Of a stretch of 49,415 nucleotides of DNA, positions 1 to 49,415 are shown in pieces. The translations under genes were made by a program, and so were the position numbers. Positions within the stretch are counted from its first letter, which is position 1. The number at the start of each line of letters is the position of its first letter. Source of the stretch: Candidatus Aphodocola excrementigallinarum (GTDB taxonomy: Bacteria; Bacillota_I; Bacilli_A; RF39; UBA660); the NCBI GenBank assembly GCA_018714855.1, contig DVMT01000027.1:1-49415 (forward strand). Direction: 5' to 3'. The notes under the pieces are model-generated. The model searched no databases. It was not told the origin of the DNA and saw only the letters and a list, made by a program, of their open reading frames with translations.

Positions 1-1825
1 TTATCTTATTTAACTCTTTAATATTAATAGGTTTAGATAAATAATCACTAAAACCTGCAGATATGTATTTTTCTTTTAAACCGGTATAAGAATTTGCGGT
101 TAACGCTATTACCGGAGGTAAAAAATATCCAGATTGCTTTAAAAGTTTCATTGTTTGAATACCGTCTAAATCCGGCATCATATGGTCTAAAAATATCAAA
201 TCATATTTTTTCTGTTCAACCATTTCTAAGCACTTTCTTCCACTTAATGCAAAATCAATCTCAAAATTATACTTGCTAAGTAATCTGCTTGCTAATTTTA
301 CGTTTATTTTATTATCATCTACAACAAGCACCTTTTTACCCGTTAAATCAAGTATTTTATCAGAAGATGTCTTTTTATCTTCACTAGAGAAAATATCTCC
401 AATTGGAGTTTCATCAGTTATTTTTTGATTTAAAGAAATAAAGTATTTAGTACCTTGGCCTTTTTCATTTAAAAACTTTATTTCTCCTCCTAACATTCCA
501 AGTAATCTTTTAGCGATTATAAGTCCTAATGTTACGCTATCAATGTTATTTTGAGTACTGTTTTCAAGTTTAACAAAATCATCAAAATCTTTTTCAAAAT
601 CTTCATATTTCATGGCATGACCAGTATTTGATATAGTAACTAAAAATGAAAATGAATCTTCTTGTTTTGTTCCTGTTATATTTAAATCAATTTTACCATA
701 ATTAGTATATTTAAGAGCGTTTGTTAAAGTAAGAACAATTATTTTATAAAACTTAAAATAATCTCCATAATACTTACTTGGTATTGTTTTATCAACTTCT
801 ATTTCAAAATCTAAAACATCTTTGTTTATCTTTGATGAAATAACGCTATTAACCTCAAAAACCAAATTATCTATTCCGTATTCTTTTTCTTCTATCGTTT
901 CTTTTCCTGACTCTATTCTTGAAATATCAAGAATGTTATTTATTAAATCCAAAAGATTTATACTAGCAGTATGAATGCTTTCAACATCTTTTTTTACCAT
1001 GTCTAATGTTAACTTATCCTCACTTAATAAAGACTCACTAAATCCCATTATGGTATTCATAGGGGTACGTATTTCATGAGACATATTTGTTAAAAACTCA
1101 GTTTTTGCATTACTAGTTATTTCAGCTTGCTCTTTTTTCTTTTCAAGTTCATTTAACAATTTATTATCCTGAGATTCAATCGTAAAATACATAGCCGTTA
1201 TTCCAAAAGCAAACACAAAGGTTAAATCATTGAAATCATAATCAAGAAATATTTGAAAAGCCGTAATTACAATGAAAAATATGAATACAAAATATATAGG
1301 TATTCTAGATGATAAAGGAATATTTAATGGATTTTTTAACAAAACAAGTAATATCGTAAGTATCATCACAAAAGAAACAGCATATAAAACATATACAGCC
1401 TCTCCCCCAATTACGTATAAATCTCCGTTTCCACCTTGATAACTAATTGGAAACATACAAGAAACTATAAATAAAACACTAACTATTATAGTTGAAGTTA
1501 TGGTTAAAATAGTCTTTGTTCTTTTAGGATTTTTAGTTCCAAGTGACCATAAATAAACTATTAAGCAAGTGGCCCAAATAATTGCTCCTAATATGTATCC
1601 TCTACATAAAATCTCATTTAAAACTGGTATTTTATCTCTGTTTTTCATAGTAATTACACATACTATTTCAAGAACAAGTAAAAACATAGTAAAAATTAAC
1701 ATAAAACCAAATATGTTATTTTCTAAGTTCTTAAACTTTTTCTTACTTAAGTACATAATAGTTACTAAAAAAAGAAAAACCAAAGCACAAATGGTAAAAC
1801 CCATACTAGAAAACATAGGATACAT
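1..1825 (-). CDS. Membrane-bound hybrid sensor histidine kinase/response regulator (3' end runs off the window)
   Basis: Not in ORF track; translated by hand from ATG at 1825 ([10 protein letters not shown]...): multiple hydrophobic segments, H-box [10 protein letters not shown]-box LTNALKYT, receiver VLVVDDN...IFLDHMMP...ALTAN...YLSKP; open to position 1. Confidence 0.93.
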
Positions 1826-1844
1826 CTAAACCACTCCCTTAATA

Positions 1845-3458
1845 TTATTCTTCAAATTTATCAATTACCTTTTTTAAACTTTCAACAATTTTAGGATTAA
1901 ATATAATACCTTTTCTTTTTTCTATATAAGACAATTTATCACTTACGTTTCTTCTTTTTAAATTATTGTAAGTAATACATACCTGAGCAATCATGGCCTC
2001 TACTGGTATTTCTTCTTCTTTTAAACCATTTGGATAACCAGATCCGTCATAGTTTTCATGATAATATAAAGTTATGTTGTTAGCATACTTTTTATATGCC
2101 TCATCCATTATGTAATTTAACACATACTTAAGCATCTTGCTTCCGAATACAGGATAATTCTTAATTTTTTCTAACTCTTCTTTAGTAAAATCGATTTTCT
2201 TAGATAAAATGGATCTTGGAATTGAATAAAAACCAATATCATAATACATTGATGCATCTGCCATTTTCTCTATTTTATCATTATCCAAGTTATACTCACT
2301 ATAATCATTCATAACCTGATGTGCTAAAATTTTAAAATATTTATTTATGTTTTTTATATTTTCCTCATAGTCATATCTATAGCTTTCTACAAATGGATTA
2401 ATAAGTTCTCGTAGGCTTCTTGATTGATCATTAATTATGTTATTAAGTGAATTACTCGATTTATAAAGATTTATAAAATTACCTATTCTATGTCTTACAA
2501 CCTCAAAATCAAATGGTTTTTCAAGCATGTCGGCAACTCCGTAATTGTATACCCTTGCTTTTGTTTCCTTTTCGTAGTCACCACTTATTATAATAACTGG
2601 TAATCTATATAAATAATTATTTTTACTTAAGTAATCCAAAACCTGAAAGCCATCCATAACCGGCATAGTTAAATCAAGAAATATTCCAAGTACGTTATCG
2701 GATGACTCGGTAATTCCCTTACTTTGGTTTTCTTCTAAATAATCAATCGCTTCCTTACCATTAGTTGCCATAACAATCTTATACTCACCATCAAAGACTT
2801 TTTTAATCATGTTTCTAGTAAGCATATCATCATCTACAATTAATAAAACATCATCTATCCTGCCACTTACGTTAGCGGCATTTGCATTTACGCTTTTTTT
2901 AAGTTCAGGATAAGTACTTGTTAATCCCCTTAAAATAGAATTGATATATTCTTCTATGTTTTTTATGTTGATTTTTTCTTTATCATCTAAATTAAAGACA
3001 TTGTTAATCTTTAAAATAGAATCTGCAAGCCTTCCAATCAAGCCATTATACCTTACACTAGAAGAATTGCTTTTGTTTTCTGTTTGTGCATTTATCTTTC
3101 TTCTTACGGTAATAATTATGTCGTTACCATTTAAGTTAGCAAGGCCACATAATAATTCATAATAATTACCATCTAATGATTGATATTCAAAAGAAGGCTT
3201 AGTATTTCCGCTTTTTATTTCTTCTTTAATTTTAGGAACCGATACCATGTTCATGAAACCTTTAATATAATCTTTTTTGACTTCGTTTTTAATATTATCT
3301 AAATAATTTTGCATAGTATCTGTTTTTTCTTTCGTTACTTCTCCTAATAAAACCGAATATTTATCTACCCTATCATTAATAACGTCAAATACATAAAGTG
3401 TTAAATCATCATTTATTATTAGTTTTTCTAATATGTTTTGTAAGACGTTAGTATCCAT
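1845..3458 (-). CDS. Response regulator: unknown N-terminal domain + REC + degenerate HD-GYP domain
   Basis: REC motifs LIVDDD, FLDLTMP, LEKP; C-terminal YHENYDGSGYP. ATG at 3458 preferred over GTG 3464 from RBS (AAGGAGGGAG) spacing. Confidence 0.88.
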   Translation of the reverse strand: MDTNVLQNILEKLIINDDLTLYVFDVINDRVDKYSVLLGEVTKEKTDTMQNYLDNIKNEVKKDYIKGFMNMVSVPKIKEEIKSGNTKPSFEYQSLDGNYYELLCGLANLNGNDIIITVRRKINAQTENKSNSSSVRYNGLIGRLADSILKINNVFNLDDKEKINIKNIEEYINSILRGLTSTYPELKKSVNANAANVSGRIDDVLLIVDDDMLTRNMIKKVFDGEYKIVMATNGKEAIDYLEENQSKGITESSDNVLGIFLDLTMPVMDGFQVLDYLSKNNYLYRLPVIIISGDYEKETKARVYNYGVADMLEKPFDFEVVRHRIGNFINLYKSSNSLNNIINDQSRSLRELINPFVESYRYDYEENIKNINKYFKILAHQVMNDYSEYNLDNDKIEKMADASMYYDIGFYSIPRSILSKKIDFTKEELEKIKNYPVFGSKMLKYVLNYIMDEAYKKYANNITLYYHENYDGSGYPNGLKEEEIPVEAMIAQVCITYNNLKRRNVSDKLSYIEKRKGIIFNPKIVESLKKVIDKFEE

Positions 3459-3478
3459 AAGCACTCCCTCCTTAATCT

Positions 3479-3856
3479 TTATAATGTTTTATACTTTTCT
3501 ATTATCTTTTTTACCTCACTTGCAGCATTTAACAACTCAGAATAATGAGCATTAACGTAATTTACGTCGTTTGCCTTACTAGCAAGTTCATGAGCATAAC
3601 AAATGTCTCCAAGCTTCATAAAACCAAAACTTCTGGCATTACTCTTCATAGCATGAACCAAAATTGCATAATTAGGCATGTCACCTTGATTTTTAAAGCT
3701 ATCTATTTTCGATAACTCTTCATCCATACTATTATAAAACTCATCTAACATCTCATTATAAGTTTCAATATCTACCATGTTTGTTATGGCAGCATCAGCA
3801 TCTACTCCCATGTTTTTTAAAAAAGTTATTTTACCATTTTCATCCATTTTATTCAT
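3479..3856 (-). CDS. Histidine phosphotransfer (Hpt) protein
   Basis: 125 aa, AILVHAMKSNARSFG Hpt motif; upstream of REC and hybrid kinase genes. Confidence 0.9.
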   Translation of the reverse strand: MNKMDENGKITFLKNMGVDADAAITNMVDIETYNEMLDEFYNSMDEELSKIDSFKNQGDMPNYAILVHAMKSNARSFGFMKLGDICYAHELASKANDVNYVNAHYSELLNAASEVKKIIEKYKTL

Positions 3857-3893
3857 CCTTTCTATTATAATAATATTTTACTATAAAAAAATT

Positions 3894-3923
3894 AAAAAAA
3901 CAACGAATACTTAAGACATTCGT
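3894..3923 (-). terminator. Intrinsic terminator after the U32 peptidase gene
   Basis: Minus strand ACGAAT...ATTCGT hairpin followed by T-rich tract. Confidence 0.6.
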
Positions 3924-3928
3924 AAACC

Positions 3929-6079
3929 TTAAATATTCGTTCTAACAGAGTTTACTCCTAATTTATAAAGTTCTTCTTCATCAAACGTTATCTTTTTAAA
4001 ATTATAAATCGTCATATAACTATCGTTATTTACTATTTTATATTTATTTTTGTACTCATCTTCTAAGAAAGCTTCTTTAAATTTATATTTATAACCTAAG
4101 TTGTACTTACAAACCATCGCTTCTGGATAAGAGTCTTTTATAACCTCTACATTAGGATGAGCGTTAAACAAACTTTCATATTCATCTATTAAACACTTTA
4201 TCCCGGCATAATTAAGTTCGTATGATAAAGTAACTTTTTGCGCGCCTAGTTTATGCAAGAAATAAACCGAATAGGAATTGACCACGTTAAATGAAAAGTC
4301 AGTATCAAAGTTTTTATACTTAAGTAAACTTCCAAACTCTCCTACTAATACCTTTTTATTATAATCTTCATATTTATTAATAATTCTAGGAAGTTTAAGC
4401 ACGCATTTGTCACTTAATAAAAGACTTTTATCGCTTACGTAAATAGTATCTGCCTTATCTTTTACTTTAAAATAATCATCTTTACTATTTATTAAAGCAC
4501 TCATCTTTTCTTCTTTTTTAAAATCTTTTATATTAGGTTTAAACTCATTTTCTTTAAAAGGTATTTGATAAAGTCTTTTATCATCAAGCAATAAAAGTGC
4601 TTTTCTTCTTAAGTCATTTAACGCTTTTATATTTATAAAAATATTATCATCCATATTAACTTTTACATTACCTAATTTATATATGGTATTACCCGTTTTA
4701 GATATTTGTTTTATTATTTGATCTTTTGTTATAGAATTATTAATAGCTTTTTCTACTACGTAATTACTTTCATAAGTTACGGTGTTTTTATCAATATCAG
4801 TTACTTTTATTTTTAAAGGTTTATTTTCTTTAGCTTCTATAATTACATCTATTAAAACCCGTCTTTTGTTATCTTTTATTAATTTATCAATTTCTTTTAC
4901 CATGTTATAATCAGTTGTTAGCAAAACGTCTGATCCTTTTTTTATATATTTATCGCACTTTATAGATGCAGCCTCACCCTTATTAGCTACCATTTTCTTT
5001 TCGTTGTTAACACGCATATTAGTTACAACAAAACCCGTATCTTCTTTTTCATCAAGAATTCTTATACCATCATTTAAAGATAACGTACCATTTAACTTAA
5101 TGATTAAATTATCTTTTACTTTACTTTTTACCTTTCCTATTTTAACACCTAAGTGATTAGGCCTTAAATCATTTGCAAATAAGTTGTTTTCTTCTTCTAA
5201 CATAAAACCTTTAGTAAAGCCTCTATTAAACATTTTCTTAAGGTTAATTATGCATTTTTTAAAGTCTATTTTTTTATTTTCATAATAACTATCAATTGCT
5301 AATCTATATATTTTGGTTACCAAGTAGACATATTCTTTTCTTTTCATTCTACCTTCTATCTTTAAGCTGCAAACGCCCGTTTTTATTATTTCACTTAAGT
5401 TTTCTAAAGTGCATAAATCCTTGGTACTTAATAAGTAATTATTGTCATTTAATTTATTATTATTTTTATCATATAAGTTGTATTTTTTTCTACATATTTG
5501 TGCGCACGTACCTCTGTTTGCACTTCTGTTTCCAATTAAAGCGCTAGCTAAACACTGTCCTGAATAACAAACACATAACGCTCCATGAATAAATACCTCA
5601 AGTTCAATATCTATGTCCTTTTTTATTTTTTCTATTACCTCTAAAGGTGTTTCACGCGCCATAACAACTCTTTTAAACCCAAGCTTTTTAGCAAGTAAAG
5701 CTCCCTCATAGTTATGGATATTCATCTGCGTTGATGCATGAATAGTAAGATTAGGAAACTTATTTTTCAAAAGACAAAACATTCCTATATCCTCTATTAT
5801 TACAGCATCAACGTTATTTTGATGTAAAAACCTAACATAATTTAAAAATGTATTAACTTCCCTTTGATATATAATAGTGTTTATCGTAACATATACTTTA
5901 ACACCATAAAGATGAGCATACTTTATTGCTTCTATTATCTCATCATCAGTAAAATTACCTGCAAAACCTCTTGCACTAAATAACTTACCACCGATATAAA
6001 CAGCATCACATCCAGCTTCAATAGCAGCCTTTAAACACTCCATATTACCCGCAGGAGATAAAAGTTCTACTTTTCTCAT
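3929..6079 (-). CDS. Peptidase U32 family protein, long form (RlhA-like RNA hydroxylation family)
   Basis: ELLSPAG, GCDAVYIGG, HASTQ, HGALCVCYSGQC, NRGTCAQICR, LKIEGRMK motifs. Confidence 0.92.
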   Translation of the reverse strand: MRKVELLSPAGNMECLKAAIEAGCDAVYIGGKLFSARGFAGNFTDDEIIEAIKYAHLYGVKVYVTINTIIYQREVNTFLNYVRFLHQNNVDAVIIEDIGMFCLLKNKFPNLTIHASTQMNIHNYEGALLAKKLGFKRVVMARETPLEVIEKIKKDIDIELEVFIHGALCVCYSGQCLASALIGNRSANRGTCAQICRKKYNLYDKNNNKLNDNNYLLSTKDLCTLENLSEIIKTGVCSLKIEGRMKRKEYVYLVTKIYRLAIDSYYENKKIDFKKCIINLKKMFNRGFTKGFMLEEENNLFANDLRPNHLGVKIGKVKSKVKDNLIIKLNGTLSLNDGIRILDEKEDTGFVVTNMRVNNEKKMVANKGEAASIKCDKYIKKGSDVLLTTDYNMVKEIDKLIKDNKRRVLIDVIIEAKENKPLKIKVTDIDKNTVTYESNYVVEKAINNSITKDQIIKQISKTGNTIYKLGNVKVNMDDNIFINIKALNDLRRKALLLLDDKRLYQIPFKENEFKPNIKDFKKEEKMSALINSKDDYFKVKDKADTIYVSDKSLLLSDKCVLKLPRIINKYEDYNKKVLVGEFGSLLKYKNFDTDFSFNVVNSYSVYFLHKLGAQKVTLSYELNYAGIKCLIDEYESLFNAHPNVEVIKDSYPEAMVCKYNLGYKYKFKEAFLEDEYKNKYKIVNNDSYMTIYNFKKITFDEEELYKLGVNSVRTNI

Positions 6080-6108
6080 ACATCTATCACCTTATTTAAG
6101 TATAACAT

Positions 6109-6135
6109 AAAAACACACCTTTAAAAGATGTGTTT
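6109..6135 (-). terminator. Intrinsic terminator after the BspA/DUF285 gene
   Basis: AAACACATC-TTTTAAA-GGTGTGTTT-TT on the minus strand. Confidence 0.65.
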
Positions 6136-7261
6136 AAACGTTTTTAATAACATAATTATATCTTGGAAAACTTTGAGTTAAAAAATCAATTGAATTTTGG
6201 TCTTTTACATATATTATCGGATTAAAAGACGTACCAAAAAACATATTTACAATATTTGAAACATTAGAAAAATCAAACGATGATAAATCAAGTGTTACTA
6301 AAGAATTACAATTATAAAACATTCTTGCCATTATTGTTACTTTTGATGTGTCAAAAGATGATAAATCTAAATTTGTTAATGATGTGCAATTATAAAACAT
6401 ACTGTTCATATTTGTAACATTAGATGTGTTAAAATTTAATAAGTTAAGTTGTGTTAAACCAGAACAACCATCAAACATATAAGACATAGTTGTTACATTT
6501 GACGTATTAAAACCATTTAAATCAAGTTCTGCTAAACCACTACACCTAGAAAACATTGATGCCATATTTGTTACATTAGAAGTATTCCAATTTGATAAAT
6601 TAAGTTCTATCAAACCACTACATCCAGAAAAAATAGAAGACATATTTGTTAAATTTGATGTATTCCAATTAGATAAATCAAGAATTGTTAAACCAGAACA
6701 ATTATAAAACATATCAGATGCGTTTGTTAAACTAGAAGTGTTAAAGCTACTTAAGTCAAGTTCCGTTAAAGAAGAACAATTTTGAAACATTCTATACATG
6801 CTTGCTACTTTTATGGTATTCCATCCACTTAAGTTTAAATATCTTAACTTTGAACAGTCTTGAAACATTCCGTGATCAGTTGCAAATGAATTAACATTAG
6901 ATACATCAAAGTTACTTAAATCGAGTTCTATCAAAGAAGAACAATTATAAAACATCATTCCCATATTAGTTACATTAGAAGTATTAAATGAAGATAAATC
7001 TAAAGATGTTAAAGCTTTACAAGAACTAAACATGTATGACATATCCGTCATTGATATAGTATTCCATCCACTAAGATTTATTTTTTGAAGGTTAACACAG
7101 CTAGAAAACAAGTTTATTCCTTGCCCTCTTTCACCTGTAATTTTTACATTAGATACATCGAAGTTCGATAAATCAAGTTCTGTTAGACTACTGCAACCTC
7201 TAAACATTCCATACATATTAGTTACGTTTGAAGTATTGAATGAAGATAAACTAAGTTCCGT
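6134..7261 (-). pseudogene. 5'-truncated BspA-family (DUF285-like) leucine-rich repeat surface protein; residual ORF 6134..7216
   Basis: About 13 tandem ~25-aa repeats (MFxxCxxLxxLDLSxFxTSNVTxM). Repeat-frame sequence TELSLSSFNTSNVTN continues upstream of the ATG to 7261, then breaks; no RBS or signal peptide. Confidence 0.75.
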
Positions 7262-7298
7262 GTCTTTCGGTCAAGATTTTCTTACCTTGTGGAAAAAA
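7262..7298 (-). repeat. Copy 1 of a promoter-half motif (TTTTTTCCA...AGAAAAT-TTGACCGAAAGAC) shared with 25308..25346
   Basis: gtctttcggtcaa is identical at 7262-7274 and 25308-25320, followed in both by attttct and tggaaaaaa. Confidence 0.8.
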
Positions 7299-7299
7299 C

Positions 7300-7329
7300 A
7301 AAAAAAAATCAGATTTTTATTCTGATTTT
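7300..7329 (-). terminator. Intrinsic terminator of the Rpn gene
   Basis: AAAATCAGA-ATAAAAA-TCTGATTTT plus T tract on the minus strand. Confidence 0.7.
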
Positions 7330-8249
7330 AATTTTTCTATTTCACCTTTTGATAATCCAGTAGATGTTGAAATGATTTTTATGTCAATACCTTCCTTAAG
7401 CAAATTCTTTGCTATTTCTTTTTGCGTGTTTAAGGCACCTTCTTTATGACCTTCTTCAAGACCTTCGGCATGACCTTTTTCCATTCCTTTTTCCATTCCA
7501 TCATTATAACCATCTGTCATTGCATATGCTTTTATCTGATCCCTTATAAACGCTTCTTGCTCCTCTTTTAAATAGATCCCTTGCATCTCTTCTTCTTTTG
7601 ATAACTTACTTATCTTCTTTGCCACAGACTCCATCTCCCTACATCCTTTACTTATTTTCCTTAACTCTTCTTTATTATCAGTTGTCATTATTAACAACTC
7701 TTTTTCAAACTTCGTTAACTCTTCTTTATTATAATACTTTTGCCTTACTCTTTTCAAGTTTATATAATAAATTTCTGTATCAGTTACTTTCATGTAGTCG
7801 CTTCTTATTAAGTGTCTTTCTGGATCCATCATTTTAAACTTTATTATTATTCTTTCATCAAACATATCAAAATTATTGAAGTTTATTTGAATTACCTTCT
7901 TTTCTTTGGCAAACTTTTCTTTTTTATTAATCATTCCCTCTTTTAACTTCGTTCCATACCTATCATTTTTATTAAAGAGTCCATCATAATAATACTTATT
8001 CATCTCTAAGTTTATTATGTTTCCTTGCAGTTCTATTAAAAGATCCGTTATCTTTCCTTTTTCTTCTATTTCTTCTTTTGTAAGCTCACTATTTTTAAAT
8101 ACAAGGTTCCTTTTTATATAATCTTTATTTATCATGGTAATACCCTCTATTATATCTACCAAATAATCTTCACAGCTTCTATCTTGTAGTACGCTTTTAA
8201 ATACTGCATCACTCATCATTGTTATTACTTTATCTTTATTTAATAGCAT
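7317..8249 (-). CDS. Rpn family PD-(D/E)XK nuclease/putative transposase
   Basis: SDAVFK, TDLLIE...NLEMN catalytic-like motif, C-terminal GxEKG repeats and IAKNLLKEG...TGLS tail. Start moved to ATG 8249 after AAGGAGG. Confidence 0.85.
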   Translation of the reverse strand: MLLNKDKVITMMSDAVFKSVLQDRSCEDYLVDIIEGITMINKDYIKRNLVFKNSELTKEEIEEKGKITDLLIELQGNIINLEMNKYYYDGLFNKNDRYGTKLKEGMINKKEKFAKEKKVIQINFNNFDMFDERIIIKFKMMDPERHLIRSDYMKVTDTEIYYINLKRVRQKYYNKEELTKFEKELLIMTTDNKEELRKISKGCREMESVAKKISKLSKEEEMQGIYLKEEQEAFIRDQIKAYAMTDGYNDGMEKGMEKGHAEGLEEGHKEGALNTQKEIAKNLLKEGIDIKIISTSTGLSKGEIEKLKSE

Positions 8250-8424
8250 GTTTTTTTCCTCCTTCAAACGCATACTATCACATATTAAATTCTATTGCAA
8301 ACCCTAAAAACACCTATTTTTGCGTGGTTTTTCATACAAAAAAACGATTTTCTTCTTAGAGAAAAATCGCCTTTTTGAATCTCTTTTTTTACCAAAATAT
8401 TCCATACTCACAAATTTTATTTTT

Positions 8425-10551
8425 TTAATTAAGTACTACTTCCATATCATTTGAAATTAAAGTCCCTGCTGGTATGCTTTGGGTTTGTACATAACCAGTT
8501 GCGTTACAAGTATAATTTATATTTAGTTTATTAAGTACAACTGATGCATCTTTAACTGAATAATTTGTTAAATCAGGCATTGTTATTACGCTATCATTAG
8601 TAAATACAAACACTTTGTCTTTAGTACTTATTTTTGTTCCTTTATTAGGATACTGATCAACTATCTTTGTACCATTTCCAAACACAACGTAAGTTGCTAA
8701 TAAATTATTTAAGGTTTGTTTTACTTCTTCTGTTTGCTTGTTTTTAAAATTAGCCATTTTATATTCAGTTACTTCTTTATTTAACTCTGGAGTCTCATCA
8801 AAAACTTCTAGATATTTTGCGGTATCTTTAACAATTGTTTTAACAGCTTCTGATAAAACGGTAGAATAATTATAACCTCTTTGCATTGCAACATATATAA
8901 TTACTTGTGGATCATCTTTTGGATACATTCCCGCGAATGAATATACGTAATCAGTAGACCCGGTATAATATTTGCCAGTTTTCGGGTTTGCAATTTGAGC
9001 GGTTCCGGTTTTACCTATCAAATCATATCCATCCATTCGGTATTTATAACCTGTCGTATCAGCTTGATTACCGTTTACAACTTGATACATAAGTTCTTTT
9101 ATTGTCTGGATTGTACTTTTAGACGCTACCCTTTGTCCTTCTTTTACTTCTGATTTATAAGTTACTTCTCCAGTGTCAGAATTAACGGTTTTTTCAACTA
9201 TGTAAGGATTAAGCAAAACACCGTTGTTAGCGATTGCTGTTAAAGCCTTTATTTGTTGTATTGGTGTTGTTGTAATGCCTTGTCCAAAAGCAGCGTTAAC
9301 TACTTCTACGTCATACCTAAAATCAACTTTGCCAACATATTCATTAGGCAAATCAATTCCTGTTAAAGATCCAAAACCTAGTTTTTTATAATAATCCATT
9401 AGAACCTGTCTTGATAAATAGTTTTTAACTAAGTTAGCTACGCACGTATTAGATGATAATGTATATCCTCTTTGATAAGTTATTTCTCCCCAACCAGTAT
9501 CATTCCAGTCACTTACGGTATCTTCACCAATCGTGTATGGTCCAGTTAAACAAGTAGCTGTTGCCGGATTAAAATCCGGATTATTTTCTAAGGTTGCCAT
9601 AAAACTATAAGTTTTCATAACAGAGCCAGGCTCATAAGTATAAGAAACAAGAGGGTTTAGGTAATTTTCTATTTCTTTGGTATTAGGATCAAAGGTAGGA
9701 GAAGTTGCACTTCCTAAGATTTTACCCGTTTTAGCATCCGCTACAACGGCAATCATCCAATCTGACTTGGAGGCGTTTACCGCGTTTGAAACGACCGTTT
9801 CTAAAGACATCTGAACGTTTGAATCAATTGTTAAATAAACGTCATTACCATCTACTTTTTCTTTCCTTATTTCGTTTGAATTTGGAAATTTATAACCATT
9901 TAAATCTTTTTGATACTCAACAAAACCATTAGTACCTGTTAAAGCCTCGTTATACTCCTTTTCAATTCCCATCTCACCTGTCATGTTACCTTCATCATCA
10001 GTTTTGGTATAACCTATAACATAAGATAAAAACGAGTTATTAGGATAATACCTTCTGTGTGTTGTTATAAAATCAATACCATATAATCCTAGGTTTTCTA
10101 TTGCTTCTTTTTGAAGTTCGGTAAGACCTCTTCCTGCCGATCCAAACTCTACTTGATAAGCATCTTTATTTAATATATTTAAAATATCTTCTTTTGACAT
10201 ATCAATTACCGTTGATAATTTTTCAGCGGTAAGTTCTTTATCTACCACGTGCTGAGGAGTTTCATATCCTTCACTTCTGGATGGGTCTAAATACGCGATT
10301 AAGGTATACGAATTAATCGTTTGCGCAAGAACTTCTTCGTTTGCATCATAAATGGTTCCTCTAAGTGAATAAAGTGTTTCCCTTTTAGTGTTTCTTTCGT
10401 TTGCAAAACTTTGCAGGTCTATTCCATCTACTTTACCAGTTAAGCAAAGATATCCTAATCTTAATATAAATACAAATAAAAAAAGAAAAATTATCAAAGT
10501 AAAAACTTTAGCTACATGCATTTTGTTTTTATTTAATAACTCTCTTTTCAT
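8425..10551 (-). CDS. ftsI: Cell division class B penicillin-binding protein (FtsI/PBP2x-like) with two PASTA domains
   Basis: RGTIYD, EPGSVMK (SxxK), SSN, KTGTAQ motifs; follows mraZ-rsmH-ftsL. Confidence 0.9.
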   Translation of the reverse strand: MKRELLNKNKMHVAKVFTLIIFLFLFVFILRLGYLCLTGKVDGIDLQSFANERNTKRETLYSLRGTIYDANEEVLAQTINSYTLIAYLDPSRSEGYETPQHVVDKELTAEKLSTVIDMSKEDILNILNKDAYQVEFGSAGRGLTELQKEAIENLGLYGIDFITTHRRYYPNNSFLSYVIGYTKTDDEGNMTGEMGIEKEYNEALTGTNGFVEYQKDLNGYKFPNSNEIRKEKVDGNDVYLTIDSNVQMSLETVVSNAVNASKSDWMIAVVADAKTGKILGSATSPTFDPNTKEIENYLNPLVSYTYEPGSVMKTYSFMATLENNPDFNPATATCLTGPYTIGEDTVSDWNDTGWGEITYQRGYTLSSNTCVANLVKNYLSRQVLMDYYKKLGFGSLTGIDLPNEYVGKVDFRYDVEVVNAAFGQGITTTPIQQIKALTAIANNGVLLNPYIVEKTVNSDTGEVTYKSEVKEGQRVASKSTIQTIKELMYQVVNGNQADTTGYKYRMDGYDLIGKTGTAQIANPKTGKYYTGSTDYVYSFAGMYPKDDPQVIIYVAMQRGYNYSTVLSEAVKTIVKDTAKYLEVFDETPELNKEVTEYKMANFKNKQTEEVKQTLNNLLATYVVFGNGTKIVDQYPNKGTKISTKDKVFVFTNDSVITMPDLTNYSVKDASVVLNKLNINYTCNATGYVQTQSIPAGTLISNDMEVVLN

Positions 10552-10564
10552 ACGTCTATCACCC

Positions 10565-10855
10565 TTATTTTTGTATTACTATAATATTGTTATTATTATA
10601 CTCCAATCCGCTTTGTGCTGCAACTAGTTGCATGTTTTCTAGCGAAATAAGTTCATTTACCTTCATTGTTAAACTTTCGTTTATGTTTTCTTGTTTTGTT
10701 ACTTTACCTTTTAGTTTTTCTACTTCTATATTAACAGATGATAATTGTGCTTTAAAAAAGAAGACACTTATGAATACACAAAAAATAGTTGTAAATGTAA
10801 GGGTTATCATCATTTTTTCAAATTTTGTTTTCCTTCTTCTTTTACTAGCCATCAT
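10565..10855 (-). CDS. ftsL: Cell division protein FtsL
   Basis: Basic N-terminus, one TM helix, coiled coil; located between rsmH and the PBP gene. Confidence 0.8.
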   Translation of the reverse strand: MMASKRRRKTKFEKMMITLTFTTIFCVFISVFFFKAQLSSVNIEVEKLKGKVTKQENINESLTMKVNELISLENMQLVAAQSGLEYNNNNIIVIQK

Positions 10856-10869
10856 TATCCCTCTTTCTT

Positions 10870-11787
10870 TTATCTTTGTTTTATCGCAACTCTTAACGTC
10901 GCACTTCTTGACCTTCTGTTTTTTTCTATTTCTTCTTTAGAAGGTTTTATTTTCTTTAATACTCTTAACTCTGGTAATAAATTATCAGGCACATCTGGAA
11001 GGCCTTTTAGTAACGGATCTTCTTTTGACCTTTCTTTAAATACCGTTTTACATATTTTATCTTCTAATGAATGAAAGGTAATTACCGCAATAACACCACC
11101 GATGTTTAACATGTCAATTGCATCGTTTAGTGCGCCAGGCAATATACCAAGTTCATTATTAACTTCTATTCTAATTGCTTGAAACGTTCTTCTTGCTGGA
11201 TTAGTAAGTCTTTTGTATTTAGCTGGAACACAACTTGAAATAACGTTTGTGAGTTCAAGCGTTGTTTTAATAGGCTTTTTTTGCCTTTCTTCCACTATTT
11301 TTCTTGCGATCTTTCTATAATACTTTTCTTCTCCATAACATTTAATTATTCTTGCTAACTCATCAATAGAATAATTATTTACAACGTCATAAGCACTTTT
11401 TTTAGCACTTTTGTCCATTCGCATGTCGAGCGGTGCATCAGCGTGAAAACTAAACCCCCGGGAAACATCGTCTAACTGTGGTGAAGAAACTCCTAAATCA
11501 AACAAAACGCCATCTATTTTAGTTACGCCTCTTTTTGATAACTCTTCTTTTATATTAGAAAAGTTACTAGGAATTATTTCATAGTTAGTACTTATTTTAC
11601 TTAAAACGTTTTCACTATAGCTTCTTGCATCATTATCCTGATCAAAAGCATATAATTTCCCTTTTTTTAGTCTTTTTAAGATTGCACTTGAATGACCTGC
11701 ATATCCTAAAGTACAGTCTACGTATACGCCATCTTCCTTAATGTTTAAAGCATCTATTGAAGGCTTTAACAAAACACTTACATGCAT
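10870..11787 (-). CDS. rsmH: 16S rRNA m4C1402 methyltransferase RsmH (MraW)
   Basis: HVSVLL, DCTLGYAGHS, DLGVSSPQLD, LDMRMD, FQAIRIEVN, FHSLED, RSRSA motifs. Confidence 0.98.
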   Translation of the reverse strand: MHVSVLLKPSIDALNIKEDGVYVDCTLGYAGHSSAILKRLKKGKLYAFDQDNDARSYSENVLSKISTNYEIIPSNFSNIKEELSKRGVTKIDGVLFDLGVSSPQLDDVSRGFSFHADAPLDMRMDKSAKKSAYDVVNNYSIDELARIIKCYGEEKYYRKIARKIVEERQKKPIKTTLELTNVISSCVPAKYKRLTNPARRTFQAIRIEVNNELGILPGALNDAIDMLNIGGVIAVITFHSLEDKICKTVFKERSKEDPLLKGLPDVPDNLLPELRVLKKIKPSKEEIEKNRRSRSATLRVAIKQR

Positions 11788-11790
11788 ATT

Positions 11791-12225
11791 TTAAACCTCC
11801 ATACCATCAAACAAATCTTCTGCTAAATCAGATATATTTTCTTCATTTGCTTTAAAATAATCATTAAACGAATCAGCTGACCATACCTCTAGCCTGTCAT
11901 TTACACCAATTACCACACACTCTTTTTTTAAGCTTGCGTAGGATAAAAGTGGTGCGGGAATAGCAATTCTGCCTTGCTTATCAAAACTAACTTCTTGAGC
12001 TCCAGATAAGAAAAATCTAAGAAAAGTTCTTGCGTCTTTTTTAGTAAACGGAAGTTTATTTAACTTATCTACGATTTTTTGCCACTGGTCTTTTGAATAA
12101 ATAAACAAGCAGCCTTCTAGCCCACGGGTTATAACAAAAGTATCACCTAATTCATATCTAAACTTAGATGGCAAAACAAGTCTTGCCTTTTCATCTATGT
12201 TGTGATGATATTCTCCCATGAACAT
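11791..12225 (-). CDS. mraZ: Transcriptional regulator MraZ
   Basis: MFMGEYHHNIDEKARL and DKQGRI motifs; start set to ATG 12225. Confidence 0.97.
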   Translation of the reverse strand: MFMGEYHHNIDEKARLVLPSKFRYELGDTFVITRGLEGCLFIYSKDQWQKIVDKLNKLPFTKKDARTFLRFFLSGAQEVSFDKQGRIAIPAPLLSYASLKKECVVIGVNDRLEVWSADSFNDYFKANEENISDLAEDLFDGMEV

Positions 12226-12234
12226 ATTTATCCC

Positions 12235-12279
12235 CCACAATCTACCACTTTATTACACTGGCTACCACAATGATACCAC
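12235..12279 (-). promoter_or_regulatory. MraZ binding boxes (GTGG/GTGT repeats, ~10-bp period)
   Basis: ccac/acac at 12235, 12245, 12255, 12265, 12276 directly upstream of mraZ, matching the known MraZ autoregulatory repeat pattern. Confidence 0.85.
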
Positions 12280-12328
12280 ATTTTAGCTAGTAATGTCCAT
12301 ATAAATAAAATAAAAAATATTACATTTT

Positions 12329-12350
12329 TTCTACTTTACGTAAAGTAGAA
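12329..12350. promoter_or_regulatory. Perfect 22-bp palindrome TTCTACTTTACGTAAAGTAGAA in the divergent mraZ/yidD intergenic region
   Basis: The sequence equals its own reverse complement; function unknown. Confidence 0.55.
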
Positions 12351-12409
12351 GATTAACTTTTTAGATCATTACACTATCATTTTTTTAAAAATAATGATAG
12401 AATAGTTAC

Positions 12410-12637
12410 ATGGTAAAAAAAATATTGATTGGATTAATAAAAATTTATCAAAAGATACCAGGTGCATGGCACAGTTACTGCAGGCACATACCAACGTGTT
12501 CTAATTACATGATAGAAGCAGTACAAACGCATGGAACGATAAAAGGCGTTTATTTAGGCATTAAAAGGATCCTTAAATGTAATCCCTGGGGAACTTTTGG
12601 ATACGATCCAGTACCAAAAAAGGAGAATAAAAGATGA
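12410..12637 (+). CDS. yidD: Membrane protein insertion efficiency factor YidD
   Basis: CRHIPTCSNY, RILKCNPWG, GYDPVP motifs. Confidence 0.95.
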   Translation: MVKKILIGLIKIYQKIPGAWHSYCRHIPTCSNYMIEAVQTHGTIKGVYLGIKRILKCNPWGTFGYDPVPKKENKR

Positions 12638-13512
12638 AAAATAAATTATTACTTATAATAGCAGCTATTTTTATTATGGTAACCTTAAGTGGTTGTTCAA
12701 ATAATAAAGACGAAAATAAAGAAATGACAGCTTATACTAGTGTATATCCGGTTGAATATATTTTAGATAATTTATATGGTGATGAAATTGAAATTTATAG
12801 CATCTATCCAGATGGAACTAATTATAAAAATTATGAATTAACAAATAAGCAAATACAAGATTATAGTAATGCAGAATTATTTGTATACAACGGTACGATT
12901 CAAAAAGAAAAAGATTATGCCGTTGAATTATTAAATGAAAATAAGAATTTAAAAATAATTGATGCATCTCAAGGTATGAATTATACAAATGATGTATCTG
13001 AAAACTGGCTTAATCCATCGAATTATTTAATGATGGCATCTAATATTAAAAATGGTCTTGAAGAATACATAAACGAACGAATTGAAATTGATAAAATTAA
13101 TGAAAATTATGAAAATTTAAAATTTGAACTTACCGAACTTGACGCCGAGTTAAGTGAAGCTGCCTCATCAAGTGATAACCCTACTATAATAGTAAGTGAT
13201 GACACTTTTAAGTATCTTGAAAAATACGGCTTTACCGTTATTTCTTTGGAAGAAAATAATAATTTAACTGAAAAAGTTCTTACGGAAGCTAGAAGATTAA
13301 TTTCTAATGGTACTTGTGATTATATATTTTTAAAAGATGATGAAGAAGAAAACGAAACAATTAAAAAACTTAAAAATTCATACAGTAACATACAAACGGT
13401 TAGTTTAAATACCATATCAACTTTAAGTGCAACACAAAGAAAAGATAAAATAGATTATATGTCTATTATGCAAGATAACATAAACTCAATAAAACTAGAA
13501 GTAAATGATTAA
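12634..13512 (+). CDS. ZnuA/AdcA-fold solute-binding lipoprotein lacking His ligands
   Basis: Lipobox LSGC; TSVYPV, LFVYNG, IIDAS, WLNP, FKYL and Y.SIM..N motifs of metal-binding SBPs; ATGA overlap with yidD. Confidence 0.8.
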   Translation: MKNKLLLIIAAIFIMVTLSGCSNNKDENKEMTAYTSVYPVEYILDNLYGDEIEIYSIYPDGTNYKNYELTNKQIQDYSNAELFVYNGTIQKEKDYAVELLNENKNLKIIDASQGMNYTNDVSENWLNPSNYLMMASNIKNGLEEYINERIEIDKINENYENLKFELTELDAELSEAASSSDNPTIIVSDDTFKYLEKYGFTVISLEENNNLTEKVLTEARRLISNGTCDYIFLKDDEEENETIKKLKNSYSNIQTVSLNTISTLSATQRKDKIDYMSIMQDNINSIKLEVND

Positions 13513-13538
13513 AGGATGCATAAGTGCATCCTTTTTTT
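13511..13538. terminator. Bidirectional terminator between convergent genes
   Basis: AAAGGATGCA-TAAG-TGCATCCTTT plus T tract. Confidence 0.8.
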
Positions 13539-14478
13539 ATGTTAAAAAATTAGTTATCAAATTTATTAAAATATTCTTTTCATTGGGCTCAGATTCCGCG
13601 ATTAAAATAGTCAAAGCAGCTAATGTGTTGTTATCAATTATTTTTTTATTATTTTTATATAAAATGTCGTAAAACTGAAGAAAATATATAAATAATGTTG
13701 CTGCTATTCTTTTATTACCATCTATAAAAACATGATCTTTAACTATTAAATAAAGAAAATTAGCGGCTTTTTCTTCTAAACTATAATAAACTTCTTTACC
13801 ATCATAAGTCTGATATAACGTGTTTATTATACTTTTTAAGCCTTGACTTCTTTCCAAGGCAAATACATCACTTTCCTCATTAAATCTTAATGTATTTATT
13901 AAGTTTTTACAATCTTCATAAGTTATTACTTTATCACTTATGCTTTCTTTTTTTAATTTCACGTTCTTGTGATCATAATCATCTAATAAATTAAGTGCCT
14001 TAGAATAATCACCAATAACTTTTAATATGTGTTTTGCATCATCACTTTCTAATCTTTCATCTGCCCTATTAGCAATTTCAATTAGCTTAATGGTTTTTTC
14101 TAAATATTCTAATCTTTTATTATTAATTGCATAACCTTTTAATAAATAATCTTTAAGTACTTTGTTAGCCCAGCGTCTAAATGCTATACCACGTTTTGAT
14201 TTAACGCGATAACCAACACTTATTATCATATCAAGATTATAGTAATCTATGTTACGTGATACATCACGATTACCCTCTTTTTGAACTGTTGCAAATTTTG
14301 CAACAGCTGAATAATCCAACTCTTCTTTAAAAGCATTTTTTATATGGCGTGATATTACAGATTTATCTCTATTAAATAATTTTGCCATTTGATCAAGTGA
14401 TAACCAAACAGTATCATCTTTTAAATTCACTTCTAACTTTACATCTTCATCTTCAAATAAAATTATTTCGTTTTTCAA
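13537..14478 (-). CDS. RhuM/Fic-DOC family protein
   Basis: RhuM motifs (TVWLS, YNLDMIISVGYRVKS, FRRWA) plus Fic motif HVFIDGNKR; TTG start. Confidence 0.92.
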   Translation of the reverse strand: MKNEIILFEDEDVKLEVNLKDDTVWLSLDQMAKLFNRDKSVISRHIKNAFKEELDYSAVAKFATVQKEGNRDVSRNIDYYNLDMIISVGYRVKSKRGIAFRRWANKVLKDYLLKGYAINNKRLEYLEKTIKLIEIANRADERLESDDAKHILKVIGDYSKALNLLDDYDHKNVKLKKESISDKVITYEDCKNLINTLRFNEESDVFALERSQGLKSIINTLYQTYDGKEVYYSLEEKAANFLYLIVKDHVFIDGNKRIAATLFIYFLQFYDILYKNNKKIIDNNTLAALTILIAESEPNEKNILINLITNFLT

Positions 14479-14507
14479 ATTTATTCTCCTTTCCTATCTT
14501 TATTTTT
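14457..14507 (-). repeat. 51-bp direct repeat copy A (RBS + TTG start + first 7 codons of RhuM/Fic gene)
   Basis: 46/51 identical to 15410..15460 by manual alignment. Confidence 0.9.
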
Positions 14508-14516
14508 AAATATAAA

Positions 14517-15431
14517 TTATATAATCTTACTTATCTTATTCATTAATAAACCACAAACCTCATTATCTTGCATTAAAGTTATAGAAAAAGTTTTATAACC
14601 TATTCTATTTATGCTAGCACCACAATGATAGATTTTCTTATTATCTAATATGAAATATCTATCATGAAAAGTATTATCATAATAAACTTTTAAATTATGA
14701 TACTGATTATTATACCTTTCTATATCTTGCTTAGTTAAAAAGTTATTTGGTTTAGTTATAATTATTACATCTACTGTTAATTTTTTAATAATATCTAATA
14801 TCGTGTTATCTGCATAAGCATCAACTATTATTATCGTTTTAGTAGCCATTTTAAATATTTCTAATATTTTGTTATAAGCATCAAATATTTGTCCGTTAAA
14901 ATATATTTCGTTAACTTTTCTTTTTTCTTCTATCTTTTTAAATGAATCTTCTAAAGTTTTAATTTTAACATGATCTTCTAAAACTAAGTCATTTATATAT
15001 TTTTGTTCAATTAAATTACTTGAAATATATTTTCTTAATTCTACGAAAGCATCCATTATTCTTATACTAACTTCTTCTGCTACTTTTGTTCTAAGAACTG
15101 TTGCAAGCATTGCGACGCCCTGCTCAGTAAATGCATAAGGTAAAAATTTAGAATATTTACCTTGCTTTAATTCTAAGGTTTCAGATTGAAACCTTAGAAT
15201 TTGATAATACTCTTCTTTTGTTAATCTAAACATAAACCTTTCAGGAAACCTGTTTATATGTCTTTTAACTGCTAAATTAATTGTCTTTGTTCCATTAGCA
15301 CATTCATAAAGTCTTGCTAAATCACTATCTAACATGACTTGTTTTCCTCTTACTTCGTATATTAAATTTTCAACTACTTCCTCATTTTTATTTACATCTT
15401 TGCATTTTGATAAAATTATTTCGTTTTTCAA
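14517..15431 (-). CDS. ORF6N domain DNA-binding protein with C-terminal PLD-like (HDR) domain
   Basis: IYEVRGKQVMLDSDLA, RFPERFMF, PYAFTEQGVAML; C-terminal IVDAY...FHDRYFILD...CGAS; TTG start. Confidence 0.88.
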   Translation of the reverse strand: MKNEIILSKCKDVNKNEEVVENLIYEVRGKQVMLDSDLARLYECANGTKTINLAVKRHINRFPERFMFRLTKEEYYQILRFQSETLELKQGKYSKFLPYAFTEQGVAMLATVLRTKVAEEVSIRIMDAFVELRKYISSNLIEQKYINDLVLEDHVKIKTLEDSFKKIEEKRKVNEIYFNGQIFDAYNKILEIFKMATKTIIIVDAYADNTILDIIKKLTVDVIIITKPNNFLTKQDIERYNNQYHNLKVYYDNTFHDRYFILDNKKIYHCGASINRIGYKTFSITLMQDNEVCGLLMNKISKII

Positions 15432-15460
15432 GTTTGCTATCCTTTCCTATTTTTATTTTT
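15410..15460 (-). repeat. 51-bp direct repeat copy B (RBS + TTG start + first 7 codons of ORF6N gene)
   Basis: 46/51 identical to 14457..14507. Confidence 0.9.
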
Positions 15461-15689
15461 TAATGCAAATTAAGGCGTGATGTTTTGTTACCTTAAGTAA
15501 ATTAACCTCCTTTTTTAAACATTTCGTCATTACTTAAATTAAACTACCTTACCTTTTTCTCTTCGTACAAGCGAAGTTTGACCGATATATAACAGTTAAT
15601 ATTATATCAAACATTTGTTCTTTATCCAACGAAAAAACGGCAATTATGATTTTTATATGAGTTTTACATTAGCTTTATATAAAAAAACA

Positions 15690-16217
15690 CTAGCTTTTGC
15701 TAGCATCTTTTCCAGTAATTATATAATCTTCTCCTTTAAAAGGTTCCTTTGTTAATAAGTCATTATAATTTTGCTGTCTTAATACCTCATATACCATAAT
15801 CGCCGCACAATTAGATAAATTAAGTGCCCTTACTTTATTAGTCATTGGTATTCTAAGACAGTGATCTAAATCATCTTTTAATATTTCAAGTGGAATACCA
15901 GTTGATTCCTTTCCAAACACTAAATAAATATTTTCATTTTTATTACTATAATCAAACGACGTATGAGATTTCTTTCCATACCTAGTTAAATAATAAAACT
16001 TTCCTTTATTCTTACTTTTAAAATCTTCCCAATTTTCATACAAAGTATAATCACATTCGTTAATATAATTAGCACCACTTCTTTTTATATAACTTTCATC
16101 TAATGAAAATCCAAGTGGTTTAATTAAATGTAGCTTAGTATTAGTAGCAGCACAAGTACGCATTATATTACCAGTATTGCCTGGTATTTCTGGTTCATAT
16201 AAAACTACGTTAATCAC
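15690..16217 (-). CDS. trmL: tRNA (cytidine/uridine-34-2'-O)-methyltransferase TrmL
   Basis: LYEPEIPGNTGNI, FGKESTG, RIPM...RALNLSN SPOUT motifs. Confidence 0.95.
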   Translation of the reverse strand: MINVVLYEPEIPGNTGNIMRTCAATNTKLHLIKPLGFSLDESYIKRSGANYINECDYTLYENWEDFKSKNKGKFYYLTRYGKKSHTSFDYSNKNENIYLVFGKESTGIPLEILKDDLDHCLRIPMTNKVRALNLSNCAAIMVYEVLRQQNYNDLLTKEPFKGEDYIITGKDASKS

Positions 16218-16668
16218 CTATTACACTTCTTTCTTTAAATATCTCTTCAACTTCACTACTTTTATTTAAAGCACTTACATCGATTACGTCTTTTACTTCT
16301 GCATTTTCATAAAAAATAAGCTCCGGAGCATTTTGATAAAAAGGATCCGCAATTGTAGTTTCGTTTATGTTTATGTATATAATATCATTTTCTAAATTAT
16401 ACTCTTTTATAACTGGTATAAATATCTTTTCAAAATCAATTGTTTTTTCTTCACTACTATTTGATACATATATAATTGCACTAGGTTGTTCTATAACATG
16501 ATTTTCTATCTCATCATAGTTTATCTCCGTTAAATAATTACTAATATCAGATGTAGCAAGCGAATTATTTTCTTTGTTTTCATGTAATTTAAGTGCTATT
16601 ATAAGTACCGACAAAGTAACTACACATATTACCACTAGTAAAATAACTCTTTTAGTTTGTTCTTTCAT
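16210..16668 (-). CDS. Membrane-anchored thioredoxin-like protein without CxxC (hypothetical)
   Basis: N-terminal TM helix; IIYV...IIYIN...APELIFYENAEVKD resembles a thioredoxin fold; overlaps trmL start. Confidence 0.55.
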   Translation of the reverse strand: MKEQTKRVILLVVICVVTLSVLIIALKLHENKENNSLATSDISNYLTEINYDEIENHVIEQPSAIIYVSNSSEEKTIDFEKIFIPVIKEYNLENDIIYININETTIADPFYQNAPELIFYENAEVKDVIDVSALNKSSEVEEIFKERSVIGD

Positions 16669-16723
16669 AAATATTCTCCTTTATCATATTTATATTTTAA
16701 CACAATTATAAAAATGAATAAAG

Positions 16724-16753
16724 AAAAAACAAAAGAATTATAATCTTTTGTTT
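16724..16753 (-). terminator. Intrinsic terminator ending the T7SS operon
   Basis: AAACAAAAGA-loop-TCTTTTGTTT followed by T tract on the minus strand. Confidence 0.7.
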
Positions 16754-19700
16754 AATCTATATCAAGGATGTCTTCTTCTTCATCTTTATTAATTGAAAAA
16801 TCGCTTATGTATTTTACAAGTACTGGTTTTCCACGGTTTATTACAAATAAGAAATCATCATCGATAGATTCTTTAATTTCAGGAGTTCTAACGGATATTT
16901 TCAAGGTGAATTGATCATTTATACCATCACCAATAAAGATTCCATCATTTGGATTAACACCATCTTTAAACCAAGATTCATACTCATATTTTTTAATCTT
17001 ATCTATACTATCTACCAAGATAAAATTAATAATTCCAAGATCTTTTGCCTTTGTAAAGAAATCATTAGCTTTTGCTTTATTATCACTTGATAATTTTGAA
17101 ATAAAGTCTTCTATACCATTAATTACTAATAAAATTGGTTTTTGATTTCTTAAAACAGATATATTATAACCATTTTGAACATATAAATTATAACAATCAA
17201 CTTGGTATTTTAATAATTTTTCAAATATTTGATTATAGTCATTTTTTTCAACCGCTAAATTTGACATTGTATTATCATTTATCTCAACCGCTTCAGAATC
17301 TATTAACATAGTTTGATAAGCAGTGTTTAATTTTAATTCATTTAATAAAGCATTAACAAAATTTGTCATTACAAAACAATCATTAGCAGTTACAATATTT
17401 ATTAAATTCTTTTTAAAGTTGTATGTAGAAACATTAAGATCCTTCTTTTCAATACCTATTATTACATCAAAACTATTTTGATCGTAACTTTCTTCTACTG
17501 ATTCATAAGTTACTTTTAAAGGAAGTACCGGTACGTGTTTAGCCTTTATATTATATTTAGAATTAGTTTCAGATATTTTAGCTTCAATCGTCTCATTTAT
17601 TTTTTCGTTTGTATCCACTGATGCTGTTTGAAATTCATAAACCGCATCTTGCTTTATTATACCTCTTCCAAATATCTTAGATGGATAGTTTTTACCTACG
17701 TTACCTAATATAGTTGAGTAATCATCATCATTGTTTTGTTGCAATGAATAAATAAGTGAGAAATTCTGTTTTAATTTAAATCTTAATCCGTTAGGTGTAT
17801 TACAAGTAATAAAGAAATATATTCCATACTTAGTACACTCTCTTGTTATAACGTTTAATGTATCTTCATATTTTTCATAAGTATCTTGATATGCTTCATA
17901 GTTATTAATTATAACAACTATACTAGGTTCTTTTTTACCACTTTTCAAATTATAATTGAAGAAATTACCACCGTAACTACTAAATAAAGATTTTCTTTTT
18001 TCCATTAAACTATTTATCATTTTATATAAATTACCTATTTTTTCTTCTTCATCAATTTGAATTACATCACCAACGTAATTAGATGTATCATATATTTTAA
18101 GTACTTCTGCACCAAAGTCTAATATATAAAAGTTTATTTCTTCCGTGCTATATAAACACATTGATGAATAAATCATGGTCATTATAAAATTTTCTTTACC
18201 AGAACCGGTAGCACCATACAAAAGCGTATTACCACGCGCGCTTATTGGTACTGTTAAAATATTTTGTTTTTGTTCTTGAGGAACATCATATTCACCTACC
18301 GGAATATCAATAATATTGGCCTTAGGTTTAAAGTTATACTTAGATATTAAATTAACGATGTTAATAAAACTAGGTATTTTATCAAGCCATAATGGTTTGC
18401 ATTTAATCTTTTGTTCTTTAGCTATATCCGCCAAATAATTAACAACGTTTGATAATTCCTCTCCGTATTTTTTCTCATCTTTATTTACTTTCTTTTCTCT
18501 TGTTGCAACGTTTTTAATAACTTGTCCAACATTATTAATAAAATTAATCGCGGTATCTATAGGTTTTTTAGTCTTTTCTTTTGGAACATATTTTCCTCCT
18601 GCCCAAGCAGCTTGTCCTAAAGTAAACACTTCATTATAACCAACCTGAAAGTAAAACCTACCAGTTTGTTTTAAATAAGCAGCATCAGGACATTTAATAA
18701 CCTCGTTTGAATCACTTTTATCTTGAACTCTTAGACATACCCTAAACCTTGTGTTTGACCAAATCTGAGGATCAACAACACCACTTGGTTTTTGAGTTGC
18801 AAGTATTAAGTGAACACCAAGTGAACGACCTATACGAGCGGTAGAAATAAGTTGTTCCATAAATTCTGGTTGCTGTGTTTTAAGTTCAGCAAACTCATCA
18901 CTTATAATAAACAAATGTGATACCGGTTCATCTACTTTCTTTTCTCTATATAACCTTTGATATTTATATATATCAACCGTTGATTCACCAGTTTTATCCC
19001 TTGCGATGTTAAATAATCTTTGTCTTCTTTTTAATTCACTTTCAATAGAAGATAAACTTCTTTTTATCTCACTTGCATCAAGGTTCGTTATCGTACCTAC
19101 TAAGTGAGGTAATTTTTTACCAGAATTAGCATTTTCAAAAGCACCAGCAAGTCCTCCACCTTTGTAGTCAATTAATATAAATTGTACTTCATACGGATTA
19201 TAGTTAACCGCTAAAGACAAAATATAAGTAATGATAAATTCTGATTTACCAGAACCTGTCATACCTGCGACAAGCCCATGCGGACCATGTGCTTTTTCAT
19301 GTAAATCAATGTACTGAATTTCATTATTCTTTCCATAACCAACCGGAGTTGAAAGCGACTCCATAGGATTGCTTTTTTGCCATCTGTTAAGTGAGTTTAA
19401 CTGCTGTACTTTACCTACGTCATACATCTCTAAAAAGCCTACTTTATCTGGTATTTTAGCAACTGAGTTATTAGCGGTTTCAATAGGAATATTAGATAAT
19501 ACTTTGTAGCATTCATTATAATTAATGCCACTTATTAAGTCTATTATAAACTTTTGGTTTTCCTCATTTATAACGTTCTTAGAAAGCTCACCTGATGCAG
19601 CATCAACGGTTATAAAACTCTTACATTGTTCTGGAAGCGTTGATATGTTTCCATTTGAAATTAACAAACTAAAACCATAATTTACTTTTGACTCAAGTAA

Positions 19701-21410
19701 ATCATTAATAAAATCCTGACTTCTTACCATCTTAAAAGAATCAGTTATAACAAGATAAATCTTATCAAATGAATGAGGATTTAAATCCCTTTGGTTTGAC
19801 GCTTCTTTTCTCGCGTTAAATATCTTTTCTAGATATGAACAAACTATGTTATATTCCTCACTTTTAGAAGCAAATAAACGAATCGTTTTATCATCGTCAA
19901 AACAGTGTGGTAAATTCTTTATGTTTTCCCAAGTGTTTTTCTTATCATTATCAGTTAAAATAACTATTTTCAAATCTATATAACTATGGAAAGTTATTAT
20001 CTGAAACAAAAGTTTCTTCAAATAATCACTTCTATTATCATACTGACCAATTATAGAAGATATATAATTATCCATAAAAGAATATACAACAGGAACGTTT
20101 TTTAGTATCTTTGGCTCACGACTTAACTTATCCGCAACATCTTTAAGTTCATCTTCAACCATAGAAAATGACTCTTCAGGATAAGTTATTTTAAGCTTCA
20201 TAGGATAACTCCCAAAACCTAAACTGACTTTTAAAAAGTCTTCATCTTCTATTCTTTTTTGCCATAATACCGTTTCTTTATCAAGTATTATTTTGTTACA
20301 AGTAAGTAAATTAGGATAATTACGATTTAAAATATCAGTTTGATTATTTAATTCATCAATAATTTGCTTTCTTTTACCCTCAATATACTTAGTGTATTTA
20401 TCTATTCTTTCCTGTTCTTTTTTCTTTCTTCTTTTATTTTCAAACTTTCTTGTAATGGTTGGCCATAAAAGCGTCGATGCAACCATTGCAATAGACATAA
20501 CTATAGAAGGAAGTGCAGAAAGCATAGATGAATTACCACTTCTTAAATTTGCAATCGAAGTAAATGCCATAACCATTGATGACATACTCATAGTAAGCAT
20601 TGGTCCAACAGTTAAAATAACTGGCATATCTTGCTCTGGTTCTTTAGCAGGTGGAGCATCTATTTTTATTTCCTTTTCATTTAATTCAGATACAAAGCGG
20701 GGTGTTTTATGAAAATAATCATCATCTTTATACCACTTCATATCAATGTCTTCATCAGCTTCATTAAAACTATCTTCCACGTTATCATAATTAACCGTTG
20801 TAAGACCATTTACCATTAAACTATTACCATAATAATAAATGTTTAACTTAGCATTATACTGATACTTCATATAAACTATCTTTAAACCATTTATAAAGAT
20901 AACGTCTCCATACTCTAAAGCCTTTTTATCAAAAACCCTTAAATTATTTACATAAACACCATACCTATTAGAAGTAGCATATAAAAAATATTTACCGTTT
21001 TCAAAGACTAACTTTGCCTGATTCTGATCTAATCTATTAAATACAACGTTATTGTTGTTAGTACTACCGATAGATATAACAGGAGTTTGATTGGGATTAA
21101 CATAATAATCCACCATCTTATCATCATAAGAAGGAGCAACATAAATTAACATAGATTCATTAGTAGACGCATTTCTAACAGTATAAAAAGAGTATTCCTT
21201 TAAATCAAAAGCCGCTATATAATCATTATTAAAAACACAATAAAACTCCTGATTACTAATAAGCCTCCAAAGCCCATTTTCCTCAGTTATATTAAGTAAA
21301 TTAACCTCTTTACCAGCATCATCATAATCAGTAACCCAAAAGTTACCAGATGGCTCATCTGGTATATTTATACTTCTTATTCTATCCCTTTTTATTAATG
21401 AAACCCGCAT
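16752..21410 (-). CDS. essC: Type VII secretion ATPase EssC (YukB-like)
   Basis: N-terminal FHA-like region, two TM helices, [52 protein letters not shown], further FtsK-like domains. Confidence 0.96.
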   Translation of the reverse strand: [1552 protein letters not shown]

Positions 21411-21425
21411 TTTTACTCCTCCGTT

Positions 21426-21737
21426 TTACTTGACTTGATCATTTATATTAGTAAATTCAAAATTTCCTTTAAATAATTCATAATCCGTTAATTTATCATA
21501 TAGTTTAAAGGCTTCATCATCTGTAAAACCAATATCACTTATATATGCCGAAAAATTAGCTGATAAGTTACTCATTTTTTCGTTATATTCTTTATAACCA
21601 TTACCATCCCAATGTTCATTTTTATCTAAATCATTCACAATATTCTTAATATTATTAATACACGTTAACAACTCATTAGAAAAATAATTAAAGTAATCAT
21701 AAAGTTCTAATATTGTATTATAATCCATCTGTTGCAT
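21426..21737 (-). CDS. WXG100-like protein (second gene of pair 3), atypical C-terminus
   Basis: 103 aa, central WDG, N-terminal similarity to 24377..24667 and 23675..24004. Confidence 0.7.
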   Translation of the reverse strand: MQQMDYNTILELYDYFNYFSNELLTCINNIKNIVNDLDKNEHWDGNGYKEYNEKMSNLSANFSAYISDIGFTDDEAFKLYDKLTDYELFKGNFEFTNINDQVK

Positions 21738-21748
21738 AACTAATCACC

Positions 21749-22033
21749 TCAATCCGTTATAGGTTTATCATATGATTCTTTTAAAGCATCATATATGTCA
21801 TAAACTTTACTCAAAAAAGTATAATAATTATTAAGTTCACTTTCATATTTTTTTAAATCAACCAAAACATCATCATATTTTTTTAAAAAACTAGTCGCAT
21901 CATCACCTTGCCAACTTTGATTAACTACATCTAAATAAAGCTTGATTAGATTTATATTATCACTGATTTTATCTATGTTTTCTTTTATTGATGTAGCATC
22001 TTGGTTTAACTTATCAGATACAGCTATCTTCAC
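21749..22033 (-). CDS. WXG100 family protein (first gene of pair 3)
   Basis: WQGDDA motif; start reset to GTG 22033 downstream of GGAGG (MREVSS in the track is the translated RBS). Confidence 0.85.
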   Translation of the reverse strand: MKIAVSDKLNQDATSIKENIDKISDNINLIKLYLDVVNQSWQGDDATSFLKKYDDVLVDLKKYESELNNYYTFLSKVYDIYDALKESYDKPITD

Positions 22034-22102
22034 ACTACTAACCTCCCTCACAAAAAAAATGTTAATTATAACATTCTTTTGTCAAAGAGTTTAATAACTC
22101 TT
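22029..22102 (-). repeat. Double-hairpin + RBS leader, copy A
   Basis: Highly similar to 24301..24378; hairpins AAGAGTT-ATTA-AACTCTT and ACAAAAGAATGTTA-TAAT-TAACATTTTTTTTGT, then GAGGGAGGTTAGTAGT-start. Confidence 0.9.
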
Positions 22103-22106
22103 TTAA

Positions 22107-23651
22107 CTATTTATTTATAATTTCTTTTACACTAACCCAATTATTTGATGAAGCATTTGTGTTATTTAAATTTATAGCAACTTGTGCTTCATTAACATCA
22201 TATTTTTCACAGAATTCTCGAAATGACATATTACTTGCAAGTTCTGCATTTGAAACATTACCATTTTCATTTATCACAGCAAAACCTCTAACATTAGGAT
22301 TATTATCAATATATTGTGAAATGATTTCATTTGCAGTTTTATTAATAGATGGCCTTTGAGTTTCAGTAGTAGTAACTTTATCATTAGAAGAATTAATTTT
22401 AACTTGTTCTGTTGCTAATTCTTCCTGATTTTCATTTAATTCATTAACGCTTATCCAAGCTTGAGAAGTACCATTTTTATCAGATACGTCAACCGCAACT
22501 CTTCCTATATCAACACCATACTTTTCGCAGTATTCTTGTAGTGATAAGCCATCCGCTCTTTCAATATTGGATACCGTACCATCTTCATTTACTATAGCAA
22601 AACTTTTAAATTTTGAATTATCACTATTAACATATTTATTAATTAAATTACGTGTATCTCTTGCATTAACTGCATCAGCTGCTGACATATGTCCTTTGCT
22701 GACATCAAAATTACCAACTGAAGAACCAATCCTTATATCTGGATATTTAACCTCTTCAACTTTTGCGTTGCTTGCTAATTCATCATCTGAAACTCTGCCA
22801 GGTACCTTTGAAACATTTAATGCAGAATTAGTTTTATCTATTAAAATAAGTTCTGGCATAGTTGACTCTTGACTAGAATAGCCTGATGGACTACCACCGT
22901 TAGCAACGTTAGTACTTGAATAAACTGCTTTTAAAACATTTATTATTTCACTCCATTTATTTAAAATTATAGAATTGTTTTCTTTCATATAATGAAAAAT
23001 TTGATTAATTACATTTTTAAGAATTACAATAACATCGTTATCACATGAATATATATAACCGCTTTCAAACTCATCTATATATTTTGATTGTAATTCACGT
23101 GATAAATCCTCAAAATCATTATAATAGTTTTCGATTTTATCAATATTATAAATCCTATTATCTGTTGAAGAAGATGATAAAGAACCAGGATTTCCTTTTA
23201 AAGCATATCTATTAAAGATATCTATTAATTTCTGTTTTAATTCATTTTTTTTGTTTAAGGCATTGTTATACTCTTTTTTTAAAGAAGCATGCGTACGTCT
23301 TTGATTAGCATCATCATATTGTGCAGCATAAGGAGCACTTGTTTGTAAACTATTACTATTTTCAAAATTATAAAGTGCCATCTTCTTTTCACCAGAAATT
23401 ACCGCTTGCTTTTTATATTCATCTAAATTTGGTAGTGCATCAATACAGTTTTGTAAATACACTCTAAAATCATTAATAAACATTTCTTGACTAGCAATAG
23501 CATCTACTATTACGCTTTTGGTTATGCCAGTCCAAAAAGAATCTTTTAAATTGGAATTCAAATCGAAAAGTTTGTTAAAAAATTTGTCTAATGTTAACAA
23601 GTATTCTAAATCTTCTAAAACGCTATTTTTACTTACATCCTCTAATTTCAT
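22107..23651 (-). CDS. Putative T7SS substrate/effector: helical WXG/LXG-like N-terminus, linker, tandem ~72-aa C-terminal domain
   Basis: FWTG motif near N-terminus, position after a WXG100 pair, internal duplication aa ~336-408 vs ~443-514. Confidence 0.65.
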   Translation of the reverse strand: MKLEDVSKNSVLEDLEYLLTLDKFFNKLFDLNSNLKDSFWTGITKSVIVDAIASQEMFINDFRVYLQNCIDALPNLDEYKKQAVISGEKKMALYNFENSNSLQTSAPYAAQYDDANQRRTHASLKKEYNNALNKKNELKQKLIDIFNRYALKGNPGSLSSSSTDNRIYNIDKIENYYNDFEDLSRELQSKYIDEFESGYIYSCDNDVIVILKNVINQIFHYMKENNSIILNKWSEIINVLKAVYSSTNVANGGSPSGYSSQESTMPELILIDKTNSALNVSKVPGRVSDDELASNAKVEEVKYPDIRIGSSVGNFDVSKGHMSAADAVNARDTRNLINKYVNSDNSKFKSFAIVNEDGTVSNIERADGLSLQEYCEKYGVDIGRVAVDVSDKNGTSQAWISVNELNENQEELATEQVKINSSNDKVTTTETQRPSINKTANEIISQYIDNNPNVRGFAVINENGNVSNAELASNMSFREFCEKYDVNEAQVAINLNNTNASSNNWVSVKEIINK

Positions 23652-23674
23652 AAGACACCTCCATTATGTTAATT

Positions 23675-24004
23675 TTATAAATTATTATTGTTGTTAGACC
23701 AAGTAGTAACTTGATTATAATTATCTATAAAGTTATTCATTTTTTTATCCGTAGTTTTATAATTATCAGCAGCTGTCTTAAGATTGTTAATACAAGGCTC
23801 TAAATATACATTAATTATATCTTCAAACAAATCACAATTCTTCTTTAAATTATCACAGAAATAATCATTTGACCCATCAAATATGTTTTTTACTTTTTTT
23901 CTTACTTGTTTTATTCCATCCATGTCATCTAAAATTTGCTTTTTTAAGTTTTTAGTTTCTTCATAAAGTTCATTTACCTGTTCATAATTAATTTCAGTTT
24001 GCAT
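23675..24004 (-). CDS. WXG100-like protein (second gene of pair 2)
   Basis: 109 aa, helical, FDG in place of WxG, C-terminal YKTTD (YxxxD). Confidence 0.7.
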   Translation of the reverse strand: MQTEINYEQVNELYEETKNLKKQILDDMDGIKQVRKKVKNIFDGSNDYFCDNLKKNCDLFEDIINVYLEPCINNLKTAADNYKTTDKKMNNFIDNYNQVTTWSNNNNNL

Positions 24005-24014
24005 AAAAATCCTC

Positions 24015-24305
24015 CTAACGAGTTATATTAAGCCTAGTTCCTAATTTTTCTTCGATTTGTTTAAAAATAATATCGTAATGTGATAAATAATAATGATAAA
24101 GTAACATAACATTATAAAAAGTATCAATGTAAGGATAACATCTATTAAACGCATTTAACACACTTGTTGCATCATCACCTTTCCACACAGATGATAAAGA
24201 ATCAAATCTTTCTTTTAATTGATTTGTTTTTGAATGAATGCTTTCAATGCGTTCCTTCATTTGTGCACTTAATTGTATAAATTCACTATCAGATATTAGC
24301 TTCAT
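24015..24305 (-). CDS. WXG100 family protein (first gene of pair 2)
   Basis: WKGDDA motif; start reset to ATG 24305 after GGAGG. Confidence 0.85.
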   Translation of the reverse strand: MKLISDSEFIQLSAQMKERIESIHSKTNQLKERFDSLSSVWKGDDATSVLNAFNRCYPYIDTFYNVMLLYHYYLSHYDIIFKQIEEKLGTRLNITR

Positions 24306-24378
24306 ACTACTAACCTCCCTCACAAAAGAATGTTAAAATTAGCATTCTTTTGTCAAAAAGTTTAATTATTAAACTCTT
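24301..24378 (-). repeat. Double-hairpin + RBS leader, copy B
   Basis: Highly similar to 22029..22102. Confidence 0.9.
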
Positions 24379-24667
24379 ATTTTTGACCTGATACTGCTCT
24401 ATCAACTGCTTGATATCTAGCAACTGTATTCTTAAGATATGTAGAACAATCAGTTATAGCTTCATAGAATTCATGAAATTTTGCAGCCAAAGTATTAAAT
24501 TCCGCTTTAGCTTGTTCAGCAGCGTCTCCACTCCATACTCCATCAGTTCCTACCTTATCCATTTCAGGCTTAATAGATTCTTCTAATAAAGATTGCATAG
24601 AACTAGCTTTTTGTCCTAACTGATCTGCTATACTACTTATTTCTGTATAAGATAATCCTGAGAACAT
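24377..24667 (-). CDS. WXG100 family protein (second gene of pair 1)
   Basis: 96 aa, VWSGDAA, C-terminal YQAVD (YxxxD). Confidence 0.9.
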   Translation of the reverse strand: MFSGLSYTEISSIADQLGQKASSMQSLLEESIKPEMDKVGTDGVWSGDAAEQAKAEFNTLAAKFHEFYEAITDCSTYLKNTVARYQAVDRAVSGQK

Positions 24668-24677
24668 TTTATCCCTC

Positions 24678-24965
24678 CTACTTTATTGTGTTTTCTTCCA
24701 TTGCTTTTTGGTATGCGTTACCTACTTGGATTAAATATGATCCAACTTCATCAATTGTTTGTTGCAACTTATTCATTACTTGTGCTTGTTCTGTTATTTC
24801 ACTAGTATATTTTGTTGCATCATCACCTTGCCAACTTCTTTTCAAACTATCATTAAGATTTTGAATTTCACCTAATAACTTTTTGAAATCTCCAGCATAG
24901 TTTTGAATAGCAGTTCCAGTTTGTCTTGTTTTTTCATAATCAATGTTTAAACTAGTCATTGCCAT
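24678..24965 (-). CDS. WXG100 family protein (first gene of pair 1)
   Basis: 95 aa, SWQGDDA, helix-turn-helix hairpin pattern. Confidence 0.92.
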   Translation of the reverse strand: MAMTSLNIDYEKTRQTGTAIQNYAGDFKKLLGEIQNLNDSLKRSWQGDDATKYTSEITEQAQVMNKLQQTIDEVGSYLIQVGNAYQKAMEENTIK

Positions 24966-24979
24966 AACCTTTCACCTCC

Positions 24980-25228
24980 TTATACCATCATTATTCGTGC
25001 CCCGTTTTTTATTCCGCTGTCTTTGACGTATACGTTGTTTGAATATTCCATGCCAGTGTCTATATCAAAAAAAAGATACGTTTTTTCCTTAAGTATTCCT
25101 CCAGATAATTCATGGATACTTTTTATAACGTACTTCTTTATGGTACCCATTTTCTTATTAATAGGTATAAACAAATCAAAATTTTGTTCTATAGACGGAA
25201 CTTCAATTGAAATAAGTAACTTATTCAT
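24980..25228 (-). CDS. EsaB/YukD ubiquitin-like T7SS protein
   Basis: 82 aa, FDLFIP...SGIKNGARIMMV ubiquitin-like pattern; first gene of the WXG100/essC operon. Confidence 0.82.
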   Translation of the reverse strand: MNKLLISIEVPSIEQNFDLFIPINKKMGTIKKYVIKSIHELSGGILKEKTYLFFDIDTGMEYSNNVYVKDSGIKNGARIMMV

Positions 25229-25291
25229 TCATATACGCCTCCATGTGCATAACCGTAAAAGAAGCATACCTGTCTATCTTTTACTATGTTA

Positions 25292-25346
25292 ATAATAACA
25301 TCCCCACGTCTTTCGGTCAATATTTTCTGTCTTTTTATGGAAAAAA
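25292..25346 (-). promoter_or_regulatory. Sigma-A-type promoter of the T7SS operon (TTGACC-17-TATTAT, extended TG) including copy 2 of the motif shared with 7262..7298
   Basis: -35 at 25320-25315 and -10 at 25297-25292 on the minus strand. Confidence 0.7.
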
Positions 25347-25395
25347 ATGACAATTTTTGTCGTTTTTTGTCATTTTTTTATTATTTTTATTGCAT

Positions 25396-25421
25396 AAAAA
25401 AAGAAGCCTTATGACTTCTTT
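25396..25421 (-). terminator. Intrinsic terminator after the HerA gene
   Basis: AAGAAGTC-ATAA-GGCTTCTT-TTTTT. Confidence 0.75.
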
Positions 25422-27411
25422 AGTACCATAATCTTGATACATCAACGTTCTGACTCATTGGTTGTGGATATGGCATTTCTAACTTAACAATTGTTGGAAG
25501 CTTGAATGCTGATCCAAACACAACACAAGTACCAGGCTGTAATCCTTTCATTTTTTCTACTATCTCATCGGTTATGAAAGGCACCATCTGTTTAATAAAC
25601 TGCACGTCTTTAGGATGCTGCATTTTAAATATTAAAAAGTTAGAGCACTGTGATAATACGGTTTCACTCATCTCTGAAGGTCTTTGTGAGATGAGTCCTA
25701 AAATAACACCGTACTTTCTTCCTTCTTTTGCAATTCTATCAAATATGTTATATCCAAGTATTTTAGTATCAGAATCTTGTTGTACGTAACGGTGTGCTTC
25801 TTCTAATATTAAGTGTACTGGAAATGATCCTCTTTGTTGAAGTTTAGACGTAAAGTCAAATAATAATTTTGCATATATCTTACATATTGTTTTTGCAAGT
25901 CTATCATCTAGATAACTTATGTTTATATTAATTATTTGAGCTCGTGCGCCATTAGGGGCCGTAATTAGCTCTTTTATAAAGGTTTGTTTATCAATGTATT
26001 TATCAACCTTAAAATACTCAGCGTATTCACCCTTAATTAAAGAGTCTAACCTTACTTTAAGTACGTTTGCTTTATCATATAGTTTATCACTTTTTAAAAT
26101 ACCTTCTGATATTAAAGCAAATTCAAATGCCTCTCTTAGGTTTTCTAAGGTAAAAGGAATCGTTCCATCTGGTAATTCTAGTTTTAAGTCATCGTTTATA
26201 AATTTCTTTATAAATTCTGTTACAAGCTGCATCTCCCCTATTTTACCTTCTTTATCAATTATTAAACATTGTCTTAAGCTTCTTATGTAACCAGGTTGTG
26301 CAATAGGTGTTTCTAAGTTTAAATCCGGTGTGTTAAAAGACGTTAATATTGCAAATATCTGGTCATGTATCTGTGATGCACTGCCGCCGGAATATAAAAC
26401 CTCTAGTATTGCTTTTGCAATTATATCGTTTTTATAAACCTTGGTTTCTTCTTCATTTCCAGAAAACACGGTAACTAATCTTAAGGCTTTTTCAATTATT
26501 GGTAATTGGGTTGGATCCTCGGCTTCAAGCAAAAGAGCAAAATCATCAACGTCTAAAAGCCATAAAGGTAATTTTATTAAAGAATTTGGATTTGTTCTTA
26601 CGTTCGTCGAATATCTTTTAAATTGAACGCTACTATTTGGAATCGATAAAGCACTTTCATACTCACCATAAGCATCAAATATAAACACGCAGGCGTTTCT
26701 TGGAGCTTGATTAGTGTTAAAGAAAATGTTTTGAAATATTCTTGCAACACCACAAGACTTACCAGAACCAGTATTTCCAAAAATAGCAAAATGGTTACTA
26801 AAAAACGTGTTAGTAGGAACGTAAGCAGGGGTATTATTATAAAGTGGCATAGTACCTATTAATACCTTTTTAAGTACGTTATTTTGATCATCTACCACGA
26901 TCATTTTAGTTTCTTCATCAGTTGCGGCAAAGCACCTATTACCAATTGATGGCTTAGTAAGTACTCCAGGAACAAACCTTACGCCTTGTATTTCTCCTAT
27001 TAACGTTATTTGTCCACTGTCCTGGTTTAAACTTATTAAGGTTCCAACTATTCTTTGGTTTGTATTAGTTACAAAAATAACATGATGATCAAGCAAATTC
27101 TTTTCAAAAGCTAAAGAAGAAGTAACTTTAATTGTTACGCTATCAACCCCAACGTTTTGTACGATACCAATTTCATTTGGCATAGGCTGATAAACTGGTT
27201 CTTGAGGCTTATCATCTTGCTTACTAGTATCTATGCTACCTACATCATCAGTTTCTACTTTCTCTTCCCTGCTTTTTTCATCTTCATTATTTTCACTTGC
27301 ATTTAAATCAGTTTTTTCCTCTTCATTTAAATCATCAGATAAAACATTATCCTCGTTTATTTCTTCAACGTCTTCAATTGTGTCTAATTCATTATCTTGC
27401 ATGTTTTTCAC
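25420..27411 (-). CDS. HerA/DUF87 family ATPase with acidic N-terminal extension
   Basis: HFAIFGNTGSGKS, IFDAYGEY, LEEAHRY, IAKEGRKYG, SQRPSE, SQCSN. Confidence 0.92.
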   Translation of the reverse strand: MKNMQDNELDTIEDVEEINEDNVLSDDLNEEEKTDLNASENNEDEKSREEKVETDDVGSIDTSKQDDKPQEPVYQPMPNEIGIVQNVGVDSVTIKVTSSLAFEKNLLDHHVIFVTNTNQRIVGTLISLNQDSGQITLIGEIQGVRFVPGVLTKPSIGNRCFAATDEETKMIVVDDQNNVLKKVLIGTMPLYNNTPAYVPTNTFFSNHFAIFGNTGSGKSCGVARIFQNIFFNTNQAPRNACVFIFDAYGEYESALSIPNSSVQFKRYSTNVRTNPNSLIKLPLWLLDVDDFALLLEAEDPTQLPIIEKALRLVTVFSGNEEETKVYKNDIIAKAILEVLYSGGSASQIHDQIFAILTSFNTPDLNLETPIAQPGYIRSLRQCLIIDKEGKIGEMQLVTEFIKKFINDDLKLELPDGTIPFTLENLREAFEFALISEGILKSDKLYDKANVLKVRLDSLIKGEYAEYFKVDKYIDKQTFIKELITAPNGARAQIININISYLDDRLAKTICKIYAKLLFDFTSKLQQRGSFPVHLILEEAHRYVQQDSDTKILGYNIFDRIAKEGRKYGVILGLISQRPSEMSETVLSQCSNFLIFKMQHPKDVQFIKQMVPFITDEIVEKMKGLQPGTCVVFGSAFKLPTIVKLEMPYPQPMSQNVDVSRLWY

Positions 27412-27483
27412 CCCTATTTATCTACTTTACAAAATAATTATAACATTTGTTTAAAAAAAATAAAATATTTATTTAAAACTAAG

Positions 27484-27512
27484 TTGACATTTATATAACC
27501 TAAATGTAATAT
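27484..27512 (+). promoter_or_regulatory. Sigma-A-type promoter for the ABC operon
   Basis: TTGACA (27484-27489), 17-nt spacer, TAATAT; AAAGGAGG RBS downstream. Confidence 0.6.
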
Positions 27513-27536
27513 AATAACTAGAAAAGGAGGGTTTTT

Positions 27537-28238
27537 ATGGCTTATATTGAATTTAAATTAGTATGTAAAAATTATGATAGCAACGAAAAAGAAATCAAAG
27601 CTTTAAAAAAAGCCAGCTTTGAAATAGATAAAGGACAATTAGTAGTCATAACGGGCCCTTCGTTATCTGGTAAAACAACTATTTTAAACATTTTAGGTGG
27701 ATTAGATAAACAAACCAGTGGCAACGTTATTGTAGACGGTATCAGCCTAGATAAATTAAAAGGAAGAAAGCTTACTAAATACAGAAGAAACTACGTTGGT
27801 TTAATATTAGATGATTTTAATTTACTTAATAATTTAACATTGTTAGAAAACGTTGAGCTTTCAAGTCAAATATCTAAAGAAAAAAAGGAACCTACTAGCA
27901 TTATAAAAAAACTTTCTTTAACTAAGAAAAAAGATGATTTTATTTACATGTTAACAAAAGAAGAAAAGAAAAAAACTTTAATAGCAAGAGCAATATGTAA
28001 AAACCCAAAACTTATTTTATGTGATAATATAACCGATAACTTAGACGAAAAAAGCAAAAAACAAGTTTTAAAACTTTTACAAAGCTTAAGCAAAAAGGAT
28101 AAAACAACAATTATAATAGCAACTAATGATGAAAGCATACTTCCTATTGCAAATAAAATCATCACTTTAAAAAACGGAACCATATCAGATGTTAAAGTAA
28201 ATAAAAAACCTAAATCAGTAGGTGATCTTACATGGTGA
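27537..28238 (+). CDS. LolD/MacB-type ABC ATP-binding protein with degenerate motifs
   Basis: Walker A GPSLSGKT, IARAI, LILCD; signature, catalytic Glu and H-loop altered. Confidence 0.85.
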   Translation: MAYIEFKLVCKNYDSNEKEIKALKKASFEIDKGQLVVITGPSLSGKTTILNILGGLDKQTSGNVIVDGISLDKLKGRKLTKYRRNYVGLILDDFNLLNNLTLLENVELSSQISKEKKEPTSIIKKLSLTKKKDDFIYMLTKEEKKKTLIARAICKNPKLILCDNITDNLDEKSKKQVLKLLQSLSKKDKTTIIIATNDESILPIANKIITLKNGTISDVKVNKKPKSVGDLTW

Positions 28239-30814
28239 AAAACAAAAGCATATTAAAAGATACATTAAGAGAAATTAGTTTTAACAAAAAAAGATTTATA
28301 TTACTTTTATTAATTATAATGATAGGCACCGGTCTTTTCGTTGGCCTAAAATCAACCGCTAAAGACATGAAGCAAACTTCTTTAGATTATTATAATAAGA
28401 CTAATTTATTTGATATTGAACTTACGCAAAAAACTGGTTTTGTAAAAAGTGATGTTGATAAATTAAAAAGCATACAAGGTATAAAAGGAGTTATGCTAAC
28501 AAAAAGCTTAGATGTATTAGCATCAACCGATGATAAAGATTATACTCTAAGATTAAATAGCATAAGTGATAATAAAGATGATAAAAAAGATGATTATATA
28601 AATCATTTGATACTAACTGATGGTACATATCCTAAGACAGTAAACGAAGGTTTAGTTGACGAAGCGTTTTTAAAAGATGCAAATCTAAAAATTGGAGATT
28701 TAGTAACGCTAGAACCAGAAAGTGATAATTTATTAAGGGCAAAAAAAATCAAAATCGTAGGAAGCATTAAAAACAGCTTATACTCTCTTGCTAACAAAAC
28801 GGATGATGAGAAAATAGATTATTACATGTACTTGCCTGAAAACGATTTTACATCAAATCATTATAATTATGCATACATAACTTTAAATAACGCAAATAAA
28901 TATGATACATATAAAAAAGAATATGAAAATTATGTACAAAGTTTTATAAATGATATAAATAATACTATTAATGAAGGTAACAAAGATAAAAAAGAACAAA
29001 TAACTAACGAATTAAACGAAGAAATTGAAGAACTACAAGATGATTTATATAGGTTAAATATATCAAGCGACGAAACTTTAAAAGATGAAAAAGAAGCAAT
29101 TAAAAAGCAAATAAATCAAAATGAAACTAAACTATCAGAAATAGAAAATGATACCTTAACTGTTAACACAAGAAATAATCATAATGGTTTTTATGAATAT
29201 GAGCAAGAAATAAAAAGAATAGAAAATATAAGTAAAGTAGTACCGTTAATATTTTTATTAATGACCATTTTGGTTATTGTAATTTCAACGTATAAAATGA
29301 TACTTAAAGAAAAAAACAGAATTGCAACTTTAAGATCATTAGGATACACAACTTTTGATATTTTATTTAAATACATATTATATGCTTTATTAGCAAGTCT
29401 AATAGGAAGCATATTAGGAAGTTTTCTATTCTGTAAAGTAATTCCTTTAATTATTGGGTATTCTTACTCTATTGTATATGACATGCCAAATATTACCACT
29501 AATTTACAAATGAATTATGTTTTATTTTCAATTTTATTTTCGGTTTTGACAAGCATTTTATTAACAACGTTAGTATTTATTTTAACAATTAAAAACAACT
29601 GTTTAAAACTAATTAAATCTTCTACCCCTAAAAAAGAAGTAAAAAAATTAGAAAATAATAATTTATTTAAAAAACTAGGCTTTTTAAGTAAACTTGCTTT
29701 CAAAAACGTGTTTAGATGTAAAAAAATAACGTTTATAACAGTTATAATAACTTGTTTTATAACTATCCTACTTTTAGTGTCTTTTGGTTATAAAAACTCA
29801 TCTAATAAAACCATAAATAATCAGTTTAACAAGATTAACAAATATGATATGAAAATAGACGTTATAAGTAATAACAGTAATAAAAACATAAATGAAATAA
29901 TAAAAAAACTTGATGATAATAAAAATATTAAGCAAACAAAAAAAGTATATAGCACTAATATAGATATAAACACAAAAAATAATAATGATACATCTTATTT
30001 AATGGTAATAAAAAACAATAAAAACTTAAGTGATTTTATTAATTTAAAAACAGAAGATAACAAAAACATAAAATTATCAAATGATGGTGTTATTATATCT
30101 TCTTCTTTAGCTAATAAATTAAATCTTAAAGTAAATGATAAAATAACAATTAATTTAAATAATAGTAATTTTAAGGTAAAAGTAAGTAACATATTTAAAA
30201 ACTACATAGATAATAACATTTATATGTCTAACAGCTTATATGAAAAACTAACTGATAAAAAAGTTATATATAATAGTATTTTACTAATAAACAATAAATT
30301 ATCTGATAGTAAAACAGAAGATTTAAAATATGAAATATCAAATCTTGATAACGTGTTACAAGTAACTGATAAAAAAAGCGCAATAGAAAGTTATCAAAAC
30401 ATGATTTCATCAGTTAATTACGTATCTTACTTTTTAAGTATATCAACCATAATACTAGCATTTATAATTTTATATTACCTATCGCGTATAAACATTAGTG
30501 AAAGAAAAAATGAAATAGTATCATTAAAACAGCTAGGATTTTATGATAAAGAAATTATCAATTATCTTTTTAAGGAAAGTTTAATTGCAACTATAATAGG
30601 TATTTTAATAGGTTTGGTATCCGGCAGTGTTATAAGTTATTTAGTTATGAAAAACTTTAACATAAGTACGTTTATTTATAGTTTTAACATAAGTATAATT
30701 AGTTATTTACTATCAATAATAATTATTATTATAATATTGTTAATAATATATTTTATATTGTATTACCATTTAAAAAAAATAAATATTGCAGATGAAATAA
30801 ATGAAAATGAATAA
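28232..30814 (+). CDS. FtsX/MacB-type ABC permease (two FtsX domains)
   Basis: IATLRSLGY and [14 protein letters not shown] motifs, multiple TM segments. Confidence 0.9.
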
Positions 30815-30836
30815 AATCATGTAAAGTAAATATAAT

Positions 30837-30876
30837 AAAAATAGCATTGTTGCAGTTGCAACATTGTTATTTTTTT
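30837..30876 (+). terminator. Probable terminator after the ABC permease gene
   Basis: Stem centred on TGTTGCA-GT-TGCAACA (30848-30863) followed by T tract. Confidence 0.55.
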
Positions 30877-30918
30877 GTTTGTTGTATAATAATATCGTAT
30901 AATAAAGGAGGTATTAAA

Positions 30919-33144
30919 ATGGATCAATGGAAAGATTTTAAAGGCGAAGATTGGAAAAATAAAATAGACGTTAAACAATTTATATTAGATAACTACACGG
31001 AATATAAAGGTGACGAAAGCTTTTTAAAAGGGCCTACAGAAAAAACAAAAAGATTAAATGATAAATATAATAAACTTGCAAAAATAGAAATAGAAAAAGG
31101 TGTTTATGACGTTGATACAAAAACGGTATCAGGAATAAATAATTATAAGCCTGGATACCTAATTAAAGAAGATGAGGTAATCGTTGGTTTTCAAACCGAT
31201 GAACCATTAAAAAGAATAACAAACGCATTCGGTGGAATGCGAATGGTAAAACAAGAATTAGAAGCATACGGTTATGAATTAGATGATGAGTTCAAAAAAA
31301 GATTTGAATACAGAAAAACTCATAATGACGGCGTATTTGACGCATACACAACAGATATTAGAAAAGCAAGACACGCAGGACTTTTAACTGGTCTACCTGA
31401 TGCTTATGGAAGAGGTAGAATAATTGGAGATTATAGAAGAATTGCTCTTTACGGAATAGATTTTTTAGTTGAGGAAAAGAAAAAAGATTTACTTGATCTA
31501 GAAAAAGAAGAGTTAACCGAAGAAATGATTCGTCTAAGAGAAGAAGTATCAGAACAAATTAAAGCCTTAGGCGAAATAAAAGATATGGCTAAAAGTTATG
31601 GTTTTGATATTTCTAAACCGGCTTCTAACGCTAAAGAAGCAACGCAGTGGCTATACTTTGGATATCTTGCTGCCATAAAAGAAAATAATGGTGCTGCAAT
31701 GAGTTTAGGTAGAACATCTACATTCTTAGATATATACTTTGAAAGAGATTTAAAAAACGGTGTGATAACAGAAACTGACGCTCAAGAGATAATAGATCAG
31801 TTCATCATGAAACTTAGAATGGCAAGACATTTAAGAACTCCTGAATATAACGAGTTATTCGCAGGAGATCCAACTTGGGTTACTGAGTCAATAGCAGGTA
31901 TGAGTGAAGATGGTAAATCAATGGTTACCAAAAACTCATATAGATATCTAAACACCTTGTACAATTTAGGATCAGCTCCTGAACCCAACCTAACCATTTT
32001 ATGGAGTGACCGTCTACCAGAAAACTTCAAAATATACTGCGCTAAAGTATCAATTGACACTGATGCTATTCAGTATGAATCAGATGAATTAATGAGACCT
32101 ATTCATGGTTGTGATTACGCTATTGCATGTTGCGTTTCTGCTATGACGGTTGGTAAACAAATGCAATTTTTTGGAGCTAGATGTAACTTAGCTAAAACAT
32201 TATTATATGCAATTAACGGTGGCTATGATGAAATAAAAAAAGAACTAGTTGTTGATGGATTAGATAAAATTCTAGATGAATATTTAGACTATGAAACCGT
32301 TAGAAAAGCATATTCTAAAGCCATGAAAAAAGTTGCAAAAACATACGTTGATGCAATGAACATAATTCACTATATGCATGATAAATACGCATACGAAAGA
32401 GGTCAAATGGCACTTCATGATACAAAAGTAGGACGTTTAATGGCATTCGGTGTTGCAGGTTTTTCGGTTGCAATAGATTCACTTTCTGCAATAAAGTTTG
32501 CAAAAGTAAAACCAATAAGGGATGAAAATGGTATCGCCGTTGATTTTGAAATTGAAGGAGATTTTCCAAAATATGGAAATGATGATGATAGAGCTGACCT
32601 AATCGGAAAAGAACTATTAGAAGAGTTCTATAATGACTTAAAAGAACACCCTGCTTATCGTGGTGCAAAACACACGTTATCTGTTTTAACAATAACTTCA
32701 AACGTAATGTATGGTAAAAAAACAGGATCAACGCCAGACGGAAGAAAAAAAGGTGTAGCATTTGCACCTGGTGCTAACCCAATGCATGGTAGAGATTCAA
32801 GCGGTGCTCTTGCATCACTTAACTCAGTTGCTAAAATGCCTTATACTAATGTTTGTGAAGATGGTATTTCAAATACGTTTTCTATCGTTCCTAGTGCATT
32901 AGGTCATTCTAAGGATGAACAAATAGAAAACCTAGTAAACGTACTTGATGGATATTTTGAAAAAGGTGCTCATCATATAAACGTTAACGTTCTTAATAGA
33001 GAAATGTTAATAGATGCAATGAATCATCCTGGTAAATACCCTACTTTAACCATTAGAGTATCTGGTTATGCCGTTTTATTTGATAAATTATCACTAGAAC
33101 ATAAAAAAGAAGTAATCGCCCGTACGTTCCACGAAAAAATGTAA
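30919..33144 (+). CDS. pflB: Pyruvate formate-lyase (formate C-acetyltransferase)
   Basis: [29 protein letters not shown] glycyl radical motif; start reset to ATG 30919 after AAAGGAGG. Confidence 0.98.
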
Positions 33145-33145
33145 T

Positions 33146-33172
33146 AAAGTCAAGTTTTAAGCTTGGCTTTTT
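33146..33172 (+). terminator. Terminator after pflB
   Basis: AAAGTCAAG-TTTTAAG-CTTGGCTTT-TT. Confidence 0.7.
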
Positions 33173-33409
33173 ATATTAACTCATATTCTCTATCTATTAC
33201 GTTGTCATTTGGAACATATTCAAAAACAAATTCATTATCTTTCCTACATAAAATAATGCCTAATGTTGGATTTTGATTGGGTGTCTTTATATTTTTATCA
33301 ATGTAATTTATGTATGTTTTTAAATCACTTCTGTTTTTAGATATATCCTTTACTTTTTATATACCCCGTTATTTATTAATTCGTTTTTTATTTCGTTATA
33401 ATAGTTCAT
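33171..33409 (-). pseudogene. Internally deleted, frameshifted YhcG/DUF1016 nuclease remnant
   Basis: Manual translation: MNYYNEIKNELINNGVYKK / frameshift / VKDISKNRSDLKTYINYIDKNIKTPNQNPTLGIILCRKDNEFVFEY...; C-part aligns to YVNYYDRKIKQEDENPTVGILL of 39996..41021. Confidence 0.8.
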
Positions 33410-33513
33410 GTAATAGTTCCTTTCGTTTTTTTAGTTTTCTATTATATAAACTATTTTTAAAAAAATTGTTGGATATTGTATTTAATCAATATATAATTAA
33501 GTTGGTGATTAAA

Positions 33514-34227
33514 ATGATAGGAAAAATTAACAGTATAGAGTCGATGGGACTAGTAGATGGACCAGGTGTTAGGTTTGTTGTATTTATGCAAGGATGCCCT
33601 TTAAGATGTAAATTTTGTCATAATCCTGAAACTTGGAAATTAAATGGTAATAAAGATAATTATACTCCAGAAGAACTAATTAAAAAGATACTAAATTATA
33701 AACCATATTTTAAAAGAAATGGTGGGGTTACCTTCTCCGGTGGAGAGCCTTTAATACAAAAAGAGTTTTTACTTGAATGTTTAAAGCTATGCAAAAAAAA
33801 TGATATTAATACATGTTTAGATACCGCAGGAAGCATATTAGATTGTGAAGAAATATTAAAATATACTGATCTTGTTTTATTAGATATTAAAGGTACAAAC
33901 AAAAAAAATTATGAAGAAATGACTCATGGTAATTTTGATAACGCAATTAAATTTATAAAACTATGTGAAAAGTTAAACAAAAAACTTTGGCTAAGAGTCG
34001 TAATAGTACCTGGTATAAACGATACAAAAGAATATATATATGAACTAGTTAAATTTATAAAACCGATTAAAAACGTAGAAAAGATAGAATTTTTACCATA
34101 TCACACTTTAGGAGTTCATAAATATGAAGACTTAAAAATTACTTATCCATTAAAAGGTGTTCATGATATGGATAAAGATAAATGTAAAAAATTGGAAAAT
34201 ATGTTAAAAGAAGAGTTAAAGCGTTAG
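33514..34227 (+). CDS. pflA: Pyruvate formate-lyase activating enzyme (radical SAM)
   Basis: DGPGVRFVVFMQGCPLRCKFCHNPE, GGVTFSGGEP, LPYH; start reset to ATG 33514. Confidence 0.96.
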   Translation: MIGKINSIESMGLVDGPGVRFVVFMQGCPLRCKFCHNPETWKLNGNKDNYTPEELIKKILNYKPYFKRNGGVTFSGGEPLIQKEFLLECLKLCKKNDINTCLDTAGSILDCEEILKYTDLVLLDIKGTNKKNYEEMTHGNFDNAIKFIKLCEKLNKKLWLRVVIVPGINDTKEYIYELVKFIKPIKNVEKIEFLPYHTLGVHKYEDLKITYPLKGVHDMDKDKCKKLENMLKEELKR

Positions 34228-35583
34228 CTCTTCTTTTAAATAGTTAACCAAATTAATGAGATTCATACCATGTGATCCCTTAATTAATATAACATCATCT
34301 TTTTTTATTAACTTTTTCAAATAACTTCTTGATTTTTCCTCTCGTTTAAAATGCTTAACGTTAAAACCTGATTTTTTAGCTTCCTTTGCAATTATTTTAG
34401 AGTACTTACCAATAGTAATTAAATAATCAATATTAGTCTTAGATAATTCTTTGCCTATTTTTTTATGAATTATTTTAGATTCTTTTCCAAGTTCTAAAAC
34501 GTCTGCTAAAACAAGTATCTTTCTTTTATTAAATTTATTTAAATAGCCAATAGCTAGTTTCATAGAATCAAAAGAAGCGTTATAAGTATCATCTATTAAG
34601 GTAACGTTATTATTTATGTTAACTTCTTCTAGCCTATGGTTTTTAGTAATAAATGTATTTATACCATCTTTTATCATACCTCTTGATAAACCAAGCATCT
34701 TACCTATTAAGAATGCTGGCAATGCATTATAAATAAAAGTTGTTCCAAAATTTACCTTAAAATCTTTTATGTCTGCTATATCAAAAGTGGTTATAAAATC
34801 GTCTTTAATATTACATGGCATTACGTTACTTAAATTATCAATTCCAAACGTTAAAAGTTTAACACCATCTTTTATGTTTTCTTCTATTTTACTTAAATAA
34901 TCATCATCATTATTAACAATTAAATATCCACTATCCATACCATCTATTATTTCCATCTTAGCTTTTAGAATATTTTCTTTATTTTCTAAACTTTCTATAT
35001 GATTTTCATGTATGTTTGTAATAAGTGCAATATCTGGTTTTGCAATTACTGATAAATTATGAATGTGTCCTAAAGAACTCATCCCCATTTCCAGTACCAT
35101 AACATCTTCATTAGTTAATCTTAAAATGGTAATTGGAAGTCCTATTTGACTGTTTTGATTACCAATTGTTTTTAAGACTTTATATTTATGTTTTAAAACA
35201 TTTGCAATCATCTCTTTAGTAGAAGTTTTTCCAACGCTTCCCGTTACCGCAATCACACAGCCTTTAAATAAACTTCTTTTATAAGCAGCAATATCTTGCA
35301 GGCATTTTTTTACATCATTTGATATTAAAACGGTCTTATCATCATAACCTTTTAGATCTAAATCTTTTAATTTACTTAAAACGCAGATGTCCGCCCCATT
35401 TTTAAATGCCTCTTTATAATATAAGGATCCATCGGTATTACTACCCTTTATTCCAAAAAAACATCCACCGGGCACAACTTCTTTAGAATTTATAAAACCT
35501 TCTTTAATTTCTTTATCTTTATCTCCTATTAATAATTTAGCATCACAATTTTCTAAAACGTCTTTAACGGTTATTTTAACCAT
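34216..35583 (-). CDS. murF: UDP-MurNAc-tripeptide--D-Ala-D-Ala ligase
   Basis: AVTGSVGKTSTKE, VLEMGM, LIDDTYNAS, ELG...H, LIKGS motifs. Confidence 0.94.
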   Translation of the reverse strand: MVKITVKDVLENCDAKLLIGDKDKEIKEGFINSKEVVPGGCFFGIKGSNTDGSLYYKEAFKNGADICVLSKLKDLDLKGYDDKTVLISNDVKKCLQDIAAYKRSLFKGCVIAVTGSVGKTSTKEMIANVLKHKYKVLKTIGNQNSQIGLPITILRLTNEDVMVLEMGMSSLGHIHNLSVIAKPDIALITNIHENHIESLENKENILKAKMEIIDGMDSGYLIVNNDDDYLSKIEENIKDGVKLLTFGIDNLSNVMPCNIKDDFITTFDIADIKDFKVNFGTTFIYNALPAFLIGKMLGLSRGMIKDGINTFITKNHRLEEVNINNNVTLIDDTYNASFDSMKLAIGYLNKFNKRKILVLADVLELGKESKIIHKKIGKELSKTNIDYLITIGKYSKIIAKEAKKSGFNVKHFKREEKSRSYLKKLIKKDDVILIKGSHGMNLINLVNYLKEELTL

Positions 35584-35627
35584 TTATATCACCTAATGAA
35601 TTATATGCATTAAAAAAAGAAGATAAA

Positions 35628-36335
35628 TCATTTTTTCTTAACTGATTTATCATCCTTTATATCTATTATCATTTTTTCTTTCATAAAATTCTTAATTAAC
35701 ATTATTTTATTCATTATTTCATCTTCCAATTGTTTTATGTTTGGCATTAAAATATGTACGTTACAATTATAGTTTTTTAATTCTTCTTTTATCGTATCAT
35801 CAACATAACATCCATCATAGATAAATACGTTTACTTTTTTACCAGTGCAACTTAATTTTTTTACTTGAGTAAGTAACTTTCTTCCGATGTTTTTATATTT
35901 TATTATTTCCTCTACTTTATCTTCATAAAAAACTTCTTTATACCTCTCATCATCAATGTAATTTCTTTTGTTCGCTATTATTTGATGTGCTGCTTTTACC
36001 TCACAATAATTTAATATACCATCAATATCAACGTATGAAATATCGGCCTTTGTAATTACTTTACCCATTTTATCTTTTATTGCCACTTCGTTTTTTACAT
36101 CTTTATATAAGTGCTTGCAATAAGAAGTAGCGATAAAGTTTCCATAAACTCCAAGTAAGTTTTTTGTTACTTCATCAAGCGTTTTTAAACTATAGTTATT
36201 AATTATTTTTTCTTTAAATAATCTTATTATACTTATATCCATTTTTGAGGCATGATAAAAAATATGGCTATTAATACCACAATCTATTAAAAACTCTTTT
36301 AATTTTTCATTAGTATCAATCATTATTTTTTCCAT
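35628..36335 (-). CDS. Hypothetical protein, possible PD-(D/E)XK nuclease fold
   Basis: E...KADISY...YCEVK...Q pattern resembles restriction-endonuclease-like active sites. Confidence 0.5.
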   Translation of the reverse strand: MEKIMIDTNEKLKEFLIDCGINSHIFYHASKMDISIIRLFKEKIINNYSLKTLDEVTKNLLGVYGNFIATSYCKHLYKDVKNEVAIKDKMGKVITKADISYVDIDGILNYCEVKAAHQIIANKRNYIDDERYKEVFYEDKVEEIIKYKNIGRKLLTQVKKLSCTGKKVNVFIYDGCYVDDTIKEELKNYNCNVHILMPNIKQLEDEIMNKIMLIKNFMKEKMIIDIKDDKSVKKK

Positions 36336-36505
36336 CTTCTTTTACCTCTTATAAATATTTTAACACACTTATTAATCTAATTTTACATTAGTCTTAATAT
36401 TTTATTTTTCTTTACATTATTTTCTTTTTTTACCTAATAATTATCATAAAGTCTAAAAATATGCTATAATATTAAGCATGAATTACACAAGTAAGGAGTG
36501 TTAAA

Positions 36506-37942
36506 ATGAATGATAATCAGGTAAAAGAAATAACAAACAGGGATGTTGATTTTGCTAAATGGTACACGGATGTTGTTAAAAAAGCTGACTTAGTTGATTA
36601 CTCATCAGTTAAAGGAAGCATGATAATAAGACCTTATGGATATGCTATTTGGGAAAACATGCAAAGCATATTAGATAAAAAATTTAAAAGTACCAATCAC
36701 GAAAATGTACAAATGCCAATGTTTATACCAGAAAGTTTATTAAACGTAGAAAAAGAGCACGTTAAAGGTTTCGCACCAGAAGTAGCTTGGGTAACTTACG
36801 GTGGTGAAACTAAACTAGAAGAAAGAATGTGCGTAAGGCCTACTTCCGAAACACTTTTTTGTGAACATTTTAAAAAAATTATTAAATCATACAGGGACCT
36901 ACCTCTTTTATATAACCAGTGGTGTACAATAGTAAGATGGGAAAAAACAACGAGACCTTTCTTAAGAAGTCGTGAGATTTTATGGCAAGAAGGACACACC
37001 ATGCATGCTACTGAAAAAGAAGCTAAAGAAGAAACTTTAAGAATGCTTAAAATATATGAGGACTTTCAAAAAAACATTCTTGCAATACCTGTTTTTACTG
37101 GTAAAAAAACCGATAAAGAAAAGTTTGCGGGAGCAGATGAAACATACTCGGTAGAAGCGATGATGTATGACGGTGTTGCTCTTCAAAACGCAACTTCACA
37201 CTATTTTGGTCAGAATTTTTCTAAAGCGTTTGACATTAAGTTTTTAGATAAAGATAATAAGTTAAAATATCCATATCAAACATCTTGGGGATGCACAACC
37301 AGAATGATTGGGGCGCTTGTTATGGTTCATGGTGATAACAGAGGTCTTGTCTTACCTCCTAGAATAGCACCATATAAAGTAATTATAATTCCAATTAAAG
37401 ATGATGAGGAGATAAACAAAGTTGTAAATGATCTAAAAGAAGATTTAAGCGATTCACTAGTTACTTATAAAATAGATAACTCAAATAAAACTCCTGGATT
37501 TAAGTTTGCTGAAGCAGAGGTTAAAGGATACCCTATTAGAATAGAAGTTGGAAAGCGTGATTTAAAAGAAGGATTAGTAACAATCGTAAGACGTGATACC
37601 CTAGAAAAAATAAAAGTACCAATAGATGAGGCGGTAATGAAGGTTAATGAACTTTTAATAAACATCCAAAATGACATGTATGAAAGAGCCTTAAAAAGAC
37701 GCAATAGCATGATATATGAAGCATCTAATTATGAAGAAATGACAAAGATTGCTAAAGAAAAACCAGGATTTATCTTTACTAACTGGTGTGGTGATGAAGC
37801 GTGTGAAAACAAAATAAAAGATGACTTAGGTTTAAAATCAAGGTGCATTCCTTTTGAAGGAGCAGAGCCTGACGGTGATAAAACTTGCGTATGCTGTGGT
37901 AAGAAAGCAACAACTAAAATATACTGGGCTAAACAATACTAA
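36506..37942 (+). CDS. proS: Proline--tRNA ligase (archaeal/eukaryotic-type)
   Basis: VRPTSET, RWEKTTRPFLR, WQEGHT, TSWG, C-terminal zinc-type domain ending AKQY. Confidence 0.98.
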   Translation: MNDNQVKEITNRDVDFAKWYTDVVKKADLVDYSSVKGSMIIRPYGYAIWENMQSILDKKFKSTNHENVQMPMFIPESLLNVEKEHVKGFAPEVAWVTYGGETKLEERMCVRPTSETLFCEHFKKIIKSYRDLPLLYNQWCTIVRWEKTTRPFLRSREILWQEGHTMHATEKEAKEETLRMLKIYEDFQKNILAIPVFTGKKTDKEKFAGADETYSVEAMMYDGVALQNATSHYFGQNFSKAFDIKFLDKDNKLKYPYQTSWGCTTRMIGALVMVHGDNRGLVLPPRIAPYKVIIIPIKDDEEINKVVNDLKEDLSDSLVTYKIDNSNKTPGFKFAEAEVKGYPIRIEVGKRDLKEGLVTIVRRDTLEKIKVPIDEAVMKVNELLINIQNDMYERALKRRNSMIYEASNYEEMTKIAKEKPGFIFTNWCGDEACENKIKDDLGLKSRCIPFEGAEPDGDKTCVCCGKKATTKIYWAKQY

Positions 37943-37970
37943 ACTTATGAGCAAATCATAAGTTTTTTTA
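37941..37970 (+). terminator. Terminator after proS
   Basis: AAAACTTATGA-GCAAA-TCATAAGTTTT-TTT. Confidence 0.8.
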
Positions 37971-37999
37971 TTATAAATATAATTATAATGGTGATATAA

Positions 38000-38437
38000 A
38001 TGTTAACAAAAGAATATGAGCAAGGTTATATTAGTTCCTTTGCAAAGATCTTTACCGTTTTAAAAGAAGAATATGAATGCTTAGTAAAACAAGGTGAATG
38101 TGAAAATTACGAAATAGAAATAAAAAGTATAAATAATGAAGATATAAAAGATTACTTAAGCATTTGTTTTCAAAAGCAAAATGGTTCATTAATAATAGCC
38201 TCCTCTAAAAACATAAATGAAGAAATAACAAAAAAGGTAGTAAAAGACGTATCACTTGCTTTAAATGAAAGCCCACTTGCTAGTTACAACTTTAAAGATT
38301 TAAAAGATTACGTAATATATCATTTTTCTTATGTAAAAGAAAACGTACTTATTGATAACAGGCAAATACTTAATGATTTAAAAGTTAAAGATGAAATAGA
38401 AAACCTAAACTTTGATATTAATCCATTAACGTATTAA
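38000..38437 (+). CDS. Hypothetical protein
   Basis: 145-aa ORF with GGTGA RBS and terminators on both sides; no recognised motif. Confidence 0.7.
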   Translation: MLTKEYEQGYISSFAKIFTVLKEEYECLVKQGECENYEIEIKSINNEDIKDYLSICFQKQNGSLIIASSKNINEEITKKVVKDVSLALNESPLASYNFKDLKDYVIYHFSYVKENVLIDNRQILNDLKVKDEIENLNFDINPLTY

Positions 38438-38469
38438 AAAAACTTACGAGTTAAACTCGTAAGCTTTTT
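38436..38469. terminator. Bidirectional terminator
   Basis: A tract, CTTACGAGT-TAA-ACTCGTAAG, T tract. Confidence 0.8.
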
Positions 38470-39031
38470 ATTTATAATAATATTTAGCTTTATATTCATC
38501 TGATAACTCTTTAAACCTGTTATAGTGAACTATTTCTCTTTGTCTTAGCCATAGTAATGGTCCGGTAATATCTGGATCATCGGATAAGTCAATTAAATGC
38601 TCATAGATTGCACGTGCTTTTTGTTCAGCGGCTAAATCCTCTTCTAAGTCTGCTACTGGATCACCCGTTGTTGATATGTAAGTTGCCGTCCAAGCTACAC
38701 CATTAGAATCAGTTGGAAATAAAGCAAGGCCATGTTCAGTGTAATTTCCTTCTAGTCCTGCCGCTTTTAACTCTTCTATAGTTGCTCCTTTCATCATTTG
38801 ACTTACCATCGTGCAAATCATTTCAACGTGAGCAAGCTCTTCCGTTCCGATGTCATTTAAAAGTGCTCTTCCTTTTGCATCTGGCATCGTGTATCTTTGG
38901 TTTAAGTATCTAAGTGCGGCACCAAGTTCACCTTGAGCACCACCGTACTGGCTTATAACGGCTTTGGCCATTTTTAAGTTCTTTTTCTTTATGTTAATTG
39001 GATATTGTAATTTTTTTGAATACTTCCACAT
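38468..39031 (-). CDS. cotJC: Spore coat protein CotJC (manganese catalase family)
   Basis: MWKYSKKLQYP, QYGG..GEL, DIGTEELAHVE, DLAAEQKAR, REIVH; start reset to ATG 39031. Confidence 0.93.
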   Translation of the reverse strand: MWKYSKKLQYPINIKKKNLKMAKAVISQYGGAQGELGAALRYLNQRYTMPDAKGRALLNDIGTEELAHVEMICTMVSQMMKGATIEELKAAGLEGNYTEHGLALFPTDSNGVAWTATYISTTGDPVADLEEDLAAEQKARAIYEHLIDLSDDPDITGPLLWLRQREIVHYNRFKELSDEYKAKYYYK

Positions 39032-39044
39032 GTTTATCCCCCCC

Positions 39045-39554
39045 CTATTCATTCCATGGCCAAGGATTTTCTATCCAAGCCCAAGGTGTCATGCTAAGAC
39101 CTTCGTTATCGGATAAATCAACTGGACCATATTTCCTTTCATATTGATCATTAAGCATTTTCTCTTGCTTATTATATTCATTGTACATTTTTATTGCATT
39201 AGCATCATCTGGATGAGTATCTAAGTATAAATTAATATCATGAGCTGCAAAAGCCATTTCTTGTAACTTATATAAATCGCTTTGTCTTTCACTATTTATT
39301 CTTGGGGTGGCATAGGTCATGTTTTTATAAGGAATATAAGTTCCTGCTTCCATGTTACCTCTTAAAAAGCCTTCTCTAGGGCTTAAAAACTTGTTTTTAT
39401 TTACCATGTTTTGATTATTAAAACTAGCATTAGTGTTTGTTTTACTAATCATGTTCATTTGAGTGTTTAAGTTGGTATTATTTGGCATAACAGCGGGCAT
39501 CATAAAAGTTCTAAACAAAATATCATCCATCCCATACGTATAATTATTTGTCAT
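39045..39554 (-). CDS. cotJB: Spore coat protein CotJB with N-terminal extension (CotJA-like segment)
   Basis: FAAHDINLYLDTHP, YERKYGP, WAWIENPWPW; preceded by SPREGFLRGN...Y.PY. Confidence 0.85.
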   Translation of the reverse strand: MTNNYTYGMDDILFRTFMMPAVMPNNTNLNTQMNMISKTNTNASFNNQNMVNKNKFLSPREGFLRGNMEAGTYIPYKNMTYATPRINSERQSDLYKLQEMAFAAHDINLYLDTHPDDANAIKMYNEYNKQEKMLNDQYERKYGPVDLSDNEGLSMTPWAWIENPWPWNE

Positions 39555-39706
39555 TTTCTTACCTCCTAGCCTATTATATACATCTAAAGGCTATGGTGTA
39601 TGGGTAATAAACTAAGTAAATAAATATTTAATAATTTTAAAATAATTAGCATATAATAATCATGTAATAGTTTTCTAAATTCTTTTCATTTTTTCTTGGA
39701 AGGCTA

Positions 39707-39734
39707 TTGACAATATCTTAAAAATAAGTATAAT
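39707..39734 (+). promoter_or_regulatory. Consensus sigma-A promoter of tRNA-Gly
   Basis: TTGACA (39707-39712), 16-nt spacer, TATAAT (39729-39734). Confidence 0.85.
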
Positions 39735-39752
39735 TAAAAATGCCTACTTAAT

Positions 39753-39826
39753 GCAGGTGTAGTTTAATGGTAGAACCACAGCCTTCCAAGCTGTATACGG
39801 GAGTTCGATTCTCCTCACCTGCTCCA
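39753..39826 (+). tRNA. tRNA-Gly (anticodon TCC)
   Basis: Acceptor stem GCAGGTG/CACCTGC, anticodon arm ACAGC-CTTCCAA-GCTGT, T-loop TTCGATT, encoded CCA. Confidence 0.97.
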
Positions 39827-39836
39827 TATAAAAGTT

Positions 39837-39864
39837 AACAGACTAATTATTAGTCTGTTTTTTT
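39837..39864 (+). terminator. Terminator after tRNA-Gly
   Basis: AACAGACTA-ATTAT-TAGTCTGTT-TTTTT. Confidence 0.85.
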
Positions 39865-39874
39865 ATACTTGTTG

Positions 39875-39906
39875 CTCCCGTATACAGCTTAGGAATGATG
39901 CGGTTC
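39875..39906 (-). repeat. Inverted partial copy of tRNA-Gly
   Basis: CTCCCGTATACAGCTT is the exact reverse complement of tRNA 39788-39803; similarity continues (AGGAATGATGCGGTTC vs GGAAGGCTGTGGTTC). Confidence 0.85.
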
Positions 39907-39995
39907 GTTTTATATAAAGATTGAGTCATATAACTTTCATTCATATTTTCAATTATATCATCGGCTAAGTTATACCATTTAACTTGTATATAAAT

Positions 39996-41021
39996 TTACT
40001 TGTTTATTTCAAAATTTATTTTTTCCTCTTCAATAGCGGTAATCAATTCTTTTTCTGTCGGCATATGTAATTTGTATTCTGACGAAAATATTGTTTTATT
40101 ATCCTCTGGTAGCGTATATTTTACAACTGTTTCATTTTTGTTTGTTGATAATAATATTCCTACCGTTGGATTTTCATCTTCTTGTTTAATCTTTCTATCA
40201 TAGTAATTTACATACATTTGCATCTGCCCAATATCATGATGAGTTACTTTTCCTATTTTTAAATCAATTATAACAAAGCATCTTAAAAGTCTGTTATAGA
40301 AAACTAAATCAGGATAAAAGTGATCTTCTTCTAATGTTAATCTAACTTGATTACCTACATAACTAAAACCCTTTCCTAGTTCTAATAAAAATTCTTTTAA
40401 ATGTTCTAAAATATTTTTTTCTAAATCAGATTCTAGATAATTTGTATTCTCTTTTATATCTAAAAATTCCAAAACAAATGAATCTTTAACTAGATCTTTA
40501 TTTGTCTTTAAAATTTGCCCTTTTTCAGATAGTTCCAATACTTTTTCTTTATCAGCAGATAATGATAGTCTTTCGTATAATAAAGAATCTCTTTGTCTTT
40601 GAAGTTCTCTTACACTCCATCTAGAGTTTATACATTCATTTATATAGAATTTTCTTTTGGGTACATCTTCTATTTTTATTATTTCAATATAATGAGACCA
40701 ACTTAATTGCGACGACACTGTTGTTGCATTTGGAAAATAAATATAAAATTTTCTCATTCTTTCTAAATTTCTTTTAGAAAAACCTTTACCAAATTCATTA
40801 GTTAATTTTTGAGATAATTTATCAAGTACAGCATCACCATAGTTGGCTCTTTCATCACCCTGTTGTATTTCCATAATTGCTTTTCCAATGTTCCAATATA
40901 AATTAAGCATTTCAGTATTTACGACACTATACACTTTATTTCTACTACTAATAACTAATTTCTTAATATTATCAAATATATTATTAATTTTATTATCATT
41001 TTTAAATAATTGATTATTCAT
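39996..41021 (-). CDS. YhcG/DUF1016 PD-(D/E)XK nuclease family protein
   Basis: YWNIGK, GKGFS..NL..MR.FY, LSWSHY, FLLELGKGF, DLVFY...IIDLK, GQMQMY. Confidence 0.95.
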   Translation of the reverse strand: MNNQLFKNDNKINNIFDNIKKLVISSRNKVYSVVNTEMLNLYWNIGKAIMEIQQGDERANYGDAVLDKLSQKLTNEFGKGFSKRNLERMRKFYIYFPNATTVSSQLSWSHYIEIIKIEDVPKRKFYINECINSRWSVRELQRQRDSLLYERLSLSADKEKVLELSEKGQILKTNKDLVKDSFVLEFLDIKENTNYLESDLEKNILEHLKEFLLELGKGFSYVGNQVRLTLEEDHFYPDLVFYNRLLRCFVIIDLKIGKVTHHDIGQMQMYVNYYDRKIKQEDENPTVGILLSTNKNETVVKYTLPEDNKTIFSSEYKLHMPTEKELITAIEEEKINFEINK

Positions 41022-41329
41022 TAATTACCTCCTCATACTAATTATTAGGCAAAACTTTTAAAATTCCCCTATAAAAATTAAAAAAGATAAGTTTATGTTC
41101 TTATCTTTCTACGTAATATTTTGTATATACATTTTGAAGCTAAATTAGGTTCATAAACCAATGAAAAATGAATAAATCAATTATATTTAGTAATGAATAT
41201 TAAATTAGATTAAATAATTTAATGAAAAAAAATTTAAAAAGTAAGATAAATTATTATCTCAAAAAAGGCAAAGGAACTAATCAATATTTATACTCAAACA
41301 TAAATTTTTATAAGAAAATTCTTATACTC

Positions 41330-42001
41330 CTATTTAAGATAATTATTCAAATAATTTATCCATTCTGGAGCATTTTCTTCTTGAAATAAATGATAAAGAA
41401 AATCAACAACAATTTGATGTCTACTCTTTGCTTCTTTTTTACCTGATGTCGTTAACATTAAATTTTTAAGTTTCAAAATTTTTTCAAATATGTGGCACAC
41501 ACTACTATCAGCGCATTTTCTCGTATATTTTTCAGCTGTCATATCTTCTATTGGAAATGCATCTTTATTGAAAAAAGGTTTTCCGTTTTTCATACTATAT
41601 TTATAAACTCGTAAAATGCCATTAGCACCTAAAGCATCACACATATCTGCATCAGATACAATTTTACCTTCAAGAGTTGTTAGGCAACAACCTTTTAATC
41701 TCTTACTATATCCTATATTATTAAGAGCAAGACATACTTGTTCTTGTATATTTTTATTTACATTACAATCTTCCATAATATTTTTTGCATTTGTTAAATT
41801 CTCAGCATTATCCATACCAAATAATTTATAATCATCAACATCATGGAGTAATGCTATCAAAGAAACAATATCTTTGTTAGCGTTTTCTTTTTCTGCAAAT
41901 TTTAAAGATAGTTCTAAAACTCTATTTATATGATCCATTCCGTGTCCAGAATTATCTTCATTTAATAATTCACTTACTTGTTTTTTTACTTTTTGTATCA
42001 T
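41330..42001 (-). CDS. HD domain phosphohydrolase (YpgQ-like)
   Basis: GHGMDHINRV, ALLHDVDD, VSDADMCDALGA, EKILKL. Confidence 0.9.
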   Translation of the reverse strand: MIQKVKKQVSELLNEDNSGHGMDHINRVLELSLKFAEKENANKDIVSLIALLHDVDDYKLFGMDNAENLTNAKNIMEDCNVNKNIQEQVCLALNNIGYSKRLKGCCLTTLEGKIVSDADMCDALGANGILRVYKYSMKNGKPFFNKDAFPIEDMTAEKYTRKCADSSVCHIFEKILKLKNLMLTTSGKKEAKSRHQIVVDFLYHLFQEENAPEWINYLNNYLK

Positions 42002-42786
42002 TATTTAATCTCCTTAAACCCATTTCTACTCCATAACCAAAGCGGTGTATGAATATCGATTGGTTTATAATTTGTATTTTTAAATAATTCTTGCCATCTA
42101 TCTATTACAATTTGCTGAACATTGCTAGAATTAAATTCATTATCTGTAATTAATCCTAATTTATGAGTGGCTTTACATACATGGGTATCTGGAGCAACAG
42201 TCAAATTTTCTATATTTTTATACTTTCTATCAGTATATTGATAAATTACATACAGCCAATAATTACATATTTTAGTTCCTGATAAATACGGAAATTTCTT
42301 TTTATTATCCTTTTGTATAAAACGTCTTATTTTATCCACATCATTATCCAAACTGTCAAATAATTTTCTTATGTCTCCATCAAATAATTCTATAAAAGTA
42401 TTGCAAAGTGTCAACCATATTTCAGTTTGCTTTTGTTTTTGTAACGCAACTTTATATTTTATTAAAGCATGCTGAACTTCTTCAAAAGGCTTTTCTAAAC
42501 ACAACTTAGGATCAAATACAAATCTAGTTTCTTCATCAGTATAGGTTTTTAACGCACTTTCCCAAAGTATATAAGAATTTCTTTGATAATTTAGTGCCAT
42601 TGGCAAAGTGAAATATAAATAATTTTCTAAACTAGATTTTTCAAAATGCGGATTTACATCTTCAGGCATTACTTCGCCACCAAGTTCTCCATTTTTATAC
42701 ATTACAATGAGTTTATCAACTTTATCTAATATTTCTTTTTTGTTCGTGACTACATCCACTTGCAAATTAACATAAATAGTTAACAA
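42001..42786 (-). CDS. Uncharacterised HhH-GPD/DNA-glycosylase-fold-like protein (start uncertain)
   Basis: FPYLSGTKICN (HhH-like), VAPDTHVCK..LGL (PxDxHV-like), terminal LW; translationally coupled to the HD gene. Confidence 0.6.
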   Translation of the reverse strand: MLTIYVNLQVDVVTNKKEILDKVDKLIVMYKNGELGGEVMPEDVNPHFEKSSLENYLYFTLPMALNYQRNSYILWESALKTYTDEETRFVFDPKLCLEKPFEEVQHALIKYKVALQKQKQTEIWLTLCNTFIELFDGDIRKLFDSLDNDVDKIRRFIQKDNKKKFPYLSGTKICNYWLYVIYQYTDRKYKNIENLTVAPDTHVCKATHKLGLITDNEFNSSNVQQIVIDRWQELFKNTNYKPIDIHTPLWLWSRNGFKEIK

Positions 42787-42793
42787 GTAACAA

Positions 42794-43348
42794 TTATAAG
42801 TATTTTAATAATTCAGGAAACTCTGTATATCCACTTTCAGAATTTAAATGACCACCACCTGAAATCATAACCTGATTTTCAGTTATAGTATCTGCAAATT
42901 CTTTTTCTGCTTCATATTTTACATAAGGATCATTATCAGAGTAAAAACATACAATGTCATTACAATATTTTTTTACATCCGAAAGATTATCAAAATACAT
43001 ACTTTCATTAACTGCATCATAATCTTTATCTATTCCAAAATAATTGTTAAAGCCACAAACTAAAACTAATCTTTTAACTTTAATCTTATTTTCAACTATG
43101 AATTTACATATAAAGATAGGCGCTATTGAATGAGCAAATATAATTGTATTTTCGTTTATAATATTTGCTTCAACATAAGTCTTTAAAAGTTTAGACCAAT
43201 TTTCATAACTTTGATAACCAACTCCTGTTGGAAAGTCTGGAGTATAAATTTCTAAATCTTTGCTTTCTATTTCTTTTCTTAGATACGGAATCCAATTAGA
43301 AAATGGACTTCCAAAACTTCCATGGACTAATAAATGATTATTTTTCAC
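42794..43348 (-). CDS. RBBP9/YdeN family alpha/beta hydrolase
   Basis: LVHG...NW, AHSIA nucleophile elbow, SDNDPYV, GGHLN. Confidence 0.9.
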   Translation of the reverse strand: MKNNHLLVHGSFGSPFSNWIPYLRKEIESKDLEIYTPDFPTGVGYQSYENWSKLLKTYVEANIINENTIIFAHSIAPIFICKFIVENKIKVKRLVLVCGFNNYFGIDKDYDAVNESMYFDNLSDVKKYCNDIVCFYSDNDPYVKYEAEKEFADTITENQVMISGGGHLNSESGYTEFPELLKYL

Positions 43349-44213
43349 TTTCTAACTCCTCCTCAATAAATCTTAAAATATCATTTTTAATTAAATCAAT
43401 ATTATCGTAATAAATTATATCTTTAACTTTTCCACATCCTTTAACAAGCCCCGATATTTTACTTCCGGTTTTTGCAATAATTATTATAGGAATACTTAAC
43501 TTAACCGCTTCTTGCAATTCCATTCCTTGCCCTGTAGATACATTACTCATTTCTGCTATAACAATATCCGTATCTTTTAAAAGATTCATTGCCCTTTCAT
43601 ATCTCTCATAATCATTCCCCGTAAATTTCATTGTATCTAATGGGCTGTAAATTTCAATAGGTATATTTTTTGAATCTATTTCTCTTATTATAGAATCTAA
43701 TTTTACATAAATATTTTTTGAAGATTCATCTGATGCTAAAACAGCTCCTGTTATTAAAATTCTATTTTTAATTTTATCTTTATGTTCTTTTAATGCTTCA
43801 ATAGCTTTATCTCTATGTAGTTCTTTTACTATTTCTATTTTATTCTTAGAGTATTTTACCAATTCATCTATATTAGTAATCATTTCCGGGCAATAGTTAT
43901 CATTGCTATCTTGCAAAGTAGCAGCATAAACCACTTTTGAAAATTCCTCATACAATATCGCTCCCATACACATCATACAAGGCTCACAAGATACATACAT
44001 TATTGCTCCTTTTAAATCACCATAAAGATTTTTGTTTTTGGAAGCGCTTTCTATTGCTTCTAATTCAGCATGAGAATACATACTTGTTTCCATTAAAGTT
44101 TTATCATCACTTCTACCAATTATTTTTCCATCTTTAACAACTATAGCTCCATAAGGATATTTAGCATTTTTGCTAATTTCTATCGCTATAGCAATATATT
44201 GTTCATCAGTCAT
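43338..44213 (-). CDS. Fusion: zinc-dependent nucleoside/nucleotide deaminase + nucleoside 2-deoxyribosyltransferase (NDT/Rcl/DNPH1-like) domain
   Basis: PYGAIVV, HAE, CEPCMMC in the N-half; YSP...DIVIAEMS..STGQGME in the C-half; start reset to ATG 44213 after AGGAGG. Confidence 0.82.
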   Translation of the reverse strand: MTDEQYIAIAIEISKNAKYPYGAIVVKDGKIIGRSDDKTLMETSMYSHAELEAIESASKNKNLYGDLKGAIMYVSCEPCMMCMGAILYEEFSKVVYAATLQDSNDNYCPEMITNIDELVKYSKNKIEIVKELHRDKAIEALKEHKDKIKNRILITGAVLASDESSKNIYVKLDSIIREIDSKNIPIEIYSPLDTMKFTGNDYERYERAMNLLKDTDIVIAEMSNVSTGQGMELQEAVKLSIPIIIIAKTGSKISGLVKGCGKVKDIIYYDNIDLIKNDILRFIEEELESEK

Positions 44214-44223
44214 TATATACCTC

Positions 44224-44724
44224 CTATAATTTTTTACCATAATAGTCAACATCAATAACAGTTCCATCAGGATATCTCTCGGAAGATGATTTTATAAATT
44301 CATTAAAACCATAATGTTCATAAATTTGTTTATTTTTTTCTTCTTTCGGCTCAACTCCTAAAGTAACTTTTGTAAAACCTCTTTTTTTCAAATCATCAAG
44401 CATGAATTTAAATAACTTAGAAAAGTACCCCTTACCTTGATATTCTTCTTTAGTTCTAAAAGCGGTTAAATATACTGTCTTATCGTCTACTAAATCTTGA
44501 TAATTCTGAACTTTATTTGGATTTAACATTGCAGTGGCCTCACAAATAATATTTTCATCTAATATACCATAATATGGAATACTATAACCATTTTTAGCAT
44601 TTAAGATTGCTTCTTTTTTCCATATAATCCAATTATTTTTATCACTTTTACTATTTTCAATTTCATAATCCCATTTTACATTCATTTCTTCTATCGATGG
44701 TATCTTACATACAAAATTATTCAT
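44224..44724 (-). CDS. GNAT family acetyltransferase
   Basis: YQGKGY acetyl-CoA motif, LGVE...N..IYEHYGF. Confidence 0.9.
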   Translation of the reverse strand: MNNFVCKIPSIEEMNVKWDYEIENSKSDKNNWIIWKKEAILNAKNGYSIPYYGILDENIICEATAMLNPNKVQNYQDLVDDKTVYLTAFRTKEEYQGKGYFSKLFKFMLDDLKKRGFTKVTLGVEPKEEKNKQIYEHYGFNEFIKSSSERYPDGTVIDVDYYGKKL

Positions 44725-44819
44725 TATTTTCTTTTTTACCTTTCATATTTCATTATTCATTATATAATTTTCTTCTTGTTTATTAATTATATATTTTAAA
44801 TATAATAGTTTTCATAACA

Positions 44820-44951
44820 TTAATTTTTTTCATAATGATAATCATCTGAACTAATACGACTAGAAGGAGATTTTTTCACGTTAGCATTAGCATAAGTCTC
44901 TTTTTTTGCTTCAATTAAAAAACTTTCTAGCATCTTTATATCTGTCTTCAT
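44820..44951 (-). pseudogene. Truncated DUF5680-like gene (43 aa)
   Basis: Strong RBS and extended -10; MKTDIKMLESFLIEAKKETYANAN...SSRISSDDYHYEKN stop; N-terminus recalled as DUF5680-like. Confidence 0.55.
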
Positions 44952-45040
44952 TAGTTAACCTCCTATAGTACAATTATACCATAATTTAAAAACATATAAA
45001 AATACTCAAGGAAAGCTTTCAACTACTTTCTTTGAGTATT

Positions 45041-46102
45041 TTATTTATAAGGTTTAAAATCAAAGTCAAATCCCGTATATTTAGATGACTTAAAGTTTAG
45101 AAAATCATCTATATCCATTTTGGCAGATTCTGATATTTCATTTATTCTTTTTACACCAGCATTATCCATTACTAAAGGAATGATGTATCTTCTTTTTGGA
45201 TCAACACTTATACAATATTTATCAGTAACTAAAGTATCACTTTTATATACGTCGGTAGAATTCTGAAATTTTAAAAAATTATTTCTAATATATTTATCGT
45301 CACAATTTTTTATTTTTTCTATTATTTCTTTTTCTTTTAAATTATATAAATCATCAACCGTTAAATATCCTTTAACATTCATAGATTTTACAATGTCCGC
45401 TAAAAACTGCATACAAGTTTTATCTTTATCTTGAATCCATGCAGGCCATAACTTTGATACCGTATGGATGTACTTTTCACAAACATCTTTATGTTTAAAT
45501 CCTAATTCATCTATTTTATCTTCATTTTTTAAAATTACAACATCATTATATACCTTTTTTATTTCATCTAAACTCCATACTCTAAAAAACGTTAATCCTG
45601 ATGAAAAATTATATTCAAATCTATCTGCCGATAACTTTGGTGTATCATTATCTGCAATTGGATAAATTTTATAATCACAAACCTCTTCTAACTTTATGTT
45701 ATCTCGTTTTAACAGCTTCATTATTTTTTTAGAATTTTTTATTATATCAACGGTTCTTTCCTCGGTTGATTCTTGTTTTTTATAATCACCATTCATAAAG
45801 TCTATACAATGTTTAAATGCAGGAGTTGCAATATCGTGAAATAATCCCGCTAAAGCCTGTTTTTTATCGTGCGTAAAATGCCATATGATAAGTGCAACCG
45901 CAACACTATGGTCAAGGTTAGAATACCAATATTTAACATCAAAACATTTAGTATAATCAAGCCCACAACTTAAGCTAATGCCACTTAATCTTTTCATTTC
46001 TGGTGTATCAATGTAATCTAGCATCCATTTTGGAAACTCCGGTGATAAAATTTTAAAATATGCCTTTACTTCGTTATTTAAACTTTCTAAATATCCATTC
46101 AT
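45041..46102 (-). CDS. HD domain phosphohydrolase (dNTPase-like motif order)
   Basis: MKRL, LDHS, GLFHDIATPAFKHCID, LSADRFEY. Confidence 0.85.
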   Translation of the reverse strand: MNGYLESLNNEVKAYFKILSPEFPKWMLDYIDTPEMKRLSGISLSCGLDYTKCFDVKYWYSNLDHSVAVALIIWHFTHDKKQALAGLFHDIATPAFKHCIDFMNGDYKKQESTEERTVDIIKNSKKIMKLLKRDNIKLEEVCDYKIYPIADNDTPKLSADRFEYNFSSGLTFFRVWSLDEIKKVYNDVVILKNEDKIDELGFKHKDVCEKYIHTVSKLWPAWIQDKDKTCMQFLADIVKSMNVKGYLTVDDLYNLKEKEIIEKIKNCDDKYIRNNFLKFQNSTDVYKSDTLVTDKYCISVDPKRRYIIPLVMDNAGVKRINEISESAKMDIDDFLNFKSSKYTGFDFDFKPYK

Positions 46103-46131
46103 TACAACAAGTCAAATCCTTCCTATGATCA
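46100..46131 (-). repeat. 32-bp leader repeat copy A (RBS to ATG of the HD gene)
   Basis: 27/32 identical to 46926..46957, with exact core TCAAATCCTTCCTAT. Confidence 0.75.
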
Positions 46132-46223
46132 TTATTTATCTATTACATAATTATGTTTTTCTAAACAGCATCATCCATTGCCAAATGTATGTATAAACAA
46201 AAAAATGTCAATTCTCTTAACAG

Positions 46224-46928
46224 TTAAATACTATACTTATCTAAAATCGTATTTTGTTTATAATTTTGTAATATTTCTACTGGAATAGTATTTAAATTCG
46301 GAAAAACTTCATAAGGATTATCAGTTATTCCTATTAAATTACCCATTTCATCTACGTTATCTTCATGCCCATTTACCCCAACTTTAAAACCACCAATAGT
46401 CTCATTTTTTATAAGCTTATCAAAAAATAAGAAATCAACATCACTTTTTATATCGTTAATACCAAATATTTCTTTACAATGTGCTATATACTCTTCATCC
46501 TCATACTTACTTTCTACCAAACTAAGTGTAAAATCAATCATATACGCTTTATCACCAATATATATAACATTCCAACGGTGGCCAACATTTCCAACGTGTC
46601 CATAAACATAATCTATATTAATGCCCAACTTTTCAAAAACTCTTTTTGCAATTGCGCTAATACTACCACAAGTAGCCAGCCTTTTACCGCTTACTTTATC
46701 TTCTTCAAAAAAGCCTTCTTCTGTAAAAGCTTTACCATATGGGTTTTTATCATAAGGATGATTAATATTATATGTAACAGCATCAAAGCCATAATCAATA
46801 TTATTTTTAACATAATCATCAAAATATAAAATCTGTTTTAAGATTACTTCTTCCTCGCTCCCATCAAAATTTTTGTTTTTTATATCACTAACCAAATTAT
46901 TAACATAATTATCAATATTATTTCTCAT
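46224..46928 (-). CDS. Transglutaminase-like (Cys-His-Asp) protein
   Basis: ATCGSIS...LGI...GHRWNV...IDFT catalytic triad pattern. Confidence 0.8.
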   Translation of the reverse strand: MRNNIDNYVNNLVSDIKNKNFDGSEEEVILKQILYFDDYVKNNIDYGFDAVTYNINHPYDKNPYGKAFTEEGFFEEDKVSGKRLATCGSISAIAKRVFEKLGINIDYVYGHVGNVGHRWNVIYIGDKAYMIDFTLSLVESKYEDEEYIAHCKEIFGINDIKSDVDFLFFDKLIKNETIGGFKVGVNGHEDNVDEMGNLIGITDNPYEVFPNLNTIPVEILQNYKQNTILDKYSI

Positions 46929-46957
46929 AACAAAATATCAAATCCTTCCTATAATCA
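46926..46957 (-). repeat. 32-bp leader repeat copy B (RBS to ATG of the transglutaminase-like gene)
   Basis: 27/32 identical to 46100..46131. Confidence 0.75.
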
Positions 46958-46969
46958 ATTATACCATAT

Positions 46970-47911
46970 TTATAAATTTATATTCCACTTAGGAGGATAT
47001 ACGTACTGTATTTTACTTTCTTTTGGCTTATATTTTTTCTTAATTTTAGTTCTGTTAGATTTTAAATTAGGCATCTTTTGTCTTAGATATTTATCTAATT
47101 CACAAAAAATATTTTGGCAATCTATTAATTGTAATGGTCTATTACCTATCCTTTTAAAATCTAAATTAAATCTTTTAAACTCTTTATCTTGGTTTTCATA
47201 CATGTATTTAATTATATCCTCGTTTGTCATTTTACCTTTATCTATAAAACATTTTTTTATACCTCTAAGTGATCCGGGACCCGCAATAGTAAACTCATCT
47301 TCCCTCCAGTTCACAACATCACTATAATTTATATCAGTTACTAATTGATAAGCCATGAAATTACCAATTAAAGGATAACTTTTTATTATGTTAAATGCCT
47401 CTTGCATAGTTTTGCATTTTAGTATTTTATGTTGCATTTTATCTTCTATAAACATTTTATTAAGAAGGGCTAAATGATTATCATGCTTTCTATCATATCC
47501 AAAAGCTTTATTAGCACAACTTATATAAGCATCATTATATATTTTAACTCCGTTTGAAATAGCATCTTCTAATACTTTAGAATGCTTTTTCATACTAAAC
47601 GTTTTTAAAGTAACATCACCAAAATTATTTAATAATAATTCCCAAGTAGATTCTTTATTAAATAACTTAAATAAAATTATTCTAAAAATAATATCTTCAT
47701 TAGAATATTTTTTACCATTATATATAACGTTTCTTAATAAATACTGACTTACTCTATCATTTACCCGGTAACTGTTACAAAATTTGTATTCTTGTAAAAT
47801 TTCATCATTGGTCCAAGGCGGCTTTTCACCGTTTAGTTTTTTCCAAAATATATTTTGTCTTTCACATGCAAAATACCAATATAAATCATATACTTCTTGT
47901 CTTTTTTTCAT
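46970..47911 (-). CDS. 5-hmdU DNA kinase helical domain-like / aGPT-PPlase family protein
   Basis: ERQ...PPWT.D.IL..YKFCN.YR..DR, F.LFNK..TW, IG.FMAYQ...D, GPG...G, CE..KY: motif set recalled for this base-hypermodification family. Confidence 0.78.
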   Translation of the reverse strand: MKKRQEVYDLYWYFACERQNIFWKKLNGEKPPWTNDEILQEYKFCNSYRVNDRVSQYLLRNVIYNGKKYSNEDIIFRIILFKLFNKESTWELLLNNFGDVTLKTFSMKKHSKVLEDAISNGVKIYNDAYISCANKAFGYDRKHDNHLALLNKMFIEDKMQHKILKCKTMQEAFNIIKSYPLIGNFMAYQLVTDINYSDVVNWREDEFTIAGPGSLRGIKKCFIDKGKMTNEDIIKYMYENQDKEFKRFNLDFKRIGNRPLQLIDCQNIFCELDKYLRQKMPNLKSNRTKIKKKYKPKESKIQYVYPPKWNINL

Positions 47912-48009
47912 AACTTACCTCAATATCTACAATTTGATTAATTTTATCATATTATAAATACTTTTTCCACAAAAAACTAAAAACCATCTTAATTAGATAG
48001 TTTTTTATT

Positions 48010-48365
48010 TTATATCCACTCTTCTACTCTTTGTTTAGATTGATAAACCATTGAACCTCTTAATGCGCTCCTTTACATACCGCTTCCTGTTCCTTCGTGC
48101 GTTGTAAACGGTCTAATTACTTTTCATGTAAAATCTATACCATTTAAGGTAGTTACCAATTCTTCTAACAAATCTGGCCAGTATACTGAAAATCCTATAT
48201 TAATTACTTCATAATCTTTTGAGTATGAATTTTTTGGTTCAACTTTAAATATAATTGTACCAGTTTTATCCTTTATATATTCTGTAATTACTTCAGTATT
48301 TCCCTTCTCTATATAACCTACTACGTAATTTTCATCAGCCCTACTAAAATAAATAATAATACTTT
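48010..48365 (-). pseudogene. Decayed flavodoxin gene
   Basis: Manual translation IIIYFSRADENY...KGNTE...DYEVINIGFSVYW...DFT*KVIRPFTTHEG... / ALRGS...VEEWI*; in-frame stop, frameshift and no start. Confidence 0.8.
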
Positions 48366-48465
48366 TTTACTTTCGAAAAAATTTCTAAGAAACGTTTGAT
48401 ATAAAAGTAATATAATGAAGTATATATATCAGGAAATAACTATCCCGATTTTTTTATAATCATAT

Positions 48466-49415: not shown

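Follow-up and report, generated by a model that had tools for sequence, protein, structure and literature searches.

A pared-down, T7SSe-like type VII secretion operon with EssC as its only membrane protein in a gut-dwelling bacterial family

An open question in type VII secretion systems (T7SS) is which parts make the channel and which merely scaffold or regulate it. The operon described here bears on this question: EssC is its sole membrane part, and it may reveal the smallest set of parts that such a machine needs. It lies in a window of 49,415 nucleotides (the whole stretch of DNA analyzed) from Candidatus Aphodocola excrementigallinarum, whose genome is a metagenome-assembled genome (MAG), 94% complete, in 65 contigs. 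Three T7SS parts are near-universal, namely a WXG100 pair (TsxA1/A2), a ubiquitin-like protein (TsxB) and a membrane ATPase (EssC/TsxC), and the operon has all three. What else, if anything, does this system use?

The operon consists of nine tightly packed, intact ORFs, all on the reverse strand (25228-16752): a TsxB/YukD-type ubiquitin-like gene, the WXG100 pair, two WXG-like/helical pairs flanking a 514-aa cargo gene, and essC. Intergenic gaps measure 10-55 nt, and the ORF list holds no unassigned ORF between the genes. A hydropathy scan of the nine proteins finds membrane segments in EssC only, as the original prediction had stated. A sigma-70-like promoter candidate (TTGACC, 17-nt spacer, TATTAT, with TG; 25292-25320, reverse strand) lies 5' of the first gene; it is a consensus match only, and promoter-like sites are no commoner than in shuffled sequences (68 found versus a mean of 75.8). 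Directly 3' of the essC stop codon, folding gives an AU-rich hairpin with a U-run that resembles an intrinsic terminator (16720-16752, reverse strand), with a 9-bp stem, AACAAAAGA/UCUUUUGUU, then UUUUUCUUU (z = -2.62). A consensus terminator scan found none 3' of essC, overlooking this hairpin because its stem is short of G-C pairs. Overall, the original observation is borne out. At the upstream border, a terminator-like hairpin (25421-25400) closes a HerA-like gene, and the promoter candidate comes after this hairpin. Two RNA libraries, both from the same study, yield contigs that start at 25270 and 25255 and span tsxB and the WXG pair, with further pieces over parts of essC; being contigs only, they do not allow level, strand or a single transcript to be deduced, and DNA carry-over is possible. 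No RNA-library contig covers 22368-23983 in X17 and X19, a gap that is uninformative either way.

The two WXG100 proteins, A1 (95 aa, motif WQG; 24678-24965, reverse strand) and A2 (96 aa, motif WSG; 24377-24667, reverse strand), score 44.4 and 37.5 bits with PF06013 and exceed its Pfam cutoff of 27.3 bits. By phmmer, A1 resembles the first WXG gene, and A2 the second, in T7SSe-like loci (E values down to 2e-11 for A2). Two further proteins are WXG100-like but below the cutoff: one of 102 aa (24015-24323, reverse strand; 25.0 bits, E 2.3e-5) and one of 100 aa with a WQG motif (21749-22051, reverse strand; 20.6 bits, E 5.4e-4), which also matches NF035934 at E 3.6e-7. The remaining two small proteins, of 109 aa (containing YKTTD; 23675-24004, reverse strand) and 103 aa (motif WDG; 21426-21737, reverse strand), have no significant WXG100 match in Pfam or NCBIfam; the 109-aa protein matches no family significantly, and the 103-aa protein matches only TIGR03930 at E 0.011. 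We regard both as putative helical partners because of their pairing, the 109-aa gene with the 102-aa gene. Judging from its position and from PMC11217815, the 102-aa protein is probably a Lap-like targeting partner of the cargo. All four WXG100 matches in the genome lie inside the operon. Of the six genes originally counted as WXG100-like, two therefore are true WXG100 genes, two fall below the threshold and two encode helical partners. Read from the translations, a YxxxD tail is present in the 96-aa protein (YQAVD) and absent from the 95-aa protein.

The 514-aa protein (22107-23651, reverse strand) is a candidate secreted cargo whose targeting region is LXG-like, as judged from matches to proteins of relatives. 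Its residues 167-268 resemble residues 3-108, at the N-termini, of the 917-1231-aa proteins that relatives encode in this place, and its residues 229-513 resemble the C-termini of 1191-aa and 1446-aa proteins. It matches no Pfam family, and the hydropathy scan shows no membrane segment. Pfam, NCBIfam and structure comparison with a protein atlas (TM at most 0.37) gave no usable lead to a function for the C-terminal domain. Related clusters bear polymorphic-toxin cargo, with a DUF4176 match (95.9 bits) and an ADP-ribosylglycohydrolase that immediately follows a 1231-aa protein.

The first gene, tsxB (24980-25228, reverse strand), encodes an 82-aa protein of the ubiquitin-like YukD/EsaB class, as assigned with AF2, Foldseek and hhalign. 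Its C-terminus, ...ARIMMV, is without Gly-Gly. The protein has no direct Pfam or NCBIfam match, and the YukD model finds 0 matches in the genome; Pfam YukD is matched by 33 of the 53 members of the TsxB family, and hhalign aligns TsxB with canonical EsaB at a probability of 94.4% (E 9.4e-8). With a 53-row alignment, AF2 gave a model with pLDDT 96.1 and pTM 0.83 (pLDDT 43.1 from the single sequence), which Foldseek matched to ubiquitin-like folds and the ubiquitin-like domains of EccD at TMq 0.74-0.76. A PDB sequence search with the TsxB profile returned ubiquitin-like matches only, all non-significant (E 0.3-0.8). Fold, EsaB alignment and family membership together justify the earlier description of this gene as yukD-like. 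By phmmer, TsxB is similar to an 83-90-aa gene adjoining EssC in T7SSe-like loci (E 1e-6 to 2e-12).

The last gene, essC/tsxC (16752-21410, reverse strand), encodes a 1552-aa membrane FtsK-type ATPase that scores 1039.5 bits with TIGR03928, the NCBIfam EssC equivalog (cutoff 778.4), and matches PF01580 at E 1.7e-45. It combines FtsK/SpoIIIE domains with an N-terminal FHA region (a weak match) and two membrane helices, and its closest solved structure is YukB of B. subtilis (9qks, 413.8 bits). A modeled TsxB-EssC complex reached an ipSAE of 0.67, compared with 0.00 for the best control. Of 80 solved complexes, 58 attain this mark, as do 2 of 110 mismatched pairs; since a similar YukB-YukD complex has already been solved, this pass may reflect likeness. 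Contact agreement between runs was at least 77% and the partner pLDDT at least 80, and the modeled contacts on EssC fall in residues 94-226, 495-499 and 632-640. The phosphothreonine motif of the FHA region, complete as G-R, S-x-x-H and N-G in all 37 EssC proteins examined from the T7SSe-like clade, has decayed to G-S, D-x-x-Q and Y-G in the window EssC, and none of 57 window-type EssC proteins has Arg, Ser and His together. This decay of the binding pocket speaks against kinase coupling.

We searched the genome and its relatives for the membrane parts of canonical T7SSb. For EssB/YukC, PF10140 has 0 matches in the genome and in 0 of 24 genomes of the genus sample. In the sample of the order, EssC is above the cutoff in 104 of 201 genomes (56 of 98 genera), while YukC/EssB and DUF6382 (PF19909) exceed their cutoffs in 0 of 201; as a positive control, the searches did pick up canonical loci within the same class, finding YukC in 13 of 200 genomes. 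Weak order-sample matches to YukC (15 genomes) and DUF6382 (6) are sub-cutoff and short, several with stop codons, and were rejected as noise. We also built local HMMs for EssB, EsaA, EssA and EsaB from 9-11 canonical loci in that class and searched 3589 ORFs with them, without a credible match: the best EssB match (E 0.013) is a polytopic transporter-like ORF, and the EsaA HMM has 0 matches. For EsaA/YueB, TIGR03929 (N-terminus) gave a best E of 1.18, and phmmer with the EsaA of G026 gave none. The best PF10661 match for EssA (22.8 bits versus a cutoff of 24.1) falls within a PrkC-like kinase ORF and was rejected, and the best match of the local EssA HMM (E 7e-4) is a 105-aa hydrophobic ORF on another contig; EssA is a short hydrophobic family, hard to exclude fully. 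The operon thus lacks EssA, EssB and EsaA, as originally claimed, and the search named beforehand as the test of that claim turned up no homologue of them in this genome and, in the relatives sampled, no EssB above the cutoff. A gap in the MAG is unlikely to be the sole cause, because the pattern is lineage-wide.

Could this nevertheless be an ordinary T7SSb in which divergence has made EssB, EsaA and EssA unrecognizable? EssC exceeds the NCBIfam equivalog cutoff and carries an N-terminal FHA region, as in T7SSb EssC. However, the operon holds neither a spare ORF nor a membrane segment outside EssC, it has paired WXG100 genes in place of one esxA, and the local HMM of canonical EsaB does not pick up the 82-aa protein. 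The phylogeny points the same way: a branch with local support of 100 splits eight EssB-linked EssC proteins from the remaining 58, in a tree made with FastTree only whose T7SSb references all come from one class. The window EssC is 29-32% identical to EssB-linked EssC versus 38-41% (full length) to T7SSe-like EssC. EssC is therefore not nested among T7SSb proteins, and divergence of this kind is exceedingly unlikely. Together with the lineage-wide pattern, this separate position supports the original idea of a stripped-down or new T7SS subtype.

The nearest known relative is the Bacillota T7SSe, which likewise has a WXG100 pair, and not the T7SSb or actinobacterial ESX systems that had served as yardsticks. 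The window EssC clade is sister to a clade of Neobacillus and Clostridia EssC (local support 96), not nested within it, and when T7SSb is taken as the root, the T7SSe clade is surrounded by a grade of pared-down clusters. The T7SSe stand-ins are loci of Neobacillus, Fredinandcohnia, Bacillus timonensis and Clostridia (L095-L135), their T7SSe label resting on the main text of PMC11217815. Neobacillus and Clostridia clusters carry paired WXG100 genes, TseB, a kinase, a PP2C, a DUF6382+FHA protein and an Ig-like wall protein. The window cluster shares with T7SSe the non-identical WXG100 pair, a small ubiquitin-like TsxB adjoining the ATPase, an EssC of the sister clade with an N-terminal FHA region, and LXG-type cargo with small WXG-like partners.

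Because T7SSe is the nearest relative, TseD, TseF, TseI and TseJ also count as informative absences. Neither the TseD kinase nor the TseF PP2C phosphatase is in the window cluster. The DUF6382-FHA protein TseJ does not exceed the PF19909 cutoff in the window genome and gave no phmmer match there or in the loci of the lineage. The Ig-like wall protein TseI, sought with TseI-like proteins of Neobacillus and Clostridia, likewise gave no phmmer match in the genome or these loci. For TseH and TseK, examined without family-specific profiles, the operon has no suitable membrane ORF or free space. No membrane-protein family besides EssC and the cargo is common to the same-strand clusters of the lineage, so that no other dedicated part is found in or near the cluster across it. 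Where the FHA motif of EssC is complete, 36 of 37 loci have homologues of the T7SSe extras, versus 1 of 57 where EssC lacks the complete motif. The gene order also differs from T7SSe, the window having tsxB and the WXG pair upstream of essC.

T7SS variants without EssA, EssB and EsaA were already published in 2024 (Garrett, Higginson and Palmer, microLife, PMC11217815), and their absence alone is therefore less surprising than the original prediction assumed. The operon is a variant of that published type without the T7SSe extras. The literature found contains no paper on a T7SS of this architecture or lineage, coverage of PMC11217815 extending to its main text. Within this literature, the names T7SSc-j are used in detail by PMC11217815 only.

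Other named systems share single features with the window. With the T7SSb of Staphylococcus aureus (Ess) and Bacillus subtilis (Yuk/Yue), it has in common an EssC-type ATPase with an FHA region devoid of phosphothreonine-binding residues, a free-standing YukD/EsaB-like protein and YukB as the closest solved structure; the window's relatives add LXG-like cargo, a DUF4176 chaperone-type gene and immunity-like genes. In contrast to T7SSb, the window has no EssB/YukC, EsaA/YueB or EssA/YueC. T7SSg of Acetivibrio and Paenibacillus is described in the main text of PMC11217815 as relatively simple, with two WXG100 proteins, TsgB, TsgC and one extra part, and resembles the window in this simple make-up. 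According to the same text, however, TsgC has no FHA domains; TsgL (DUF5050) is missing from the window genome (PF16472, 0 matches), and no Tad pilus genes were noted beside the cluster. T7SSa/ESX of Actinomycetota shares the heterodimer-style WXG100 pair with a YxxxD tail on one member, and the fold of TsxB resembles the N-terminal domain of EccD (TMq 0.76). Conversely, the window host is a monoderm Bacillota relative, its genome has 0 matches to EccB (PF05108) and EccD (TIGR03920), and its EssC has the FHA region that EccC lacks according to the main text of PMC11217815.

Might a fuller T7SS instead have decayed or fallen silent here, leaving a remnant that secretes nothing? The window cluster is without the DUF4176 gene and the ~142-aa helical gene found in most type-A clusters of relatives, and its cargo measures 514 aa compared with 917-1492 aa there. 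However, all nine ORFs are intact, and purifying selection acts on the operon: dN/dS is 0.07-0.09 for essC, 0.067 for tsxB, 0.17 for A1 and 0.18 for A2 (0.07-0.18 for these machinery genes), and 0.40 for the cargo gene. EssC is moreover retained in 104 of the 201 order-sample genomes, and RNA-library contigs cover tsxB, the WXG pair and stretches of essC. A remnant is therefore very unlikely.

A different alternative is a working system that is not minimal and depends on at least one partner encoded outside the island in a scaffold or wall-spanning role, filling the place that EssB/EsaA or TseD/TseI hold elsewhere. Candidates are a housekeeping PrkC-like kinase with its PP2C, the neighboring, conserved 152-aa membrane protein, and an unrecognized core membrane protein. 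All characterized T7SS employ extra membrane parts, which is general background knowledge and agrees with the main text of PMC11217815, and a recruited core or housekeeping membrane protein would escape sequence searches. A wall-less, Mollicutes-like host needing no wall-spanning part is ruled out by six transpeptidase (PBP) matches and MraY; the host has a cell wall, and its cargo must therefore cross peptidoglycan. The genome's only kinase and PP2C pair, PrkC/PP2C-like, lies outside the operon (C57:2310-4783); the decayed FHA pocket tells against this partner. The 152-aa protein, a single-pass membrane protein, stands directly downstream of essC throughout the genus. Yet it adjoins EssC in only 15 of 58 loci, all of the window's genus and none of other genera. 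In the genus members G002 and G004, both without EssC, the cluster site is empty, and the 152-aa gene and the HerA-like DUF87 ATPase gene (25420-27411, 5' of the operon) adjoin each other, so that neither was accepted as a dedicated T7SS part. The whole cluster also comes and goes as one self-contained island at a hot spot, which argues against an outside partner. We consider such dependence rather unlikely.

The operon thus probably encodes a working, pared-down T7SSe-like secretion system, reduced to, or never developed beyond, the WXG100 pair, TsxB and EssC/TsxC. Secretion itself, the sufficiency of EssC as the channel and the action of the cargo are inferred. In the B. subtilis model of the preprint by Oka et al. 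(10.1101/2025.01.24.634720), the YukB hexamer makes the central channel and YukC a crown at the periphery, while the FHA and DUF regions of YukB are bound by YukD. We propose that EssC hexamers alone would form the membrane channel and that TsxB would clamp the FHA and DUF regions of EssC, stabilizing the assembly. The WXG100 heterodimer, in which A2 carries the YxxxD tail, would dock on the ATPase domains and be exported, and the 514-aa LXG-like protein would leave together with its flanking WXG-like/helical partner pairs. It is quite possible, if short of probable, that in a walled Gram-positive bacterium type VII export needs no machine beyond an EssC hexamer with its TsxB clamp and that all other "core" parts known from T7SSa, T7SSb and T7SSc-j are accessory. 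EssB, EsaA, EssA, EccB/D/E, the kinases and the Ig-like wall proteins would then serve regulation, stabilization or wall passage. The gut lineage would in that case keep the natural minimal form, and may even stand for the starting point from which T7SSe was assembled.

A natural system of EssC, TsxB and a WXG100 pair lends itself, as a minimal construct, to tests of whether EssC suffices; its four machinery genes total less than 6 kb, within reach of heterologous reconstitution and cryo-EM. Should there be a hidden partner instead, its discovery would define a new T7SS component. The system is under purifying selection, and roughly every second genome sampled from a large gut-dwelling family has it. 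These uncultured gut bacteria, with genomes of ~1.1 Mb, devote ~8 kb to what is probably contact-dependent toxin delivery, which bears on their competition in animal guts.

The nine genes of the operon lie on the minus strand from 25228 to 16752, with intergenic gaps of just 10–55 nt, and encode, in transcription order, proteins of 82; 95 and 96; 102 and 109; 514; 100 and 103; and 1552 aa. They are carried on contig C5, the whole of which is the window, in a MAG of 1.18 Mb in 65 contigs (94% complete, ~27% G+C, translation table 11). A terminator-like hairpin 5' of the operon closes the neighbouring gene and is followed by a promoter-like site (25320–25292); an AU-rich hairpin with a U-run stands immediately 3' of the essC stop codon. 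The promoter-like site can be regarded as the operon promoter only tentatively, because such sites are no more frequent in the window than in shuffled sequences. Rfam identifies a single feature in the window, a tRNA gene (39753–39823, plus strand).

Its sequence identifies the 1552-aa protein as EssC: against TIGR03928 it reaches 1039.5 bits (cut-off 778.4), and it contains FtsK/SpoIIIE domains and a weak FHA match at residues 113–171. It is the only operon protein with membrane segments in a hydropathy scan. Among solved structures, B. subtilis YukB (9qks) is the nearest to it, with residues 203–1002 aligned. The 95-aa and 96-aa proteins are assigned as true WXG100 proteins from their matches to the WXG100 model (44.4 and 37.5 bits); those of the 102-aa and 100-aa proteins fall below the cut-off, and the 109-aa and 103-aa proteins gave no significant match to the WXG100 or family models. 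All four WXG100 matches of the genome fall within the operon.

The 82-aa protein has no direct match in Pfam or NCBIfam. By phmmer, it resembles the product of an 83–90-aa gene adjoining EssC in many other loci (E 1e-6 to 2e-12). Pfam YukD is matched by 33 of the 53 members of this family at E ≤ 0.1 (best 1.3e-7), and the family profile matches an alignment of 11 canonical EsaB proteins with 94.4% probability (E 9.4e-8). An AlphaFold2 model built from the 53-row alignment (pLDDT 96.1) retrieved ubiquitin, NEDD8, a bacterial ubiquitin-like protein and the EccD ubiquitin-like domains (7np7, 7npt, 4kv2) with Foldseek (TMq 0.74–0.76); the C-terminus lacks Gly-Gly. Taken together, these matches and the ubiquitin-like fold of the model place the protein in the TsxB/EsaB/YukD class.

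The original prediction of a T7SS (type VII secretion system) operon without EssA, EssB and EsaA was borne out by genome-wide profile and HMM searches. The YukC/EssB and YukD models found no match in the genome, the EsaA N-terminal model reached a best E of 1.18, and the sole EssA-model match (22.8 bits, below cut-off) lies inside a PrkC-like kinase ORF. We also built HMMs for EsaA, EssA, EsaB and EssB from 9–11 canonical clusters in other families of the same class, where the canonical order WXG, EsaA, EssA, EsaB, EssB, EssC was recovered as a positive control. Across the genome's 3589 ORFs of 40 aa or more, the EsaA and EsaB HMMs found no match; the best EssB match was a polytopic transporter-like ORF (E 0.013) and the best EssA match a 105-aa hydrophobic ORF (E 7e-4), so that no credible homologue emerged. 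Relatives gave the same picture. EssC exceeds the cut-off in 17 of 24 other genomes of the genus and YukC in none of them. In a sample of the order (201 genomes, 199 from the window's family, 98 genera), the corresponding counts are 104 (56 genera) and zero, and in a class sample YukC exceeds the cut-off in 13/200 genomes, with 0/20 from the window's family. EccB, EccD and DUF5050 profiles likewise found no match in the window genome.

The EssC sequence points in the same direction. Over the whole protein it shares 38–41% identity with the EssC proteins of Neobacillus, Fredinandcohnia, Bacillus timonensis and Clostridia MAGs; with EssB-linked EssC the figure is 29–32%. In a FastTree analysis of 66 sequences, a branch with local support of 100 separates the 8 EssB-linked (T7SSb) sequences from the rest, leaving the window EssC outside that group. 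It falls within a 28-row clade of uncultured small-genome Bacilli, sister to a 20-row clade with Bacillaceae and Clostridia sequences (local support 96). Several MAG records with a Bacilli-type EssC cluster (L062, L064, L066, L074, L083, L087, L102, L124, L125) were given Muribaculaceae, Bacteroidaceae or Eggerthellaceae titles by the depositors and are probably mislabelled bins; the relative 'Candidatus Faecisoma' is placed by NCBI in Mycoplasmatota incertae sedis.

The closest comparator is T7SSe. Garrett, Higginson and Palmer defined T7SSc–j, and the main text of their paper (PMC11217815) names a Neobacillus T7SSe cluster and gives TsxA (WXG100), TsxB (ubiquitin-like) and TsxC (ATPase) alone as near-universal. 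The Bacillaceae and Clostridia loci that we compared encode EssC, a YukD-like gene (18.7–22.7 bits), two WXG genes, a DUF6382+FHA protein, a PP2C phosphatase, a large Ig-like membrane protein and a membrane Ser/Thr kinase, the last with TPR repeats in Neobacillus; they match the T7SSe component list, the assignment following the main-text description alone. In contrast, the kinase, PP2C, DUF6382-FHA and Ig-like proteins, which phmmer found in the T7SSe-like loci, were absent from window-type loci in the same searches, except that in one locus a kinase and PP2C pair lay close by. The sole such pair in the window genome is PrkC-like, on contig C57, and DUF6382 exceeded the cut-off in 0/201 order-sample genomes. 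Clustering of same-strand EssC neighbours (58 loci, some of them duplicates) revealed no common membrane-protein family in the lineage beyond EssC and cargo; the T7SSe-like set, by comparison, repeatedly contains families resembling TseJ, TseI, PP2C and the kinase.

The FHA domain shows a parallel difference. The complete phosphothreonine-binding motif (G-R, S-x-x-H, N-G) occurs in 37 unique EssC sequences, those of the T7SSe-like clade, and 36 of these are accompanied in their locus by one or more homologues of TseD/F/I/J; the contig of the exception is just 10.9 kb long. A further 57 unique sequences, of the window type, have an incomplete motif; only one of them has a kinase and PP2C nearby, and none combines the Arg, Ser and His. 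The motif is also absent from all 8 T7SSb rows (two rows were dropped for gaps). The window EssC has G-S, D-x-x-Q and Y-G at these positions. This pattern fits the pocket having been lost together with the module of kinase, phosphatase and FHA adaptor. With T7SSb as the root of the tree, the T7SSe clade is surrounded by a grade of pared-down clusters, a FastTree topology under which the simple form could be ancestral or could reflect repeated loss. The prediction of a stripped-down or new subtype is supported, with the refinement that the system is a pared-down T7SSe relative; T7SS variants lacking EssA, EssB and EsaA had been described before. The literature searched, itself an incomplete set, described neither such an architecture nor any T7SS from this lineage.

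Throughout the genus, the cluster is flanked on one side by a HerA-like DUF87 ATPase gene and on the other by the gene of a 152-aa membrane protein, with trmL next. The two flanks are directly adjacent in the EssC-less genomes G002 and G004, and we therefore regard them, from this sequence comparison, as core genes between which the T7SS genes are gained or lost as a unit; G003 and G005 have other small inserts there. The ATPase (25420–27411, minus strand; 82.6 bits) has a long acidic N-terminal extension, is kept as a core gene beside the island site, even in T7SS-less genomes, and no NurA-like partner was noted. The single-pass 152-aa protein (16210–16668, minus strand) has no family match, overlaps the start of the SpoU/TrmL-type methyltransferase gene and is present in every examined member of the genus, whether EssC occurs there or not. 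Two neighbouring ORFs (313 and 304 aa; 13537–15431, minus strand), found only in some members (G003, G011; fragments in G012, G007), look like a second small variable insert beside the island.

Two cluster types occupy this site within the genus, their EssC ~39% identical, and some genomes carry both in tandem; G013, G023, G014 and G017 have two tandem EssC genes. The second type (L036:2713-11575 in G015; also L027, L028–L031, L035, L037–L039) begins with EssC (~1530 aa, 39% identical to the window's), continues with a TsxB-like gene and six small helical genes, and ends with a ~570-aa protein that is membrane-anchored at its N-terminus and contains an HEIEH (HExxH-type) motif. Window-type clusters of relatives also hold ~142-aa helical, DUF4176 (95.9 bits) and 917–1492-aa proteins, often with a small downstream gene. 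Such a layout is usual for polymorphic toxins of the LXG type, which come with partners, a chaperone and immunity, as outlined in PMC11217815. In one case (L023:8364-9569, G012), the downstream gene encodes an ADP-ribosylglycohydrolase (221.1 bits) directly 3' of a 1231-aa candidate toxin, which suggests an ADP-ribosylating toxin with its immunity gene.

The 514-aa protein (22107–23651, minus strand) is a putative cargo, because its residues 167–268 match the N-terminal targeting region of relatives' large proteins and its C-terminal part resembles the end of two such proteins, those of 1191 and 1446 aa in G023 and G013. In both genomes essC comes immediately after the large gene, without a small immunity-like gene between; function searches with the domain gave no lead. 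By eye, residues ~337–514 look like two similar ~75-aa modules, which blastp self-comparison did not report.

The operon is under purifying selection. Relative to L062, the closest relative with the whole operon, dN/dS is 0.087 for essC, 0.067 for tsxB, 0.17–0.18 for the WXG pair and 0.40 for the 514-aa protein; relative to L057, it is 0.070 for essC. In animal gut metagenomes, parts of the window occur in 19 runs from nine studies, at least half of its sampled words in 15 runs, and one chicken-gut run covers 30/30 bins. One study supplied two metatranscriptomic libraries in each of which a single contig (886 and 894 nt) spans 24387–25270, the stretch of tsxB and the WXG pair, and shorter contigs cover parts of essC. 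These contigs are supportive of expression; they carry no information on strand, level or a single transcript, and DNA carry-over is possible. Mean word depth on the tsxB–WXG contig is 22.8 and 15, with ~1–6 on neighbouring pieces and a flat ~5–12 in a DNA run, a hint that the first three genes are strongly expressed, although contig depth cannot rank genes.

In the B. subtilis T7SSb, as described in a preprint (10.1101/2025.01.24.634720), the YukB/EssC hexamer is the central channel, YukC/EssB dimers form a peripheral crown, and YukD contacts the YukB FHA and DUF regions and a hairpin of the first ATPase domain. Complex prediction for window EssC residues 1–700 and the 82-aa protein, with custom alignments, gave an ipSAE of 0.67, against 0.00 for the best control; 58 of 80 solved complexes reach that mark, as do 2 of 110 mismatched pairs. 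Runs share at least 77% of contacts, with partner pLDDT of at least 80, and the predicted contacts lie on EssC residues 94–226, 495–499 and 632–640. Since a similar complex has already been solved, this pass may reflect likeness to it rather than binding by the window's own proteins. On the basis of the B. subtilis structure and this prediction, we propose that EssC hexamers would form the channel and TsxB would clamp the EssC FHA and DUF regions. The WXG100 heterodimer, whose A2 subunit ends in YQAVD, would be the co-secreted core substrate, and the 514-aa protein would be exported with the flanking WXG-like/helical pairs as its targeting partners.

The host is walled, as its transpeptidase and MraY genes indicate, and the cargo would have to cross the peptidoglycan without an EsaA- or TseI-like protein. 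A recruited housekeeping protein may serve as a further partner of the system. The interest of this pared-down relative of T7SSe lies in its being a natural minimal T7SS that is directly testable.
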